From positions 22,860 to 86,859 of the forward strand of contig JBGULD010000049.1 in NCBI GenBank assembly GCA_045114745.1: a stretch of DNA of 64,000 bases. The letters run 5' to 3'. The notes below the pieces were generated by a model. It saw nothing but the letters and a program-made list of their open reading frames with translations, was not told where the DNA came from and ran no database searches. Shown in pieces: positions 1 through 64,000 of this stretch (the first letter of the stretch is position 1; the number at the start of each line of letters is the position of its first letter). Origin of the DNA: Bacilli bacterium (GTDB taxonomy: Bacteria; Bacillota_I; Bacilli_A; RFN20; CAG-826). The position numbers were made by a program, and so were the translations under genes.

Positions 1-1
1 T

Positions 2-142
2 CCAATTCCAATGATGAAGATTGCCATCCAAGAAGCGGAAGAAGAAGAGAAGATGAAACTCGCTCAAAAAGAAGAAACAAAAACTCCAGAAGAAACTCCT
101 GAAGTTGTTGAATCTAAAACTGAAAAAGAAATGAAAGATTAA
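2..142 (+). CDS. 3' end of an unidentified gene entering from the left edge (Glu/Lys-rich tail)
   Basis: Frame is open from the window edge to TAA at 140-142. Too short to appear in the ORF track, and no family is recognisable. Confidence 0.3.
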   Translation, partial: PIPMMKIAIQEAEEEEKMKLAQKEETKTPEETPEVVESKTEKEMKD

Positions 143-780
143 TCTAATAGATTAAATAATATACGACCAAGGCGCACATGAGTGGCGCCTTCTTTTATAG
201 CGTCAAGGTAATCTTCGCTCATCCCCATTGAAAGATAAGGAAGTTTGATATTTAATTTTTCTTCCATCTCATCTCTTAATAAGCGAAGTTTTTTGAATTG
301 TTCACATAGTGACTCATCGTTGCTACTACGGATGGCCATCATCATTAAACCGACAACTTGAACATTAGGAAACTTCTCTAACTCTTTTAAGAATGTTTCT
401 AATTCAAAATAGGGCACTCCGTTCTTGTTTTCTTCTAAATTGATTGAGACTTCAACAAAGCATTTTAAAGGGCTTAGACGGTGCATATTGATTAATTCAG
501 CGAGTTTTAAGGAGTCAAGTGATTCTAGATAATCAATTTTATCAATGACTTCTAACGCTTTGTTTCTTTGTAGATGTCCGATAAAGTGCCAGATGACGCC
601 TTTATCTTTTAAGGCTTCATATTTATGAAGAAAAGAATCGACGCGGTTTTCTCCAATGTTATTAATACCCGCATCTAAAAGAGTGGCGACATCAATAGCG
701 TCAACATATTTACTAGCGGCGACAATCGTCACATCGCCAGGAATACTTTTTACAAATTCTTTTATATCTTTTCTAACCAT
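139..780 (-). CDS. yggS: YggS/YlmE-family pyridoxal-phosphate homeostasis protein
   Basis: 213 aa with AASKY, IGENRV and WHFIGHLQRNK signatures typical of the family. Confidence 0.85.
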   Translation of the reverse strand: MVRKDIKEFVKSIPGDVTIVAASKYVDAIDVATLLDAGINNIGENRVDSFLHKYEALKDKGVIWHFIGHLQRNKALEVIDKIDYLESLDSLKLAELINMHRLSPLKCFVEVSINLEENKNGVPYFELETFLKELEKFPNVQVVGLMMMAIRSSNDESLCEQFKKLRLLRDEMEEKLNIKLPYLSMGMSEDYLDAIKEGATHVRLGRILFNLLD

Positions 781-781
781 C

Positions 782-2278
782 TTATTTCACTTTAGTGACG
801 GTGATTGTAATGGAGTCTTCAGTAATCTCTCCAAAATAGATTTCATATGGGAATTCTTCCCCATTATCCATTGTGGATTGTATTTTAGCTTGTTTATTTA
901 AGAAGTGGCTATATTTTTCAAATGTGAAGACATCGCCTTCTTTAAATAAGTCAGTTGTACTCAAGGCGTGATTTCTGGAATCTTTCTTGGCAAAGGTGAA
1001 ATCACCTTTCTTTTGAACGATAGAAAGGAGTGGATGATCTTTTAATTGTTCAATGCCACCTTCATAATCTCTCCAGTTGGAGCAGTTATTAGCGCCTCTG
1101 GTGATGTATTTATATTTAGCGCAATCTTCGACAGAATTGATTTCTTGTTCTTCGAGATTGTCTACTATAAGTAGTTCTTGATTATATGGATCGGTTTTGT
1201 CACTTCCATACGCTCTGGCATCGACGTGATACATTCTGACACCAGGATCACTACCTATTTTGCCAGTATATTTTTTCCAGTCTTTTTCGTTATTACCAAA
1301 TGGTGCGAATAATTCTATTAAGAAATATTCGTCAAAAGCGGAACCATTCCATGTATCATAATTAGCAGGGATGATCAAACAATCGCCATTTAAGGAAGCT
1401 GCTTTTAAGGTAATTTTGGTTTTCTTTTCACTTCCATCAATGACATATGGATTGACCCAACCAGTTGTTAATTTGGAAAATGAATTCCAGTCAAAGACGT
1501 TATGGGATTGCATATCTAGTTGTCCGATATAATCAATTGGACTTTGTCCATTGTCACTATAATCGTAATAATCATCTAGTCCAAAGATATGTCCTTGTTC
1601 ATGAATCGCTGTAATCGCATTAGTAACAAATGCGGTTCCACTCATGGAATAGACATTGACCATAGGTCTCTCGATAGTGCCTTTACGATTAGTCCAGAAC
1701 ATGTGAGGCCAAAGATTGGTATTCCATTCTTGACTGCAATAATCGGTAATGAAATGGATGTTATCGATACAACCATCTTGATTTAAATCATATTCTTGCC
1801 AGTTGATATTTGTCGCGGTGTCATGGAGCCAATTAAGAGCATCATCCATCAAATCGCGAAGTCTTTCCATACTTCCGTCATTTAAAATTGTGGAAACGGA
1901 AAGTGTCGTATTCTGATAAATATCAGAAACCATACCGGTGATTCTTAGTTTGTTAAAAGAAGCAGTGCGATAATACGCTGCGAGAGAATTGGTCTCACCA
2001 AAATAATATTTATTAACATCAGAAATCTTCTTTTCGGTCCATGGTTGAATGGATTCTTGATGACCAGAGGCTGTTGAACCCGCAAAAGTGATGGGAACTA
2101 CAAGTAGTTTGACATCGCCTAATGCTGGGGCATAAGCATTTTTTAAATCCTGAGATAATATGGTCATTTTCTCAGCTTGGACATACCCCTTTGGTCCTTT
2201 TTGTTGGTTACAAGATGTAACCGTTAAGGAGATTAAGGGAATTAAGATTTTAATCGCAGTATATTTCATAATCATCAC
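782..2278 (-). CDS. Lipoprotein with an HExxH zinc-metallopeptidase core (M6/InhA-like assignment is tentative)
   Basis: Signal peptide with a Cys lipobox (LTVTSC). HEQGHIFGLDDYYDY motif. Paralogous to 12122-14272 (shared FDEY.L.EL.AP.G and HVDAR blocks). Confidence 0.6.
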   Translation of the reverse strand: MMIMKYTAIKILIPLISLTVTSCNQQKGPKGYVQAEKMTILSQDLKNAYAPALGDVKLLVVPITFAGSTASGHQESIQPWTEKKISDVNKYYFGETNSLAAYYRTASFNKLRITGMVSDIYQNTTLSVSTILNDGSMERLRDLMDDALNWLHDTATNINWQEYDLNQDGCIDNIHFITDYCSQEWNTNLWPHMFWTNRKGTIERPMVNVYSMSGTAFVTNAITAIHEQGHIFGLDDYYDYSDNGQSPIDYIGQLDMQSHNVFDWNSFSKLTTGWVNPYVIDGSEKKTKITLKAASLNGDCLIIPANYDTWNGSAFDEYFLIELFAPFGNNEKDWKKYTGKIGSDPGVRMYHVDARAYGSDKTDPYNQELLIVDNLEEQEINSVEDCAKYKYITRGANNCSNWRDYEGGIEQLKDHPLLSIVQKKGDFTFAKKDSRNHALSTTDLFKEGDVFTFEKYSHFLNKQAKIQSTMDNGEEFPYEIYFGEITEDSITITVTKVK

Positions 2279-2362
2279 CTAGTTAGCAAATATCATACCA
2301 CAAGAATATGAAATAACACTCAACGAGTTTTATTTTTTATAAAAAAAGTATATATTTGTATC

Positions 2363-2983
2363 ATGATTAAATTTGATCCCATCATCTTTGAAGAAGCGGA
2401 ACAAGCTAAGAAAGTGTTATATAATCACGGCGTGATTGCTTTTCCTACGGAAACTGTTATGGGTTTAGGCGTCTTATATAATGATTTTGAAGCTTATAGT
2501 AAACTCAATAGAATCAAAGGAAGACCAGAAGATAAACCATATACTTTAATGCTTAAAAGCATTGATGATATTAGTAAATATGGAATAATTAATGAAGCCA
2601 CTCAAAGAGTGATTGACGCTTTTATGCCTGGTTCATTAACTATTCTCGTGCCTGTAAAAGAGAACTCAGTGCCTGGATATGTCACGCATAACACAAGTGT
2701 TATAGGTATGAGAGTACCCACAAATATTGAAGCGGAACACGTTCTCATGCAAGCTGAACTCCCTTTATTAGTCCCTTCGGCAAATAAAAGTGGTCAAAAA
2801 CCAGCATTAACATCAATGGAAGTTAAAGAAACATTTGGTGATGAGGTGGATTTTATCGTCTCAGGTATGGCAAAAAGCGCTGTTCCATCGACCATTGTGG
2901 ACCTCACAAAAGAGACTCCAAAAGTGGTTAGACAAGGGCCAATTTCCGAGGAAGAAATCATCAGAGTGTATAAAGGCAAATAA
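2363..2983 (+). CDS. tsaC: L-threonylcarbamoyladenylate synthase, YrdC/TsaC type
   Basis: 206 aa with FPTETVMGLG, KGRPEDKP and PSANKSG motifs. Confidence 0.8.
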   Translation: MIKFDPIIFEEAEQAKKVLYNHGVIAFPTETVMGLGVLYNDFEAYSKLNRIKGRPEDKPYTLMLKSIDDISKYGIINEATQRVIDAFMPGSLTILVPVKENSVPGYVTHNTSVIGMRVPTNIEAEHVLMQAELPLLVPSANKSGQKPALTSMEVKETFGDEVDFIVSGMAKSAVPSTIVDLTKETPKVVRQGPISEEEIIRVYKGK

Positions 2984-3019
2984 AAACGTTAACCTACGCA
3001 ATTTAACTAAGTTAATAAA

Positions 3020-3048
3020 TACTAAAAATATACTAATAAATAACTAGA
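3020..3048 (+). repeat. 11-bp-phased heptamer array (a): TACTAAA-N4-TACTAAT-N4-AACTAGA
   Basis: Heptamers start at 3020, 3031 and 3042. Preceded by the hairpin TTAAC-taa-GTTAA (3003-3015). The array ends just before the RBS of the 3062 gene. Confidence 0.6.
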
Positions 3049-3061
3049 AAGGAAAGACAAT

Positions 3062-3970
3062 ATGGACAGTTTAAAGTCATTGATGGATCGCAAAGATTAT
3101 GAGCTCGTTATCAAACTTACAAACGACACTCAGGACATGAATTATCTCTTCTATCGCATCTCGGCTTTTTTGGCGCTTGGTAAAGGCGAGGAAGCTTTAG
3201 CGGTTATTAAAAATAATCGTCAAATCCTTGAAGGCGATCTTTCCTTACTCATGAAAATTCATATTGAAATCCTCTGCTTGCTCAATAACTTCGATGAAGC
3301 GTATGAAGAAGCTAAATATTACGAGAATCTTCCTTATGTGAATCAGCAATGTGAGGAGATTATTCGTGAACTTCCTAATTTAATTAGGACAGAAGAGAAA
3401 AAGTCTCTTGCATCACGCGAACTAAGTAACGAGAAACTAAAAGAGAGATTGAAATCTCAAGATCAAAATGTCGTTCTTCCCGCTTTAGATATGGTCAGAG
3501 ACCGTGACATCAATATGTTCTTGAATGAAATTCAAAATATCATGTTGAAGTTCCCCAAACAATCAATCCGCTCCTTTGCCTTACTCCTATTAGTGCAAAA
3601 AGGTGTGAATAAAGAAGTTGAATTTAACCATATCGGAAAGATCATTGTTGTTAACCCAAGTAAACTTGAACCTCCATTTATCGGTCAAGAAATTAACGAC
3701 TTCTTAAGAGCGATGTCTTTAGAATTCAAAAACCCTGCCCTTAATGAAGATGCAGTGCAGATTCTTAGTTCATATATTATTTATATGTACCCAGAGAAAC
3801 TGGAAATTAACTATGGAGTTCTCCTTGAAGCATTAAGAAGTATTTCCGAGGAATACTTACAAATCGATAATCCCGAGCCATTAAGTCAAAGATGTCAAAA
3901 TCGTAACATCGATTTGAAGCAAGTTGAAGAATTAATTCAGAGAATTAAAGATAGTCTTAATGACTTCTAG
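3062..3970 (+). CDS. Hypothetical helical-repeat (TPR-like) protein
   Basis: 302-aa ORF with an RBS (aaaggaaag). No catalytic motif recognised. Confidence 0.5.
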   Translation: MDSLKSLMDRKDYELVIKLTNDTQDMNYLFYRISAFLALGKGEEALAVIKNNRQILEGDLSLLMKIHIEILCLLNNFDEAYEEAKYYENLPYVNQQCEEIIRELPNLIRTEEKKSLASRELSNEKLKERLKSQDQNVVLPALDMVRDRDINMFLNEIQNIMLKFPKQSIRSFALLLLVQKGVNKEVEFNHIGKIIVVNPSKLEPPFIGQEINDFLRAMSLEFKNPALNEDAVQILSSYIIYMYPEKLEINYGVLLEALRSISEEYLQIDNPEPLSQRCQNRNIDLKQVEELIQRIKDSLNDF

Positions 3971-3992
3971 ACGAATAAAAACAAGAAAAAAA

Positions 3993-4016
3993 GTGCGCTC
4001 TTAGGAGCGTTTTTCT
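3993..4016 (+). terminator. Rho-independent terminator
   Basis: GCGCTC-ttag-GAGCGT hairpin followed by a T-run. Confidence 0.6.
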
Positions 4017-4076
4017 TGTGAGAAAATATAAACTTGTTTATAATCAATAACGCATATTATTTGGAGGCATATAAAT

Positions 4077-5351
4077 ATGGAAAGAAAAGTTACTAAACTC
4101 GAACATTCTCATGTTCAAGTCGATGTTGTTGTCGATGAAAAAACATGGAAGGGTGCTCAAGAAAAAGCCTTTAACAAATTAGCGGAGAACGTCACAATCG
4201 ATGGCTTCCGTAAAGGAAAGGCTCCAAAAAATCTCGTCAAATCAAGAATTGACCCCATGAAGGTTTTGGATGAAGCAATCAATGCTTTATTACCAACCAT
4301 TTATCAAGAAATCTTAGAGAAAGATGGCATCAGACCATATGCGCGTCCAGCAGTGGATGTTACTAAAGTAAGTGACACCGAATTAGAAATTAAATTCATG
4401 CTCGTCGTCGCTCCAAAAATCAAGCTTGGTAAATACAAAGGTTTAGAAATCGGCAAAGGTGAAGTCAAAGTTACCAAGAAAGACATCGAAGAAGCTTTAG
4501 AAGGTGCTCGTAAAGATAACGCGACATTAGTCGTTAAAGAAAACGAAGCGGCTTTAGGTGATACCGTTGTCATGGACTTTGTTGGTAAAGTCAATGGTGA
4601 AGCCTTTGAAGGCGGCAGTGCGGAAAACTATGAATTAGAATTAGGTTCACATCAATTCATTCCTGGTTTTGAAGAACAATTAGTCGGTCACAAAGCCGGT
4701 GAACAAGTTGACGTCAATGTCAAGTTCCCAGAAAACTACACCGAAGAATTAAAGGGCAAAGATGCGGTCTTTGCTTGTACAATTCACGAAGTGAAAGAAA
4801 AGAAATTACCAGAACTCAACGATGAATTCGTCAAAGAACTCAAGATCGAAGGTATCGACAACGTCGAAGCTTTTAGAGCGAGAAAAGAAGAAGATATCAG
4901 AAGACTTAAAGAAAACGAAGCTCGTAGAGAATATATGCAAAAGCTCGTTGCCGCTATTGCTAAAGACTCCAAAGTCGACTTAGCGGAAGAAATCGTGCAA
5001 AACCAAGTCGAATCTAGAAAAGCTGATATGGTCAAACAAATCGAACAAAACGGTTTGAAACTTGAACAATATTTACAAATCTTAGGTCAAAGTGAAGAAC
5101 AATTTGAACTTCAACTTCACGAGCAAGCCTTAAAAGAAACAACTGAATACCTCGTTTTAGAAGAAATCGGCAAAGCCGAAGGTATTGAAATTACCGATGC
5201 TGACTTAGAATTCGAATTTGCCAAAATCGCGGATCAATACAAGATGACAATTGATCAAGTGAAATCCGCTTTAAGCAATAATCTTGAAGAATTCCGTCAC
5301 AACATCAAGATGCAACGCATCGATGACTTATTATACAATTCAAACAACTAA
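4077..5351 (+). CDS. tig: Trigger factor
   Basis: 424 aa with GFRKGKAP and FIPGFEEQL motifs, and tig-lon-engB synteny. Confidence 0.95.
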   Translation: MERKVTKLEHSHVQVDVVVDEKTWKGAQEKAFNKLAENVTIDGFRKGKAPKNLVKSRIDPMKVLDEAINALLPTIYQEILEKDGIRPYARPAVDVTKVSDTELEIKFMLVVAPKIKLGKYKGLEIGKGEVKVTKKDIEEALEGARKDNATLVVKENEAALGDTVVMDFVGKVNGEAFEGGSAENYELELGSHQFIPGFEEQLVGHKAGEQVDVNVKFPENYTEELKGKDAVFACTIHEVKEKKLPELNDEFVKELKIEGIDNVEAFRARKEEDIRRLKENEARREYMQKLVAAIAKDSKVDLAEEIVQNQVESRKADMVKQIEQNGLKLEQYLQILGQSEEQFELQLHEQALKETTEYLVLEEIGKAEGIEITDADLEFEFAKIADQYKMTIDQVKSALSNNLEEFRHNIKMQRIDDLLYNSNN

Positions 5352-5379
5352 CTTATTATAAGTTAAAGGAGGATGACTT

Positions 5380-7704
5380 ATGGCAAATAAACCACAAGCA
5401 TTAACACTTCCTCTTCTCATCACACGCGCTTTAGTGGTCTTTCCAAACACTCAGCAAGTGATTGAAGCAGGAAGAGACTTCTCCATCTCTGCAGTGACCG
5501 CATCTAAAAATGAATGCGACTCACTCATTTTGGTGACATGTCAAAAACATTTGAGCACAGAAAATCCAACTGGCGAGGATGTTTTCGAAGAGGGCGTTTT
5601 ATGTCACATTATCTCCGTCTCTGAACGCGATAACCGCTTAAAAGTGAGACTTGAAGTTGTCGAGAGAGTAAAACTCTCCGATGTGAGATTTGAAGAAAAC
5701 GCCGGATATTATTCCGCGATTGGTGGTATGGATCCTCTTCCATCCATCTCTCCTGTGGAAAATGAAGCCATCATTAAGGCTGTTAATAAGGCCATTGAAG
5801 GTGTTCCTAATGTCTTTTCCGCGATGCCGAAAAACATCGCTAATATCGTCTTAAAAAGCCAAAGCGCAATTGCGGTGTGCTTTAACTTAGTTTCTTATTT
5901 AGAAGCACCTACCGACACCAAACAAAAAATCTTGGAAAGCAAAGATGCCAATTCTTTGATGGAACAAGTTTTAATATTATTAAACGGTGAAAGTCAACGC
6001 AACCAAATCGAAAGAGACATCTCTGAAACAGTCAGAGAAAGCGCTGAGAAATCACAAAGAGAATATTTCTTACGTGAAAAGCTCAAGGCTATTAAACATG
6101 AACTAGGCGAAGATGCTGGTGGCGCAAATGATCCAGATTCTATTTTAGAAAAACTAGAAAAGAATCCTTACCCAGAAAACGTCAAAGCCAAAGTCAAAGC
6201 GGAACTCAAGAAATATGAAATGATGCCTCAAGGTTCTTTAGAGGCCGCTTTAATACAGAGCTATCTCGATGTCTTATTAAATGTCCCGTGGTGGCAAAAG
6301 ACCGAAGATAATGATTCTTTAGAAAATGTCGAAAAGATATTAGATGAAGACCATTATGGATTAGAAAATCCAAAGAAGAGAATTATCGAATATTTAGCAG
6401 TTAAGAAATTAACTGGTAATTTAAAATCTCCTATTTTATGTTTCTATGGTCCTCCAGGAACTGGTAAGACTTCCTTAGGAAAATCCATCGCTAGAGCGTT
6501 AGGAAGAAAATTCTTCAAAGCCTCATTGGGCGGTATTTCTGATGAAGCGGAAATCCGTGGACATAGAAGAACATATGTCGGTTCCTTACCTGGAAGAATT
6601 ATTCAAGGCATGAGAAAAGCAGGTGTCAATAACCCCGTCTTCTTACTCGATGAAGTCGATAAACTCGCTAGTAGCTATAAAGGCGATCCCGCTAGTGCGC
6701 TATTAGAAGTTTTAGACCCTGAACAAAATTATCAATTTAATGATAATTACTTAGAAGAACCGTACGATTTAAGCGATGTCTTATTTATTTGTACTGCAAA
6801 CTATCTAGAAAACATTCCTGGTCCATTAAGAGATAGACTTGAATTAATTCAATTATCTTCTTATACAGAACTTGAAAAAGTACAAATCGCTAAAGGTCAT
6901 TTAGTGAAGAAACAACTCGAATTAAATGGTTTGCAAAAGAAGCAAGCTTCTTTCAGTGATGAAGCCATCAAACTCATCATCCGCAGCTACACGAGAGAAT
7001 CTGGTGTTCGTGAACTCGAAAGAAAGATTGCCTCTTGCTTAAGAAAAGTCGCGGTTGCGATCGTCAAAGATCCATCTATCAAAACCATCAAGATTGATGA
7101 GAAGAAAGTTAGAGAATATTTAGGCGTCGCTCCATTTGAAGATAGCAAGAAAGAACAAGAACCACAAATCGGTGTGGTAACTGGTTTAGCCTATACCGAA
7201 TTCGGTGGAGATATCCTTCCGATTGAAGTAAATTACTTCAAAGGAAAAGGCATGCTCGTATTAACTGGTAACTTAGGCGATGTCATGAAAGAAAGCTGTT
7301 CTATCGCCTTAGACTATGTCAAATCTAATGCTGAAAAGTTCGGTATTGATTCATCGCTATTTCAAGATAACGATATTCACATCCACGTGCCAGAAGGCGC
7401 CGTTCCAAAAGATGGCCCAAGTGCGGGCGTGGCTATTACCACAGCGATTGTCTCTTGTTTATCGAAAAAACCAGTCAGCCCTGATGTGGCGATGACCGGT
7501 GAAGTGACATTACGTGGTAACGCATTACCAATCGGTGGATTAAGAGAGAAATCTTTAGCCGCTTTAAGAAGTGGTATCAAGACCATCATTGTTCCAAAGG
7601 AGAACAAGAAAGATGTCGATGAGCTTCCAAAGGAAGTTAAAGAATCCTTGAAGATTGAATTCATGACCACTGCAGATGATGCAATTAAAATCGCTTTAGT
7701 GTAA
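5380..7704 (+). CDS. lon: ATP-dependent Lon protease (LonA)
   Basis: 774 aa with Walker A GPPGTGKTS and the protease motif PKDGPSAG. Confidence 0.95.
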   Translation: MANKPQALTLPLLITRALVVFPNTQQVIEAGRDFSISAVTASKNECDSLILVTCQKHLSTENPTGEDVFEEGVLCHIISVSERDNRLKVRLEVVERVKLSDVRFEENAGYYSAIGGMDPLPSISPVENEAIIKAVNKAIEGVPNVFSAMPKNIANIVLKSQSAIAVCFNLVSYLEAPTDTKQKILESKDANSLMEQVLILLNGESQRNQIERDISETVRESAEKSQREYFLREKLKAIKHELGEDAGGANDPDSILEKLEKNPYPENVKAKVKAELKKYEMMPQGSLEAALIQSYLDVLLNVPWWQKTEDNDSLENVEKILDEDHYGLENPKKRIIEYLAVKKLTGNLKSPILCFYGPPGTGKTSLGKSIARALGRKFFKASLGGISDEAEIRGHRRTYVGSLPGRIIQGMRKAGVNNPVFLLDEVDKLASSYKGDPASALLEVLDPEQNYQFNDNYLEEPYDLSDVLFICTANYLENIPGPLRDRLELIQLSSYTELEKVQIAKGHLVKKQLELNGLQKKQASFSDEAIKLIIRSYTRESGVRELERKIASCLRKVAVAIVKDPSIKTIKIDEKKVREYLGVAPFEDSKKEQEPQIGVVTGLAYTEFGGDILPIEVNYFKGKGMLVLTGNLGDVMKESCSIALDYVKSNAEKFGIDSSLFQDNDIHIHVPEGAVPKDGPSAGVAITTAIVSCLSKKPVSPDVAMTGEVTLRGNALPIGGLREKSLAALRSGIKTIIVPKENKKDVDELPKEVKESLKIEFMTTADDAIKIALV

Positions 7705-7706
7705 GA

Positions 7707-8282
7707 ATGATTAACTATAAAAATTCCACATTTATCAAATCGACACCCAGCGTCAAAGAAAGACCTCTGGATCAACTTCCAGAGGTTTTGATAGTGGGTA
7801 AATCCAATGTTGGAAAGTCTTCTTTGATTAATTCGTTATGTCAGAGAAAAGGCTTGGCATTTACTTCTAGTAAACCAGGTCATACGAGATTGCTTAATTA
7901 TTACAATATCGATAATAAGTTTTTCCTCGTGGACGCTCCAGGATATGGATTTGCTAGAGGTGGAATTGATTTAGACCGTTTGTTTGGGACAATGATGGAA
8001 GAATATTTTGTTGATAACAAGTATTTAAAATTAGTCCTTTTATTAGTGGATTCTCGTAGAGAATTCTCGGATAACGATTTGGAAATTTTGAATTATTTAA
8101 TTGAAAATCAAATCTCTTATTTCATCATCATAACCAAAACCGATAAGATCAATCAAAAAGGTCGTTCTGAATTAAATAAACGTTTGAAGAGTTTAGGGGT
8201 AATGGAAAATATTTATTACACCTCCTCTTTAGAACAAAAGACTTTGGATAAATTAAGAAGCGATATTGACCTATATATTTAA
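7707..8282 (+). CDS. engB: Ribosome-biogenesis GTPase EngB/YsxC
   Basis: GKSNVGKSSLIN P-loop, DAPGYG, and a position directly after lon. Confidence 0.9.
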   Translation: MINYKNSTFIKSTPSVKERPLDQLPEVLIVGKSNVGKSSLINSLCQRKGLAFTSSKPGHTRLLNYYNIDNKFFLVDAPGYGFARGGIDLDRLFGTMMEEYFVDNKYLKLVLLLVDSRREFSDNDLEILNYLIENQISYFIIITKTDKINQKGRSELNKRLKSLGVMENIYYTSSLEQKTLDKLRSDIDLYI

Positions 8283-8284
8283 GG

Positions 8285-8312
8285 ATGACATTTTCAAAAA
8301 TATAGGTATAAT
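8285..8312 (+). promoter_or_regulatory. Sigma-70-type promoter of the valS leader
   Basis: ATGACA (8285-8290), 16-nt spacer, TATAAT (8307-8312). Confidence 0.5.
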
Positions 8313-8324
8313 ATTTTTAGCCGA

Positions 8325-8518
8325 TGAAAAAGAGGAGTAACTAATCCCCTTTATCATAGAGAGTCGAGGATGGTGGAAGCTCGATATAAAGAATTAGTGA
8401 AGGTCGCTTTGGAGGATAGCTACCTAGCGAAAATAGGTTAATGAAGTGCGCTAGCAAATAGCGAACTAAGGTGGTACCGCGCGTTAAGCGTCCTTAGACG
8501 AGGACGTTTTTATTTTTT
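8325..8518 (+). promoter_or_regulatory. T-box riboswitch leader (probable Val specifier GUC)
   Basis: AGAGAG stem-I motif. AGTGA followed by GGTC in the specifier region. Conserved T-box AAGGTGGTACCGCG at 8469-8482. Terminator CGTCCT...AGGACG plus T-run at 8489-8515. Lies directly upstream of valS. Confidence 0.8.
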
Positions 8519-8531
8519 AGGAGGAATTCTT

Positions 8532-11126
8532 ATGTTAGATAAAAGATATGATCCCCACAAAGTAGAAGAAGGAAAATACGAGAATTGGAAAAGTAAAGGT
8601 TATTTCACCGCTGGTGATAAATCTAAACAAGCTTTTTCCATGGTCATTCCTCCTCCAAATGTCACTGGTAAACTTCATATCGGTCATACTTGTCAAACCA
8701 CCATTCAAGATATCGTTGCTCGTTATAAAAAGATGCAGGGATATGATGTCTTATGGCTTCCGGGTATGGACCACGCTGGAATCGCCACTCAAGCAAAAGT
8801 TATGGAGAAACTCCGTAATAACGGAGTGGATGTTACAAAGATCTCTCGTGAAGAATTCTTAAAAGCGGCTTGGGGATGGAAAGATGAATACGCAAATAAC
8901 ATCCATTCTCAATGGGCCAAAATGGGCTTGGCCTTAGATTATACAAGAGAAAGATTTACCCTTGATGAAGGATTAAATTACGCTGTTAGAACAGTGTTTG
9001 TTTCCTTATATAAGAAAGGATTAATCTATCAAGGCGAAAGAATTATTAACTGGGATCCAGTACAGATGACTGCATTGAGCAATATCGAAGTCATTCACCA
9101 AAACGATGCTGGCCAAATGTTCTATTTTAAATATCCAATCGTCGGTACAAACGAACATTTGATCGTTGCCACAACTAGACCAGAAACCATGTTTGGTGAT
9201 GTTTGTGTCGTCGTTAATCCAAAAGATAAAAGATATAAGAAATATGTGGGAATGAAGGTTATAAATCCTGCGAACCATGAAGAAATTCCTATTATTGCCG
9301 ATGAATATGTCGATGTCGAATTTGGAACAGGCGCGATGAAATGTACACCTGCTCATGATCCAAACGACTTTATCATTGGTGAAAAATATCATTTCCCAAA
9401 ACCAATTATTTTTAATAAAAACGCCACAATGAATGAGTTGTGCGGAAAATATCAAGGCATGGACAGATTTGAATGTCGTAAAGTTCTTGTTGAAGATATT
9501 AAAGCCGATGGCAACTTCGTGAAGATTGAAAATATCGTTCACCCAGTCGGCCATAGTGAAAGAAGCCATTGTGTTGTTGAACCAATGCTTTCTAAACAAT
9601 GGTTTGTAAAGATGCGTCCATTAGCGGATCAAGCTTTAGTTAACCAAAAGACAACTAACAAAGTGGAATTTGTTCCTAAGAGATTTGAAAAGACTTTCAT
9701 CCAATGGATGGAAAGTGTTGAAGACTGGTGTATTTCCCGTCAGTTGTGGTGGGGCCATAGAATTCCTGCTTATTATAATAAGCAAACAGGCGAATTGCTC
9801 GTCTCTATGGATCCTCCAAAAGATATGGAAAATTGGGAGCAAGAAAGCGATGTTCTCGATACTTGGTTCTCCAGTGCTTTGTGGCCATTCTCCACATTAG
9901 GTTGGCCAAATAAAACCGAAGATTTTGAAAGATATTTCCCAACTGACACGATGGTGACAGCATACGATATTATCTTCTTCTGGGTTTCCCGTATGATTTT
10001 CCAAGCTTTAGAAATGACTAAAGAAATTCCATTTAAGGAAGTTGTTATCCATGGCTTAGTGAGAGATGAACTCGGAAGAAAGATGTCTAAGTCATTAGGT
10101 AATGGTGTTGACCCAATCGAAGTTATCGATAAATATGGTGCGGACGCTTTAAGATATTTCTTAACCACAAATGCGGCACCTGGACAAGATATGAGATATA
10201 TCGAAGAAAAGGTCATCGCTTCAAGTAATTATCTTAATAAGATATGGAACTCCGCGCGTTACGTGTTAAGTGTGTTGCCAGAAGGATTTAAAGAAGAAGA
10301 ACTTAATGTCAAAGAGTTCTCCGCTTTAGATCAATGGATTATCAATCGTTTAGAAAAGACTATCAAAGCGGTCACTCTCAACATGGATAAATATGACTTT
10401 AACGCTGCGAGTAGTCACTTATATAACTTCGTTTACGATGACTTCTGCTCACAATATTTAGAGATGAGCAAGGTTGCTCTTTCATCTAATGATGAAAAAG
10501 TGAAAAATACTACATATCAAGTATTATTCAGATGCTTAAAAGATATCATCTTATTAATCTATCCATACACTCCATTTATCGCTGAAGAATTATATTTGAA
10601 TTTACCGATTCACAAAGAATCAGTGATGTTAGAATCCTATCCAAAATATGAAGCTAACAAACTTCACACAAATGTCGATAAACAAGTGGAATTATTATTC
10701 TCCATTATTAGAGATGTGAGAAATTATAAGATTGAGAATAAACTCGCCCCTAATGCGAAACTTGATTTATCAATCAATCTACGCATCAAGATGTTTAACG
10801 GTTATGAGAGTTATCTCCAAAGATTCACATTTAGTGAAATCAAACTAGTGGATGATTCCATCGTTCATATGTCTGGTGAATTAAAGATCTACAATAATGC
10901 TGATTTATTAATCGTCAATGAAGCTGGTAAAGATGAAATTATCGCCCGTATCGATAAAGAAATCATCGAGGAAGAAAAAGAGATTGAGAGATGTCAAAAA
11001 ATGCTCTCTAATCCTAACTTCATCAGTAAGGCACCGAAAGAAAAGGTCGCTTTAGAAGAAGAGAAACTAAAAATTCATCAAGAAAATTTAGCTTTGCTAA
11101 AAGACAAAAAGACAAAACTTTTATAA
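8532..11126 (+). CDS. valS: Valyl-tRNA synthetase
   Basis: 864 aa with HIGH (LHIGH) and KMSKS motifs and a C-terminal coiled coil. Confidence 0.97.
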   Translation: MLDKRYDPHKVEEGKYENWKSKGYFTAGDKSKQAFSMVIPPPNVTGKLHIGHTCQTTIQDIVARYKKMQGYDVLWLPGMDHAGIATQAKVMEKLRNNGVDVTKISREEFLKAAWGWKDEYANNIHSQWAKMGLALDYTRERFTLDEGLNYAVRTVFVSLYKKGLIYQGERIINWDPVQMTALSNIEVIHQNDAGQMFYFKYPIVGTNEHLIVATTRPETMFGDVCVVVNPKDKRYKKYVGMKVINPANHEEIPIIADEYVDVEFGTGAMKCTPAHDPNDFIIGEKYHFPKPIIFNKNATMNELCGKYQGMDRFECRKVLVEDIKADGNFVKIENIVHPVGHSERSHCVVEPMLSKQWFVKMRPLADQALVNQKTTNKVEFVPKRFEKTFIQWMESVEDWCISRQLWWGHRIPAYYNKQTGELLVSMDPPKDMENWEQESDVLDTWFSSALWPFSTLGWPNKTEDFERYFPTDTMVTAYDIIFFWVSRMIFQALEMTKEIPFKEVVIHGLVRDELGRKMSKSLGNGVDPIEVIDKYGADALRYFLTTNAAPGQDMRYIEEKVIASSNYLNKIWNSARYVLSVLPEGFKEEELNVKEFSALDQWIINRLEKTIKAVTLNMDKYDFNAASSHLYNFVYDDFCSQYLEMSKVALSSNDEKVKNTTYQVLFRCLKDIILLIYPYTPFIAEELYLNLPIHKESVMLESYPKYEANKLHTNVDKQVELLFSIIRDVRNYKIENKLAPNAKLDLSINLRIKMFNGYESYLQRFTFSEIKLVDDSIVHMSGELKIYNNADLLIVNEAGKDEIIARIDKEIIEEEKEIERCQKMLSNPNFISKAPKEKVALEEEKLKIHQENLALLKDKKTKLL

Positions 11127-11128
11127 AC

Positions 11129-11186
11129 TTTTTTGAGACGAAAATCGTCATTTACCCCCTATTTATATAGTAGGAGGTATTTTTTT
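11129..11186 (+). promoter_or_regulatory. Conserved 5' module, copy 1 (39-nt block plus 19-nt SD spacer)
   Basis: 11129-11167 is 37/39 identical to 43051-43089. AGGAGG at 11172-11177 and ATG at 11187. Starts 2 nt after the valS stop with no intervening terminator. Confidence 0.6.
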
Positions 11187-11372
11187 ATGAAATACGAAAT
11201 TCTATCAAAACAAGAATGCGATAACCATTACGTTGGTGAAGCTATTTCTTTAACCGCGGTGATGGCCATTGCCGCGATCGCTGTCATGGCGGTCGTCGTG
11301 TACCGTTTATTTATGTCGGGCAAAGGAAGCGCCGCTATACCGGGTGGCTTCAAGTTCTCTTGGGCGGAGTAA
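11187..11372 (+). CDS. 61-aa single-pass membrane peptide (hypothetical)
   Basis: Strong SD 10 nt upstream. Sequence MKYEILSKQECDNHYVGEAISLTAVMAIAAIAVMAVVVYRLF... contains one Ala/Val-rich TM helix. The ORF-track version (11133) is extended at the 5' end. Confidence 0.5.
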   Translation: MKYEILSKQECDNHYVGEAISLTAVMAIAAIAVMAVVVYRLFMSGKGSAAIPGGFKFSWAE

Positions 11373-11376
11373 AGCT

Positions 11377-12069
11377 TTGGGAAAGATAATTGAACTTCCG
11401 AAATTAGAAAGACCAAGAGAGAAAGCTCTTTATTACGGCATTGAAAAATTATCAGATTATGAATTATTAGCTTTATTAATCGGCAGTGGTTGCAAAGATA
11501 ATTCAGCGATAGACATTGCTTATGCAATGCTGCGCGATAGTAATGGCTTAGCATCTTTAGTGAATAAGCCCTTTTCCGACTTGTTATCTTATAAGGGAAT
11601 GGGGAAGAATAAAGCCATTAAAATTGAAGCGGCTTTTGAGATTGCCAGAAGATTTCAATCCTTAAAGAAAGGCGAAGTAGAAAAAGTGTTGGATGGAAGA
11701 GTAATTTACGAAAAAATGAAAACCAGTATGTTATTTAAAAATTCCATCCAAGAGCACCTATATCTAATTATATTAGATAAACAAAAGAACATTATTCACC
11801 AGGTCAATTTATATAAAGGCAATGAGAATAGTGTCAATTATTCCTCGTTACAAATCATTAAAGAGGTTCTCCTCCATAACGGCCACTTTTTCTACATCGT
11901 CCACAATCATCCGAGCGGGATTTTAGAACCATCACAAGATGATATCTTCTTTACTATTAATTTGATAAATGAAAGCCGAAAAATGAAGATTACCATGCTT
12001 GACCATTTAATTATTTCTGAAAACGGATATTATTCTTTTTTAGAGCAGTCATCGTGCTTTAATAATTAA
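11377..12069 (+). CDS. radC: RadC-like JAB-domain protein (TTG start)
   Basis: The conserved N-terminus ELPKLERPREKAL begins right after TTG at 11377, with GGAG upstream. HNHPSG JAMM motif. The ORF-track start at 11269 overlaps the preceding peptide gene. Confidence 0.8.
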   Translation: MGKIIELPKLERPREKALYYGIEKLSDYELLALLIGSGCKDNSAIDIAYAMLRDSNGLASLVNKPFSDLLSYKGMGKNKAIKIEAAFEIARRFQSLKKGEVEKVLDGRVIYEKMKTSMLFKNSIQEHLYLIILDKQKNIIHQVNLYKGNENSVNYSSLQIIKEVLLHNGHFFYIVHNHPSGILEPSQDDIFFTINLINESRKMKITMLDHLIISENGYYSFLEQSSCFNN

Positions 12070-12121
12070 ACGATTAAAATTTATCAAAATTTTGTTATAC
12101 TAATTGCGCAGGTATTTTATT

Positions 12122-14272
12122 ATGAAAAAGTTAACAAAATTATTGATGGTATCATTATCGATGCTCACTCTTACATTAACCGCGTGTTCGGGGTTCTTTG
12201 ATCCAAATAACTGGATTATGAATAGTTCCGATACTAATAGTGGAAATGGAGATGAAGAAGAGGACTTCGGGTATAAAGATCATTTCACAGACCAGAACGG
12301 TGTTGTTAATTATGTCTCTTTGAATAAAAAAGATATCTATTTATTGCCCGGGACTAGCGAAACATTGATATTCACCTTGTATAAAGAAGGTCAAGAACCT
12401 TTATATAACGAAACCAGAACCGTGACTAGTTTAACATGGTCAGTTGGCGACCCATCTATTGCTTCTTCTTCTGAAAAGGAGACTAAAGCAGTTACCGTCG
12501 TAAAAGGTCTTAGTGTTGGCGAAACAAGAATCCATGCGAGAATGTTCCAAAGCCAAAATGTTGGTGTTAACGCAAAAATTCACGTCTTAGAAAAGAAACT
12601 AACCAACCTTGTTTTAAAGAACGCTAAAACAACGTATTTATTAAATTCTGAATTCAAGCCTCGTTTTACTTGCATCGGAATTTATTCCGAAAGAGTCGAA
12701 GAAGAAGTGGATATTAACGATGTGGTCGTCGATTCTTCTAAAGTCAACATGGCTGTTGCTACAGCGGCGAATCAAACATATCCAGTGACTGTTTCTTACA
12801 CTTATGAAGGCGTGACTATGTCAGCGACATATGGCATCAAAGTTGTCGATAATCCAACATATGTTGCAAAAGATTTAGATTACGATGTCAATGATTTAAA
12901 TAGATTTAAATCCGGTGGTGGACATTGTCCTAACAAAGGAAATGTCAAAACACTAGTTATTCCAATTTGGTTTAAAGATTCTAGTAACTATATCACCTCA
13001 ACTTCAGAAAAGACGCAAATCCTTTATGATTTAGACAAAGCATTTTATGGTGAAGCCGATTCTTCAACAGGATGGAATTCAGTAAAGAGTTTCTATTATG
13101 CTGCATCAAAAGGTAGTTTAATTTTAACTGGCACAGTTTCCAACTGGTATAATGCAGATTATTACATTAGTGATTTTAATACCGACGACGGCGCAAAGAT
13201 TAAAGCTTTACTCAATAGTGCGGTGGAATGGTATTTCACTTGTAACCCAAGCGAAGACCCATTAACTTATGATTCTGATCACAATAATTATTTCGATGGA
13301 ATTTATTTAATTTATGGTGTTCCAGATTCCGATGATAATCATCCAGAAGTTCCTGATACATTCTGGGGCAAAATCTCTTTTGCTTATAACTTAAGAGTCC
13401 CGAGCGTAGATATGCCGGGCATCAACTTCCATATGTGGGCCAGCTATGAATCATTATATGAAGATAATAGCCACACAACCACAGACTCCCATGTTTATAC
13501 CCACGAATTTGGTCACACCTTAGGTTTATCCGATTATTATGATTATAGTTCTGATAAATATTATCCTGTTGGTGGTCATGCAATGATGTTCCATAACACC
13601 GGTGAGCAAGATCCATATTCTACATTATCTTTAGGCTATAGCAAGGTCATCGTTCCAGAGACTAGTTGTGTCCTTGAAATAGATGATTTCCAAAGCGGTA
13701 ATACTGCGATATTGTTGTCAAATAGTCCAGAGAGCGTGAACTCTCCATTTGATGAATATATTCTCGTTGAGTTATATGCGCCAAATGGGTTAAATAGATT
13801 TGACAGTACTTATAGTTGGAAGAATAGTTACACGAAAGGCCCAAGTGAGCCTTGTGTGAGATTCTGGCATGTCGATGCAAGACTCGCTTATCAAACTTCT
13901 TCAACGACATATGGATTCACAAACAATCCAAATGAAACCGGATCATTTATCGCCTTTACTAATTCCTGGGGTAGTAACCACGGAACAAAATTAGGACGCG
14001 ATTATGATGATTATTGCGAATTGTTTGATATTAGAAAATCAACAACCTTATCATATCGACCAAAGAGTTCTGATCCCGGTTGTATGTTCAATGATTCAAA
14101 TGTATTTAAGAGTGGTGATACCTTCAGCCAAGCTGATTACGCTAATCAATTTAAGAATGGAACAAAACTCAACAATGGTAATGAATTGGGATGGACTGTG
14201 ACCATCGAATCCATTTATCCAAATGGAACTGGTGGATATACCGCAACCTTAGTCTTAGACTACAACTATTAA
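12122..14272 (+). CDS. Lipoprotein with N-terminal Ig-like (Big_2-type) repeats and an HExxH metallopeptidase core
   Basis: Lipobox LTLTAC. HEFGHTLGLSDYYDY. Paralog of 782-2278. Start chosen at the MKKLTKLL signal peptide. Confidence 0.65.
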   Translation: MKKLTKLLMVSLSMLTLTLTACSGFFDPNNWIMNSSDTNSGNGDEEEDFGYKDHFTDQNGVVNYVSLNKKDIYLLPGTSETLIFTLYKEGQEPLYNETRTVTSLTWSVGDPSIASSSEKETKAVTVVKGLSVGETRIHARMFQSQNVGVNAKIHVLEKKLTNLVLKNAKTTYLLNSEFKPRFTCIGIYSERVEEEVDINDVVVDSSKVNMAVATAANQTYPVTVSYTYEGVTMSATYGIKVVDNPTYVAKDLDYDVNDLNRFKSGGGHCPNKGNVKTLVIPIWFKDSSNYITSTSEKTQILYDLDKAFYGEADSSTGWNSVKSFYYAASKGSLILTGTVSNWYNADYYISDFNTDDGAKIKALLNSAVEWYFTCNPSEDPLTYDSDHNNYFDGIYLIYGVPDSDDNHPEVPDTFWGKISFAYNLRVPSVDMPGINFHMWASYESLYEDNSHTTTDSHVYTHEFGHTLGLSDYYDYSSDKYYPVGGHAMMFHNTGEQDPYSTLSLGYSKVIVPETSCVLEIDDFQSGNTAILLSNSPESVNSPFDEYILVELYAPNGLNRFDSTYSWKNSYTKGPSEPCVRFWHVDARLAYQTSSTTYGFTNNPNETGSFIAFTNSWGSNHGTKLGRDYDDYCELFDIRKSTTLSYRPKSSDPGCMFNDSNVFKSGDTFSQADYANQFKNGTKLNNGNELGWTVTIESIYPNGTGGYTATLVLDYNY

Positions 14273-14291
14273 AAATTTCTATAAAAATAAA

Positions 14292-14321
14292 TTGACTATT
14301 ATATATAACTTTTGTTATATT
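14292..14321 (+). promoter_or_regulatory. Promoter of the rplU operon
   Basis: TTGACT (14292-14297), 18-nt spacer, extended -10 TGtTATATT (14313-14321). Confidence 0.5.
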
Positions 14322-14324
14322 AAT

Positions 14325-14428
14325 CACGTTGTCGCCTCACTAGCTACAACCGCATAGAGAAGGTTTTCCAAAACCTATTAAGGTTACCTTAATAGCGAGT
14401 CATTAGTGAATCTATTTTAAGGAGGGAC
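14325..14428 (+). promoter_or_regulatory. Structured L21-leader-like 5' UTR
   Basis: Nested helices AGGTTTT/AAAACCT, TTAAGGT/ACCTTAA and TCACTA/TAGTGA lie between the promoter and rplU. This position matches the known ribosomal L21 leader of low-GC Gram-positives. Confidence 0.45.
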
Positions 14429-14431
14429 ATT

Positions 14432-14737
14432 ATGTACGCAATTATCGAAACAGGTGGTAAACAAGTCCGCGTTGAAGTGGGCAGCAAAATCTATGTTGAA
14501 AAACTAGAAGCTGAAGTTGGTTCAACCATCACAATCGACAAAGTTCTCTTACTCGGAGATAAAACTGTTAAAGTTGGCACCCCATATGTTGAAGGCGCTA
14601 AAGTGACAGCCAAAGTCGAAAAACAAGGATTAAATAAGAAAATCCGTGTCTTCAAGTACAAGAGCAAAGCAAATGAGCACAAGACCATCGGTCATCGTCA
14701 ACCATATACTTGCTTAGTTATTGAAAGCATCAAGTAA
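14432..14737 (+). CDS. rplU: 50S ribosomal protein L21
   Basis: [12 protein letters not shown]-terminus, 101 aa. Confidence 0.95.
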
Positions 14738-14739
14738 TC

Positions 14740-15045
14740 ATGATTAAAGTTTTAATCAATCAAGAAGAAAAGAAATTCAAATCCCTTGAAGTTAAGGGCC
14801 ACGCCAATAGTGCACCGCATGGTGAAGACCTTGTCTGTGCCGGAGTGAGTTCCATTCTCACTGGTGGACTTAACAACTTGGATAATCCAAAGGATTTCCA
14901 AATCAAATTAGAAGAGGGATATGCTTATATCGAAGCTAAAGGTTCTGTTTCTTCACATGATGAAGTTGTCTTAGAAACAATCATCACTAGTCTTAAGACT
15001 ATGGAAGAAAGTTATGGCAAATTCATTCAAATCAAAATTCTTTAG
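14740..15045 (+). CDS. prp: Ribosomal-processing cysteine protease Prp (YsxB)
   Basis: Located between rplU and rpmA. GHA...DLVCAGVS motif. Confidence 0.85.
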   Translation: MIKVLINQEEKKFKSLEVKGHANSAPHGEDLVCAGVSSILTGGLNNLDNPKDFQIKLEEGYAYIEAKGSVSSHDEVVLETIITSLKTMEESYGKFIQIKIL

Positions 15046-15060
15046 AAAGGTGTCAAAGTT

Positions 15061-15345
15061 ATGTTGTTTAAATTAAATATTCAACTCTTCGCTTCTAAAA
15101 AAGGTGTTGGTTCAACTAAAAACGGTCGTGATTCCGCTGGTCGTCGTCTCGGTGCTAAAGTAGCTGATGGACAATATTGCCACTGCGGTTCCATTATCTA
15201 TCGTCAAAGAGGAACAAGAATTTATCCAGGAGAAAATACCAAGAGAGGTAAAGATGATACAATCTTCGCTACTGCCTCTGGTGTTGTTCGTTACGAACGC
15301 CTTGGAAAAGATCGCACTTGCGTGAGAGTTGTTGTCGCTAAGTAA
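15061..15345 (+). CDS. rpmA: 50S ribosomal protein L27 with a cleavable N-terminal extension
   Basis: [20 protein letters not shown], the Prp cleavage context F/A. Confidence 0.95.
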
Positions 15346-15366
15346 TAAGCGATAATAATTGCAGAT

Positions 15367-15392
15367 AAGACCACTTAATTGTGGTCTTTTTA
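15367..15392 (+). terminator. Rho-independent terminator
   Basis: AAGACCAC-ttaatt-GTGGTCTT followed by a T-run. Confidence 0.7.
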
Positions 15393-15426
15393 TTTCGCTT
15401 TATATATAATATAAGCGGGTATATAT

Positions 15427-16386
15427 ATGAAAAAAATCTCATTAGTTATTCCGATGTATAACGAAGAGCCGATGGTCACTCTTCTTTTTGATACGATTGA
15501 AGAAAAAGTTGTTAATCCTTTAAAAGGAAAATATGAAGTTGAGGTTGTCGCTGTTAACGATGGTAGTAAAGACCAAACCCTTTCCCTATTAAGAGAACAA
15601 CTTAATAAACATAGTTTCTTAACTATCGTTGATTTATCCCGTAACTTCGGTCAAGAAGCAGCGGTGAGAGCGGGACTAATTACCGCGACCGGCGATTGTG
15701 TCATTCCGATGGACGCTGACTTACAAGATCCACCAGAAATCATCCCCGAAATGATTAAGATGTGGGAAGATGGCTATCAAGTCGTCAATGCCGTGAGAGT
15801 ATCCCGTGTTAAAGACAGTCAATTCAAACGTCATAGTGCCGGTTTCTTCTATCGCATTTTAGATAAGATTGCTCCCCGTGTTAAGATTCCTGGAAATGTT
15901 AATAATTTCAGACTACTAGATAGAAGAGTCGTTGACGAAGTCAACGCATTAAGCGAATCAACTCGTGTTTTACGTGTTGAAATTCCATTCGTAGGTTTTA
16001 AAACTGGAGCGATTGAAATCGTCAGACAAAAAAGAGCCAAAGGTAAAAGTCATTATCCATTTAAGGCTATGTTCTTATTAGCCAAAGAATCGATGGTTTC
16101 CGTTAGTGTTAAACCACTTGAAATTGGCTTATATGTAACAATCTTTATCGGTAGCTTATTCTTTATCTCTGCTTTAGCAGAATTAGTATTTTTCATCTTA
16201 CATTTAACTAGAGTCCTAGTGTTAAATGATTTAGCGTTATGGGCTTGGTTAATTATCAATATCATTCTCTTTATTTCTTCCCTTATCAGTGGTGTTCTAG
16301 CAGTTAATTCTATCTACCTTGGTAAAGCGGTAGAAGAAAGCGCTCATCGACCAAGCGTTATTATTAAAGAAGTCATCAGGAAATAA
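15427..16386 (+). CDS. Family-2 glycosyltransferase, polyprenyl-phosphate (GtrB/CsbB-like) type
   Basis: IPMYNEE, NDGSKD and DADLQDPPE motifs plus two C-terminal TM helices. Confidence 0.8.
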   Translation: MKKISLVIPMYNEEPMVTLLFDTIEEKVVNPLKGKYEVEVVAVNDGSKDQTLSLLREQLNKHSFLTIVDLSRNFGQEAAVRAGLITATGDCVIPMDADLQDPPEIIPEMIKMWEDGYQVVNAVRVSRVKDSQFKRHSAGFFYRILDKIAPRVKIPGNVNNFRLLDRRVVDEVNALSESTRVLRVEIPFVGFKTGAIEIVRQKRAKGKSHYPFKAMFLLAKESMVSVSVKPLEIGLYVTIFIGSLFFISALAELVFFILHLTRVLVLNDLALWAWLIINIILFISSLISGVLAVNSIYLGKAVEESAHRPSVIIKEVIRK

Positions 16387-16389
16387 ACT

Positions 16390-17667
16390 ATGTTTATAGA
16401 TCGCGCGATTATCGAAGTCAGAAGTGGTAAAGGTGGCGATGGCGCCATCGCTTTTTTGCGCGAGAAATATGTTCCTAAAGGTGGTCCAGCTGGCGGTAAT
16501 GGTGGAAGAGGCGCTTCTATCTATTTAAGAGCGAACGCTCATATCAACACCTTATTTAACTTCCGCCACAGCAAAGCCTTTATCGGTAATGATGGTGAAA
16601 AAGGCGGTATCAAGAATCAATTTGGTAAATACGCCGAAGATGTCATCGTTGATGTTCCTGTGGGAACCGTTGTCTTCGAAGAAGAAGGTCACAAATTCTT
16701 AGGTGACTTAAACGAAGACGGCAAGATTATCAAAGTCGCTAAAGGCGGTAGAGGTGGTCGTGGAAATTCCGCGTTTAAAAGCAGCACTAACCGCGCTCCT
16801 AAAATTGCTGAAAACGGCGAACCAGGAGAAAGAAAAAGATTAATTCTTGAACTTAAATTATTAGCGGATGTCGGTTTAGTGGGTTTTCCAAGCGTTGGCA
16901 AATCAACACTTTTAAGTGTTGTTAGTTCCGCTAGACCTGAAATTGCTGATTATCCATTTACCACAATTATTCCTAACCTCGGTGTTGTCTCAGTGAAAGA
17001 TGGACGCTCCTTCGTTATGGCGGATCTTCCCGGATTAATTGAAGGTGCTCATCAAGGCAAGGGTTTAGGATTACAATTCTTAAGACATATTGAAAGATGT
17101 CGCGTTATCATCCACATCATCGATATGGGTAATTCTGGAAGAGACCCAGTGGAAGATTACAAAGTTATTAATAATGAACTTAAATCCTATGGATTTGGTT
17201 TAGATAAAAGACCATGCATTCTTTTAGCGAGCAAGATGGATGAAGATGGCGCCATTGAAAGACTTAAAGAATTTGAAAAACATGTTAAAGAAGACATCAT
17301 TCCAATCTCCGCGTTAACCGAAGAGGGAATTGATGAATGTTTATATAAATGTGCTGATTTGTTAGAGAAGACACCAATCTTCCCACTTTATAGTGAAGAT
17401 AGTGAAGAACTCGACACCAAGATTTATGAACTACCAGAAGAAGAAAAAGAATTCTATATCGAAAGAATCAATTCTCATGAGTTTGAAATCAAAGGTGATA
17501 AAATTATTAAATTTTATAGAATGACCAACATCTCCACAGATGAAGGTATGATGGTTTTGATGACTAAATTAAGAAAACTCAAAGTGGATGATGAATTAGA
17601 GAAGATGGGAGCGAATGATGGAGATATCGTCTATTTAGACGACTTCACATTTGAATATGTGAGATGA
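16390..17667 (+). CDS. obg: GTPase Obg/CgtA
   Basis: Gly-rich Obg fold, GFPSVGKST P-loop, C-terminal TGS-like domain. Confidence 0.95.
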   Translation: MFIDRAIIEVRSGKGGDGAIAFLREKYVPKGGPAGGNGGRGASIYLRANAHINTLFNFRHSKAFIGNDGEKGGIKNQFGKYAEDVIVDVPVGTVVFEEEGHKFLGDLNEDGKIIKVAKGGRGGRGNSAFKSSTNRAPKIAENGEPGERKRLILELKLLADVGLVGFPSVGKSTLLSVVSSARPEIADYPFTTIIPNLGVVSVKDGRSFVMADLPGLIEGAHQGKGLGLQFLRHIERCRVIIHIIDMGNSGRDPVEDYKVINNELKSYGFGLDKRPCILLASKMDEDGAIERLKEFEKHVKEDIIPISALTEEGIDECLYKCADLLEKTPIFPLYSEDSEELDTKIYELPEEEKEFYIERINSHEFEIKGDKIIKFYRMTNISTDEGMMVLMTKLRKLKVDDELEKMGANDGDIVYLDDFTFEYVR

Positions 17668-18413
17668 AGTTAGAACAATACTTAAACGAAGTCGAATTAT
17701 TCTTAAAAGAATATTTAGCTAATTCTCATATGGATGGCTATGTTCTCGGTCTTTCTGGTGGCGTGGATTCCTCTTTAGTGGCCGCTTTAGCGAAGAATGC
17801 AGTCGGTAAAGATAAACTCATGTGTATCATGATGCCAATTGATTCTCATCCAAGTGATTTAAAGGATGCTAAGAAAGTCGCGGAAGCTCTTGGTTTAAGA
17901 TATATCGTTTTAGATGGTAGTGAATCATATCACGCTTCTTTAAAAGAATTTGAAAAACAAGGTATTACTTTAGATAAAATGAGTCAATCTAACTTGAAAG
18001 TTAGAATTAGAATGACTCTTCTATATGCCTATGGTCAAACACATCGTTATTTAGTTTTAGGAACTGATAACGCTGACGAAAGATATACTGGTTATTTCAC
18101 CAAATATGGTGATGGCGCTGCCGATGTCTTACCAATCGTTTACTTATTAAAAAGAGAAGTCGTGGAAGGTGCTAAGATCAAAGGTGTTCCAGTTTCATTA
18201 GCGGAACGCACTCCAAGTGCGGGACTATTTGAAGGTCAAACCGATGAAAAAGAAATGGGTGTTTCCTATTTAGATTTAGATAAATATCTAGAAGGTAAAA
18301 AAGTCGATCCAAAAGTTCAGGAAAGAATTGAATATCTCCACCGCATTAGTGAGCATAAGAGAAGTCCAATTCCTATGCCTAAAGAGTTCAAGCGTGATAA
18401 AGATGAAAAATAG
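17664..18413 (+). CDS. nadE: NH3-dependent NAD+ synthetase
   Basis: GLSGGVDSS PP-loop. ATGA overlap with obg. Confidence 0.9.
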   Translation: MKLEQYLNEVELFLKEYLANSHMDGYVLGLSGGVDSSLVAALAKNAVGKDKLMCIMMPIDSHPSDLKDAKKVAEALGLRYIVLDGSESYHASLKEFEKQGITLDKMSQSNLKVRIRMTLLYAYGQTHRYLVLGTDNADERYTGYFTKYGDGAADVLPIVYLLKREVVEGAKIKGVPVSLAERTPSAGLFEGQTDEKEMGVSYLDLDKYLEGKKVDPKVQERIEYLHRISEHKRSPIPMPKEFKRDKDEK

Positions 18414-18513
18414 CAAGATTGATGGAATTATTATCGCGGGACTTGTGACCGCCGTATTAGCGCTTATATTTATTATTTTATTTATATGGATTTATAGATA
18501 AGGAGGAAGAAAA

Positions 18514-19068
18514 ATGATTTATTTCTTAAAAGGTAAAGTCGCCCTCATTGATGGTGATACAGTGATTATCGATGTCAACAATGTTGGCTATCAAGTTTTA
18601 GTGTCTCATATCGATGATTATGAAGTGGGTGAAGAAGTACTCGTTTATACCTACAATGTCGTCAGAGAAGATGAACAATATTTAGTCGGATTTTCATCAT
18701 TAGATGAAAAATCAGTTTTCCTCTCCCTTATCAAAGTCAAAGGACTCGGTCCAAAATCTGCGATTGGCGCTTTAAGTAGCACCACGCCAAGTGAAGTGGT
18801 GAATGCGATCGCTAGTAATAACGTCGCTTTCTTAAAGAAACTTCCTGGTATTGGTGCCAAAGCCGCTGCTCAAATCATCCTCGATTTGAAGGGTGAATTA
18901 ACTGGTGGTAGCAAAGGCGATCCAACTGTTTATGAAGAAGTTTATGATGCCTTAAAAGCGATGGGCTTTAAAGGTGCGGCAATCGATAGAGTTTTAGCCA
19001 CGATTAATGAACCAGGAGCTTCAGAAGAAGATATCTTGCGTATGGCATTAAGCAAATTGAGGAAGTAA
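18514..19068 (+). CDS. ruvA: Holliday junction helicase subunit RuvA
   Basis: GYQV, GLGPKSA and LPGIGAKAA helix-hairpin-helix motifs. Confidence 0.9.
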
Positions 19069-19070
19069 TT

Positions 19071-20075
19071 ATGTCTCGACTTTTAGATGCTCATATTAAT
19101 AGTGTTGACGCTCAAGAAGAGGTATCTTTAAGACCGCAACGTCTTGAGGAATATGTCGGGCAAAAAGACCTAAAGAAAAACCTTAAGGTTTTTATAGGTG
19201 CGGCCTTACATCGTGATGAACCTCTTGATCACCTTCTTTTCTATGGTCCTCCAGGACTTGGAAAAACCACATTAGCTTATGTTATCGCTAATGAGATGAA
19301 CGCTCATATTCATGTCGCTAATGGTCCATCAATTGAAAAGATTGGTGACCTAGCTGCTATACTTTCTGGACTCGAACCAGGAGACATTTTGTTTATCGAT
19401 GAAATACATCGCTTGCCAAGAATCGTGGAAGAATCCTTATATACCGCGATGGAAGATTTTAGGTTTTCCATTGTTATCAATAGGGATGTTAATTCCAAAG
19501 CTTTGACGATGAATTTGCCACCTTTTACGCTTATCGGTGCAACAACTAGAGCGGGCGATTTATCTGCACCTTTAAGAGCGAGATTCGGTATAACCGAAAA
19601 ACTCAATTTCTACGACCTTGATGAAGTCGAACAAATTGTCAAAAGAACGGCTCGAGTTTTTAATTCCAAAATCAGCGATGAAGCCGCGAAAGAAATCGCC
19701 AAAAGAAGTCGTGGAACTCCACGTATCGCGAACCGTTTATTCAGAAGAGTGAGAGACTTTGCTAACTTCAAAGGCAAAGATGATATTGATGTGAATGATG
19801 CTTTAGAAGCACTCAACGCTTTGAAAGTGGATGATATTGGTTTAGATGATGTTGATATTCGTTATCTTAAAACCCTCATTGAGCGTTTCAATGGTGGACC
19901 AGTCGGTCTAGATACCTTAGCAAACGCGATTGGGGAAGAGATTATGAATTTAGAAGATGTTTATGAACCATATCTATTGCAAATTGGTTTTATTGATCGC
20001 ACTCCTAGAGGACGTGTCGCAAATCAAAAGGCTTATAAGCATCTAAAGATTACTCACCAAGTAAGTTTGTTTTAA
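19071..20075 (+). CDS. ruvB: Holliday junction helicase subunit RuvB
   Basis: [28 protein letters not shown]. Confidence 0.95.
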
Positions 20076-20086
20076 GGAGAATAAAT

Positions 20087-20638
20087 ATGAAAAAGAAAAC
20101 AACTTTATTATCAATCGTCACTGTTGCTTCAGTTGCGGCATGTTCATTTGCTGTTTTAACAGCAAAACGTAGAACTTTCTTCAATGCTAAGGCCAATCCA
20201 ACTTATAAGCAAATTGTATTATTAAAAGGGAACATGACTTATCTTCAAGAAGGAGATGATGGCCTTTTTGATTTTTATGGCAAGTGCGCTTTTGATACAG
20301 AACGTGATTTCTCCATCAAAGATGGTGAGTCATGGGGCCCAATTACTTTAGGTGGAGATCACATTTTTACAGTAGCTTCATATGATTATTGGTATTTCCA
20401 ATTTAATGTCAAATTAAGAGGCACTCATAACCAATTTGAATATATTTCCTTTTATGGTACTTTCGATGGTGTCGAAAGAGCGGTGCAAAGAAATAGCGAA
20501 TATTTCGAATATATGACCTACGATCCCGATGAAGATCTTTATAACATCCCAGTTTATGAAGATTCCGGATACTCTGGTTGTACTATGGATTATTCTTCAA
20601 TTACCATTGATAAAATAATTATTTCTTACGGTTGCTAA
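20087..20638 (+). CDS. Hypothetical lipoprotein
   Basis: Signal peptide with lipobox VAAC. No recognisable domain. Confidence 0.5.
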   Translation: MKKKTTLLSIVTVASVAACSFAVLTAKRRTFFNAKANPTYKQIVLLKGNMTYLQEGDDGLFDFYGKCAFDTERDFSIKDGESWGPITLGGDHIFTVASYDYWYFQFNVKLRGTHNQFEYISFYGTFDGVERAVQRNSEYFEYMTYDPDEDLYNIPVYEDSGYSGCTMDYSSITIDKIIISYGC

Positions 20639-20754
20639 AAAATATACACCCACGTGTGCGCATTTAATTGTTGAAAAGTGGGGATAATTAGAGTAATGTA
20701 ATTACTGACGCGTAAGCGCGTATGTATTTTTGATTGTGTAGGAGGAACACATAT

Positions 20755-23451
20755 ATGAGAAGATTATGGTCTTACATCATATTAACTGGTGCGTCCCTTG
20801 TCTTAATGGGATCAACCTTTACTAATGTGTTTAAAAGAAGTACTTCGAATATTGAATATTCTGATGGTAGGGAAATGGTTTTTCGCATTTCCGATAAAGA
20901 CGAAGGTGAATTAGAAGAAAAGAACACTGATGGAAAAATGCCATCTGAAGTTATCGCTTCATCAATGATGAAACGCCTTGATTCACTCAAAGTCACAAAC
21001 TATGAAGTCGCTACTGAAAGTTATGACACAGTGAAAGTGACTTTAAAACAAGATACCAATGAGAACTATACCAACATCGAAAAATTAATGGCCTTTAACG
21101 GTTCATTAGCTCTTTCCTCCAGAAAAGATGGCGATATCATTCTCGATAACTCCGTTGAAGATGAAAAATTCATCACTGGTGATGCCTACTTAGAAACCAA
21201 AAATAACTATCCTTCCATTAACATTCCTGTCGGTGGACGTTTCAAAGATTTATATGATGTTGTTAAACAACATAAAGAAGAAAATGATACCGATGCCGCC
21301 GAAACAAGTGGTGAGGGTGATGAAGCCACAACAACATATTGCTTATATTTATGGCATGACTATGTGGATGGTGATACATTCTCACAAACCATCTCTGGAA
21401 ACGAGAACTATGATTCTCGTGTTGCGGAAAAAGTCTTCATGTCCTTCGATATTTCTGAACTAATCTCATTAGAAGAAGAAGGCAAGGAAATTGAAAAATT
21501 AACCGCTTACGTTAACGTCTCTGACGTCAACAGCAATGAAAAATATGAAGCCAGCGAAGTCAAAAAAGCTTTTGATACCGCTAGATTCTACGTTTCATTA
21601 ATCAATAGTGGTGCTTTGGATTATAAAGTCACATTCTTATATTCCAATAACATCGCTGCTGTAACAGAACAATTAGTGAGTACTGATGGTGTCATTCAAT
21701 GGTCCGCGACATTAAGAGCGACTATTGTCTGCGTCGTCATTCTCTCCTTATTGTTATTAGTCTTCTATCGCTTAAGTGCGTTATCCGTTATTACAGTTAC
21801 TATCGCTAGTGTATACGCTGGTGTAGGTAGCTTAATCCTCTTCAGTGCTGAATTTAACGCTGCTGGATTAATCGCTTTATGTGCAGTAGCGATTGCCTCT
21901 TTAATCTGTGGAGTTATCTATTTAACAAAGTTAAAAGAAGAATCATATCGTGGACGTTCTTTAAAGAAAGCCAATAGTGAAGCGGCGAAGAAAGCCTTGC
22001 TTCCAACCCTTGATATTAATGTTGTTCTCATCGTCATCGGTGTCTTTGCTTATGTGATGGGTGGCGCTTTAATGAGAAGTTTTGCGATTATTACCGTTCT
22101 CGGTGGTTTAGCCTCCTTAATCTTAAACCTCTTAGTTTTAAGAGGACTCATGTGGTTAGCGACAAATACCACAAAGTTACAAGGTAAATACGAAACCTTT
22201 GGCATCGATAGCAAACTCGTTCCAAATCTTCTTAAAGAAGAAAAACAAACATTCTATGGTGCTTATGCTGAAAAAGACTTCACCAAGAAGAAACTTCCTA
22301 TTGGAATTATCGCTTCCTTATTATTCGTTGCTGGCTTAGCTGGCATGATTGTCTTTGGAGCTATCAATAAAGGTGTTGTTTATAACAATGGTGGCACTGT
22401 TAAAACAAGTGAAATCTTTGTGGAAACCACAAGTAAAAATACATTAGTTACCGAAGACGCTGTTAGAAAAGCATTAGGTAACATCTACACATACGATAAA
22501 GATGAATCTAAATCTAAGACATTAGAAAGCCAAATCTCTGAAGTTGTCTATAAGACAAGAGAAGATATTGGTGAAGATGAAGATGATAAGATTTATTACA
22601 CCTATTACATCGTTAAATTATCTAGTAAGTTAGATAATTCCGCGAACGCATATTACGTGAGAATGGATGCCGAAGGTAAAGAAATCGGTGAACGTTTATA
22701 CGCCAAAGATGTCGATGGTGGTATCTCCGCTTTAATTAGCGAACACCTCGAAGATGATGGCGGCTCATTAATTGACTCCGAAGCTACTGCTTCCTTAAAG
22801 AATGTCAATGTTGTCTCTACCGCTCAACCAGAATTTGCTCCTGTCATTTGGGGTACTTGGATCGGTATCGCTGTAAGCGCATTCTATCTCTTACTCAGAT
22901 ATCGTTTATCACGCGGCATTGCTTCATTTGTTATTCCAACAGCTGTTGCTGGTATCGTCGCTGGATTCTTCGCTTACACCCGCTTAGCGGTCACTAATTA
23001 TGCAGTTGTTGTTATTCCAGTGATTGCCTTTATCTCCTTAGCGGTTTCAATTCTCTTTATGAACAAAGAAAGAGAAATGGTCTTAGAAGATAAGAACCAC
23101 GATAATTCTGTTGAAAACAGAAATGCGATTATGATTCGCGCGACATCACTATCTTATTCCGCGATTTTATTAGTCGCTGTTCTCGCCATTTATGTTGGCA
23201 TCAACTTCTTCGGATTTGGTGCGGCGAGTAACGCTTGGTTGTTCTTAATTTTAGTCCTTGGTATCTTGGTCTCTGTCATCTTAGGAACAACTCTATTCGG
23301 TCCTCTTTCTCAATTCTTCTTCAAGTTATTCTCGAAGGTCAATGTTGAGAAGTTCACTAGCAAATTCAAACGCAAGAAAAAGAAGAAAGTTATTAATGCT
23401 CCTCGTTCCGCGGAACCTGAAGAAAGAACCTTCATTGGTATTAATGACTAA
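20755..23451 (+). CDS. secDF: Fused protein-export membrane protein SecDF
   Basis: Two blocks of six TM helices separated by large extracytoplasmic domains. AGGAGG 8 nt before ATG 20755. The ORF-track start at 20734 is a TTG extension. Confidence 0.85.
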   Translation: MRRLWSYIILTGASLVLMGSTFTNVFKRSTSNIEYSDGREMVFRISDKDEGELEEKNTDGKMPSEVIASSMMKRLDSLKVTNYEVATESYDTVKVTLKQDTNENYTNIEKLMAFNGSLALSSRKDGDIILDNSVEDEKFITGDAYLETKNNYPSINIPVGGRFKDLYDVVKQHKEENDTDAAETSGEGDEATTTYCLYLWHDYVDGDTFSQTISGNENYDSRVAEKVFMSFDISELISLEEEGKEIEKLTAYVNVSDVNSNEKYEASEVKKAFDTARFYVSLINSGALDYKVTFLYSNNIAAVTEQLVSTDGVIQWSATLRATIVCVVILSLLLLVFYRLSALSVITVTIASVYAGVGSLILFSAEFNAAGLIALCAVAIASLICGVIYLTKLKEESYRGRSLKKANSEAAKKALLPTLDINVVLIVIGVFAYVMGGALMRSFAIITVLGGLASLILNLLVLRGLMWLATNTTKLQGKYETFGIDSKLVPNLLKEEKQTFYGAYAEKDFTKKKLPIGIIASLLFVAGLAGMIVFGAINKGVVYNNGGTVKTSEIFVETTSKNTLVTEDAVRKALGNIYTYDKDESKSKTLESQISEVVYKTREDIGEDEDDKIYYTYYIVKLSSKLDNSANAYYVRMDAEGKEIGERLYAKDVDGGISALISEHLEDDGGSLIDSEATASLKNVNVVSTAQPEFAPVIWGTWIGIAVSAFYLLLRYRLSRGIASFVIPTAVAGIVAGFFAYTRLAVTNYAVVVIPVIAFISLAVSILFMNKEREMVLEDKNHDNSVENRNAIMIRATSLSYSAILLVAVLAIYVGINFFGFGAASNAWLFLILVLGILVSVILGTTLFGPLSQFFFKLFSKVNVEKFTSKFKRKKKKKVINAPRSAEPEERTFIGIND

Positions 23452-23457
23452 TTAACA

Positions 23458-23482
23458 AAGGCTGCCTCAGGTAGCCTTTTTG
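23458..23482 (+). terminator. Rho-independent terminator
   Basis: AGGCTGCC-tca-GGTAGCCT followed by a T-run. Confidence 0.6.
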
Positions 23483-23487
23483 GATTT

Positions 23488-25050
23488 ATGAAAGACACAT
23501 TATTTGAACGCTTACTAAATCACTTCCAAATCGATGAAAAAGAATATGAGAGATTGATCGCTCCTGTTTCTATCGATACCTTTTTAGGTGAGCATCGTTT
23601 TAAAGATATGGATAAGGCCGTCGCTTTGGTCAAAGAAGCGATTGAGAATAAAGATAAAATCTTTATCTATGGCGATTATGACGCGGATGGAATTATGTCC
23701 ACCTCAATTATTTGCCGGAGCTTATTAAGACTCGGTAATATCCCATCTTTCTATATTCCTAACCGTTATAACGACGGTTATGGTATCACATTAGAAAAAG
23801 CCCATGAAATAGTGAAAAAGGGCTTTAAACTGGTTATTACAGTAGATAACGGCATTTCGGCGAATGAACCGATTAATTATCTAAAAGATAATGGTATTAA
23901 AGTTTTAATACTCGATCACCACACAGTTCCTGAAGAAGTACCAAATGCGGATGTCATTATTCATCCTTCCTATAGCGAGTTTGGAGAAGTCGCCACCTCA
24001 GCGGGATTTGTCTGTTTTATTTTCTCTTGGAATTTACTTGGATATTTTGATAAATATCTTTCCACATTAGGGGCGATATCAGTTATCTCTGATATGATGC
24101 CTTTAAAAGAATACAACCGTAATTTCTTAAGACTTGTTTTCTCTGATTATAAAGACGGCGAATTTTACGCGATTGATTTATTAAAAGAAGATTTGCCTTT
24201 TGATGAGATCGCTATCGGCATGAAAATCGCTCCGAAAATCAATGCTTTAGGCCGTTTGATTGACGATACCACAATTAATTATATCGTCCATTATTTTGTC
24301 ACTAGTGACCGTCAAAAAATTGATAAATTATCTTCTTGGATAGTTTCTATGAATGAGAAGAGAAAAGAAGAGTCTAGAAGTGCCGGAGGAAGCATTCCTG
24401 ACCTTGATGAAAATAGCGCATCCATTGTTTATGTGACTGAAGCTAAAGAAGGTTTGTTAGGCTTAATCGCTAATCAAATTTGTAGTGAATATCATAAACC
24501 TACAATTGTCTTCACAGAAGAAAGAGATGGAGACGTCTATAAAGGTAGCTGTAGAGCTCCAGAAGGATTTAATGTAGTCGACGCATTTAATAGTTGTGGA
24601 GAGATCATGTTAACCGCAGGCGGACACGCTTTGGCGGGTGGCTGCTCTATCAATAAGAAAGATTTAGAAGAATTCAAAAATAGATTTGAAAAATACGCAA
24701 AAGAGAACCCAATTGTGGTCATTGAACACGATGATATACCAATTGGATTAACAGAAGTGAATGCGGAGAATTATGAATTAATACGTACCTTTTCACCTTT
24801 TGGTGAAGGTTGGCGCGCACCGACATTCTTACTCAAACACATCAAAACCGATTCCTTGATGTATTCCAAAAACGGAGAACACATTCTCTCTTATATCGGT
24901 CAAGGTGTTAAACTCGTGGGATTTAATTTCCCCAAAAGAGAAGTTAATGAATTTAATTACGTTGATTTTGTCGGTCAGATAAAAGAGAGTGTTTATCGCG
25001 GACAAGTCAGTATTGAATTCAATATCAAAGAAGTCAAAGAATCTAATTAA
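23488..25050 (+). CDS. recJ: DHH-family single-stranded-DNA exonuclease RecJ-like
   Basis: YGDYDADG, TVDNGI and LDHH motifs. 520 aa, which is short for RecJ. Confidence 0.8.
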   Translation: MKDTLFERLLNHFQIDEKEYERLIAPVSIDTFLGEHRFKDMDKAVALVKEAIENKDKIFIYGDYDADGIMSTSIICRSLLRLGNIPSFYIPNRYNDGYGITLEKAHEIVKKGFKLVITVDNGISANEPINYLKDNGIKVLILDHHTVPEEVPNADVIIHPSYSEFGEVATSAGFVCFIFSWNLLGYFDKYLSTLGAISVISDMMPLKEYNRNFLRLVFSDYKDGEFYAIDLLKEDLPFDEIAIGMKIAPKINALGRLIDDTTINYIVHYFVTSDRQKIDKLSSWIVSMNEKRKEESRSAGGSIPDLDENSASIVYVTEAKEGLLGLIANQICSEYHKPTIVFTEERDGDVYKGSCRAPEGFNVVDAFNSCGEIMLTAGGHALAGGCSINKKDLEEFKNRFEKYAKENPIVVIEHDDIPIGLTEVNAENYELIRTFSPFGEGWRAPTFLLKHIKTDSLMYSKNGEHILSYIGQGVKLVGFNFPKREVNEFNYVDFVGQIKESVYRGQVSIEFNIKEVKESN

Positions 25051-25075
25051 TAATTAACCTATATTTTTATAAAAT

Positions 25076-25102
25076 AGCGCAGAGACATCTTTGCGCTTTT
25101 TT
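25076..25102 (+). terminator. Rho-independent terminator
   Basis: AGCGCA...TGCGCT hairpin followed by TTTTTT. Confidence 0.7.
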
Positions 25103-25169
25103 GCATATTAATTGTTTAATTTATATTCTATGATAAACTGATTAAGTTAATATTTAATTAACTTTTGTT

Positions 25170-26969
25170 ATGTTATTCGGACGCTATATCAACAAGTATT
25201 ACTTAAAATACGCTATCTTCTTCATTATCGGGGTAGCGGCTTTAGTCGCGGTTGATATTGCCCAAATGTTTGCTCCAGAGTTTTTAGGTAATGTCGTCGA
25301 CTTATTAAAAGATGGCGTTTTATCTAAAGAAGAACAAGCCAAAATGATTCAGATGATCATCGCCACTTTAGTGGTGGCTGGTGTCATGATGCTCGGCCGT
25401 GTTTTATGGAGAATTACCATCTTCCATGCCAGCTTTAGAATTGGCAGTTCCTTAAGGAAAGAAATGTTCTTAAAGGCAGAAAGATTATCACAAAGATATT
25501 ATCACGAGAATAAAGTCGGAACCGTCATGGCGTGGTTTACTAATGATGTTGAAACCATCGAAGATTATTTCGGCTGGGGAACTATCATGCTAGTTGACGC
25601 CTTCTTCCTTTCAACAATTGTTATTGTCAGGATGATCATGCTTGAATATGTTCTTTCTTTAATCGCCTTTATACCAATTATCTTAATTATCTTGTGGGGC
25701 GCTTTAGTGGAAAAATTCATGTCTGACAAATGGGATGCTAGACAACAATCATTTGATAAACTATATGACTTTTCACAAGAAACATTTACCGGCATCAGTG
25801 TCATTAAAGCCTTCGTTAAAGAAACGCAAGAATTACACGCTTTTGCTAAATTAGCAAAGAAAGATAAAGAAACCAATATTTCCTTCGCTAGATTATCGGT
25901 TTTATTTGATACATCAATCGGAATTATTATTACCGCGATCATCGTTGTCATCATGGGCTTTGGTGGCTGGTTTGTTTATAACACAGTGATGGACACTCCA
26001 GTTGTTATCTTTGGTCATAGTATTCACCTTTCCGCTGGTCAATTAGTGACCTTCACTGGATATTTTGATTTACTCATTTGGCCGATGATGGCGTTAGGAC
26101 AAATCGTCTCCATGCGTTCAAGAGCTAAGACATCTTTAAGACGTATTAGCCATTTCCTTGATGAAGAAGAAGAGATTAAAGACCTTCCAGATTCCGTTGA
26201 ATTAAAGAATGTCCAAGGTCAAATTACCTTCAATAATTTAACATTCACATATCCTGGTTCAAACATCCCTTCATTAAAAGGAATTTCTTTAGAAATTAAT
26301 GCTGGAGAAACCATCGGTGTCGTGGGAAGAATTGGTTCTGGTAAAACCACATTAGTGAACTCTTTGTTAAGACTTTATAACTTAGATAATGGTGCGGTTA
26401 GTATTGATGGTCAAGATTTAATGACTTCCACAATTAAATCAGTGAGAAAGAATATCGCTTATGTCCCACAGGACAACTTCTTATTCAGCGATCGCATTTC
26501 GGAAAATATTTCCTTCTCTGATGAAGAATTACCGATAGATGTGATTAGAAAAGGGGCGGAGTTCTCGGATGTCGATAAAGACATCATGTCCTTTAAAGAA
26601 AAATACGAGACTGTTTCTGGCGAAAGAGGCGTCACTCTTTCCGGTGGGCAAAAACAAAGAATTTCCATCGCTAGAGCCTATGTTAAGAACGCTCCAATTA
26701 TGATTTTAGATGACTCCGTTAGTGCAGTTGATGTTAAGACAGAAGAAACAATATTAGCGAATATCGCTAATGAGAGAAAGGGAAAGACCACAATTGTCGT
26801 GGCTTCTCGTGTTTCCACTGTCAGTCACCTAGACCGCATTATCGTTTTAAAAGATGGGGAGTTAGAAGCTTTTGGTAATCACAACGAATTATTAAAGATT
26901 TCTCCAACTTATCAAAAGATGGTCTACCTCCAACAACTCGAACATGAAATGGAAGGAGGTAATAAGTAA
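25170..26969 (+). CDS. ABC exporter, fused permease/ATPase (heterodimer partner 1)
   Basis: Six N-terminal TM helices, GRIGSGKTT Walker A, LSGGQKQRISIARA signature. Confidence 0.9.
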   Translation: MLFGRYINKYYLKYAIFFIIGVAALVAVDIAQMFAPEFLGNVVDLLKDGVLSKEEQAKMIQMIIATLVVAGVMMLGRVLWRITIFHASFRIGSSLRKEMFLKAERLSQRYYHENKVGTVMAWFTNDVETIEDYFGWGTIMLVDAFFLSTIVIVRMIMLEYVLSLIAFIPIILIILWGALVEKFMSDKWDARQQSFDKLYDFSQETFTGISVIKAFVKETQELHAFAKLAKKDKETNISFARLSVLFDTSIGIIITAIIVVIMGFGGWFVYNTVMDTPVVIFGHSIHLSAGQLVTFTGYFDLLIWPMMALGQIVSMRSRAKTSLRRISHFLDEEEEIKDLPDSVELKNVQGQITFNNLTFTYPGSNIPSLKGISLEINAGETIGVVGRIGSGKTTLVNSLLRLYNLDNGAVSIDGQDLMTSTIKSVRKNIAYVPQDNFLFSDRISENISFSDEELPIDVIRKGAEFSDVDKDIMSFKEKYETVSGERGVTLSGGQKQRISIARAYVKNAPIMILDDSVSAVDVKTEETILANIANERKGKTTIVVASRVSTVSHLDRIIVLKDGELEAFGNHNELLKISPTYQKMVYLQQLEHEMEGGNK

Positions 26970-28732
26970 TGCAAGACGATTTAGTCAAACTTAAAGGCGA
27001 TAAACCGATTCCTCGCAAAGTGATGATTAAAAGAGTTTGGAAATACGCTAAACCCGAACTCCCATCCATCATTATTTCCTTATTCCTCGTCTTCTTGAAC
27101 GTCGCTATCGATATCGTCTTCCCGATCTTGATGTCGAGATTAACTGATAACCTTCAATCGCCAGATATTTCTTTAAAAGTTATCAGTATGATCGCGGCCG
27201 GTTATCTCGGTTTATCGGTCTTCTCTTTCATCTTCACTTATTTAGAAGCAATGATTCTACAAAAAGCAGGACAAAGAATTGTTTATAGCCTCCGTATGGA
27301 AGTGTTTGAACATATTGAAAATATGTCTCAGAACCAATTCAATGAAATGCCAGTCGGTTCATTAGTCACTAGAGTGGTGTCATATACATCATCCTTGTCT
27401 GAACTATTTACTTCCATCTTAGTGAACTTAATCAAAAACATCGTGACCATCATTGGCGTCTATGCGATTATGCTATTCATTTCCTGGAAGCTATCTTTAG
27501 TCATGCTTGGCATTGTCGCTGTGGTGTTTGTCATTTCATTTTTCTTTAGAAAAATCATCCACAAGATTTTCACTCAAGAAAGAAAATACATCTCTGATCT
27601 CAACACCTTCTTAAATGAGAATCTCTCTGGTATGAAGATTATTCAACTCTTTAACCAAGAAAAGAGAAAAGAAAAACAATTTGATGTGAAAAATGATAAT
27701 TTGAGAAAGACTAGATACAAAGTTCTCATCGCCTTTGGCATTTATCGTCCACTCATTTCCTTCATCTATTTCGGTTCAATCGCTATAACCTTCAATTTTG
27801 CTTTGCAAGCGATTATTACCGCCGGTGAAGTGGTGGCGTTCTATCTCTATTTATCTAAACTCTTTAACCCGATTCAAAACATCGCTGATCAAATCAACGG
27901 TATCCAAAGAGCGGTCACCGCTTCAGAAAGATTATTCAATCTTCTCGATGTTGAACCGCAAGTTTTAGATGCTCCTGATGCGATTGAAGTTGACCATCTT
28001 GAAGGCAAGATTGAATTCAAGAATGTTTGGTTTGCCTATAACGAAGGCGAATGGATTCTTAAAGACGTTTCATTTACCATTGAACCTCGTCAAACATGCG
28101 CTTTTGTGGGCGCGACTGGTGCGGGCAAAACAACCATCCTTTCTTTGATTGTCAGAAACTACGAAATCCAAAAGGGACAAATTTTAATCGATGGCATCGA
28201 TATTAAACATATAAAGATAAAATCTTTAAGAAAAGCTATTGGCCAGATGTTACAAGATGTTTTTCTCTTCTCTGGAAACATTAAAGACAACATCGCTTTA
28301 CACGATGAATCATTCTCCATGGAAGAGATTGAACAAGCTTGTGAATATGTCAATGCTGACAAGTTTATTGATAAACTAGAAAAGAAATATGATGAGGAAG
28401 TCATTGAAAGAGGCGAAAACTTCTCTCAAGGTCAAAGACAACTTCTTTCCTTCGCGAGAACGGTTTTAAACAAACCACAAATTCTCATTCTTGATGAAGC
28501 GACTGCGAATATTGACACCGAGACAGAAGTGTTAATTCAAGAATCGCTAGAAAAGATGAAGAATATCGGCACGATGTTAGTGGTGGCACACCGCTTATCC
28601 ACAATTCAAAAGGCCGATCAAATAATTGTCCTACAACACGGTGAAATTATAGAGCATGGTAACCATCAACAATTATTAAAGAATCGTGGGTATTATTATA
28701 AATTATACAAACTTCAATTTGAGGAAAGATAA
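26969..28732 (+). CDS. ABC exporter, fused permease/ATPase (heterodimer partner 2)
   Basis: GATGAGKTT Walker A, FSQGQRQLLSFAR signature. ATG overlaps the stop of the previous gene. Confidence 0.9.
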   Translation: MQDDLVKLKGDKPIPRKVMIKRVWKYAKPELPSIIISLFLVFLNVAIDIVFPILMSRLTDNLQSPDISLKVISMIAAGYLGLSVFSFIFTYLEAMILQKAGQRIVYSLRMEVFEHIENMSQNQFNEMPVGSLVTRVVSYTSSLSELFTSILVNLIKNIVTIIGVYAIMLFISWKLSLVMLGIVAVVFVISFFFRKIIHKIFTQERKYISDLNTFLNENLSGMKIIQLFNQEKRKEKQFDVKNDNLRKTRYKVLIAFGIYRPLISFIYFGSIAITFNFALQAIITAGEVVAFYLYLSKLFNPIQNIADQINGIQRAVTASERLFNLLDVEPQVLDAPDAIEVDHLEGKIEFKNVWFAYNEGEWILKDVSFTIEPRQTCAFVGATGAGKTTILSLIVRNYEIQKGQILIDGIDIKHIKIKSLRKAIGQMLQDVFLFSGNIKDNIALHDESFSMEEIEQACEYVNADKFIDKLEKKYDEEVIERGENFSQGQRQLLSFARTVLNKPQILILDEATANIDTETEVLIQESLEKMKNIGTMLVVAHRLSTIQKADQIIVLQHGEIIEHGNHQQLLKNRGYYYKLYKLQFEER

Positions 28733-28753
28733 AGCCACTTTGTTGGCTTTTTC
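28732..28753 (+). terminator. Rho-independent terminator
   Basis: AGCCA-ctttgt-TGGCT followed by a T-run. Confidence 0.6.
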
Positions 28754-28827
28754 TTTAACAATTTAAGACAGAAATCTTTTATTTTGTTCAAAAAACAAAT
28801 AAAAAAATGTAGAATGTATTTGTTGAT

Positions 28828-31041
28828 ATGGAAAAGGCAAAAGTATTAAAAGTTAATGGCGGTTATCCGCTTCATACGTTTGAAGATATTGAAGATATCT
28901 ATTCTTCGTATATTTTTGATACAGGCGACAAAACTAGAATTCGTGAAGCCTACGATTTCATTATCACTAAACACGAAGGTCAATTAAGAAGAAGTGGTGA
29001 GCCATATTATCACCATCTTATAGAAGTGGCTTATATCCTCGCAAATCTCCACTGCGGCCCGAACACAATTATTGCTGGTTTCTTGCACGACGTTGTCGAA
29101 GATACCGAAGTGACCATTGATGACATCAAGAAGAAGTGGGGCGAAGAAGTCGCAATGATCGTCGACTCTTTAACCAAGATTCAAAGATTAAAGTTATCAA
29201 AGATAACTAGTGAAGAATTTGAAGCGGAAGATCACCGCAAAATATTCTTAGGCATGGCCAAGGATATTCGTGTCATTATTATCAAGCTTGCTGACCGCTT
29301 ACATAACATGCGTACCTTAGAGGCCTTAAAACCAGAAAGGCAAATCGCTCTTTCTAATGAGACGATGGATGTCTTTGTGCCAATTGCTCACCGCTTAGGT
29401 CTTGATGTTATTAAATCTGAATTAGAAGACTTATGTCTTAAATATCGTGAACCACAAAAATATCAAGAGATTACCAAACTTCTTTCTAAGAAAGCTAAGA
29501 CCATGGGCAAATCCCTTGAAAGTTTGAAAAAGAAAATCGCCGATACCTTGTTCCAACACGGTATCCCATTTGATATTTCTTCACGTGTTAAATCCATATA
29601 TTCGATTTATCGAAAGATGTATATTAAAGGGCATCCATTCGATGAAATTTATGATATTTTAGCGCTTCGTATTATTACCAAAACAGAAATACAGTGCTAT
29701 GAGATCTTAGGTCTAATCCATCAATCCTATAAGCCAGTTCCTGGCAGATTCAAAGATTACATCGCCATGCCAAAAACTAATATGTATCAATCTTTACATA
29801 CGACAGTTGTCGGTGGTGATGGTAACTTCTATGAAGTACAAATCAGAACTGAAGATATGGATAAGATTGCCGAAACCGGTGTTGCTGCTCACTGGGCATA
29901 TAAAGAAGGTAACGGTTATAACTCCGCTAGAGAACAACAAGAAATCGAGAATAAATTGCACTGGTTTAGAGACTTTGTCTCTATGTCGTCCATTTCTTCC
30001 GAAGGCAACGCTAAGGAATACATGGATAACTTAACTCATGATATTTTTGAAGCTAATGTCTATGTCTTTACACCAAAAGGCAAAGTTATTGAACTTCCTC
30101 AAGGAAGTACACCTGTTGACTTCGCCTATCACATTCATACCCGTGTTGGTGATACATGCGTTGGCGCTCTCGTTAATAGCGTGATGGTTCCATTAAACAC
30201 CATCCTAAAAACTGGTGACTTAGTGGAAATCAAAACTAATAAAAACAACCCTGGTCCAAGTGAAGGCTGGCTCGACTTCGTTAAAAGTGGTGCGGCCAAA
30301 TCCGCGATCAAGAAATATATTGCCAAGAAGAATGCTGAACTTATCAGAGATGAGAAAGTTGCCAAAGGCAAACAATCTTGTTTAGATGCCTTCCATGATC
30401 GTGGCATCGAAGAAGAAGAGATGATGAAATATCTCACTGATGAGAAGCTATTAGGTAACTTTGGATTTAGTAATGTCGATGACTTATTCGTCGGTGTGAC
30501 TAATCGTAAGCCTGTGCCTAGTGCGCTCATAGAATTTTTGCACATTAAACGACCGGTCAACATTCCGACTGGCGGAAGAATCAAAACCAAATCCGGTGAT
30601 AATTGCCCAGTCTATTGTCCTGGTGTCGGCAAGATTGCTATCTCCTTATCTAACTGCTGTACTCCTCTTCCAGGAGATGACATTGTCGGTTATGTTACCA
30701 AAGGTAAAGGAATAGTTGTACACCGCAAGAATTGTCCAAACATCATCAACGAAAATGAACGTTTAGTAAATGTTCTTTGGAGAGATGATATTGAGTTTGC
30801 GACTTATCCAGTCGACATTCTCATCAAAGCTAATGATAGAAATAACCTAGTCGTGGATATTATGTCCACGTTAACCGCAGCTAAAGTATCGCTTAATAGT
30901 TTCCATGCTCGATTAGCGAATAATGGAACTGTCGATATTACCGCGACACTGATGGTGAGTGACTCCAAGAGACTAAATGATGTCTTCAACTTATTAAGAT
31001 CAATCTCTGGAATTTATGAGATTAATCGAGTCATTCATTAA
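28828..31041 (+). CDS. relA: Bifunctional (p)ppGpp synthetase/hydrolase Rel
   Basis: HD hydrolase motif (HHLIEV...HDVVEDT), synthetase domain (YIAMPKTNMYQSLHTTV), TGS and ACT domains. Confidence 0.95.
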   Translation: MEKAKVLKVNGGYPLHTFEDIEDIYSSYIFDTGDKTRIREAYDFIITKHEGQLRRSGEPYYHHLIEVAYILANLHCGPNTIIAGFLHDVVEDTEVTIDDIKKKWGEEVAMIVDSLTKIQRLKLSKITSEEFEAEDHRKIFLGMAKDIRVIIIKLADRLHNMRTLEALKPERQIALSNETMDVFVPIAHRLGLDVIKSELEDLCLKYREPQKYQEITKLLSKKAKTMGKSLESLKKKIADTLFQHGIPFDISSRVKSIYSIYRKMYIKGHPFDEIYDILALRIITKTEIQCYEILGLIHQSYKPVPGRFKDYIAMPKTNMYQSLHTTVVGGDGNFYEVQIRTEDMDKIAETGVAAHWAYKEGNGYNSAREQQEIENKLHWFRDFVSMSSISSEGNAKEYMDNLTHDIFEANVYVFTPKGKVIELPQGSTPVDFAYHIHTRVGDTCVGALVNSVMVPLNTILKTGDLVEIKTNKNNPGPSEGWLDFVKSGAAKSAIKKYIAKKNAELIRDEKVAKGKQSCLDAFHDRGIEEEEMMKYLTDEKLLGNFGFSNVDDLFVGVTNRKPVPSALIEFLHIKRPVNIPTGGRIKTKSGDNCPVYCPGVGKIAISLSNCCTPLPGDDIVGYVTKGKGIVVHRKNCPNIINENERLVNVLWRDDIEFATYPVDILIKANDRNNLVVDIMSTLTAAKVSLNSFHARLANNGTVDITATLMVSDSKRLNDVFNLLRSISGIYEINRVIH

Positions 31042-31071
31042 AAATGAATAAAATGAAAGGAAAGATATATT

Positions 31072-32415
31072 ATGGCCATTATTAACGTCAAAGGGACACA
31101 TGATATTATCGGTAATGAAGCTGATAGTTATTCATATGTTGAAAACCTAATGAGTCAAGTTGCATCTTTATATGCATTTCAACAAGTGAGACCTCCTGTT
31201 CTTGAACATAGCGAATTATTTATTCGTGGTGTTGGTGAAAGTAGTGATGTCGTCAGAAAAGAAATGTACACATTCGAAGATAAAGGCGGAAGAAGTTTAA
31301 CCCTCCGTCCGGAATTCACTGCGGGCATTATGCGCTTAATCGTGCAAAACAAATTAATCCCAGTCAGCGAACTCCCACTTAAACTTTATTATTGTGGACC
31401 TGTCTTTCGTTATGAAAGACCACAACTCGGCAGATATCGCCAATTCAATCAATTTGGCGTTGAGAGTGTGGGTCATGGTTCCCCATATGCAGATGTTGAA
31501 TGTATCGCTTTAGCCTATACCATTTTACAAACCTTAGGTTTAGCTAATGTCACCATTAAGATTAATACTTTAGGTGATGAAATGAGCCGCAATGCTTATC
31601 GCGAAGCCTTAAAAGAATTCTTTAAAGGGAAAATTGAACACATGTGTTCAGATTGTCAAATGAGATATGAAATTAACCCATTAAGAATCCTTGATTGTAA
31701 AGTTCCGGAAGATCAAGAAATCGTCAAAGACGCTCCAACGATGAGTAAATATCTATCTTTAGATAGTCAAAAGAGATTCGAAGTCGTTTTAAAAGCTTTA
31801 GAAGCGATGGGGATTCCTTACGAAGTCGATGATACTTTAGTTAGGGGTTTAGATTATTATTCTGAAACCGTATTTGAATTCCATTACGTGAGCAATAAAG
31901 GTAACGACTATGGCGCAATCGGTGCTGGTGGTCACTACGACAAATTAGTCAAAGAATTAGGTGGCCCAGATGTCCCAGGTGTCGGTTTCTCCTTTGGAGT
32001 GGAACGCCTCGTTAATGTTTTAAGCGATGATGGTTTATTACCAAATATCGAATCCGGTTTAGATGCCTATGTGATGCCCATCGGTGAAGAGAGCTTCCAA
32101 TATGCGCTTAATGCCGCGGATTACATTCGCTTGCTCGGATATCGCGTTGACATGTGCTATGACAACGTGAAACTCGGCAACATGTTCAAGCGCGCGGAAA
32201 AGAAAGGCGCTAAGTTAGCCGTCATCATCGGTGAAGAAGAAATTAAAAATAACAAAGTTATTATTAAGAATTTAAAAACCACTGAACAAATCACCGTTTC
32301 TATTGAAGAATTAGAAGCAAAAGTGGATGAAATATTAAACCCTCAAGAATGCTGCCATGGTAAACGTGAATGCTGTGAGGGCGATGAATGTTGTTGTGGA
32401 AAGGATGAGAAATAA
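31072..32415 (+). CDS. hisS: Histidyl-tRNA synthetase with a Cys-rich C-terminal tail
   Basis: Class II motifs (LRPEFTAG, GPVFRYERPQ.GRYRQF, GAGGHYD) and the tail ECCHGKRECCEGDECCCG. Confidence 0.95.
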   Translation: MAIINVKGTHDIIGNEADSYSYVENLMSQVASLYAFQQVRPPVLEHSELFIRGVGESSDVVRKEMYTFEDKGGRSLTLRPEFTAGIMRLIVQNKLIPVSELPLKLYYCGPVFRYERPQLGRYRQFNQFGVESVGHGSPYADVECIALAYTILQTLGLANVTIKINTLGDEMSRNAYREALKEFFKGKIEHMCSDCQMRYEINPLRILDCKVPEDQEIVKDAPTMSKYLSLDSQKRFEVVLKALEAMGIPYEVDDTLVRGLDYYSETVFEFHYVSNKGNDYGAIGAGGHYDKLVKELGGPDVPGVGFSFGVERLVNVLSDDGLLPNIESGLDAYVMPIGEESFQYALNAADYIRLLGYRVDMCYDNVKLGNMFKRAEKKGAKLAVIIGEEEIKNNKVIIKNLKTTEQITVSIEELEAKVDEILNPQECCHGKRECCEGDECCCGKDEK

Positions 32416-32417
32416 TT

Positions 32418-34148
32418 ATGGAAAGAACTTGTCGCAATACTGAATTAACAATTAATGATGTTGGCCGTAAAGTCACCCTTTTAGGGTGGGTTGCCAAAAG
32501 AAGAAACTTAGGTTCCATTCTTTTCATCGATTTAAGAGACCGTTCTGGCATCATCCAAATCATGGTCAAGGACGCTGATGCTGTTCCTGATGTGAGAAAT
32601 GAATATGTCATTCAAGTTATCGGAACAGTTAGTAAAAGAGAAATGCCAAATCCAAAGATGAAGACTGGCGAGATTGAGGTGGTGGCGGAAAAGATTATTG
32701 TCGTTAACACCGCGAAGACCACTCCAATTATTGTGGCCGATGAAACCGACGCTTTGGAAGAAACGAGATTAAAATATCGTTACTTAGATTTGCGTAGACC
32801 ATGCATGCAAAAGTATTTTGATATCCGTGATCAAATCAAAATTACCACTCATGCTTATTTACACAAACTTCAATTTATTGAAGTTGAAACACCAATGCTC
32901 TGTGCTTCTTCTCCAGAAGGTGCTAAAGAATATTTAGTTCCATCAAGATTACATCATGGAACATTCTATGCCCTTCCACAAAGCCCACAAATGTTCAAAC
33001 AACTTTTGATGGTAGCGGGTTTTGAAAGATATTATCAAATCGCGCGTTGCTTCCGCGATGAAGACTTACGTGCCGACCGTCAACCAGACTTCACACAAAT
33101 CGACGTGGAGACATCATTCCTTGATCAACAACAATTCTTGGAGATGATGGAAGGTTTAGTTCATGAAATATTCATGAACACAATCGGTTATGACGTCAAA
33201 TTGCCACTCCGTCAAATGCCATATAAAGAAGCTATGGAAAGATTTGGTAGTGATAAACCAGATACTAGATTTGGTATTGAACTCCATGATTTAAAAGCGC
33301 TCTTTAAAGACACAACCTTTGAAGCCTATAAGAATGCAGAAGCCGTTAAAGGCATTTGCGTTCCTGGTGTTGCAGAAGAAACAAGCCGCAAAGTTATTGA
33401 TAACTTAACCCTTGAAGCCAAAAAGTTCGGTTTAGGCGGTTTAGCGGTCATTAAAAAGGAAAACGGGGAATTAACCGGATCATTCGTGAAATTCCTTTCT
33501 GAAGCGGAAAAAGTGGCTTTAGTTAAAGAATTAGAAGCTAACGATGGTGACATCATCATCATTTCCGCTGGTCCATATAACCGTGTCACACCTTTATTAG
33601 GCGCGATAAGATTACAATACGGTAGACAACTTGGTTTAATTAAACCAAATACCTATGATTTATTATGGGTTGTCGACTTCCCAATGTTTGAAAGAGATGT
33701 CGAAAGTGGCGAAATCGTTGCTACCCATCACCCATTCACACGTCCAAGAGATGAAGACCTCCAATATTTAGACACTGACCCCACAAAGGTCATCAGCTAT
33801 GCCTATGACATCGTCATTAATGGTTACGAAGCTGGTGGTGGAACACTCCGTATCTTTAACCAAGATGTGCAAAAGAAGATATTTAATATCTTAGGTTTAA
33901 GCGATGAAGAAGTTGAAAAGAAATTTGGCTACTTTGTCAACGCTCTTAAATATGGCACACCTCCACACGCCGGTATGGCCTTTGGTCTTGATAGACTCGC
34001 CATGATTCTCGGTGGCACTGATAACATTAGAGATGTCATCGCCTTTCCGAAGAATTTAGCGGGTGTCGATCCAATGAGTATGGCACCGACAGAAGTGACC
34101 CCTCAACAGCTCGAAGATTTGGGTCTTATTATCAAGGACAAAGAATAG
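32418..34148 (+). CDS. aspS: Aspartyl-tRNA synthetase
   Basis: QSPQMFKQLLM, FRDEDLRADRQPDFTQID, GLDRL. Confidence 0.95.
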   Translation: MERTCRNTELTINDVGRKVTLLGWVAKRRNLGSILFIDLRDRSGIIQIMVKDADAVPDVRNEYVIQVIGTVSKREMPNPKMKTGEIEVVAEKIIVVNTAKTTPIIVADETDALEETRLKYRYLDLRRPCMQKYFDIRDQIKITTHAYLHKLQFIEVETPMLCASSPEGAKEYLVPSRLHHGTFYALPQSPQMFKQLLMVAGFERYYQIARCFRDEDLRADRQPDFTQIDVETSFLDQQQFLEMMEGLVHEIFMNTIGYDVKLPLRQMPYKEAMERFGSDKPDTRFGIELHDLKALFKDTTFEAYKNAEAVKGICVPGVAEETSRKVIDNLTLEAKKFGLGGLAVIKKENGELTGSFVKFLSEAEKVALVKELEANDGDIIIISAGPYNRVTPLLGAIRLQYGRQLGLIKPNTYDLLWVVDFPMFERDVESGEIVATHHPFTRPRDEDLQYLDTDPTKVISYAYDIVINGYEAGGGTLRIFNQDVQKKIFNILGLSDEEVEKKFGYFVNALKYGTPPHAGMAFGLDRLAMILGGTDNIRDVIAFPKNLAGVDPMSMAPTEVTPQQLEDLGLIIKDKE

Positions 34149-34151
34149 TTT

Positions 34152-34200
34152 TATAACAAAGTTATAACAAATACTAATAATATACTGAAAAACTACTAGT
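34152..34200 (+). repeat. Hairpin plus heptamer array (b): TATAAC-aaa-GTTATA then TACTAAT-N4-TACTGAA-N4-TACTAGT
   Basis: Heptamers at 34172, 34183 and 34194. The array ends 2 nt before the tkt SD. Shares about 50 bp of architecture with 63551-63598. Confidence 0.6.
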
Positions 34201-34215
34201 CAAAGGAGATTAAAA

Positions 34216-36192
34216 ATGAACAAAAAAATTGACGAATTATCAGTAGCAACCATCCGCTCATTATGTATTGATGAGATCAACAAAGCGAATTCTGGTCACC
34301 CCGGAATGGCTTTAGGCAGTGCGCCTATCCTCTACACTTTATTCACCCGTCACTTAATCGCGGACCCCAAAGATCCTGAATGGTTCAACCGTGACCGCTT
34401 CGTTTTAAGTGCCGGACATGCATCTGCATTGCTTTATGCAATGTTACACTTATCTGGATATGAACTAAGCCTTGATGATCTCAAGAGATTCCGTCAACTT
34501 GATTCCTTAACTCCAGGCCATCCTGAATACCGTTGGACAAAAGGTGTGGATGCCACAAGTGGTCCTTTAGGACAAGGTATCGCACAAGCCGTCGGTATGG
34601 CGATGGCGGAAGAAAGCATCAGAGCCAACTATGTTGATGGTGAAAAACTCATGAACCATTACACATATGTGCTATGCGGCGATGGATGTTTGCAAGAAGG
34701 TTTGTCTCAAGAAGCAATCTCCTTGGCTGGACACCAAAAACTCAATAAATTAATCTTATTCTATGACGCTAATCAAGTTACACTTGATGGTGCTCTTGAT
34801 TTGTCATTCTCCGAACAAGTCAAAGCCAGATTCATCGCTAGTGAATGGAACGTCTTAGAAGTCGCTGATGGTAACGATATCGAAGCCATTGATAAAGCCA
34901 TCGTTGAAGCCAAGAAATCCAAAGACAAACCAACCATGATTATGATTCATACCGTTATCGGCTTTGGTTCCGCCAAACAAGGAACAAGCAAAGTCCACGG
35001 TTCTCCTTTAGGAGTGGAAGATGGCAAACACGCCAAAGTGGATGTCTATGGATTTGATCACGAAGATTTCTTCGTTCCAGAAGAAGTTAGACAACAATTT
35101 GCTGAAACATTTATGGCTCGTGGAGAAAAGGCTCACGAAGAATATAACAAGACACTTGAACAATATGGCAAAGCTCATGGTGCCGAACTCGAGAGATTTA
35201 AATCCCTCATCAACTTATCCGTTGAGAACTATTTACCAAAGGTAATGCCTGAATTTGTCGAAGGCAGTTCGACATCTACACGTGTCGCATCCGGAAAAGC
35301 GCTCAATGCCTACATGCTTAACTTACCAAACTTAATCGGTGGTTCCGCAGACGTCGCTGGAAGCGTCATGACCAAACTCGATGGTGGTGTGAACTTTGAA
35401 CCAGGCCATAGAGAAGGTCATAACATCAACTGGGGTATTCGTGAATTTGCTATGGCAAGTGCACAAAACGGTATTCTCCTCCATGGCGGTTTAAGAACTT
35501 ATGTTGGTTGCTTTGCCGTTTTCGCTGATTATATGAAGGCTGCGATCAGAATGGCGGCCCTCAGTCACTTACCTGCTATCTATTTGTTCTCTCACGACTC
35601 AATCGCCGTTGGCGAAGACGGTCCAACCCATCAACCAATTGAACAATTAGCTATGCTAAGAAGCATTCCAAATATGCGTGTTATCCGTCCATGTGATGAA
35701 CGTGAAACATATGCAGCGTGGGCCGAAGCGCTTAAAAGCATGAGAACGCCAACAGCCTTAATCCTCTCTCGTCAAAACCTTCCATTAATTTCAGGAAGCT
35801 CTGCTGAAGGAGTGGCCAAAGGTGCTTACATCATTTCTAAAGAAGCCAAGAAAGCTCAAGTGGAAATTATCGCCACTGGTAGCGAGGTCTCATTAGCGAT
35901 TGAAGCACAAAAACTTCTTAAAGAAGAAGGCGTTGATGCTAGAGTCATCTCCATGCCAAGCTGGGAATTATTCGAAGCGCAAGAAGAAGAATATAAGCAA
36001 TCCGTCTTATCACTTCCTTGGGAAAAGAGAATCTCTGTGGAAATGCTTTCAACCTTTGGTTGGGATAGATATGCAAAACATCATATGGGCATGGATACAT
36101 TCGGTGCGTCCGCTCCTGCAAAAGATGTCATTGCGAGATTCGAATTCTCCGCTAGCAGATTAGCGAAACTCGCCAAAGAAATCGTTAAATAA
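34216..36192 (+). CDS. tkt: Transketolase
   Basis: 658 aa with SGHPG, GDGCLQEG and GEDGPTHQP motifs. Confidence 0.95.
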   Translation: MNKKIDELSVATIRSLCIDEINKANSGHPGMALGSAPILYTLFTRHLIADPKDPEWFNRDRFVLSAGHASALLYAMLHLSGYELSLDDLKRFRQLDSLTPGHPEYRWTKGVDATSGPLGQGIAQAVGMAMAEESIRANYVDGEKLMNHYTYVLCGDGCLQEGLSQEAISLAGHQKLNKLILFYDANQVTLDGALDLSFSEQVKARFIASEWNVLEVADGNDIEAIDKAIVEAKKSKDKPTMIMIHTVIGFGSAKQGTSKVHGSPLGVEDGKHAKVDVYGFDHEDFFVPEEVRQQFAETFMARGEKAHEEYNKTLEQYGKAHGAELERFKSLINLSVENYLPKVMPEFVEGSSTSTRVASGKALNAYMLNLPNLIGGSADVAGSVMTKLDGGVNFEPGHREGHNINWGIREFAMASAQNGILLHGGLRTYVGCFAVFADYMKAAIRMAALSHLPAIYLFSHDSIAVGEDGPTHQPIEQLAMLRSIPNMRVIRPCDERETYAAWAEALKSMRTPTALILSRQNLPLISGSSAEGVAKGAYIISKEAKKAQVEIIATGSEVSLAIEAQKLLKEEGVDARVISMPSWELFEAQEEEYKQSVLSLPWEKRISVEMLSTFGWDRYAKHHMGMDTFGASAPAKDVIARFEFSASRLAKLAKEIVK

Positions 36193-36210
36193 CGATAATT
36201 AATATTAATA

Positions 36211-36237
36211 AGCGGTGGAAATTCCATCGCTTTTTTC
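36211..36237 (+). terminator. Rho-independent terminator
   Basis: AGCGGTGGA-aat-TCCATCGCT followed by TTTTT. Confidence 0.7.
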
Positions 36238-36305
36238 TTTATGAAAAATACTAGTTTGTTGCTTGTTTCATATATTTCATATATAGTATTAGGGAGGTAA
36301 ATTTT

Positions 36306-36647
36306 ATGGCGGATTATGTTTTCTTAGACAACTATTCAAAGAAAGGTAAACTCGGCATTCATCGCCACGTTTTTGATCAACTTGTGACATCTTGTTTACA
36401 AAACGTCAAAGGCATCGCTAAATCTGAGAAATACATGAAAAGAAACCAATTCATCATTTTGAATAGACCAGTGCAAACATATATCGTTCGCGATATTGTT
36501 CACGTTTGGATTTATATTGATGTTGCCAAAGGCAAAAACATTCAAACCATCGTCAGCGAAATACAAAATGAAGTCTATAATTCCCTCATGCTCATCACCG
36601 AGCAAGTCCCTGTGAATATCCAAGTGAAGGTTGAGTCAATAATCTAA
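36306..36647 (+). CDS. Asp23/Gls24-family (alkaline shock-like) protein
   Basis: 113 aa. Position upstream of nusB matches Bacillus yqhY. Sequence resemblance is weak. Confidence 0.55.
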   Translation: MADYVFLDNYSKKGKLGIHRHVFDQLVTSCLQNVKGIAKSEKYMKRNQFIILNRPVQTYIVRDIVHVWIYIDVAKGKNIQTIVSEIQNEVYNSLMLITEQVPVNIQVKVESII

Positions 36648-37243
36648 TGATTGGTTTTCGCAAAAGGGGTCCTGTATCTTATATCGACACCCATAACGCT
36701 GCGGTCATTAATTACCGTCGCGCTTGCAAAGCCTTTATCTGGGTCGGTGTCGTCAACTTCGTCGGTTTATTGGTCGGAATCATTCAGTTCTATATTCAAA
36801 ACTCTGGTGAAGTAGTGCCCTTTTATTATTGCTTCGGTATTTGTGATTTCTTGTTTAACTTGTTAGCACATACAAGTATTCATCCCGCATTGTTCTGGGT
36901 TATCGTTGCCTTTATAACAGTGGCCACAACTGCGGGAGCAGTCCTATTAGGACTATTCTCTTCCCAAGGAAAGAAAAAGCTATTAATCACAATGGTGAGC
37001 GTATATTTTCTAGATTGGGTTTTTGTCTTTCTCGCCTTCTTTTTAGCGGGTGAATCCACAGTCGGTTTATTGATCAATGCCGGTATCCATGTTGTAGCGA
37101 CATTCTTCATCATCATGGCAATCTATCAATACTATAATGTATTGAATATCGAAAAGAGATTTAAAAATATTCCGACAGTGGCCGAAGTTAAAGAACAAGA
37201 AGCAAAACAAAAACAAAACGAGGAACAACAAGATGGAAATTAA
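36647..37243 (+). CDS. Hypothetical integral membrane protein
   Basis: Four to five predicted TM helices and a Lys/Glu-rich tail. Start overlaps the stop of the preceding gene (TAATG). Confidence 0.55.
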   Translation: MIGFRKRGPVSYIDTHNAAVINYRRACKAFIWVGVVNFVGLLVGIIQFYIQNSGEVVPFYYCFGICDFLFNLLAHTSIHPALFWVIVAFITVATTAGAVLLGLFSSQGKKKLLITMVSVYFLDWVFVFLAFFLAGESTVGLLINAGIHVVATFFIIMAIYQYYNVLNIEKRFKNIPTVAEVKEQEAKQKQNEEQQDGN

Positions 37244-37649
37244 TCGTAATCAACAACACTATATCATCATGACCGTCATCTATGATGAACTTAACGATTT
37301 CCTCATCGGTGGTGGTAAGACTTTTCGTGATGCTCGTGATTTAACAAGCGAGTTATGTGGATGCGAATATGATGAAGTCGATAACTACATCAAAGTTTCC
37401 ATCGCTGCAGTTTTAAACAATTATGGCGTTATTAAAAGCGCTTTCGAACCATATTTAGTCAACTGGAAGTGGGAGAGATTACCATTATTAACACAAGCCG
37501 TTTTATTAATGTCTTACGCTCATTTCTTTTTCGTTGAAAAAGTGGACAAGAAAATTGTCATTAATGTCGCGGTTAATTTGGCGAAGAAATATATCGATGA
37601 AAAACAAGCCAAGTTTATCAACGCGATACTCGATAGGATTTTAAAATAA
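37233..37649 (+). CDS. nusB: Transcription antitermination factor NusB
   Basis: 138 aa with the C-terminal motif AKFINAILDRI, and nusB-xseA-xseB synteny. Confidence 0.8.
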   Translation: MEINRNQQHYIIMTVIYDELNDFLIGGGKTFRDARDLTSELCGCEYDEVDNYIKVSIAAVLNNYGVIKSAFEPYLVNWKWERLPLLTQAVLLMSYAHFFFVEKVDKKIVINVAVNLAKKYIDEKQAKFINAILDRILK

Positions 37650-38789
37650 ATGATTGGTGAACGAAATATATATTCCGTTAGCGATGTGAACCGCTACATC
37701 AAGTCGGTCATATCTCAAGACGAGAATCTAAAATTCATATCCGTCAGAGGAGAATTATCAAACTTCAAAAGAGGGGCTAATGGGCACCTTTATTTTTCTT
37801 TGAAAGATAAAGACTCTTTAATTAACTGTGCGATGTTCTCCACTTATTCATCACGTCTAGCCTTTGATCCAAAAGATGGAGACGAAGTCGTGGTAATGGC
37901 GAGCGTTGATGTCTATACCGCAAGAGGCAGTTATCAACTCATCGTTTATGAAATGAATTCCATCGGCCAAGGAGAGATGCTTTTAAAGTTAGAACTACTT
38001 AAAAAAGCTCTCGCTAAAGAAGGTTTATTCGATGAATCGAGAAAAAGAGATATAAATATCTACCCTAACGCAATCGGGGTGATTACTGCGAAAAATGGTG
38101 CCGCTGTTAGAGATATCGTCACTAATATCAGAAGGCGTTATCCGATATGTGAAATATATGTTTTCCCCAGTGCTGTACAAGGAGAAAGCGCACCGAAAGA
38201 ATTGCTCGACGCTTTTAATAAAAGTCAAGAATACGATTTGGATACCTTGATTATTGGTCGAGGTGGTGGCGCTAGCGAAGATTTGAGCGCGTTTAACGAT
38301 GAAAAGCTAGTGAGGGCGATTGCTAATAGCAAAATGCCAGTTATCGCCGCTGTCGGGCACGAAATCGATACTACGCTTGTGGATTACGTCGCGGATAAAA
38401 GAGCGAGCACACCAACAGGCGCTGCCGAACTCGCAACCGTTGATATGCGTGAGATTCAGCAAATGTTCCAATATAGTTTGGACACTATGAAAGAAGCATT
38501 GTTGTCTCGTGTTCAAGATATGAAAGATGATGTTTCTTCATTAAATGAAGAATTAAACGAGTCTATCAAAGATAAGTTAGACTATCTGAATAGAGAACTT
38601 AAGGCCAAGAAAGATCAATTAGAGGCCTTGAATCCAAAGAAAGTTCTCGATCGCGGCTATTCCATATCGGTGGATAAAGGTGGTCGAGTCATCAAGAGTG
38701 TAAAAGATGTGAAAGTGGGCGAGGAAATTACCACTTCTATGAAAGACGGTACTATAATTAGTACAGTAGAGAAAGTTGAGGAAGAATAG
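37650..38789 (+). CDS. xseA: Exodeoxyribonuclease VII large subunit
   Basis: OB-fold N-terminus (VRGELSNF..GHLYFSLKD), GRGGGS.EDL, GHE.D.T. Confidence 0.9.
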   Translation: MIGERNIYSVSDVNRYIKSVISQDENLKFISVRGELSNFKRGANGHLYFSLKDKDSLINCAMFSTYSSRLAFDPKDGDEVVVMASVDVYTARGSYQLIVYEMNSIGQGEMLLKLELLKKALAKEGLFDESRKRDINIYPNAIGVITAKNGAAVRDIVTNIRRRYPICEIYVFPSAVQGESAPKELLDAFNKSQEYDLDTLIIGRGGGASEDLSAFNDEKLVRAIANSKMPVIAAVGHEIDTTLVDYVADKRASTPTGAAELATVDMREIQQMFQYSLDTMKEALLSRVQDMKDDVSSLNEELNESIKDKLDYLNRELKAKKDQLEALNPKKVLDRGYSISVDKGGRVIKSVKDVKVGEEITTSMKDGTIISTVEKVEEE

Positions 38790-38791
38790 TT

Positions 38792-38992
38792 ATGAGCGAA
38801 AAGAAAATTGATTTTGCCAAAGAGATTAAAAGACTAGATGAAATCGTAAACGAAGTTTCTTCTAAAGCTTTATCACTCGAGGAAAGCCTTAAATTATATG
38901 AAGAAGGCACTAAGATTATCAAAGAACTTGAAGCTGCTTTAAAAGAGGCAGAAGGAAAAATGGAAAAGATTGTTGACACCAAAGGTGAGTAA
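38792..38992 (+). CDS. xseB: Exodeoxyribonuclease VII small subunit
   Basis: 66 aa with LSLEESLKLYEEG. Confidence 0.85.
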   Translation: MSEKKIDFAKEIKRLDEIVNEVSSKALSLEESLKLYEEGTKIIKELEAALKEAEGKMEKIVDTKGE

Positions 38993-38997
38993 TTAAA

Positions 38998-39026
38998 AAT
39001 AGTTAATTTTTAGTAGTTTATTAGTA
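38998..39026 (-). repeat. Heptamer array (c), ATTAGTA orientation on the + strand
   Basis: AATAGTT at 38998 (weak), TTTAGTA at 39009, ATTAGTA at 39020. Lies between the xseB stop and the dxs ATG. No SD is visible for dxs. Confidence 0.5.
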
Positions 39027-39031
39027 TAGTT

Positions 39032-47013: not shown

Positions 47014-47034
47014 AAGTCTAATTTTTATAGACTT
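47014..47034. terminator. Hairpin AAGTCTA-attttta-TAGACTT with A/T runs on both sides
   Basis: Lies between the tnpB 3' end and the yqeG promoter region. Plausibly insulates the operon from IS read-through. Confidence 0.45.
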
Positions 47035-47059
47035 TATTATTTTTTATAGATAGGAAAAT

Positions 47060-47260
47060 CCGTTTTTCGTAAAACCTTTATAATTATTTATATTCTTTTC
47101 CGTGAACTACCCCCACTTATAGAAGTTGGGGCTTCTTGCGCGATGACCCTAACGGATCAAGCATAAACAAGCTATCCGGACAGTTCCTGCCCTTGGTAAG
47201 TATTTCTATTCCCTTACTTAGAATATTATTTGCGGCGTTTATATCTCTATCATGGCTGAC
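47060..47260 (-). ncRNA. Candidate omega/right-end RNA of TnpB (extent is inferred, not observed)
   Basis: In characterised TnpB elements the guide RNA scaffold overlaps the tnpB 3' end and the right end. Here the tnpB stop codon sits in the loop of the right-end hairpin 47110-47131. Confidence 0.35.
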
Positions 47261-48455
47261 TCCACATTTAGGACAAGTCCATTTCCTGATTGATAAGTCT
47301 TTCGTGATAGAGTTTTTATATCCACATGATGAACAGAGTTGACTACTAGCAAAGTTTGATGGAACTTTAATAACAGTTCTACCATACCAAGATGACTTAT
47401 AAACAAGCATAGTAAGTAATCTAGACATAGAAGCATCCATCATAGATTTGTTATAGTCATTATCTTTACTCATATCCTTTACCTTAAGATCTTCAACACA
47501 TATCACTTGGTTTTCGTTGATAACGTATTTAGTTAACTTATGAAGGTAATCGTTTCTTTGGTTATTGATCTTTCTATAGATTCTAGCAACCTTGATTCTT
47601 TGTTTGTTTCTGTTAGATGAACCTTTCTTCATCTTATCCATCTTTCTTTGCTCTCTAGCAAGTTTATCTTCTGACTTAGCTAAGTATTTATGGTTCTTAT
47701 ATTTAAAGCCATTAGAGTCAATTACTAAATCTTTAACACCTAAATCTAATCCAATAGCCTTATCAGTCTTAGGAAGTGGTTTTATATCTGTTTCTACTAA
47801 TAAAGATATGTAATACTTATCATCACATGTTTTAGATATTGTTACTGATTTAATTATTCCGACAAAGTCTCGATGTTTCTTTATTCTTATTCTTTTACAT
47901 TTAGGGATAGAGATATATCTAGAGTTATCAGATAACTTAACCGAATCTTTTTGGTTATTCGTGGTATAACTCTGATTATTTCTTTTGCTTTTGTATTTAG
48001 GGAACTTGTTTTGACCTCTAAAGAAAGATTTAAAAGCTGTATTCCTGTTTAGCTGAGCGTTAGCCAAAGCCAAAGAATCAATTTCCTTTAAAAATGGATA
48101 ATCTTCTTTATAAGATGCAGGTGTTATGTTTTTAAACTTTTTTGTGGCCTCATATATATCGTTCATATCAGAAAGAGATTTATTATAAAATAATCGTACA
48201 CATCCAAAACATTTAGCAAAGTACTGTTTTTGCTCAGAGTTTGGATAGATGCGATATTTATAGGCTCCTCTTATCATACATATATTATATCATTATTCAT
48301 AATGATATAGAATAAATATTATACTTATTATATATTATGTAATTATTACAGCATGCGTTGCAATTCATCCCCCACCTATAGAGGTTATAATATAATCTTG
48401 ATGGCTAGCGCGATGATCTAGTCATATCAAGATGGGGGACTTCTTGCTGTTTATG
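47095..48455 (-). mobile_element. IS200/IS605-family element carrying only tnpB (no tnpA); boundaries approximate
   Basis: Related structured modules at both ends on the same strand. They are CCCCCACTTATAGAAGTTGGGG-CTTCTTGC (47110-47139) and CCCCCACCTATAGAGGT...TGGGGGACTTCTTGC (48369-48447). The inner stem covaries (CTT/AAG versus CCT/AGG). Confidence 0.75.
47117..48277 (-). CDS. tnpB: TnpB (OrfB_IS605) RNA-guided endonuclease, apparently intact
   Basis: N-terminal YKYRIYPN..Q. RuvC residues in GLDLGVKD, CVEDLKVKDM and DRDINAANNI. Zinc ribbon CSSCG...CPKCG. Confidence 0.9.
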   Translation of the reverse strand: MIRGAYKYRIYPNSEQKQYFAKCFGCVRLFYNKSLSDMNDIYEATKKFKNITPASYKEDYPFLKEIDSLALANAQLNRNTAFKSFFRGQNKFPKYKSKRNNQSYTTNNQKDSVKLSDNSRYISIPKCKRIRIKKHRDFVGIIKSVTISKTCDDKYYISLLVETDIKPLPKTDKAIGLDLGVKDLVIDSNGFKYKNHKYLAKSEDKLAREQRKMDKMKKGSSNRNKQRIKVARIYRKINNQRNDYLHKLTKYVINENQVICVEDLKVKDMSKDNDYNKSMMDASMSRLLTMLVYKSSWYGRTVIKVPSNFASSQLCSSCGYKNSITKDLSIRKWTCPKCGVSHDRDINAANNILSKGIEILTKGRNCPDSLFMLDPLGSSRKKPQLL

Positions 48456-48469
48456 TTAAAACAAGCGAT

Positions 48470-48505
48470 AAAAAACACTCATCTCTTGTGAAATAAGTGC
48501 TTTTT
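48470..48505. terminator. Bidirectional terminator-like hairpin
   Basis: AAAAAA-CACTCA...TAAGTG-cTTTTT. On the minus strand it follows the parC 3' UTR. Confidence 0.5.
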
Positions 48506-48517
48506 CTATATTCCAAT

Positions 48518-48539
48518 AATCTACTAATAATCTACTAAT
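48518..48539 (+). repeat. Heptamer array (e): perfect tandem 2 x AATCTACTAAT
   Basis: 48518-48528 equals 48529-48539. Lies in the parC 3' UTR (ATTAGTA in the sense orientation of parC), flanked by the hairpin ACACAC-aaa-GTGTGT (48552-48566). Confidence 0.65.
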
Positions 48540-48570
48540 TTGATTATTGAACACACAAAGTGTGTTTTAT

Positions 48571-51306
48571 TTATTCATCATCCTCTAGGTCGAAGATGGA
48601 AATTTGTTCGAAGGATTTATCTTCTTCTTTCTTCTTTTTCGGAGCCTTTTCAATTGGTTTAACCGGCTCTTCTTTGATAATTTCCTCTTCTTCAGGAATC
48701 AAAGTTTCTTGTTCGTTAATGATTACTTCTTCTTTTTCGGACATTTCGGGAACATTAACTTCGACTTCTTTTTCCTCGCTATTATCGCTTTCTTCGTCCA
48801 ATTTAGGCTCTTCTACCACGATTTTATGAGAAATCGTCTTCTTATTAATAATTTCAATTGTGGTGTCATAGACGGCGGTAATCGCGGTTCTAGATGGAAG
48901 AGAGATATTTTGTTTAGCGTATTTAGCTTCTGTTTGCTTGAAGTCATCAATACTTAAGCGGAATACACTATTATCGCTGAGGTAAAGATTTAATTTTATT
49001 AAATCTACATCTTTTGGAACTCTAATTGCGTTCACCACTTTATGAGGTTCGCCTTTAAAGGATGGGCAGATTTCTTGAACCTTACCTAAACGCGCGGTAC
49101 GTGTAACCTTATTAATATCTATGATTCTTTGATGTCCTTTATCGGTGAGAATAACGACTTTCGCTCTTTCACCTTCATCAAATGCCACTAAAGCGGCAGC
49201 TTGATTCTTACCTAAGTTAGCGATGGATTTCACACCACCGGCTTTGGCGCCAAGAACTGTTAAATCATTCTCGTTGAATAATGTTGCATTACCAACATTA
49301 GAGATGATGAGTAAGTCACTATTTCCATATAAAACTTGAACTCCGACAACTTCGTCGCCGTTGAGTAATTTCATACATTTTGCGGGACGAGTTCTCTTCA
49401 TTGTTTCTAAGGATGATAAAGCCATACGTTTGATCTGTCCAAAACGAGATAAGAAAGCGAGGAAAATGTCGTTTCTTAAGGTGTGGACAGCGATAGCTTT
49501 GATGATTTTTTCACCTGGTGCAAATTGCACTAAAGTATTGAGGTGAACACCCTCATCTCTGTAACGATTTTCAGTGAGCTTATGAACAGGAATACATGCA
49601 TAGTTACCTATATTTGTAAAACAAATAAGGTAATCTGTGGTCAAAGTCTGTCCGATTGCCACGATTACGTCGCCACTCTTTAAGCCTGGTGCAGCATCGT
49701 CTCCGGAGCCCTTAAATGACTTCAAAGAACAACGTTTTGCATACCCATCACGAGAGACCACAACGATGGTTTCTTCTTCGGCAATAAGTTGACGTTTATC
49801 GATGGCTTCTTCCTCTTCTTTTTCGGCAATTATGGTTCTTCTTTCATCCCCATATTTATTGGAAATTTGTTTTAAATCTTTGATTAAAACACGGTTCAAT
49901 TTGTCCGGATTTGAGAGTATTTCATTGAGCTCTTCGATATCTTTGACGAGTTGTTTTCTTTCTGTTTCAAGAATCTCTTCGTCGGTGTGAGACAACTTAT
50001 ATAAAGGCATGGTCACAATGGCTTCTGCTTGTTCATTAGAGAAACCAAAATGTTTCATGATATTGACCTTACTATCAGCTTTATCTTTACTCTTTCTGAT
50101 GATTTCGACAACTTCGTTAATATAAAGCGAAGCTTTAATTAAACCTTCAACAATATGTAATCTCGCGGAATATTTTTCTAGATCATATTTGCTTTGTCTA
50201 GTGACGACATCAACTTGGTGAGCGATGTAACTATCGACAAAATCTAATAAAGTTAAGGTTTTTGGACGACCATTAACAATAGCTACCATATTCGCAGAAT
50301 ATGAGGTCACTAAAGTGGTCTTTTTCATCAAATATCTTAAAAGTAGCTCTGCTTTGGCGTCTTTTTTGCAGTCAATGGCGATTCTAATTCCCTTATAATC
50401 GCTTTCATCTCTCACTTCAATAAGACCACTAACGGACTTTGAGTGGATAATTTTGTCTATTTCATAGACAAGGTCTTTTTTGACCACTTTATAAGGTATT
50501 TCTGTGATGATAATTTGTTGATTGTCTTTATTTTTGACAATTTCCGTTTTGCTAGCAACTTCTACTTTTCCGCGGCCTGTTAAGTATATATTTCTTAACC
50601 CTTCGGAACGGTAAATGGTGCCACCACCAGGGAAGTCTGGACCTTGAACGAATTCTAATAAATCTTCAGTTGTTGCAGTCTTATGACCGATGCGATAAAT
50701 GACCGCATCGATGACTTCTTTGAGGTTGTGCGGAGGGATTTCAGTTGCTAAAGCAACTGCGATACCTTCTGTACCATTGCATAGAAGGTTTGGAAAACGG
50801 GATGGTAAAACGATTGGTTCGAACTCGGTATCATCAAAGTTTAACTGCATATCAACAGTTTTCTTTTCGATATCGCGAACTAATTCGTTACTTAATTCAC
50901 TTAATCTAGATTCGGTATAACGGTAAGCCGCTGGTTGGTCACCATCGATACTACCATTATTGCCCTGAAAGTCGATTAATGGGTATCTAACTTTCCAATC
51001 TTGACTCATACGAGCAAGAGCTTCATAGATAGATGTATCACCATGTGGGTGGAAAGTACCCATAACCGCACCAACGGTGTGAGCACACTTCTTGGTTGGC
51101 TTGTTAAAAGTGTTACCACTTTTATACATGGAGAAAATGATTCTTCTTTGAACTGGTTTTAAACCATCTCTAACATCAGGGATAGCACGATCTTGGATGA
51201 CGTATTTGGCATATGTGGCGTAGCGGTCACCCATGACATCTTCAAGAGGTTCAACGGAGATGTTTTCGATAATCGGTTCGATGATTTCTTCTTTTTTCTT
51301 CGCCAT
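48571..51306 (-). CDS. parC: DNA topoisomerase IV subunit A with a long acidic/Lys-rich C-terminal tail
   Basis: LEDVMGDRYATYAKYVIQDRAIPDVRDGLKPVQRRI matches the ParC N-terminus. No GyrA box seen. The parE-parC pair beside plsY matches other Firmicutes. Confidence 0.85.
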   Translation of the reverse strand: MAKKKEEIIEPIIENISVEPLEDVMGDRYATYAKYVIQDRAIPDVRDGLKPVQRRIIFSMYKSGNTFNKPTKKCAHTVGAVMGTFHPHGDTSIYEALARMSQDWKVRYPLIDFQGNNGSIDGDQPAAYRYTESRLSELSNELVRDIEKKTVDMQLNFDDTEFEPIVLPSRFPNLLCNGTEGIAVALATEIPPHNLKEVIDAVIYRIGHKTATTEDLLEFVQGPDFPGGGTIYRSEGLRNIYLTGRGKVEVASKTEIVKNKDNQQIIITEIPYKVVKKDLVYEIDKIIHSKSVSGLIEVRDESDYKGIRIAIDCKKDAKAELLLRYLMKKTTLVTSYSANMVAIVNGRPKTLTLLDFVDSYIAHQVDVVTRQSKYDLEKYSARLHIVEGLIKASLYINEVVEIIRKSKDKADSKVNIMKHFGFSNEQAEAIVTMPLYKLSHTDEEILETERKQLVKDIEELNEILSNPDKLNRVLIKDLKQISNKYGDERRTIIAEKEEEEAIDKRQLIAEEETIVVVSRDGYAKRCSLKSFKGSGDDAAPGLKSGDVIVAIGQTLTTDYLICFTNIGNYACIPVHKLTENRYRDEGVHLNTLVQFAPGEKIIKAIAVHTLRNDIFLAFLSRFGQIKRMALSSLETMKRTRPAKCMKLLNGDEVVGVQVLYGNSDLLIISNVGNATLFNENDLTVLGAKAGGVKSIANLGKNQAAALVAFDEGERAKVVILTDKGHQRIIDINKVTRTARLGKVQEICPSFKGEPHKVVNAIRVPKDVDLIKLNLYLSDNSVFRLSIDDFKQTEAKYAKQNISLPSRTAITAVYDTTIEIINKKTISHKIVVEEPKLDEESDNSEEKEVEVNVPEMSEKEEVIINEQETLIPEEEEIIKEEPVKPIEKAPKKKKEEDKSFEQISIFDLEDDE

Positions 51307-51307
51307 C

Positions 51308-53254
51308 TTACTTGACCTCCTTCATGAATGTGTCAATTTCATTGAAATTGACATTCTCTTCTACCCACTTCTTTCTCGCACTGGTATCCTTACCCATTAA
51401 AACGCTGACACGGGAATCTGCTAAAAGAGGATCTTCAATATCAACACGGATTAAAAGACGGGATTTTGGATCCATGGTTGTTTCCTTTAATTGGATAGCA
51501 TCCATTTCACCCAAACCTTTATAACGAGAAACTTTATATCCAGCACCAACGTGCTTTTTCGCTTTTTCTAAACCTTCGTCATCCCACGCATATTCTTGTT
51601 TCATCTTGTGGTTCTCTTCTTTGAAGACACGATAAAGAGGTGGAACGGCAATATAGACATGACCAGATGTGATCAATGGTCTCATATAGTGATAGAAGAA
51701 TGTCAAAAGCAATGTTTGAATGTGTGCACCATCGGTATCAGCATCGGTCATGATGATGATTTTTCCATAGTGAATATCATCAATATCGAACGATTGACCG
51801 AAACCCGCACCAATTGTGTTAATAATTGTGGCAATTTCTTCATTCTTTAAAACATTACTCAAAGCCATGCCATCGGTATTTAATGGTTTACCACGAAGTG
51901 GTAAGATGGCTTGGTGTAATCTATCTCTACCTTTTTTTGCACTGCCACCAGCAGAATCACCCTCAACGATGAATAATTCGTTTTTGGCGTAATCCTTACT
52001 TTGAGCAGGTGTTAATTTATCCGATAAAATGACTTCCGCTTTCGCTTTTTTGGCGCTACGGGCATCATCTTTGGCTTTTCTAGCAGCTAATCTAGCAGCT
52101 TGGCTATCAAGACACTTTTTAATGAGTGTGACCGCCATATCTCTGTTCTCAGTTAAATAATAAGTAAACTTATTATATATCATATTTTGCACAATGTAGG
52201 TTGCTTCTTGAGTACCGAGTTTACCCTTAGTTTGACCCTCAAATTCCAATAATTTTTCAGGGATTTTTAAAGCGATAATCGCGGTGATGCCTTCTCTGAT
52301 GTCATTACCATCGAGTTTCTTACCATGCAAAATGTTATAATTTTCACCAAAATCATTGACCGCTCTGGTGATACCGGTTTTGAAGCCAACTTCATGGGTT
52401 CCACCCTCTTTTGTTCTTACGTTATTTACGTAAGACAAGATGGTTTCATTATAGTCTTCATTACAGTATTGAAGGGCGATTTCGGTACTAATTCCAGTGG
52501 TCTCATCAACCTCGGCAAAGCTCGCAATTTCCGTCATCGGAGACTTGTTAGCGTTGATGCTGGCGACGTATTGAACTAGACCATTTTCATAGTAGAATTC
52601 TTCATTATCATTAGTTCTTTCATCAATCAAAATGAAGCGTACACCCTTCATCAAAAAGGCGCTTTCTTTGAGGTGACCGGCAATGATATCACGCTTAAAT
52701 TCGACGGTCGAAAAGATCTTATCATCTGGTTTAAATCTCACATATGTACCATGCTTTTTGGTGGTGCCAATTTCTTCTAATGGGACCACTATTTTGCCTC
52801 CATCTTCGAAGCGCATATGGTATATTCTACCGTCTCTATAGACGGTAGCATCTAAATAAAGACTGAGTGCATTGGTGACGGAAGCACCGACACCATGGAG
52901 ACCAGCTGCAGATTTATAAACGGCGCTGTTAAATTTTCCGCCGGCATGTAATTCGGTAAAAACTAATTCGAGAGCGCTTCTCCCTGTTTCTTTATTAATG
53001 CCACAAGGAATGCCACGACCTTCATCCTGTACAGAAAGAGAACCATCTTTATGAATGGTGATTGTGATCTTATTTCCGAAACCTGACAAAGATTCATCAA
53101 CGGCGTTATCAACGATTTCCCACACTAAATGATGAAGACCTTGTGCATTAGTTGAACCAATGTACATGGCTGGTCTTTTTCTGACACCTTCAAGTCCTTG
53201 TAATACGTGAATATCGTCAGCGGTATATGTGGTTTTAATTTTATTATCTGCCAT
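51308..53254 (-). CDS. parE: DNA topoisomerase IV subunit B
   Basis: GHKL ATPase (LHHLVWEIVDNAVDE), Toprim (EGDSAGG), PLRGK.LN. Confidence 0.85.
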   Translation of the reverse strand: MADNKIKTTYTADDIHVLQGLEGVRKRPAMYIGSTNAQGLHHLVWEIVDNAVDESLSGFGNKITITIHKDGSLSVQDEGRGIPCGINKETGRSALELVFTELHAGGKFNSAVYKSAAGLHGVGASVTNALSLYLDATVYRDGRIYHMRFEDGGKIVVPLEEIGTTKKHGTYVRFKPDDKIFSTVEFKRDIIAGHLKESAFLMKGVRFILIDERTNDNEEFYYENGLVQYVASINANKSPMTEIASFAEVDETTGISTEIALQYCNEDYNETILSYVNNVRTKEGGTHEVGFKTGITRAVNDFGENYNILHGKKLDGNDIREGITAIIALKIPEKLLEFEGQTKGKLGTQEATYIVQNMIYNKFTYYLTENRDMAVTLIKKCLDSQAARLAARKAKDDARSAKKAKAEVILSDKLTPAQSKDYAKNELFIVEGDSAGGSAKKGRDRLHQAILPLRGKPLNTDGMALSNVLKNEEIATIINTIGAGFGQSFDIDDIHYGKIIIMTDADTDGAHIQTLLLTFFYHYMRPLITSGHVYIAVPPLYRVFKEENHKMKQEYAWDDEGLEKAKKHVGAGYKVSRYKGLGEMDAIQLKETTMDPKSRLLIRVDIEDPLLADSRVSVLMGKDTSARKKWVEENVNFNEIDTFMKEVK

Positions 53255-53295
53255 ATATGTCTCTCCGAATCGCTTTTAATTATAATCAAAAATCG

Positions 53296-53323
53296 TTGAA
53301 AATATAAAGTTATTTAGTAGAAT
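53296..53323 (+). promoter_or_regulatory. plsY promoter
   Basis: TTGAAA (53296-53301), 16-nt spacer, TAGAAT (53318-53323). Confidence 0.5.
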
Positions 53324-53351
53324 ATAAGATAGTATTTTTGGGAGGTAAACT

Positions 53352-54152
53352 ATGAATATATTATTACTTAATATATTGGTCGGATTAATTATTCTCATAA
53401 TTGGTTATGTTTTTGGTTCGATACCAACTGCAGTGTGGGTTGGAAAGATATTCTTTCACCAAGACCCTAGAGACTATGGTTCACATAATGCCGGTGGCAC
53501 AAACGCTGGTAGATTATGGGGAAAGAAAGTTGGTTTTTGCGTTATCATGCTCGATATGATCAAGACCATCGCGCCTTTATACATATCCTGGGCAATTTTG
53601 ACCTTTGTAAAATTCGACTATAGCGGCCTCCAAAGCAATAATCCGTTATTAACAGGCAACAATCCTCTCCTTGCTGATGTCAAAACTTACTACACTGACA
53701 TGAATCAATACTACGCAATCGTCTGGCCAATCTATTGGTTAGCGCCTCTCGGATGCATGGTTGGCCATTGTTGGCCAATGTTCGCTAAATTCAAAGGTGG
53801 AAAAGCCGCGAGTAGCTTCATGGGCACCACCGTTATGTGTTCCTGGATGCTCGGATTCTTACCCGGATTCTTCTATTTAGGAACATTAAAGTGGAAAAAG
53901 ATGGTATCCTTCTCCGCGATTCTTCAAGGTATATTTGTTTCCTTGATTACTTGGATCTGGGTCATCCTAGTGTTATGCAAAGTTATCCCTGGAGACTTCG
54001 CTTGGTTACCAATGTATGGACCAGGATTAAATCCAAACTGGACTTACGCTACAGTTGTGACAATCTTAGCCATCGTTATGATTGCTAGACACCATGAAAA
54101 TATCGCTCGAATCCGTGCTGGAACCGAGAGAAAAATCACATGGATGAAATAA
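53352..54152 (+). CDS. plsY: Glycerol-3-phosphate acyltransferase PlsY (with an internal insertion of about 60 aa)
   Basis: GSHNAGGTNAGR and FKGGKAAS motifs. 266 aa, versus about 200 typical. Confidence 0.85.
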   Translation: MNILLLNILVGLIILIIGYVFGSIPTAVWVGKIFFHQDPRDYGSHNAGGTNAGRLWGKKVGFCVIMLDMIKTIAPLYISWAILTFVKFDYSGLQSNNPLLTGNNPLLADVKTYYTDMNQYYAIVWPIYWLAPLGCMVGHCWPMFAKFKGGKAASSFMGTTVMCSWMLGFLPGFFYLGTLKWKKMVSFSAILQGIFVSLITWIWVILVLCKVIPGDFAWLPMYGPGLNPNWTYATVVTILAIVMIARHHENIARIRAGTERKITWMK

Positions 54153-54157
54153 AATTA

Positions 54158-54186
54158 CGTAGTGAAATATTAGTAAAAAATTAGTA
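54158..54186 (-). repeat. Heptamer array (f), ATTAGTA orientation on the + strand
   Basis: CGTAGTG at 54158 (weak), ATTAGTA at 54169, ATTAGTA at 54180. Sits between the plsY stop and its terminator hairpin, 4 nt from the hairpin. Confidence 0.6.
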
Positions 54187-54190
54187 GATT

Positions 54191-54217
54191 ACCTATGCTT
54201 GCATAGGTTTTCTTTTT
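54191..54217 (+). terminator. plsY terminator
   Basis: ACCTATGC-tt-GCATAGGT followed by a T-rich tract. Confidence 0.75.
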
Positions 54218-54331
54218 GTCTTTGAAAAATCAATTAATAGAATTTGCTATATTGTATTGATATTCAGCTATTCTTTGCTGCCTTTTAAGTAAACGCAGAT
54301 GTTTTGATTTTCGTTCTAACCTTCAATGGCA

Positions 54332-54359
54332 GAAAAAAAGAAGGCTGTTTTTGCCTTCT
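54332..54359 (-). terminator. Terminator of the efp-yneF unit
   Basis: On the minus strand, GAAGGC-aaaaaca-GCCTTC followed by TTTTTTT. Confidence 0.7.
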
Positions 54360-54376
54360 TTTAGCCGTTTTGAGCG

Positions 54377-54604
54377 TTATTGTTTATTAACGTTTCTCAT
54401 GATTTCACGGATTTGCTTTTCGCTTGGCGTACGGCCCATTTGCGCAAACATGACGCGAATCATTTTTTCGTTAATTGGAGGGTTCTTTTGCATTTCTTTC
54501 TTGATGATGTATCTGGCAAGGAAGAAACCTAAGATACCGCCCACAAGGAATAAACCGATGAGTAAGAATATAAACCCGACGGTGTTCATTTCCATTTGAA
54601 CCAT
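54377..54604 (-). CDS. yneF: UPF0154/YneF-family small membrane protein
   Basis: N-terminal TM helix followed by KKNPPINEKMIR.MF.QMGR.PS.K.I. Confidence 0.85.
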   Translation of the reverse strand: MVQMEMNTVGFIFLLIGLFLVGGILGFFLARYIIKKEMQKNPPINEKMIRVMFAQMGRTPSEKQIREIMRNVNKQ

Positions 54605-54617
54605 GGATTATATCCTC

Positions 54618-55175
54618 CTATGCTCTGCTATCGTATTCACCATTATCGGTACGAACGAGAACGACTTCTCCTTCGGAGATAAATAATGGGACACGGACTG
54701 TAATGCCGGTTTCAAGCTTTGCTTCTTTTGTGGCTTTGTTAACTGTATCACCACGAACTGCTGGTTCGCATTCCACAATCTTTAAAGCGACTTTAGCTGG
54801 TAAGTTGACGTCGAGGACTTCGCCTTCATAAGAAGTAATTTCAACGATTTCATCTCCCTTAAGGAATTTGCATTCCCATTCAAGACGAGACTTAGAAATT
54901 TCGATTTGTTCATATGTTTCTTGATCCATGAACACGAGGAAATCTCCTGTATCGTATAAATATTGCATGGCTTTCTTATCTAGACGAATGTTTTCGATGC
55001 CGTAACCACTGTTACGAGAAATTTCTGTAACGGCGCCAGTTCTCATATTCTTTGCTTTGACAACGGCAACCATCTTTCTCATCGCGGTTTTGTTTAACAA
55101 AATGTCTAACACTTTGTAAATGTTACCATCTTCGATGAAATAGTTTCCTGGTCTTAATTCTGTGACATTAATCAT
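54618..55175 (-). CDS. efp: Elongation factor P
   Basis: 185 aa with LRPGN, VKPGKG-equivalent region and ETG..V.VP.F. Confidence 0.95.
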   Translation of the reverse strand: MINVTELRPGNYFIEDGNIYKVLDILLNKTAMRKMVAVVKAKNMRTGAVTEISRNSGYGIENIRLDKKAMQYLYDTGDFLVFMDQETYEQIEISKSRLEWECKFLKGDEIVEITSYEGEVLDVNLPAKVALKIVECEPAVRGDTVNKATKEAKLETGITVRVPLFISEGEVVLVRTDNGEYDSRA

Positions 55176-55229
55176 GTTGATTTAGCCCCTTTCTTATAAA
55201 ATTTCATTTGATATTATATCAAACAATTA

Positions 55230-55862
55230 CTATTTGACAAAATGATTTACAATTCTCTCTTCTTTTATTGATGTGGTTTCGTTATGTCCGGGATAGACGA
55301 TAACATCTTCTGGTAGGGACAATATTTTGTTTAAAGTGTCCACTATTTTACTCGGATCAGAAGTTGGAAAATCACTTCTTCCGATGCTTCCTTTAAATAA
55401 CGAATCGCCTGAGAAAAGTATTTTACTATCTTTTAGATAGAAACAACTGGAACCTTCTGTGTGATATGGAGTTTCTAAAACTAAGATGTCTTCCGATAAG
55501 AACTTCAAGACATCACCATCTTTAACCGGTAGATACTCGCTTTTCACAAAAACGTCTTTTCTTGAGAATTTATCGGAACAATTTAATTTTGGGTTCTTTA
55601 AGAACTCACCATCTTTTTGATTTAAATAAACGGGTATGTTGAATGTCTTTACCAAATTGTCAACACCTTGGATATGATCAAAATGGCCATGAGTTAAAAG
55701 GATGGCTTTTGGTTTATAACCATTTTCATTGAGGAAATCTATAACGCGGGAATCCGGTTTTCCAGGATCCACAATAACTGCATTACCATCTTCATCGACG
55801 AGGACATATGTGTTCGCGTATAGTTCAAACCAGTTGGTGTTAATAAAGGGAAAGACTTTCAT
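55230..55862 (-). CDS. MBL-fold metallo-hydrolase
   Basis: LLTHGHFDHIQG motif. 210 aa. Confidence 0.8.
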   Translation of the reverse strand: MKVFPFINTNWFELYANTYVLVDEDGNAVIVDPGKPDSRVIDFLNENGYKPKAILLTHGHFDHIQGVDNLVKTFNIPVYLNQKDGEFLKNPKLNCSDKFSRKDVFVKSEYLPVKDGDVLKFLSEDILVLETPYHTEGSSCFYLKDSKILFSGDSLFKGSIGRSDFPTSDPSKIVDTLNKILSLPEDVIVYPGHNETTSIKEERIVNHFVK

Positions 55863-55879
55863 ATTTCTTCTCTATATAA

Positions 55880-55902
55880 GAAAAAAATAGGCATTGCCTA
55901 TT
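55880..55902 (-). terminator. rpmG terminator
   Basis: On the minus strand, AATAGGCA-a-TGCCTATT followed by TTTTTTT. Overlaps the stop codon. Confidence 0.7.
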
Positions 55903-56068
55903 ATTTCTTTTTCTCACGATGAAGAGTGACTTTTTTACAACGTGGGCAGTACTTGTTTAATTCAAGACGGTCGGAATGATGTTTTTTATTCTTCGATGTG
56001 AGATAGTTTTCTTCACCACATACGGTGCATTTTAATGTTAATGAGATACGATCTTCTTTTTTTGCCAT
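55901..56068 (-). CDS. rpmG: 50S ribosomal protein L33 (Cys4 zinc-ribbon form); absent from the supplied ORF track
   Basis: Manual translation gives [55 protein letters not shown] (55 aa). Confidence 0.85.
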
Positions 56069-56157
56069 AGATTAACAATCTCCTTTAAGCGTTAAATATA
56101 TTATCATTTATATTTCATTATGAAAAGCATAATTTTCAAGTGTTTTTTATTCGCGAA

Positions 56158-56166
56158 TGATATAAT
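56158..56166 (+). promoter_or_regulatory. Extended -10 element TGaTATAAT immediately upstream of ispG
   Basis: TATAAT at 56161-56166 and the ispG ATG at 56173. No SD lies between them. Confidence 0.45.
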
Positions 56167-56172
56167 GTTTGC

Positions 56173-57225
56173 ATGACAAATCGAAGAGATACAAGACAAG
56201 TACATATCAAAGATATAACTATGGGTGGACAAGACAAAGTTCTTATCCAATCGATGTGCAATATTAAAACCGAAAGAGTTGATGAAGTCGTCAAACAAAT
56301 TAATGAGTGCGCCGCTCTCGGTGCGGATTTAATGCGCGTTTCCGTCATGGATGAAAAAGATGCCTATGCAATTAAGGAAATCAAACAAAGAATTAATGTT
56401 CCTCTTGTTGCGGATATTCATTTTGACTATCGTTTAGCGTTAATCGCTATGAATATGGGTGTTGATAAAGTCCGTATCAACCCAGGCAATATTGGTGATA
56501 TTGATAGAATCAAACAAGTTGTCAATCTAGCTAAAGAAAAACACGTTCCAATTAGAATTGGTGTCAACTCTGGATCGTTAGATAAAGAGATTCATGATTA
56601 CTCCACTGAATACACTGCACAAAAACTTGTTGAAAGCGCAAAGAAACATGTCAAAATCTTGGAAGATTTGGGATTTTATGACATTGTCATATCCTTAAAA
56701 GGAAGCAACGTTAAAGAAACAGTTGCGGCTTATCGATTAGCTAGCGAAACATTCCCCTATCCACTTCATTTAGGAATCACAGAAGCGGGATTTAAAGAAA
56801 TATCAGTCATCCGCTCTGCAGCGGGATTAGCCCCATTGTTACTTGATGGTATCGGAGACACTATTCGTATCTCTATTTCTGGTGATCCAAGAGATGAAAT
56901 TATTGCCGCGAAGAGATTATTACATGATTGTGACCTCTATCCCAACTATCCAACTTTAGTTGCGTGTCCAACATGTGGTAGAACCCAAGTTGACGTTCAA
57001 GCCTTGGCAAGAAAAGTCATGGATTATTTAGAAACAACGAATAAACCAATTCATGTTGCGGTCATGGGCTGCGTTGTTAACGGACCAGGTGAAGCAAAGA
57101 ACGCTGACATCGGAATTGCCGGTGGCAATCATGAATATGTTATCTTTAAAAAAGATAAAGTCATTAAAAAAGTCCCAGAGGAGATTGCCTTTGAGACCCT
57201 TAAAGAAGAGATTGATAAATTCTAG
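56173..57225 (+). CDS. ispG: 4-hydroxy-3-methylbut-2-enyl diphosphate synthase
   Basis: GG..PI.IQSM-type N-terminus, RINPGN, CPTCGR, GC.VNGPGE. Confidence 0.93.
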   Translation: MTNRRDTRQVHIKDITMGGQDKVLIQSMCNIKTERVDEVVKQINECAALGADLMRVSVMDEKDAYAIKEIKQRINVPLVADIHFDYRLALIAMNMGVDKVRINPGNIGDIDRIKQVVNLAKEKHVPIRIGVNSGSLDKEIHDYSTEYTAQKLVESAKKHVKILEDLGFYDIVISLKGSNVKETVAAYRLASETFPYPLHLGITEAGFKEISVIRSAAGLAPLLLDGIGDTIRISISGDPRDEIIAAKRLLHDCDLYPNYPTLVACPTCGRTQVDVQALARKVMDYLETTNKPIHVAVMGCVVNGPGEAKNADIGIAGGNHEYVIFKKDKVIKKVPEEIAFETLKEEIDKF

Positions 57226-58112
57226 AGTTCTTTCTCTCTCCAACCCTCAATAAACTTACCGTCTTTGAGCATTTGAATTTCTTGCTTATAAGGCGGTTTT
57301 TCATTGAAGTATGGAGTTTCTAATATTTTAGGAATTCCATCTAATAATGGATGATGTGCCCATTTATAGATGGTTTCAAAACCGATATAACCATAACCCA
57401 AATTTTCGTGACGGTCTTTATGCGCCCCTCTTGGGTTCTTGCTGTCATTCAAATGAATGACAAGCAATCTATCTAAACCGATAATGCGATCAAATTCTTT
57501 TAAGACACCATCGACGTCGTTGATGTCATAACCAGCATCACTAATATGGCATGTGTCTAAACAAACACCGAGTCTTTCTGGATAATGACATTTGTCAATA
57601 ATGCCTCTGATTTGTTCAAAGGTGATACCGATTTCTGTGCCTTTGCCCGCCATAGTCTCGAGAGCAATTTTGACATCAGTATTATCTTTAGATAAGACTG
57701 CATCTAGACATTCCGCTAGGTTTTCAATTCCTAAGTCGTAACCTTGACTCACATGAGCGCCTGGATGTAATACAAGAATCTTGGCACCAAAACCTGCGGT
57801 TCTAGAAACTTCGCTGGCAATCACTTTTACAGATAAGTCGAATAAATCGTCCCTGGCTTTATTAGCGCCGTTAATGATATATGGGGCGTGAACGATAATC
57901 TTGCTTTCATCAATACCGGATTCTTTGATTAATTGTCGACCTTCCTGAATTTTTAATTCAGATAATGGTTTACGATAAGTATTTTGTGGAGCGCCAGTAT
58001 AAAACATGAAAACATTTGCGTTATAGCTGAGAGCTTCTTTCACACTACCTAAATAGAAATCAGGAGCGTTCATTGAAACGTGGCTTCCTAATAGCAATTT
58101 ATATTCACCCAT
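57222..58112 (-). CDS. nfo: Endonuclease IV
   Basis: HAPYIIN, LHPGAH, ETMAGKG, CLDTCH, HLNDSKN..G...DRHE. Confidence 0.93.
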   Translation of the reverse strand: MGEYKLLLGSHVSMNAPDFYLGSVKEALSYNANVFMFYTGAPQNTYRKPLSELKIQEGRQLIKESGIDESKIIVHAPYIINGANKARDDLFDLSVKVIASEVSRTAGFGAKILVLHPGAHVSQGYDLGIENLAECLDAVLSKDNTDVKIALETMAGKGTEIGITFEQIRGIIDKCHYPERLGVCLDTCHISDAGYDINDVDGVLKEFDRIIGLDRLLVIHLNDSKNPRGAHKDRHENLGYGYIGFETIYKWAHHPLLDGIPKILETPYFNEKPPYKQEIQMLKDGKFIEGWREKEL

Positions 58113-58165
58113 ATCATTTCCTTCTTTCGTGATATTAACCAGTAATTATGGTATCATAATTTAGT

Positions 58166-59011
58166 ATGAAAGTTGAAATCCTAAATCCGAAAGCATATTG
58201 CGCTGGTGTCTCTAATGCGATTACGATTGCCAAGATGGCGCGTGATAAATATAGCGACAAAGGTGTTTATGTTTTAGGGATGCTTGTACATAACAACTTT
58301 GTTGTTAAACAATTAGAGAAACTCAATATCCGCTCCGTCAATAATATTAATGATATTCCAGATGGCGATGTCGTTATCTTTTCTGCACACGGGCATAAAG
58401 AAGAGTTAGATAAGATTGCTAAAAAGAAAAATCTCGTCGTTGTGGACTCGGTTTGTCCTAAAGTTCAAAGCAATATCAAAAAGATCAAAGAAGAGCTCAC
58501 TTCTGGCCATCAAATTATCTATATTGGACAGGAAGGACATCCAGAGACAGAAGCATGTTTATCACTATCTAACGATGTGATACTATATACTAAAAATATA
58601 CTAGAAAATAACTACCTCTTAAAAGACAAATCTCCCCTTGTTATTAATCAAACAACCCTCAATATTTTGGATATTAAAGACATCCATAATGAGATTTTGA
58701 GGGCTTTTCCTCATGCACGTCTTGCGGATGAAATATGTGGCTCCACTAGACTTAGACAAGAAGCTATTAAGAATCTATCGCCCGACGTTGATTTGATTAT
58801 CGTCGTGGGTGATGTGAAGTCCAGTAACAGTAAGAGATTATTAGAAATTGCAAAGCAAACACATCCCGCTGTCGATTCATTTATGATCGCGGATGCTTCT
58901 GAATTAGCTAATATCTCATGGCAAAATAAAAACCACATCGTTATTTCTAGCGGCGCTTCTACACCAGAAGAAATCATTGATGAGGTTTATAAAACTATTA
59001 TTAATTATTGA
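58166..59011 (+). CDS. ispH: 4-hydroxy-3-methylbut-2-enyl diphosphate reductase
   Basis: Three Cys ligand contexts (YCAGV, DSVCPKV, DEICGSTR), VVGD..SSNS.RL. Confidence 0.93.
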   Translation: MKVEILNPKAYCAGVSNAITIAKMARDKYSDKGVYVLGMLVHNNFVVKQLEKLNIRSVNNINDIPDGDVVIFSAHGHKEELDKIAKKKNLVVVDSVCPKVQSNIKKIKEELTSGHQIIYIGQEGHPETEACLSLSNDVILYTKNILENNYLLKDKSPLVINQTTLNILDIKDIHNEILRAFPHARLADEICGSTRLRQEAIKNLSPDVDLIIVVGDVKSSNSKRLLEIAKQTHPAVDSFMIADASELANISWQNKNHIVISSGASTPEEIIDEVYKTIINY

Positions 59012-59778
59012 ATTACCTTTGGTAACTTTTCGTGATCCACGGTTTTGATTTCTAAGCCAGGATCAATTTCTAAGAGAATTTCCTTCATCCTTGGCATGAA
59101 GGCTTTTTCTATTTCATGAGGCATGTCTAGGTAGTTATATTTCGCGTTCACGACGTCTCTACGTACGTGATGAGGAGCATCTCCAGAAATGAAGATATCG
59201 CAGCCTTCTTCTTTTGCTAAGCGCCAACCGCGAGAGCCACCACCACCGACAATACCGACTTTTTTAATGTTTTTAGACCCGCAGTTGATTAATAAAGCGT
59301 AGTCAACATGAAATACCGTTTTGGCAAATTTGGCGAATTCTTCGGCCTGTTTGACCTCTTCAAGTTCACCGATTCTCATCATCGGATCTTTTTCTGGGGC
59401 ATAGACATTTATTAAGCCTAAGGCTTTCGCTAAAGTATCATTCATTCCGCCGACACCAGTATCGAAATTTGTGTGATAGCTATAAACTGGAATGCCGAGC
59501 CTATCGATTTCTTCCACTAATAAGCGTTTACTCTCGTCGTATTTAAGAACCCTAGCTCTAGTTCCATAGATAAATGGATGATGAGTAATAATGACATCGG
59601 GTTTGAATTCTTTTACCAAAGGTAAGACTTCCCAGTCTAAATCTAAAGAGAGAAAAACCTTTTGGACTTTCTCTGGTCTTTTGCCGGTCATCAAACCGAC
59701 ATGGTCATGATTCATCTTGGCGTAGCGTTTCGGAAAACTTTTGGCGAGTTTTCTTAAAATAACATTCATTTCTACCAT
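59005..59778 (-). CDS. yqfO: Nif3-family dinuclear metal centre protein (YqfO-like, short form)
   Basis: ITHHPFIY and SYHTNFD motifs. Synteny with trmK-rpoD. Confidence 0.85.
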   Translation of the reverse strand: MVEMNVILRKLAKSFPKRYAKMNHDHVGLMTGKRPEKVQKVFLSLDLDWEVLPLVKEFKPDVIITHHPFIYGTRARVLKYDESKRLLVEEIDRLGIPVYSYHTNFDTGVGGMNDTLAKALGLINVYAPEKDPMMRIGELEEVKQAEEFAKFAKTVFHVDYALLINCGSKNIKKVGIVGGGGSRGWRLAKEEGCDIFISGDAPHHVRRDVVNAKYNYLDMPHEIEKAFMPRMKEILLEIDPGLEIKTVDHEKLPKVIQ

Positions 59779-60437
59779 AGGACGCTTTGAATTCTTTCTT
59801 TTTCTTTGTTGAGTTGTTCAATTCTTCCTCTTGGAAGGTTTTTGTTGGCGAGCAACTTATTGATCTCGTTGATGCGGTTTTGGTATTTTTCTTTGAATGT
59901 AGCGCTTTTCTCGTTTCTTAGAATCGGTCCGAACTCAATATCGTTCTCGCCATAGAAAGCGACATCAGCGCGTACAAATTTGATGATTTCATAGAAAATA
60001 TCATCTTCACGAACCATCTTTTCTTCGGCAATGACAAAACCTAGTTTGCATACTTCTTCCCTGACTTTTGGGATTGCGGTATGCGCATCAATAATCACGG
60101 TTTCTAACTGCTTTGTCTTAGCCGGATATTTTTTTAAAATATCAATAATGAGATTTCCACCCATTCCGGCGATGATAACAGTGTGAACTGTTGGAGGTAT
60201 ATCTTTGATTCCATCGCTAAATAAAGGAACGATTTCTTCTTCAATTCCCTTATCGGTTAAGGCTTTGACCAAACGTGAGTAAGGTCCTTTTTTATTTTCG
60301 ACAGCGTAACCATGAGAAACGATACCGCCTTCAAATAAGGCAATCATGAGTTTCCCGTGGTCTGCGCCAATATCGGCCACCACTCCTTTAGGAACCATTT
60401 TATAAATGGTCTTTAAGCGTTCCGATAGATTTTCCAT
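59772..60437 (-). CDS. trmK: tRNA (adenine22-N1)-methyltransferase TrmK
   Basis: DIGADHGKL SAM motif. Position downstream of rpoD. Confidence 0.85.
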   Translation of the reverse strand: MENLSERLKTIYKMVPKGVVADIGADHGKLMIALFEGGIVSHGYAVENKKGPYSRLVKALTDKGIEEEIVPLFSDGIKDIPPTVHTVIIAGMGGNLIIDILKKYPAKTKQLETVIIDAHTAIPKVREEVCKLGFVIAEEKMVREDDIFYEIIKFVRADVAFYGENDIEFGPILRNEKSATFKEKYQNRINEINKLLANKNLPRGRIEQLNKEKERIQSVLW

Positions 60438-61732
60438 TACATTTTATCCTTGTAGTCACCTAATCTCTTACTACGAGTTGGATGTCTAAGTTTTTTAATT
60501 GCCTTAGCTTCGATTTGTCTAATACGTTCACGAGTAACGCCGAAGACTTTACCGACTTCCTCTAAGGTTTTTGGACAGTGATCATCAAGACCATAACGTA
60601 AGCGAATGACTCTTTCTTCACGATCATTCAAATCTTTAAGAATGGAATATAATTCTTCTTTCAAGAGTTGTCTCGTGGTGAAATCGACTGGAGATTCGCT
60701 TTCTTTATCTTCGATAAAATCACCTAAGTGAGAATCATCTTCTTCACCGATTGGGGTTTCTAATGAAACTGGTTCAAGAGCGATTCTTTGGATTTCTCTA
60801 ATTCTCTTTGGAGTTAATTCTCCGCCCATCGCTTCAGAGATTTCTTCCGCGGTTGGTTCACGACCTAAATCTTGAATTAATTGTCTTTGAATTCTGGTCA
60901 TCTTGTTGATGGTTTCCACCATGTGGACTGGAATACGGATGGTTCTAGCTTGGTCCGCAATCGCTCTGGTGATTGCTTGTCTAATCCACCATGTGGCGTA
61001 AGTTGAAAACTTATAGCCCTTTGTGTAGTCGAATTTATCGACAGCTTTCATTAAACCGAGGTTACCTTCTTGGATTAAATCTAAGAATTGCATACCACGA
61101 CCAACATAGTGTTTAGCAATATTAACAACTAAACGTAAGTTACAGTTGATAAGTCTTTGCTTAGCTTCTTCATCGCCTTCGAGAATCTTCTTAGCGAGAA
61201 TTGGTTCTTCTTCTGGTTTTAACAAATCGTATTTACCGATTTCTTTAAGATACATCTTAACAGAGTCATTAATTCTGACTTCACTACCTAAGGTAATATC
61301 TAAATGATCGATGTCGATATCTTCTGCTTCTTCGTCCTCTTCGGATTCTTCGGAAGCAAAGAAATCATCATCTGGTTCGATGTCTTCATTAAAGTTAACC
61401 TTTGATTCATCGAAGTCTTCTTCAGGAACTTCTTCCTCTTCCTCTTCGTTGATGACGTCAATTTTATTCTCGGCGAAGAAGGCGATTAATTCATCGACCG
61501 CTGCGTCGTCTAATTCGTAGTTGTTTAATGCATCGTATATTTCACTTTGGCTAATAAAGCCCTCTTTTTTCGACTTCTTAAGAAGTGTTTTTTCAATTTC
61601 TTGAAGAGTCTTGATATCTTCGTCACTTAATTTGGATTTTGGAGCTTTAACTTTGGCTTCTTTTTCCTTGGCTTTGCCCTTCTTCTTTTCTTTGACGACT
61701 TCTTCCACTTCGGTTTTCTTTTTTCTACCCAT
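60437..61732 (-). CDS. rpoD: Primary sigma factor (RpoD/SigA)
   Basis: Regions 2-4 present ([49 protein letters not shown]). Long Lys/Glu-rich N-terminus. Confidence 0.95.
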
Positions 61733-61733
61733 G

Positions 61734-63551
61734 CTATTTTCCTCCTTCGTCTTTCTTGGATTCTTTTTCTATTTTTCTCATCTTGCGACGATTATATTCC
61801 GCGATAATTCTCGCTTTCTCTAATGGATCTTTGCCATTAAGAGATTGTTCAAGAGTATCTTTTTCAAAGATTCTCTCTTTTTCGTTATCAATCGCGGATA
61901 ACAAGTTTTCTAATAATTCAGGTGTACACTTGCTGTTATGTGTGTCCTCATAAGAAATATCGACTAATTCTTTGATTAGTGTTTCCTTATTATCTATATC
62001 ACTCATCTCAAGAGATGAAATGATATCAAGCGTGGAGATTTTATCGTTCACTTTAGCGTAATCAACGATATAGTTAGCGACTTGACGATAAAGGTCATCA
62101 TAGAATGTTCCCACTCTCTCTTCATAGAAAGTAACGGCCTTTTCATCATTGAGCATCTGGAATAAGAGTTCCCTTTCCGCTAATTGAAGTTTTCTTAATG
62201 CTTTTCTTTCAGGATGGAAGTCCTTAATCGCTAATGACGGATCAGAATATTCTTGTGTGTTTTTGGCGTTCTTTAATAATTCGCGAATTGATTCGACTTC
62301 AAAACCAGTAACGTTAGATAGTTTTCTTAAATAACTATCGAGCTCTAATTGAGACTTGATTCCTAATAAAATAGGAATGAATTGTTTTACAAGAGCCTTC
62401 TTTTGTTCCATTGTGGTTAATGGGTTACTGTTTTTAAAGTAGTTCAAGGCGAAGTCCACTCTGCCAACGAGGTTATTTAAATACACCCTTAAAGCATCAG
62501 GACCATCTTGATTCAAGATTTCATCTGGATCCTTTGGACTGTTTTGGTTATCGACGATACGAACTTGTAAGCCGGCTTCATTTAATAATTTGCTAGCGTT
62601 CATCATCGCGGTTTGACCTGGTAAGTCACCATCTAGACAAAGTCTAATTTCAACATTAAGGCTTCTTAACATCGCAATATGATCTTTTGTCAAAGCGGTT
62701 CCCATGATGGCTACTGCACTATCAATGCCAATTTTGCCGAGTGCAAAGACATCCATAAATCCTTCACAAACATAGATATAACCAGCCACTTTAGCTTTTT
62801 CTTTAGCGATGTGGAAGTTATATAAAACACTTGATTTATGAAATAAATAGGTCTCTGGAGAATTGACATATTTGGCCTCATTACCATTACCAATTCTTCT
62901 GGCACTATAACCGATGACACTACCATCAGCATCACAAATTGGGAAGATGACTCTTCCTTGGTTCTTATCGATATAATGGTCACCACTTAAAACGGCAATA
63001 CCGACATCCTCCATAGTCTTGAAGGAATGACCTTTACTTTGTAAAAATGCACAAGTGGTCTTGCCGTCTTTAAATGCATAACCGAGTTTATATTTGTTTC
63101 TTAATGCGGCATCGAGGTGTCTAGATTCGAAATAATCCAAGCCTTCTTTTCCTTCCTCAGTGCTAAGCGCATACTCGTAATAAAGAGTCAAATCGTTTAA
63201 ACACTTTAAGAGAGGAACTTTTTTACTATCAACAGGTTTAACTTTAACAACACTCTCTAATCTTGGGTCATGATAGTCGGATAATTCTGCGACTTTTTTG
63301 AGCGCTTCCATAAAGGAAATGTGTTCGTATTTCTGGACAAATGAAATTGCAGAACCACTAGTTCCACAAACCCAGCAACGGAACATCTTTCTTTCTGGAG
63401 ATATGGATAATGACGGGTTTGTATCATCATGAAAAGGACAGATGGCCCAATAGTTTCTGCCTTTTTTTGTCACATTGATATATGAAGAGATAATTTTCAC
63501 TATATCAGCGTGGTCTAATACATCTTTAATCAAACTGTCATCAACAACCAT
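61734..63551 (-). CDS. dnaG: DNA primase
   Basis: Zinc finger CPFHDD..PS......F.C..CG and Toprim EGFMDV. Confidence 0.95.
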
Positions 63552-63598
63552 ATAACTTTGTTATAAATCTACTAATAATATACTAACTTTTGACTAGT
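63551..63598 (+). repeat. Hairpin plus heptamer array (g): TATAAC-ttt-GTTATA then TACTAAT-N4-TACTAAC-N4-GACTAGT
   Basis: Heptamers at 63570, 63581 and 63592. Fills the whole glyQS-dnaG intercistronic gap. In dnaG sense it reads ATTAGTA. Confidence 0.6.
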
Positions 63599-64000
63599 AG
63601 AAAACCTTAACTGCTAAGTATTCTGCTAGCTTATTAATTGGCATTCTGACCTGTTGCATCGTGTCTCTATCACGGACTGTAACGGCGTTATCTTCTAATG
63701 TATCGAAGTCAACGGTAACACAGAATGGAGTACCGATGGCGTCTTGACGGCGGTAACGTTTTCCAATGCTACCAGTGTCGTCATAGACGACATTCATATA
63801 TTTGCAAAGAATTGTTTCGATTTCTTTGGCTTTTTCTTCGAGCTTTTTGCTTAATGGCAAAACAGCAGCTTTAATTGGCGCTAAGGCGGGTGATAAGTGC
63901 ATCACGATTCTCGTGTCGTTTTCACCGACTGCTTCTTCATCATATGCATCGCATAAAGCCATTAGTGTTAAACGATCTAAACCGACGGATGGTTCGATAC
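63594..64000 (-). CDS. glyQS: Glycyl-tRNA synthetase (alpha2 type), C-terminal part; continues beyond the right edge
   Basis: The frame is open to the window edge. It encodes [10 protein letters not shown] (class II motif 3) and then the anticodon-binding domain. Confidence 0.85.

Follow-up and report, generated by a model that had tools for sequence, protein, structure and literature searches.

What are the arrays of the heptamer TACTAAT that recur along this piece of a Bacilli chromosome, and what could read them? The initial annotation had described seven such arrays in the window, by which we mean the whole 64,000-nt stretch of DNA analyzed here; the source genome is a MAG fragment, with 64 kb of the genome in view. 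A pattern search of the window recovered all seven where they had been placed, and these arrays are genuine, well above the level of chance. The TACTAAT heptamer occurs 22 times in the window against 11 expected. Pairs of the form TACTAAT-N4-TACTAAT, with up to two mismatches, were found nine times against 1.04 expected from shuffles, and none of 100 shuffles reached nine, which bears out the earlier claim that pairs at 11 bp exceed chance. A three-unit position weight matrix (PWM), derived from 129 arrays of relatives, is bimodal in the window, with seven sites at 26 to 34 bits and the rest below 12 bits (shuffle maximum, 13.5). The phasing had been described as exactly 11 bp; this is the general case, but site d has one 12-bp step and was picked up once the PWM spacing was allowed to flex. 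A repeat search of the window found an eighth array (58581-58615), in the ispH reading frame. With the PWM and flexible spacing, the total comes to exactly eight.

Most of the original description of the sites stands. All seven arrays first noted are non-coding and lie in gaps between ORFs; the eighth copy is inside the ispH coding sequence (CDS). The genes named around four of them are correct (tsaC and an unknown gene at site a, aspS and tkt at b, xseB and dxs at c, glyQS and dnaG at g), ATTAGTA does lie on the upstream gene's strand at five of the seven, and the four arrays with a short hairpin 4-5 nt from unit 1 are a, b, f, and g. Sites d, e, and f had all been placed between a stop codon and a terminator. 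This is right for e and f, each with an intrinsic terminator, and wrong for d, where the terminator-like hairpin is that of a convergent nadD-like gene.

Each element has two modules. The first consists of three cTACTAAT units at an 11-bp period, separated in the PWM by 4-nt, A/T-rich spacers; the consensus, from the PWM of relatives' arrays, is A-W-C TACTAAT W-A-W-C TACTAAT w-w-w-t TACTa. The information content lies almost wholly within the heptamers, whose third position is always C, and the spacers are nearly free of G. Because they follow one another at 11-bp steps, the three heptamers all lie on one face of the helix. The second module is a perfect palindrome with arms of 4-9 bp around a 3-4-nt center, the hairpin loops being 3-4 nt of A/T. 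A stem of at least 5 bp is present in the 32 nt 5' of unit 1 in 72 of 131 arrays, compared with 27.5% of random non-coding 32-mers, and in 44 of the 72 stem-bearing arrays the stem base is exactly 4 nt from unit 1. Many of the stems are weak, AT-only hairpins of 5-7 bp. The 40 distinct hairpin sequences at the common 4-nt offset hold 258 Watson-Crick pairs, 2 G-T pairs, and 1 A-C pair. When the register was relaxed, as stem lengths differ, and pairing was scored by stem-base offset, 46 of 128 distinct sequences paired fully, against ~0.8 per register pair in shuffled flanks. Site e departs from this in the window's own subclade, with its palindrome ~11 nt past unit 3, again in helical phase.

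Where on the chromosome do these elements sit? The gap that holds site d also holds a block, ACTTCGCATAAT-TGCCA-TTATGTTAACC, that is perfectly conserved in ten species and is a dif-type Xer site (43826..43850, minus strand; TTCGCATAATTGCCATTATGTCAAC). This dif-like site lies outside any array and serves here as a context marker. It is the single occurrence of the dif pattern in the window, xerD (42098-42997) is 0.8 kb away, and in essentially every locus of the clade dif is found ~3.4 kb past parC. GC skew switches sign at dif, and genes converge there. Taken together, xerD, the conserved dif, and the skew switch indicate that the window and all of the ParC loci represent the replication terminus.

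Site d (43681..43710, minus strand; TACTAAA-TAATG-TACTAAT-TTGC-TACTAAT) is the copy nearest dif, at ~120 bp. Its TACTAATTTGCTACTAAT core is identical, spacer included, in nearly all of ten aligned species, and a conserved TTTTCCACA motif lies ~30 bp from it. To the left, site c (38998..39026, minus strand) occupies the space between the xseB stop and the dxs ATG, with unit 1 only 5 nt from that ATG and no Shine-Dalgarno (SD) sequence; it is kept in relatives and, where dxs has been lost, is present as site vi. Site b (34151..34200, plus strand) has the palindrome TTATAAC-AAA-GTTATAA (34151-34167), a 4-nt gap, and an array at 34172-34200; together with an SD sequence it takes up the whole of the aspS-tkt gap, 9.7 kb from dif. 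The remaining leftward copy, site a (3003..3048, plus strand), is the only one in the window that is far from dif (-40.8 kb). It lies at the junction of tsaC and a 302-aa gene, where the palindrome TTAAC-TAA-GTTAA (3003-3015) is followed after 4 nt by the array TACTAAA-AATA-TACTAAT-AAAT-AACTAGA (3020-3048).

On the other side of dif, site e (48511..48567, plus strand) had been described as a two-heptamer array. Its two perfect units are as reported, and an additional, degenerate third unit begins at 48511, giving TTCCAAT-AATC-TACTAAT-AATC-TACTAAT (48511-48539). Its palindrome, GAACACAC-AAA-GTGTGTTT (48549-48567), is ~10-11 nt beyond unit 3. The array stands between the parC stop and the parC terminator, and it is kept downstream of parC in almost every relative. 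Site f (54158..54208, minus strand) begins 5 nt past the plsY stop, in the convergent gap towards efp; the array (54158-54186) is separated by 4 nt from the hairpin ACCTATG-CAAG-CATAGGT (54191-54208), which is also the plsY intrinsic terminator. The eighth copy (58560..58616, plus strand) covers codons ~132-150 of ispH, with the hairpin TATCAC...GTGATA at 58560-58582 and the array at 58588-58616. Site g (63551..63598, plus strand) has the palindrome TATAAC-TTT-GTTATA (63551-63565), a 4-nt gap, and an array at 63570-63598. Its palindrome abuts the dnaG start codon, its third array unit includes the glyQS stop codon, and in the closest relatives it is the outermost copy on its side.

Seven of the eight arrays thus fall between -9.7 and +19.7 kb of dif, in a zone that is lopsided about it (-10 to +20 kb), and the 31 kb leftward of site b hold no array, with site a beyond. 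The 7 arrays in 29.4 kb around dif compare with 2 in ~184 kb elsewhere, a concentration of ~20-fold (binomial P ~3e-5), against a background that amounts to ~12% (about an eighth) of a genome assumed to be ~1.5 Mb and was drawn in part from other species, which may, like L040, have lost the system. This background comprises window positions 1-33000, the 10 kb past g in two close relatives, and seven non-terminus loci that were reached by using homologues of the window's TnpB (74-96% identical) as random entry points. The seven loci are non-redundant, span ~132 kb, include the dnaA-dnaN-rnpA origin region, and contain one array-like match (L299:17884). They belong inside the clade, with Lon 70% and YggS 67% identical to the window's proteins, and two dif-containing loci from the same TnpB sampling do bear arrays. 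In the two closest relatives (DnaG 90% and 82%), g, ispH, and f are present and the 10 kb beyond g are array-free.

Within the zone, the arrays are evenly spaced. Successive intervals from b to g measure 4826, 4683, 4830, 5647, 4430, and 4982 bp, a coefficient of variation (CV) of 0.084 that could partly mirror conserved operon sizes. With the IS removed, the d-e interval is ~3.4 kb, as in relatives, and the CV becomes 0.16. Random choices of 7 of the zone's 27 gaps have a median CV of 0.79 (P 2e-5 to 2e-4). Array-to-array spacing about dif is therefore 3.4-5.6 kb.

The arrays are less regular in the direction that they face, which can be written b> c< d< dif e> f< ispH> g>. TACTAAT is directed away from dif at 7/10 independent sites, the exceptions being a, b, and f, and the local sense transcript reads AUUAGUA at 8-9/11 sites, the exceptions being a, b, and, by its own mRNA, ispH. 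Genes run in the direction of replication, so these two rules cannot be told apart. The orientation check proposed in the initial annotation thus yields these two majority biases and no strict rule with respect to either transcription or replication.

Are the arrays kept over evolutionary time? The ParC relatives, 55-84% identical, are uncultured rumen "Bacilli/Erysipelotrichaceae" MAGs. In ~55 related rumen Bacilli MAG loci, the heptamers are kept at orthologous positions and the spacers vary. Arrays are found in the same place and in the same orientation after parC (e), in the efp/plsY gap (f), beside dif (d), abutting the dxs start codon (c), and inside ispH. The initial annotation had tied its claim to conservation at orthologous junctions, and in relatives the arrays are indeed conserved there. 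It had also proposed comparing coding with non-coding sequence, and that comparison leaves the claim standing: a crude ORF mask assigns ~8.5% of 1.12 Mb of related loci to non-coding and ~91.5% to coding sequence, and the arrays number 122 in the former and 20 in the latter, while shuffles give <1. The arrays are under selection. In the more distant L059 (ParC 46%), CTACTAG/CTACTAAT arrays occupy equivalent places. L040, which is within the clade and has identical synteny, has no arrays, and some other lineages are without individual sites, which implies that no single site is essential.

Searches further afield lead back to the same clade. In a pattern scan of metagenomes, most matches were unrelated 11-bp tandem repeats, and every match from the clade falls on an orthologue of one of the terminus sites of the window. 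TACTAAT iteron arrays are also present in Bacteroidales genomes. With regard to a phage or plasmid origin, 2.9 M viral contigs returned only 90 scattered matches, many from giant viruses. A literature search for the heptamer turned up nothing relevant.

The copy inside ispH helps to show what is being conserved. IspH is one uninterrupted ORF in all relatives, and the hairpin and array lie on a normal beta-strand and helix segment with no insertion. Synonymous-codon identity is 0.9-0.95 across the element, compared with 0.45-0.6 elsewhere (nine species, IspH 57-90% identical). Since an 11-bp period shifts the reading frame at each unit, the periodicity within ispH does not come from the protein, which argues for selection on the nucleic acid. 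The subclade lacking dxs and ispH extends this point. Arrays are still found there at the xseAB/dinB junction and where nif3 ends. The nif3 array runs over the stop codon, and after it come a hairpin and the SD sequence for a cyclophilin gene, which stands in the place of ispH. As the arrays persist after the loss of dxs and ispH, the sites appear to follow chromosomal position rather than particular genes. Where no gap is available, the array is inside a CDS, as in ispH and, in the more distant L170, in a C39-peptidase gene 4.7 kb beyond g.

The sites, then, are real, under selection, clustered at dif, regularly spaced, and persistent by position. What might they do? Conserved heptamers with free spacers, phasing on one face of the helix, and essentially wobble-free palindromes, together with independence from flanking genes, constraint within a CDS, confinement to the dif zone, and even spacing, point to a protein-read signal at the DNA level that operates on the scale of the chromosome. 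Our preferred reading, which we hold tentatively and at a little under an even chance, is that the arrays are DNA sites for a putative protein that would bind head-to-tail on one helix face and mark the dif zone. Protein binding, the identity of the binder, and the role of the bound domain are what we infer, with function assigned by analogy. The initial annotation had suggested a DNA-binding protein that reads direct repeats. In this generic form the suggestion is best supported, by heptamers that are kept while spacers drift, an orientation untied to transcription, wobble-poor palindromes, and the synonymous constraint in ispH. Its more specific part, a response-regulator regulon, fares poorly: the arrays are not at promoter positions, they persist after dxs/ispH loss, and they are concentrated ~20-fold at dif.

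How could such a system work? Three heptamers on the same face would suit a sequence-specific DNA-binding protein that assembles head-to-tail, as a trimer or as a short filament. The palindrome shares the register of the heptamers and may form an extruded hairpin or serve as the site of a partner protein. On the analogy of known systems, sites set ~3.4-5.6 kb apart would nucleate a terminus-specific nucleoprotein domain. Its task could be to bar SMC complexes from dif, to provide cohesion between sister termini, or to anchor the terminus at the division site; slowing of forks is a further possible downstream role. A fuller version of the idea is possible but clearly less probable. It would make the hairpin-plus-triplet a previously unseen class of terminus-organizing site in a Bacilli lineage without MatP and without RTP. 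A putative head-to-tail protein, possibly locking onto a hairpin that extrudes as the duplex opens from the side of dif, would use the ~5-kb sites, some in essential CDSs, to build a ~30-kb dif domain that excludes or unloads SMC, pauses late forks, or tethers the terminus to the divisome. Several observations run against our preferred reading: site a is a strong site 41 kb from dif, the array-like L299:17884 is in a non-terminus locus of a relative, the zone is lopsided, individual sites are missing from some lineages, and the transcription of every copy, with AUUAGUA in the sense direction at 8-9/11 sites, would be predicted by an RNA-level model as well.

Site families with related roles are known from other lineages. 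In E. coli, the 13-bp matS sites occur in 23 copies in an 800-kb Ter domain (PMC3330122). Like matS with its protein MatP, the arrays would be a short protein-binding site family confined to the terminus around dif, scattered at intervals over intergenic and coding sequence and acting as a set rather than gene by gene (PMC3330122). The two differ in form, a 13-bp palindrome versus three direct heptamers with a palindrome module, and in density, 23 in 800 kb versus ~7 in 30 kb at ~5-kb steps. The matS sequence GTGACRNYGTCAC has no match in the window at one mismatch or fewer, and no MatP-like protein was found among the window proteins scanned. To our knowledge, MatP is known only from enterobacteria and vibrios. 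Elsewhere, sites flanking dif block the crossing of SMC, through XDS and XerD in B. subtilis, where Smc-ScpAB is unloaded, and through the TrmBL2 roadblock in Thermococcus (PMC11840125). Keeping SMC from dif is a recurrent need that is met by site and protein pairs that differ between lineages (PMC11840125, PMC3330122), and barring SMC is by this likeness a plausible role for the arrays in a Bacilli lineage. XDS, however, are a few dif-like half sites bound by XerD, and the arrays are unlike dif arms: the heptamer does not resemble the XerD-binding arm TTATGTTAAC, and the dif pattern itself is found once only in the window. The parS sites of ParB offer a further parallel, as a handful of conserved sites, some in genes, that are spread over tens of kilobases at one landmark and nucleate a domain; they differ in being 16-bp palindromes near the origin, in contrast to direct repeats at the terminus. 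We therefore classify the arrays with the terminus-specific site families. We know of no described counterpart to their architecture, density, and spacing.

The same evidence has to be weighed against other functions at the terminus. The arrays might be Ter-like sites of fork pausing or arrest, where a bound protein slows or stops replisomes and so brings the two forks together close to dif. They would then do the work of RTP/Ter or Tus/Ter in a lineage from which neither system is known. We consider this unlikely, even though the arrays cluster around dif, share with RTP Ter and Tus Ter sites a terminus location, a length of ~30 bp, and an inherent polarity, and have TACTAAT directed away from dif at the innermost pair d/e and at 7/10 independent sites. 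The heptamer is also similar to the core, TACYAAAT/ACTAA, of the Ter consensus of B. subtilis, KMACTAANWNNWCTATGTACYAAATNTTC, with the core letters TAC(T/C)AA(A)T common to both (PMC3317982), and a termination mechanism of unknown kind near dif is possible in species without Tus or RTP (PMC3317982). However, a fork trap consists of two opposed, uniformly oriented groups that forks can pass on the way into the terminus and not on the way out, which is not the layout seen here (b+ c- d-, then dif, then e+ f- ispH+ g+). Whichever polarity rule applies, barriers that work efficiently would in this pattern halt both forks short of dif, so a classical fork trap is not supported, and the exceptions f and b are strong sites, f being conserved in relatives as well. 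Ter sites are also built differently, from inverted half-sites for dimers, two dimer sites to each, rather than from three direct repeats; the full RTP Ter consensus has no match in the window at three mismatches or fewer, and no RTP-like gene was found among the ~41/53 window proteins scanned. Pausing that is non-polar or leaky is possible. We think it very unlikely that the arrays orient or load a dif-directed translocase (FtsK/SpoIIIE, in the manner of KOPS/SRS) or serve as Xer accessory sites. Their concentration around dif, the direction of ATTAGTA towards dif on the leading strand at 7/10 sites, and the strict conservation of the nearest copy, d, down to its spacer would all fit such a role. 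KOPS and SRS, though, are single G-rich octamers skewed along whole replichores, not AT-rich, 11-bp-phased triplets local to the terminus, and three of ten sites, all conserved, oppose the polarity. Accessory sequences for recombination would hardly lie 10-20 kb from dif, and the arrays have no similarity to dif arms.

Other explanations look to transcripts, promoters, or mobile DNA. The initial annotation had offered an RNA-binding protein or RNase as its alternative, and we regard as quite unlikely the corresponding reading, in which AUUAGUA x3 plus a hairpin in 3' UTRs and operon junctions would govern 3'-end formation, read-through, or decay. Part of that suggestion does hold, in that every copy is in transcribed sequence, with e and f between a stop codon and an intrinsic terminator, AUUAGUA is in the local sense transcript at 8-9/11 independent sites, and the hairpin is at a fixed distance. 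But the motif is on the opposite strand in a, b, and the ispH mRNA, and only 2/261 stem pairs are G-T, though RNA helices normally tolerate G-U, and many stems are weak, AT-only, and 5-7 bp long. Neither even spacing within 30 kb of dif nor persistence despite replacement of the downstream gene is expected of an RNA regulon, so the clustering at the terminus, the regular spacing, and the scarcity of wobble pairs are left unexplained. No Rfam covariance model matches at the arrays even at E<=1; in the window, only a T-box and an L21 leader pass thresholds. That the arrays are operators for a transcription factor, such as an OmpR/PhoB-type response regulator that activates or roadblocks the flanking genes, is highly unlikely. 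The architecture is indeed that of a Pho box, a 7-bp direct repeat with a 4-bp AT-rich spacer at an 11-bp period, head-to-tail on one face; start codons follow a and b at 13-15 nt, and dxs, ispH, and tkt are metabolically linked. Operators of the OmpR/PhoB family extend over the -35 regions of the promoters that they regulate. The arrays, by contrast, avoid promoters and divergent gaps, canonical sigma-70 promoters being located elsewhere in the window. They occupy operon junctions, 3' ends and UTRs, convergent gaps, and one CDS, several of them at the end of an operon or in the space where convergent genes meet, and they outlast the loss of dxs and ispH. Chromosomal position is what they share: flanking functions are unrelated, and an operator does not account for clustering at the terminus. 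The least probable reading, and one to which we attach hardly any weight, is that the arrays are selfish or relic repeats (REP/BIME, MITE) or sites for HUH nucleases (rolling-circle Rep, Y1 transposase) that collect at the terminus. HUH substrates can share the layout, as in the pMV158-type rolling-circle origin, with its nick-site hairpin TACTACGAC, three 11-bp direct repeats, and adjacent Rep gene. REP elements likewise are extragenic yet transcribed, lying between operon genes or after the last one in either orientation and combining a hairpin with a protein-binding motif; an IS605-family element is 60 bp from site e, and terminus regions tend to gather mobile DNA. Yet REP hairpins are conserved copies, present by the hundreds genome-wide and mobilized by RAYT, whereas here the heptamers are conserved, the hairpins differ from site to site, which argues against copy-and-paste spread, and the small number of copies is restricted to the terminus (~8 per 64 kb, almost none elsewhere). 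Across lineages of 45-80% protein identity, the arrays are orthologous and subject to purifying selection, and the IS end is not at the array. The similarity to a pMV158-type origin stops at the architecture, as the loops are 3-4 nt of A/T and no Rep gene is present in the scanned proteins, among which no RAYT or TnpA gene was found either.

Several narrower ideas were tried and set aside. The arrays have no consistent -35/-10 geometry that would make them promoters, and at dxs orthologues the array is anywhere from 1 to 7 nt from the ATG. Repeats at 11 bp do place TAA/TAG in all frames on both strands, as an all-frame stop cassette would, but such a cassette would need to conserve only the stop triplets, and stop-codon usage is ordinary. 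Targeting of the arrays by IS605/TnpB was discarded on the basis of nine aligned IS copies, in which the left end is ~60 bp off, past the parC terminator. A general link to DnaA boxes fails since TTTTCCACA flanks d and, in one subclade, f, and the other sites are without it. A regulon of the MEP pathway (dxs, ispH, tkt) does not fit arrays that remain where dxs and ispH have been lost. A primase CTA signal would need a fixed strand, as would Rho rut-like YC spacing, and no fixed strand was observed. A search for the binder of the arrays found none. The 181-aa MazF/PemK-like protein encoded beside dif was rejected as a candidate: its gene does not co-vary with the arrays, being absent from some array-bearing lineages, and its similarity to MazF structures is weak.

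Our preferred reading, a terminus-marking protein and its sites, bears on how the terminus is organized and replication completed outside the enterobacteria, with MatP, and the close relatives of Bacillus, with RTP and XDS. The frozen synonymous sites of ispH are a clear case of a chromosome-level signal laid over protein-coding sequence, and the same signal is retained by position after gene loss. The question can be tested in a large uncultured rumen clade, where the element that marks the dif zone is concrete, conserved, and easily synthesized. In oligo form, the array unit is 2-3x AATCTACTAAT.

A dif-type Xer recombination site (TTCGCATAATTGCCATTATGTCAAC, window 43826-43850, minus strand) lies in a convergent gap at which the GC skew of the window changes sign, and it is kept about 3.4 kb beyond parC in essentially every related locus. 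On this evidence the window covers the replication terminus. Close by is xerD (42098-42997, plus strand). Between xerD and dif is the gene for a 181-aa protein (43109-43654, plus strand) whose residues 57-145 make up a domain distantly resembling MazF/PemK; many relatives, not all, have a conserved copy of this protein. The dif gap also holds clustered DnaA-box-like TTTTCCACA motifs, at 43673-43681 (plus strand) and at 43730-43738, 43753-43761 and 43885-43893 (all minus). One of them, at a distance of about 30 bp from array d (the TACTAAT array nearest dif), shows no variation among ten species, and motifs similar to TTTTCCACA stand next to arrays d and f (the latter in the plsY/efp gap) in the L023-like subclade of relatives.

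A 52-nt repeat (AACTTTTWTAAAYTTTTTTGAGACGAAAATCG..ATTTACCCCCTATTTATA) occurs at 11116-11167 and 43038-43089, with 92% identity between copies and a partial copy at about 43866-43885. Each of the two lies immediately 5' of the Shine-Dalgarno sequence and ATG of a gene, radC-like in one case and MazF/PemK-like in the other, and the repeat may be a promoter or operator common to its genes. Its core, ATTTTACCCCTAT, is found again near dif and is kept in relatives.

From its spacing of TTAACA, 18 nt, TATAAT, 6 nt and ATG (40888-40926), dinB appears to be leaderless. At 39027-39034 and 63549-63565, respectively, dxs and dnaG lack a Shine-Dalgarno sequence; an array or palindrome extends directly to both start codons. 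A T-box leader (8315-8498, plus strand) precedes valS and an L21 leader (14338-14413, plus strand) precedes rplU; the L21 promoter spacer contains a palindrome, TATATAAC-TTTT-GTTATAT, that resembles those adjoining the arrays.

Directly beyond the parC terminator is the insertion point of an IS605-family element carrying only tnpB (386 aa; about 47046-48450, minus strand). This tnpB has more than 7000 homologues at E<1e-60, and copies 74-96% identical are scattered over unrelated sites of numerous rumen contigs. At its left end, which is conserved, the element begins TTTTAACATAAAC AGCAAGAAGTCCCCC.

A more distant relative (L170:440-500) has an extra array 4.7 kb past the glyQS|dnaG site, inside the coding sequence for a membrane protein that has a C39-peptidase domain; no such array is present in the two closest relatives. 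Five ParC loci forming a subclade (L017, L018, L029, L031 and L057) have neither dxs nor ispH at the conserved positions but keep ispG, with a cyclophilin gene replacing ispH after nif3.

A separate family has its heptamer and its period in common with the window arrays but differs in phylum. It consists of 4-8 tandem 11-bp units, (A/C)A(C/T)(C/A)TACTAAT, in metagenome contigs that are Bacteroidales-like and have 45-52% GC (L085:4054-4115, L089:2025-2075, L091:7105-7155, L103:3066-3140 and L196:5210-5271; also L174, L194, L199, L200 and others). The family recurs at equivalent positions, 3' of murI and 5' of a 146-aa gene and of rplM.
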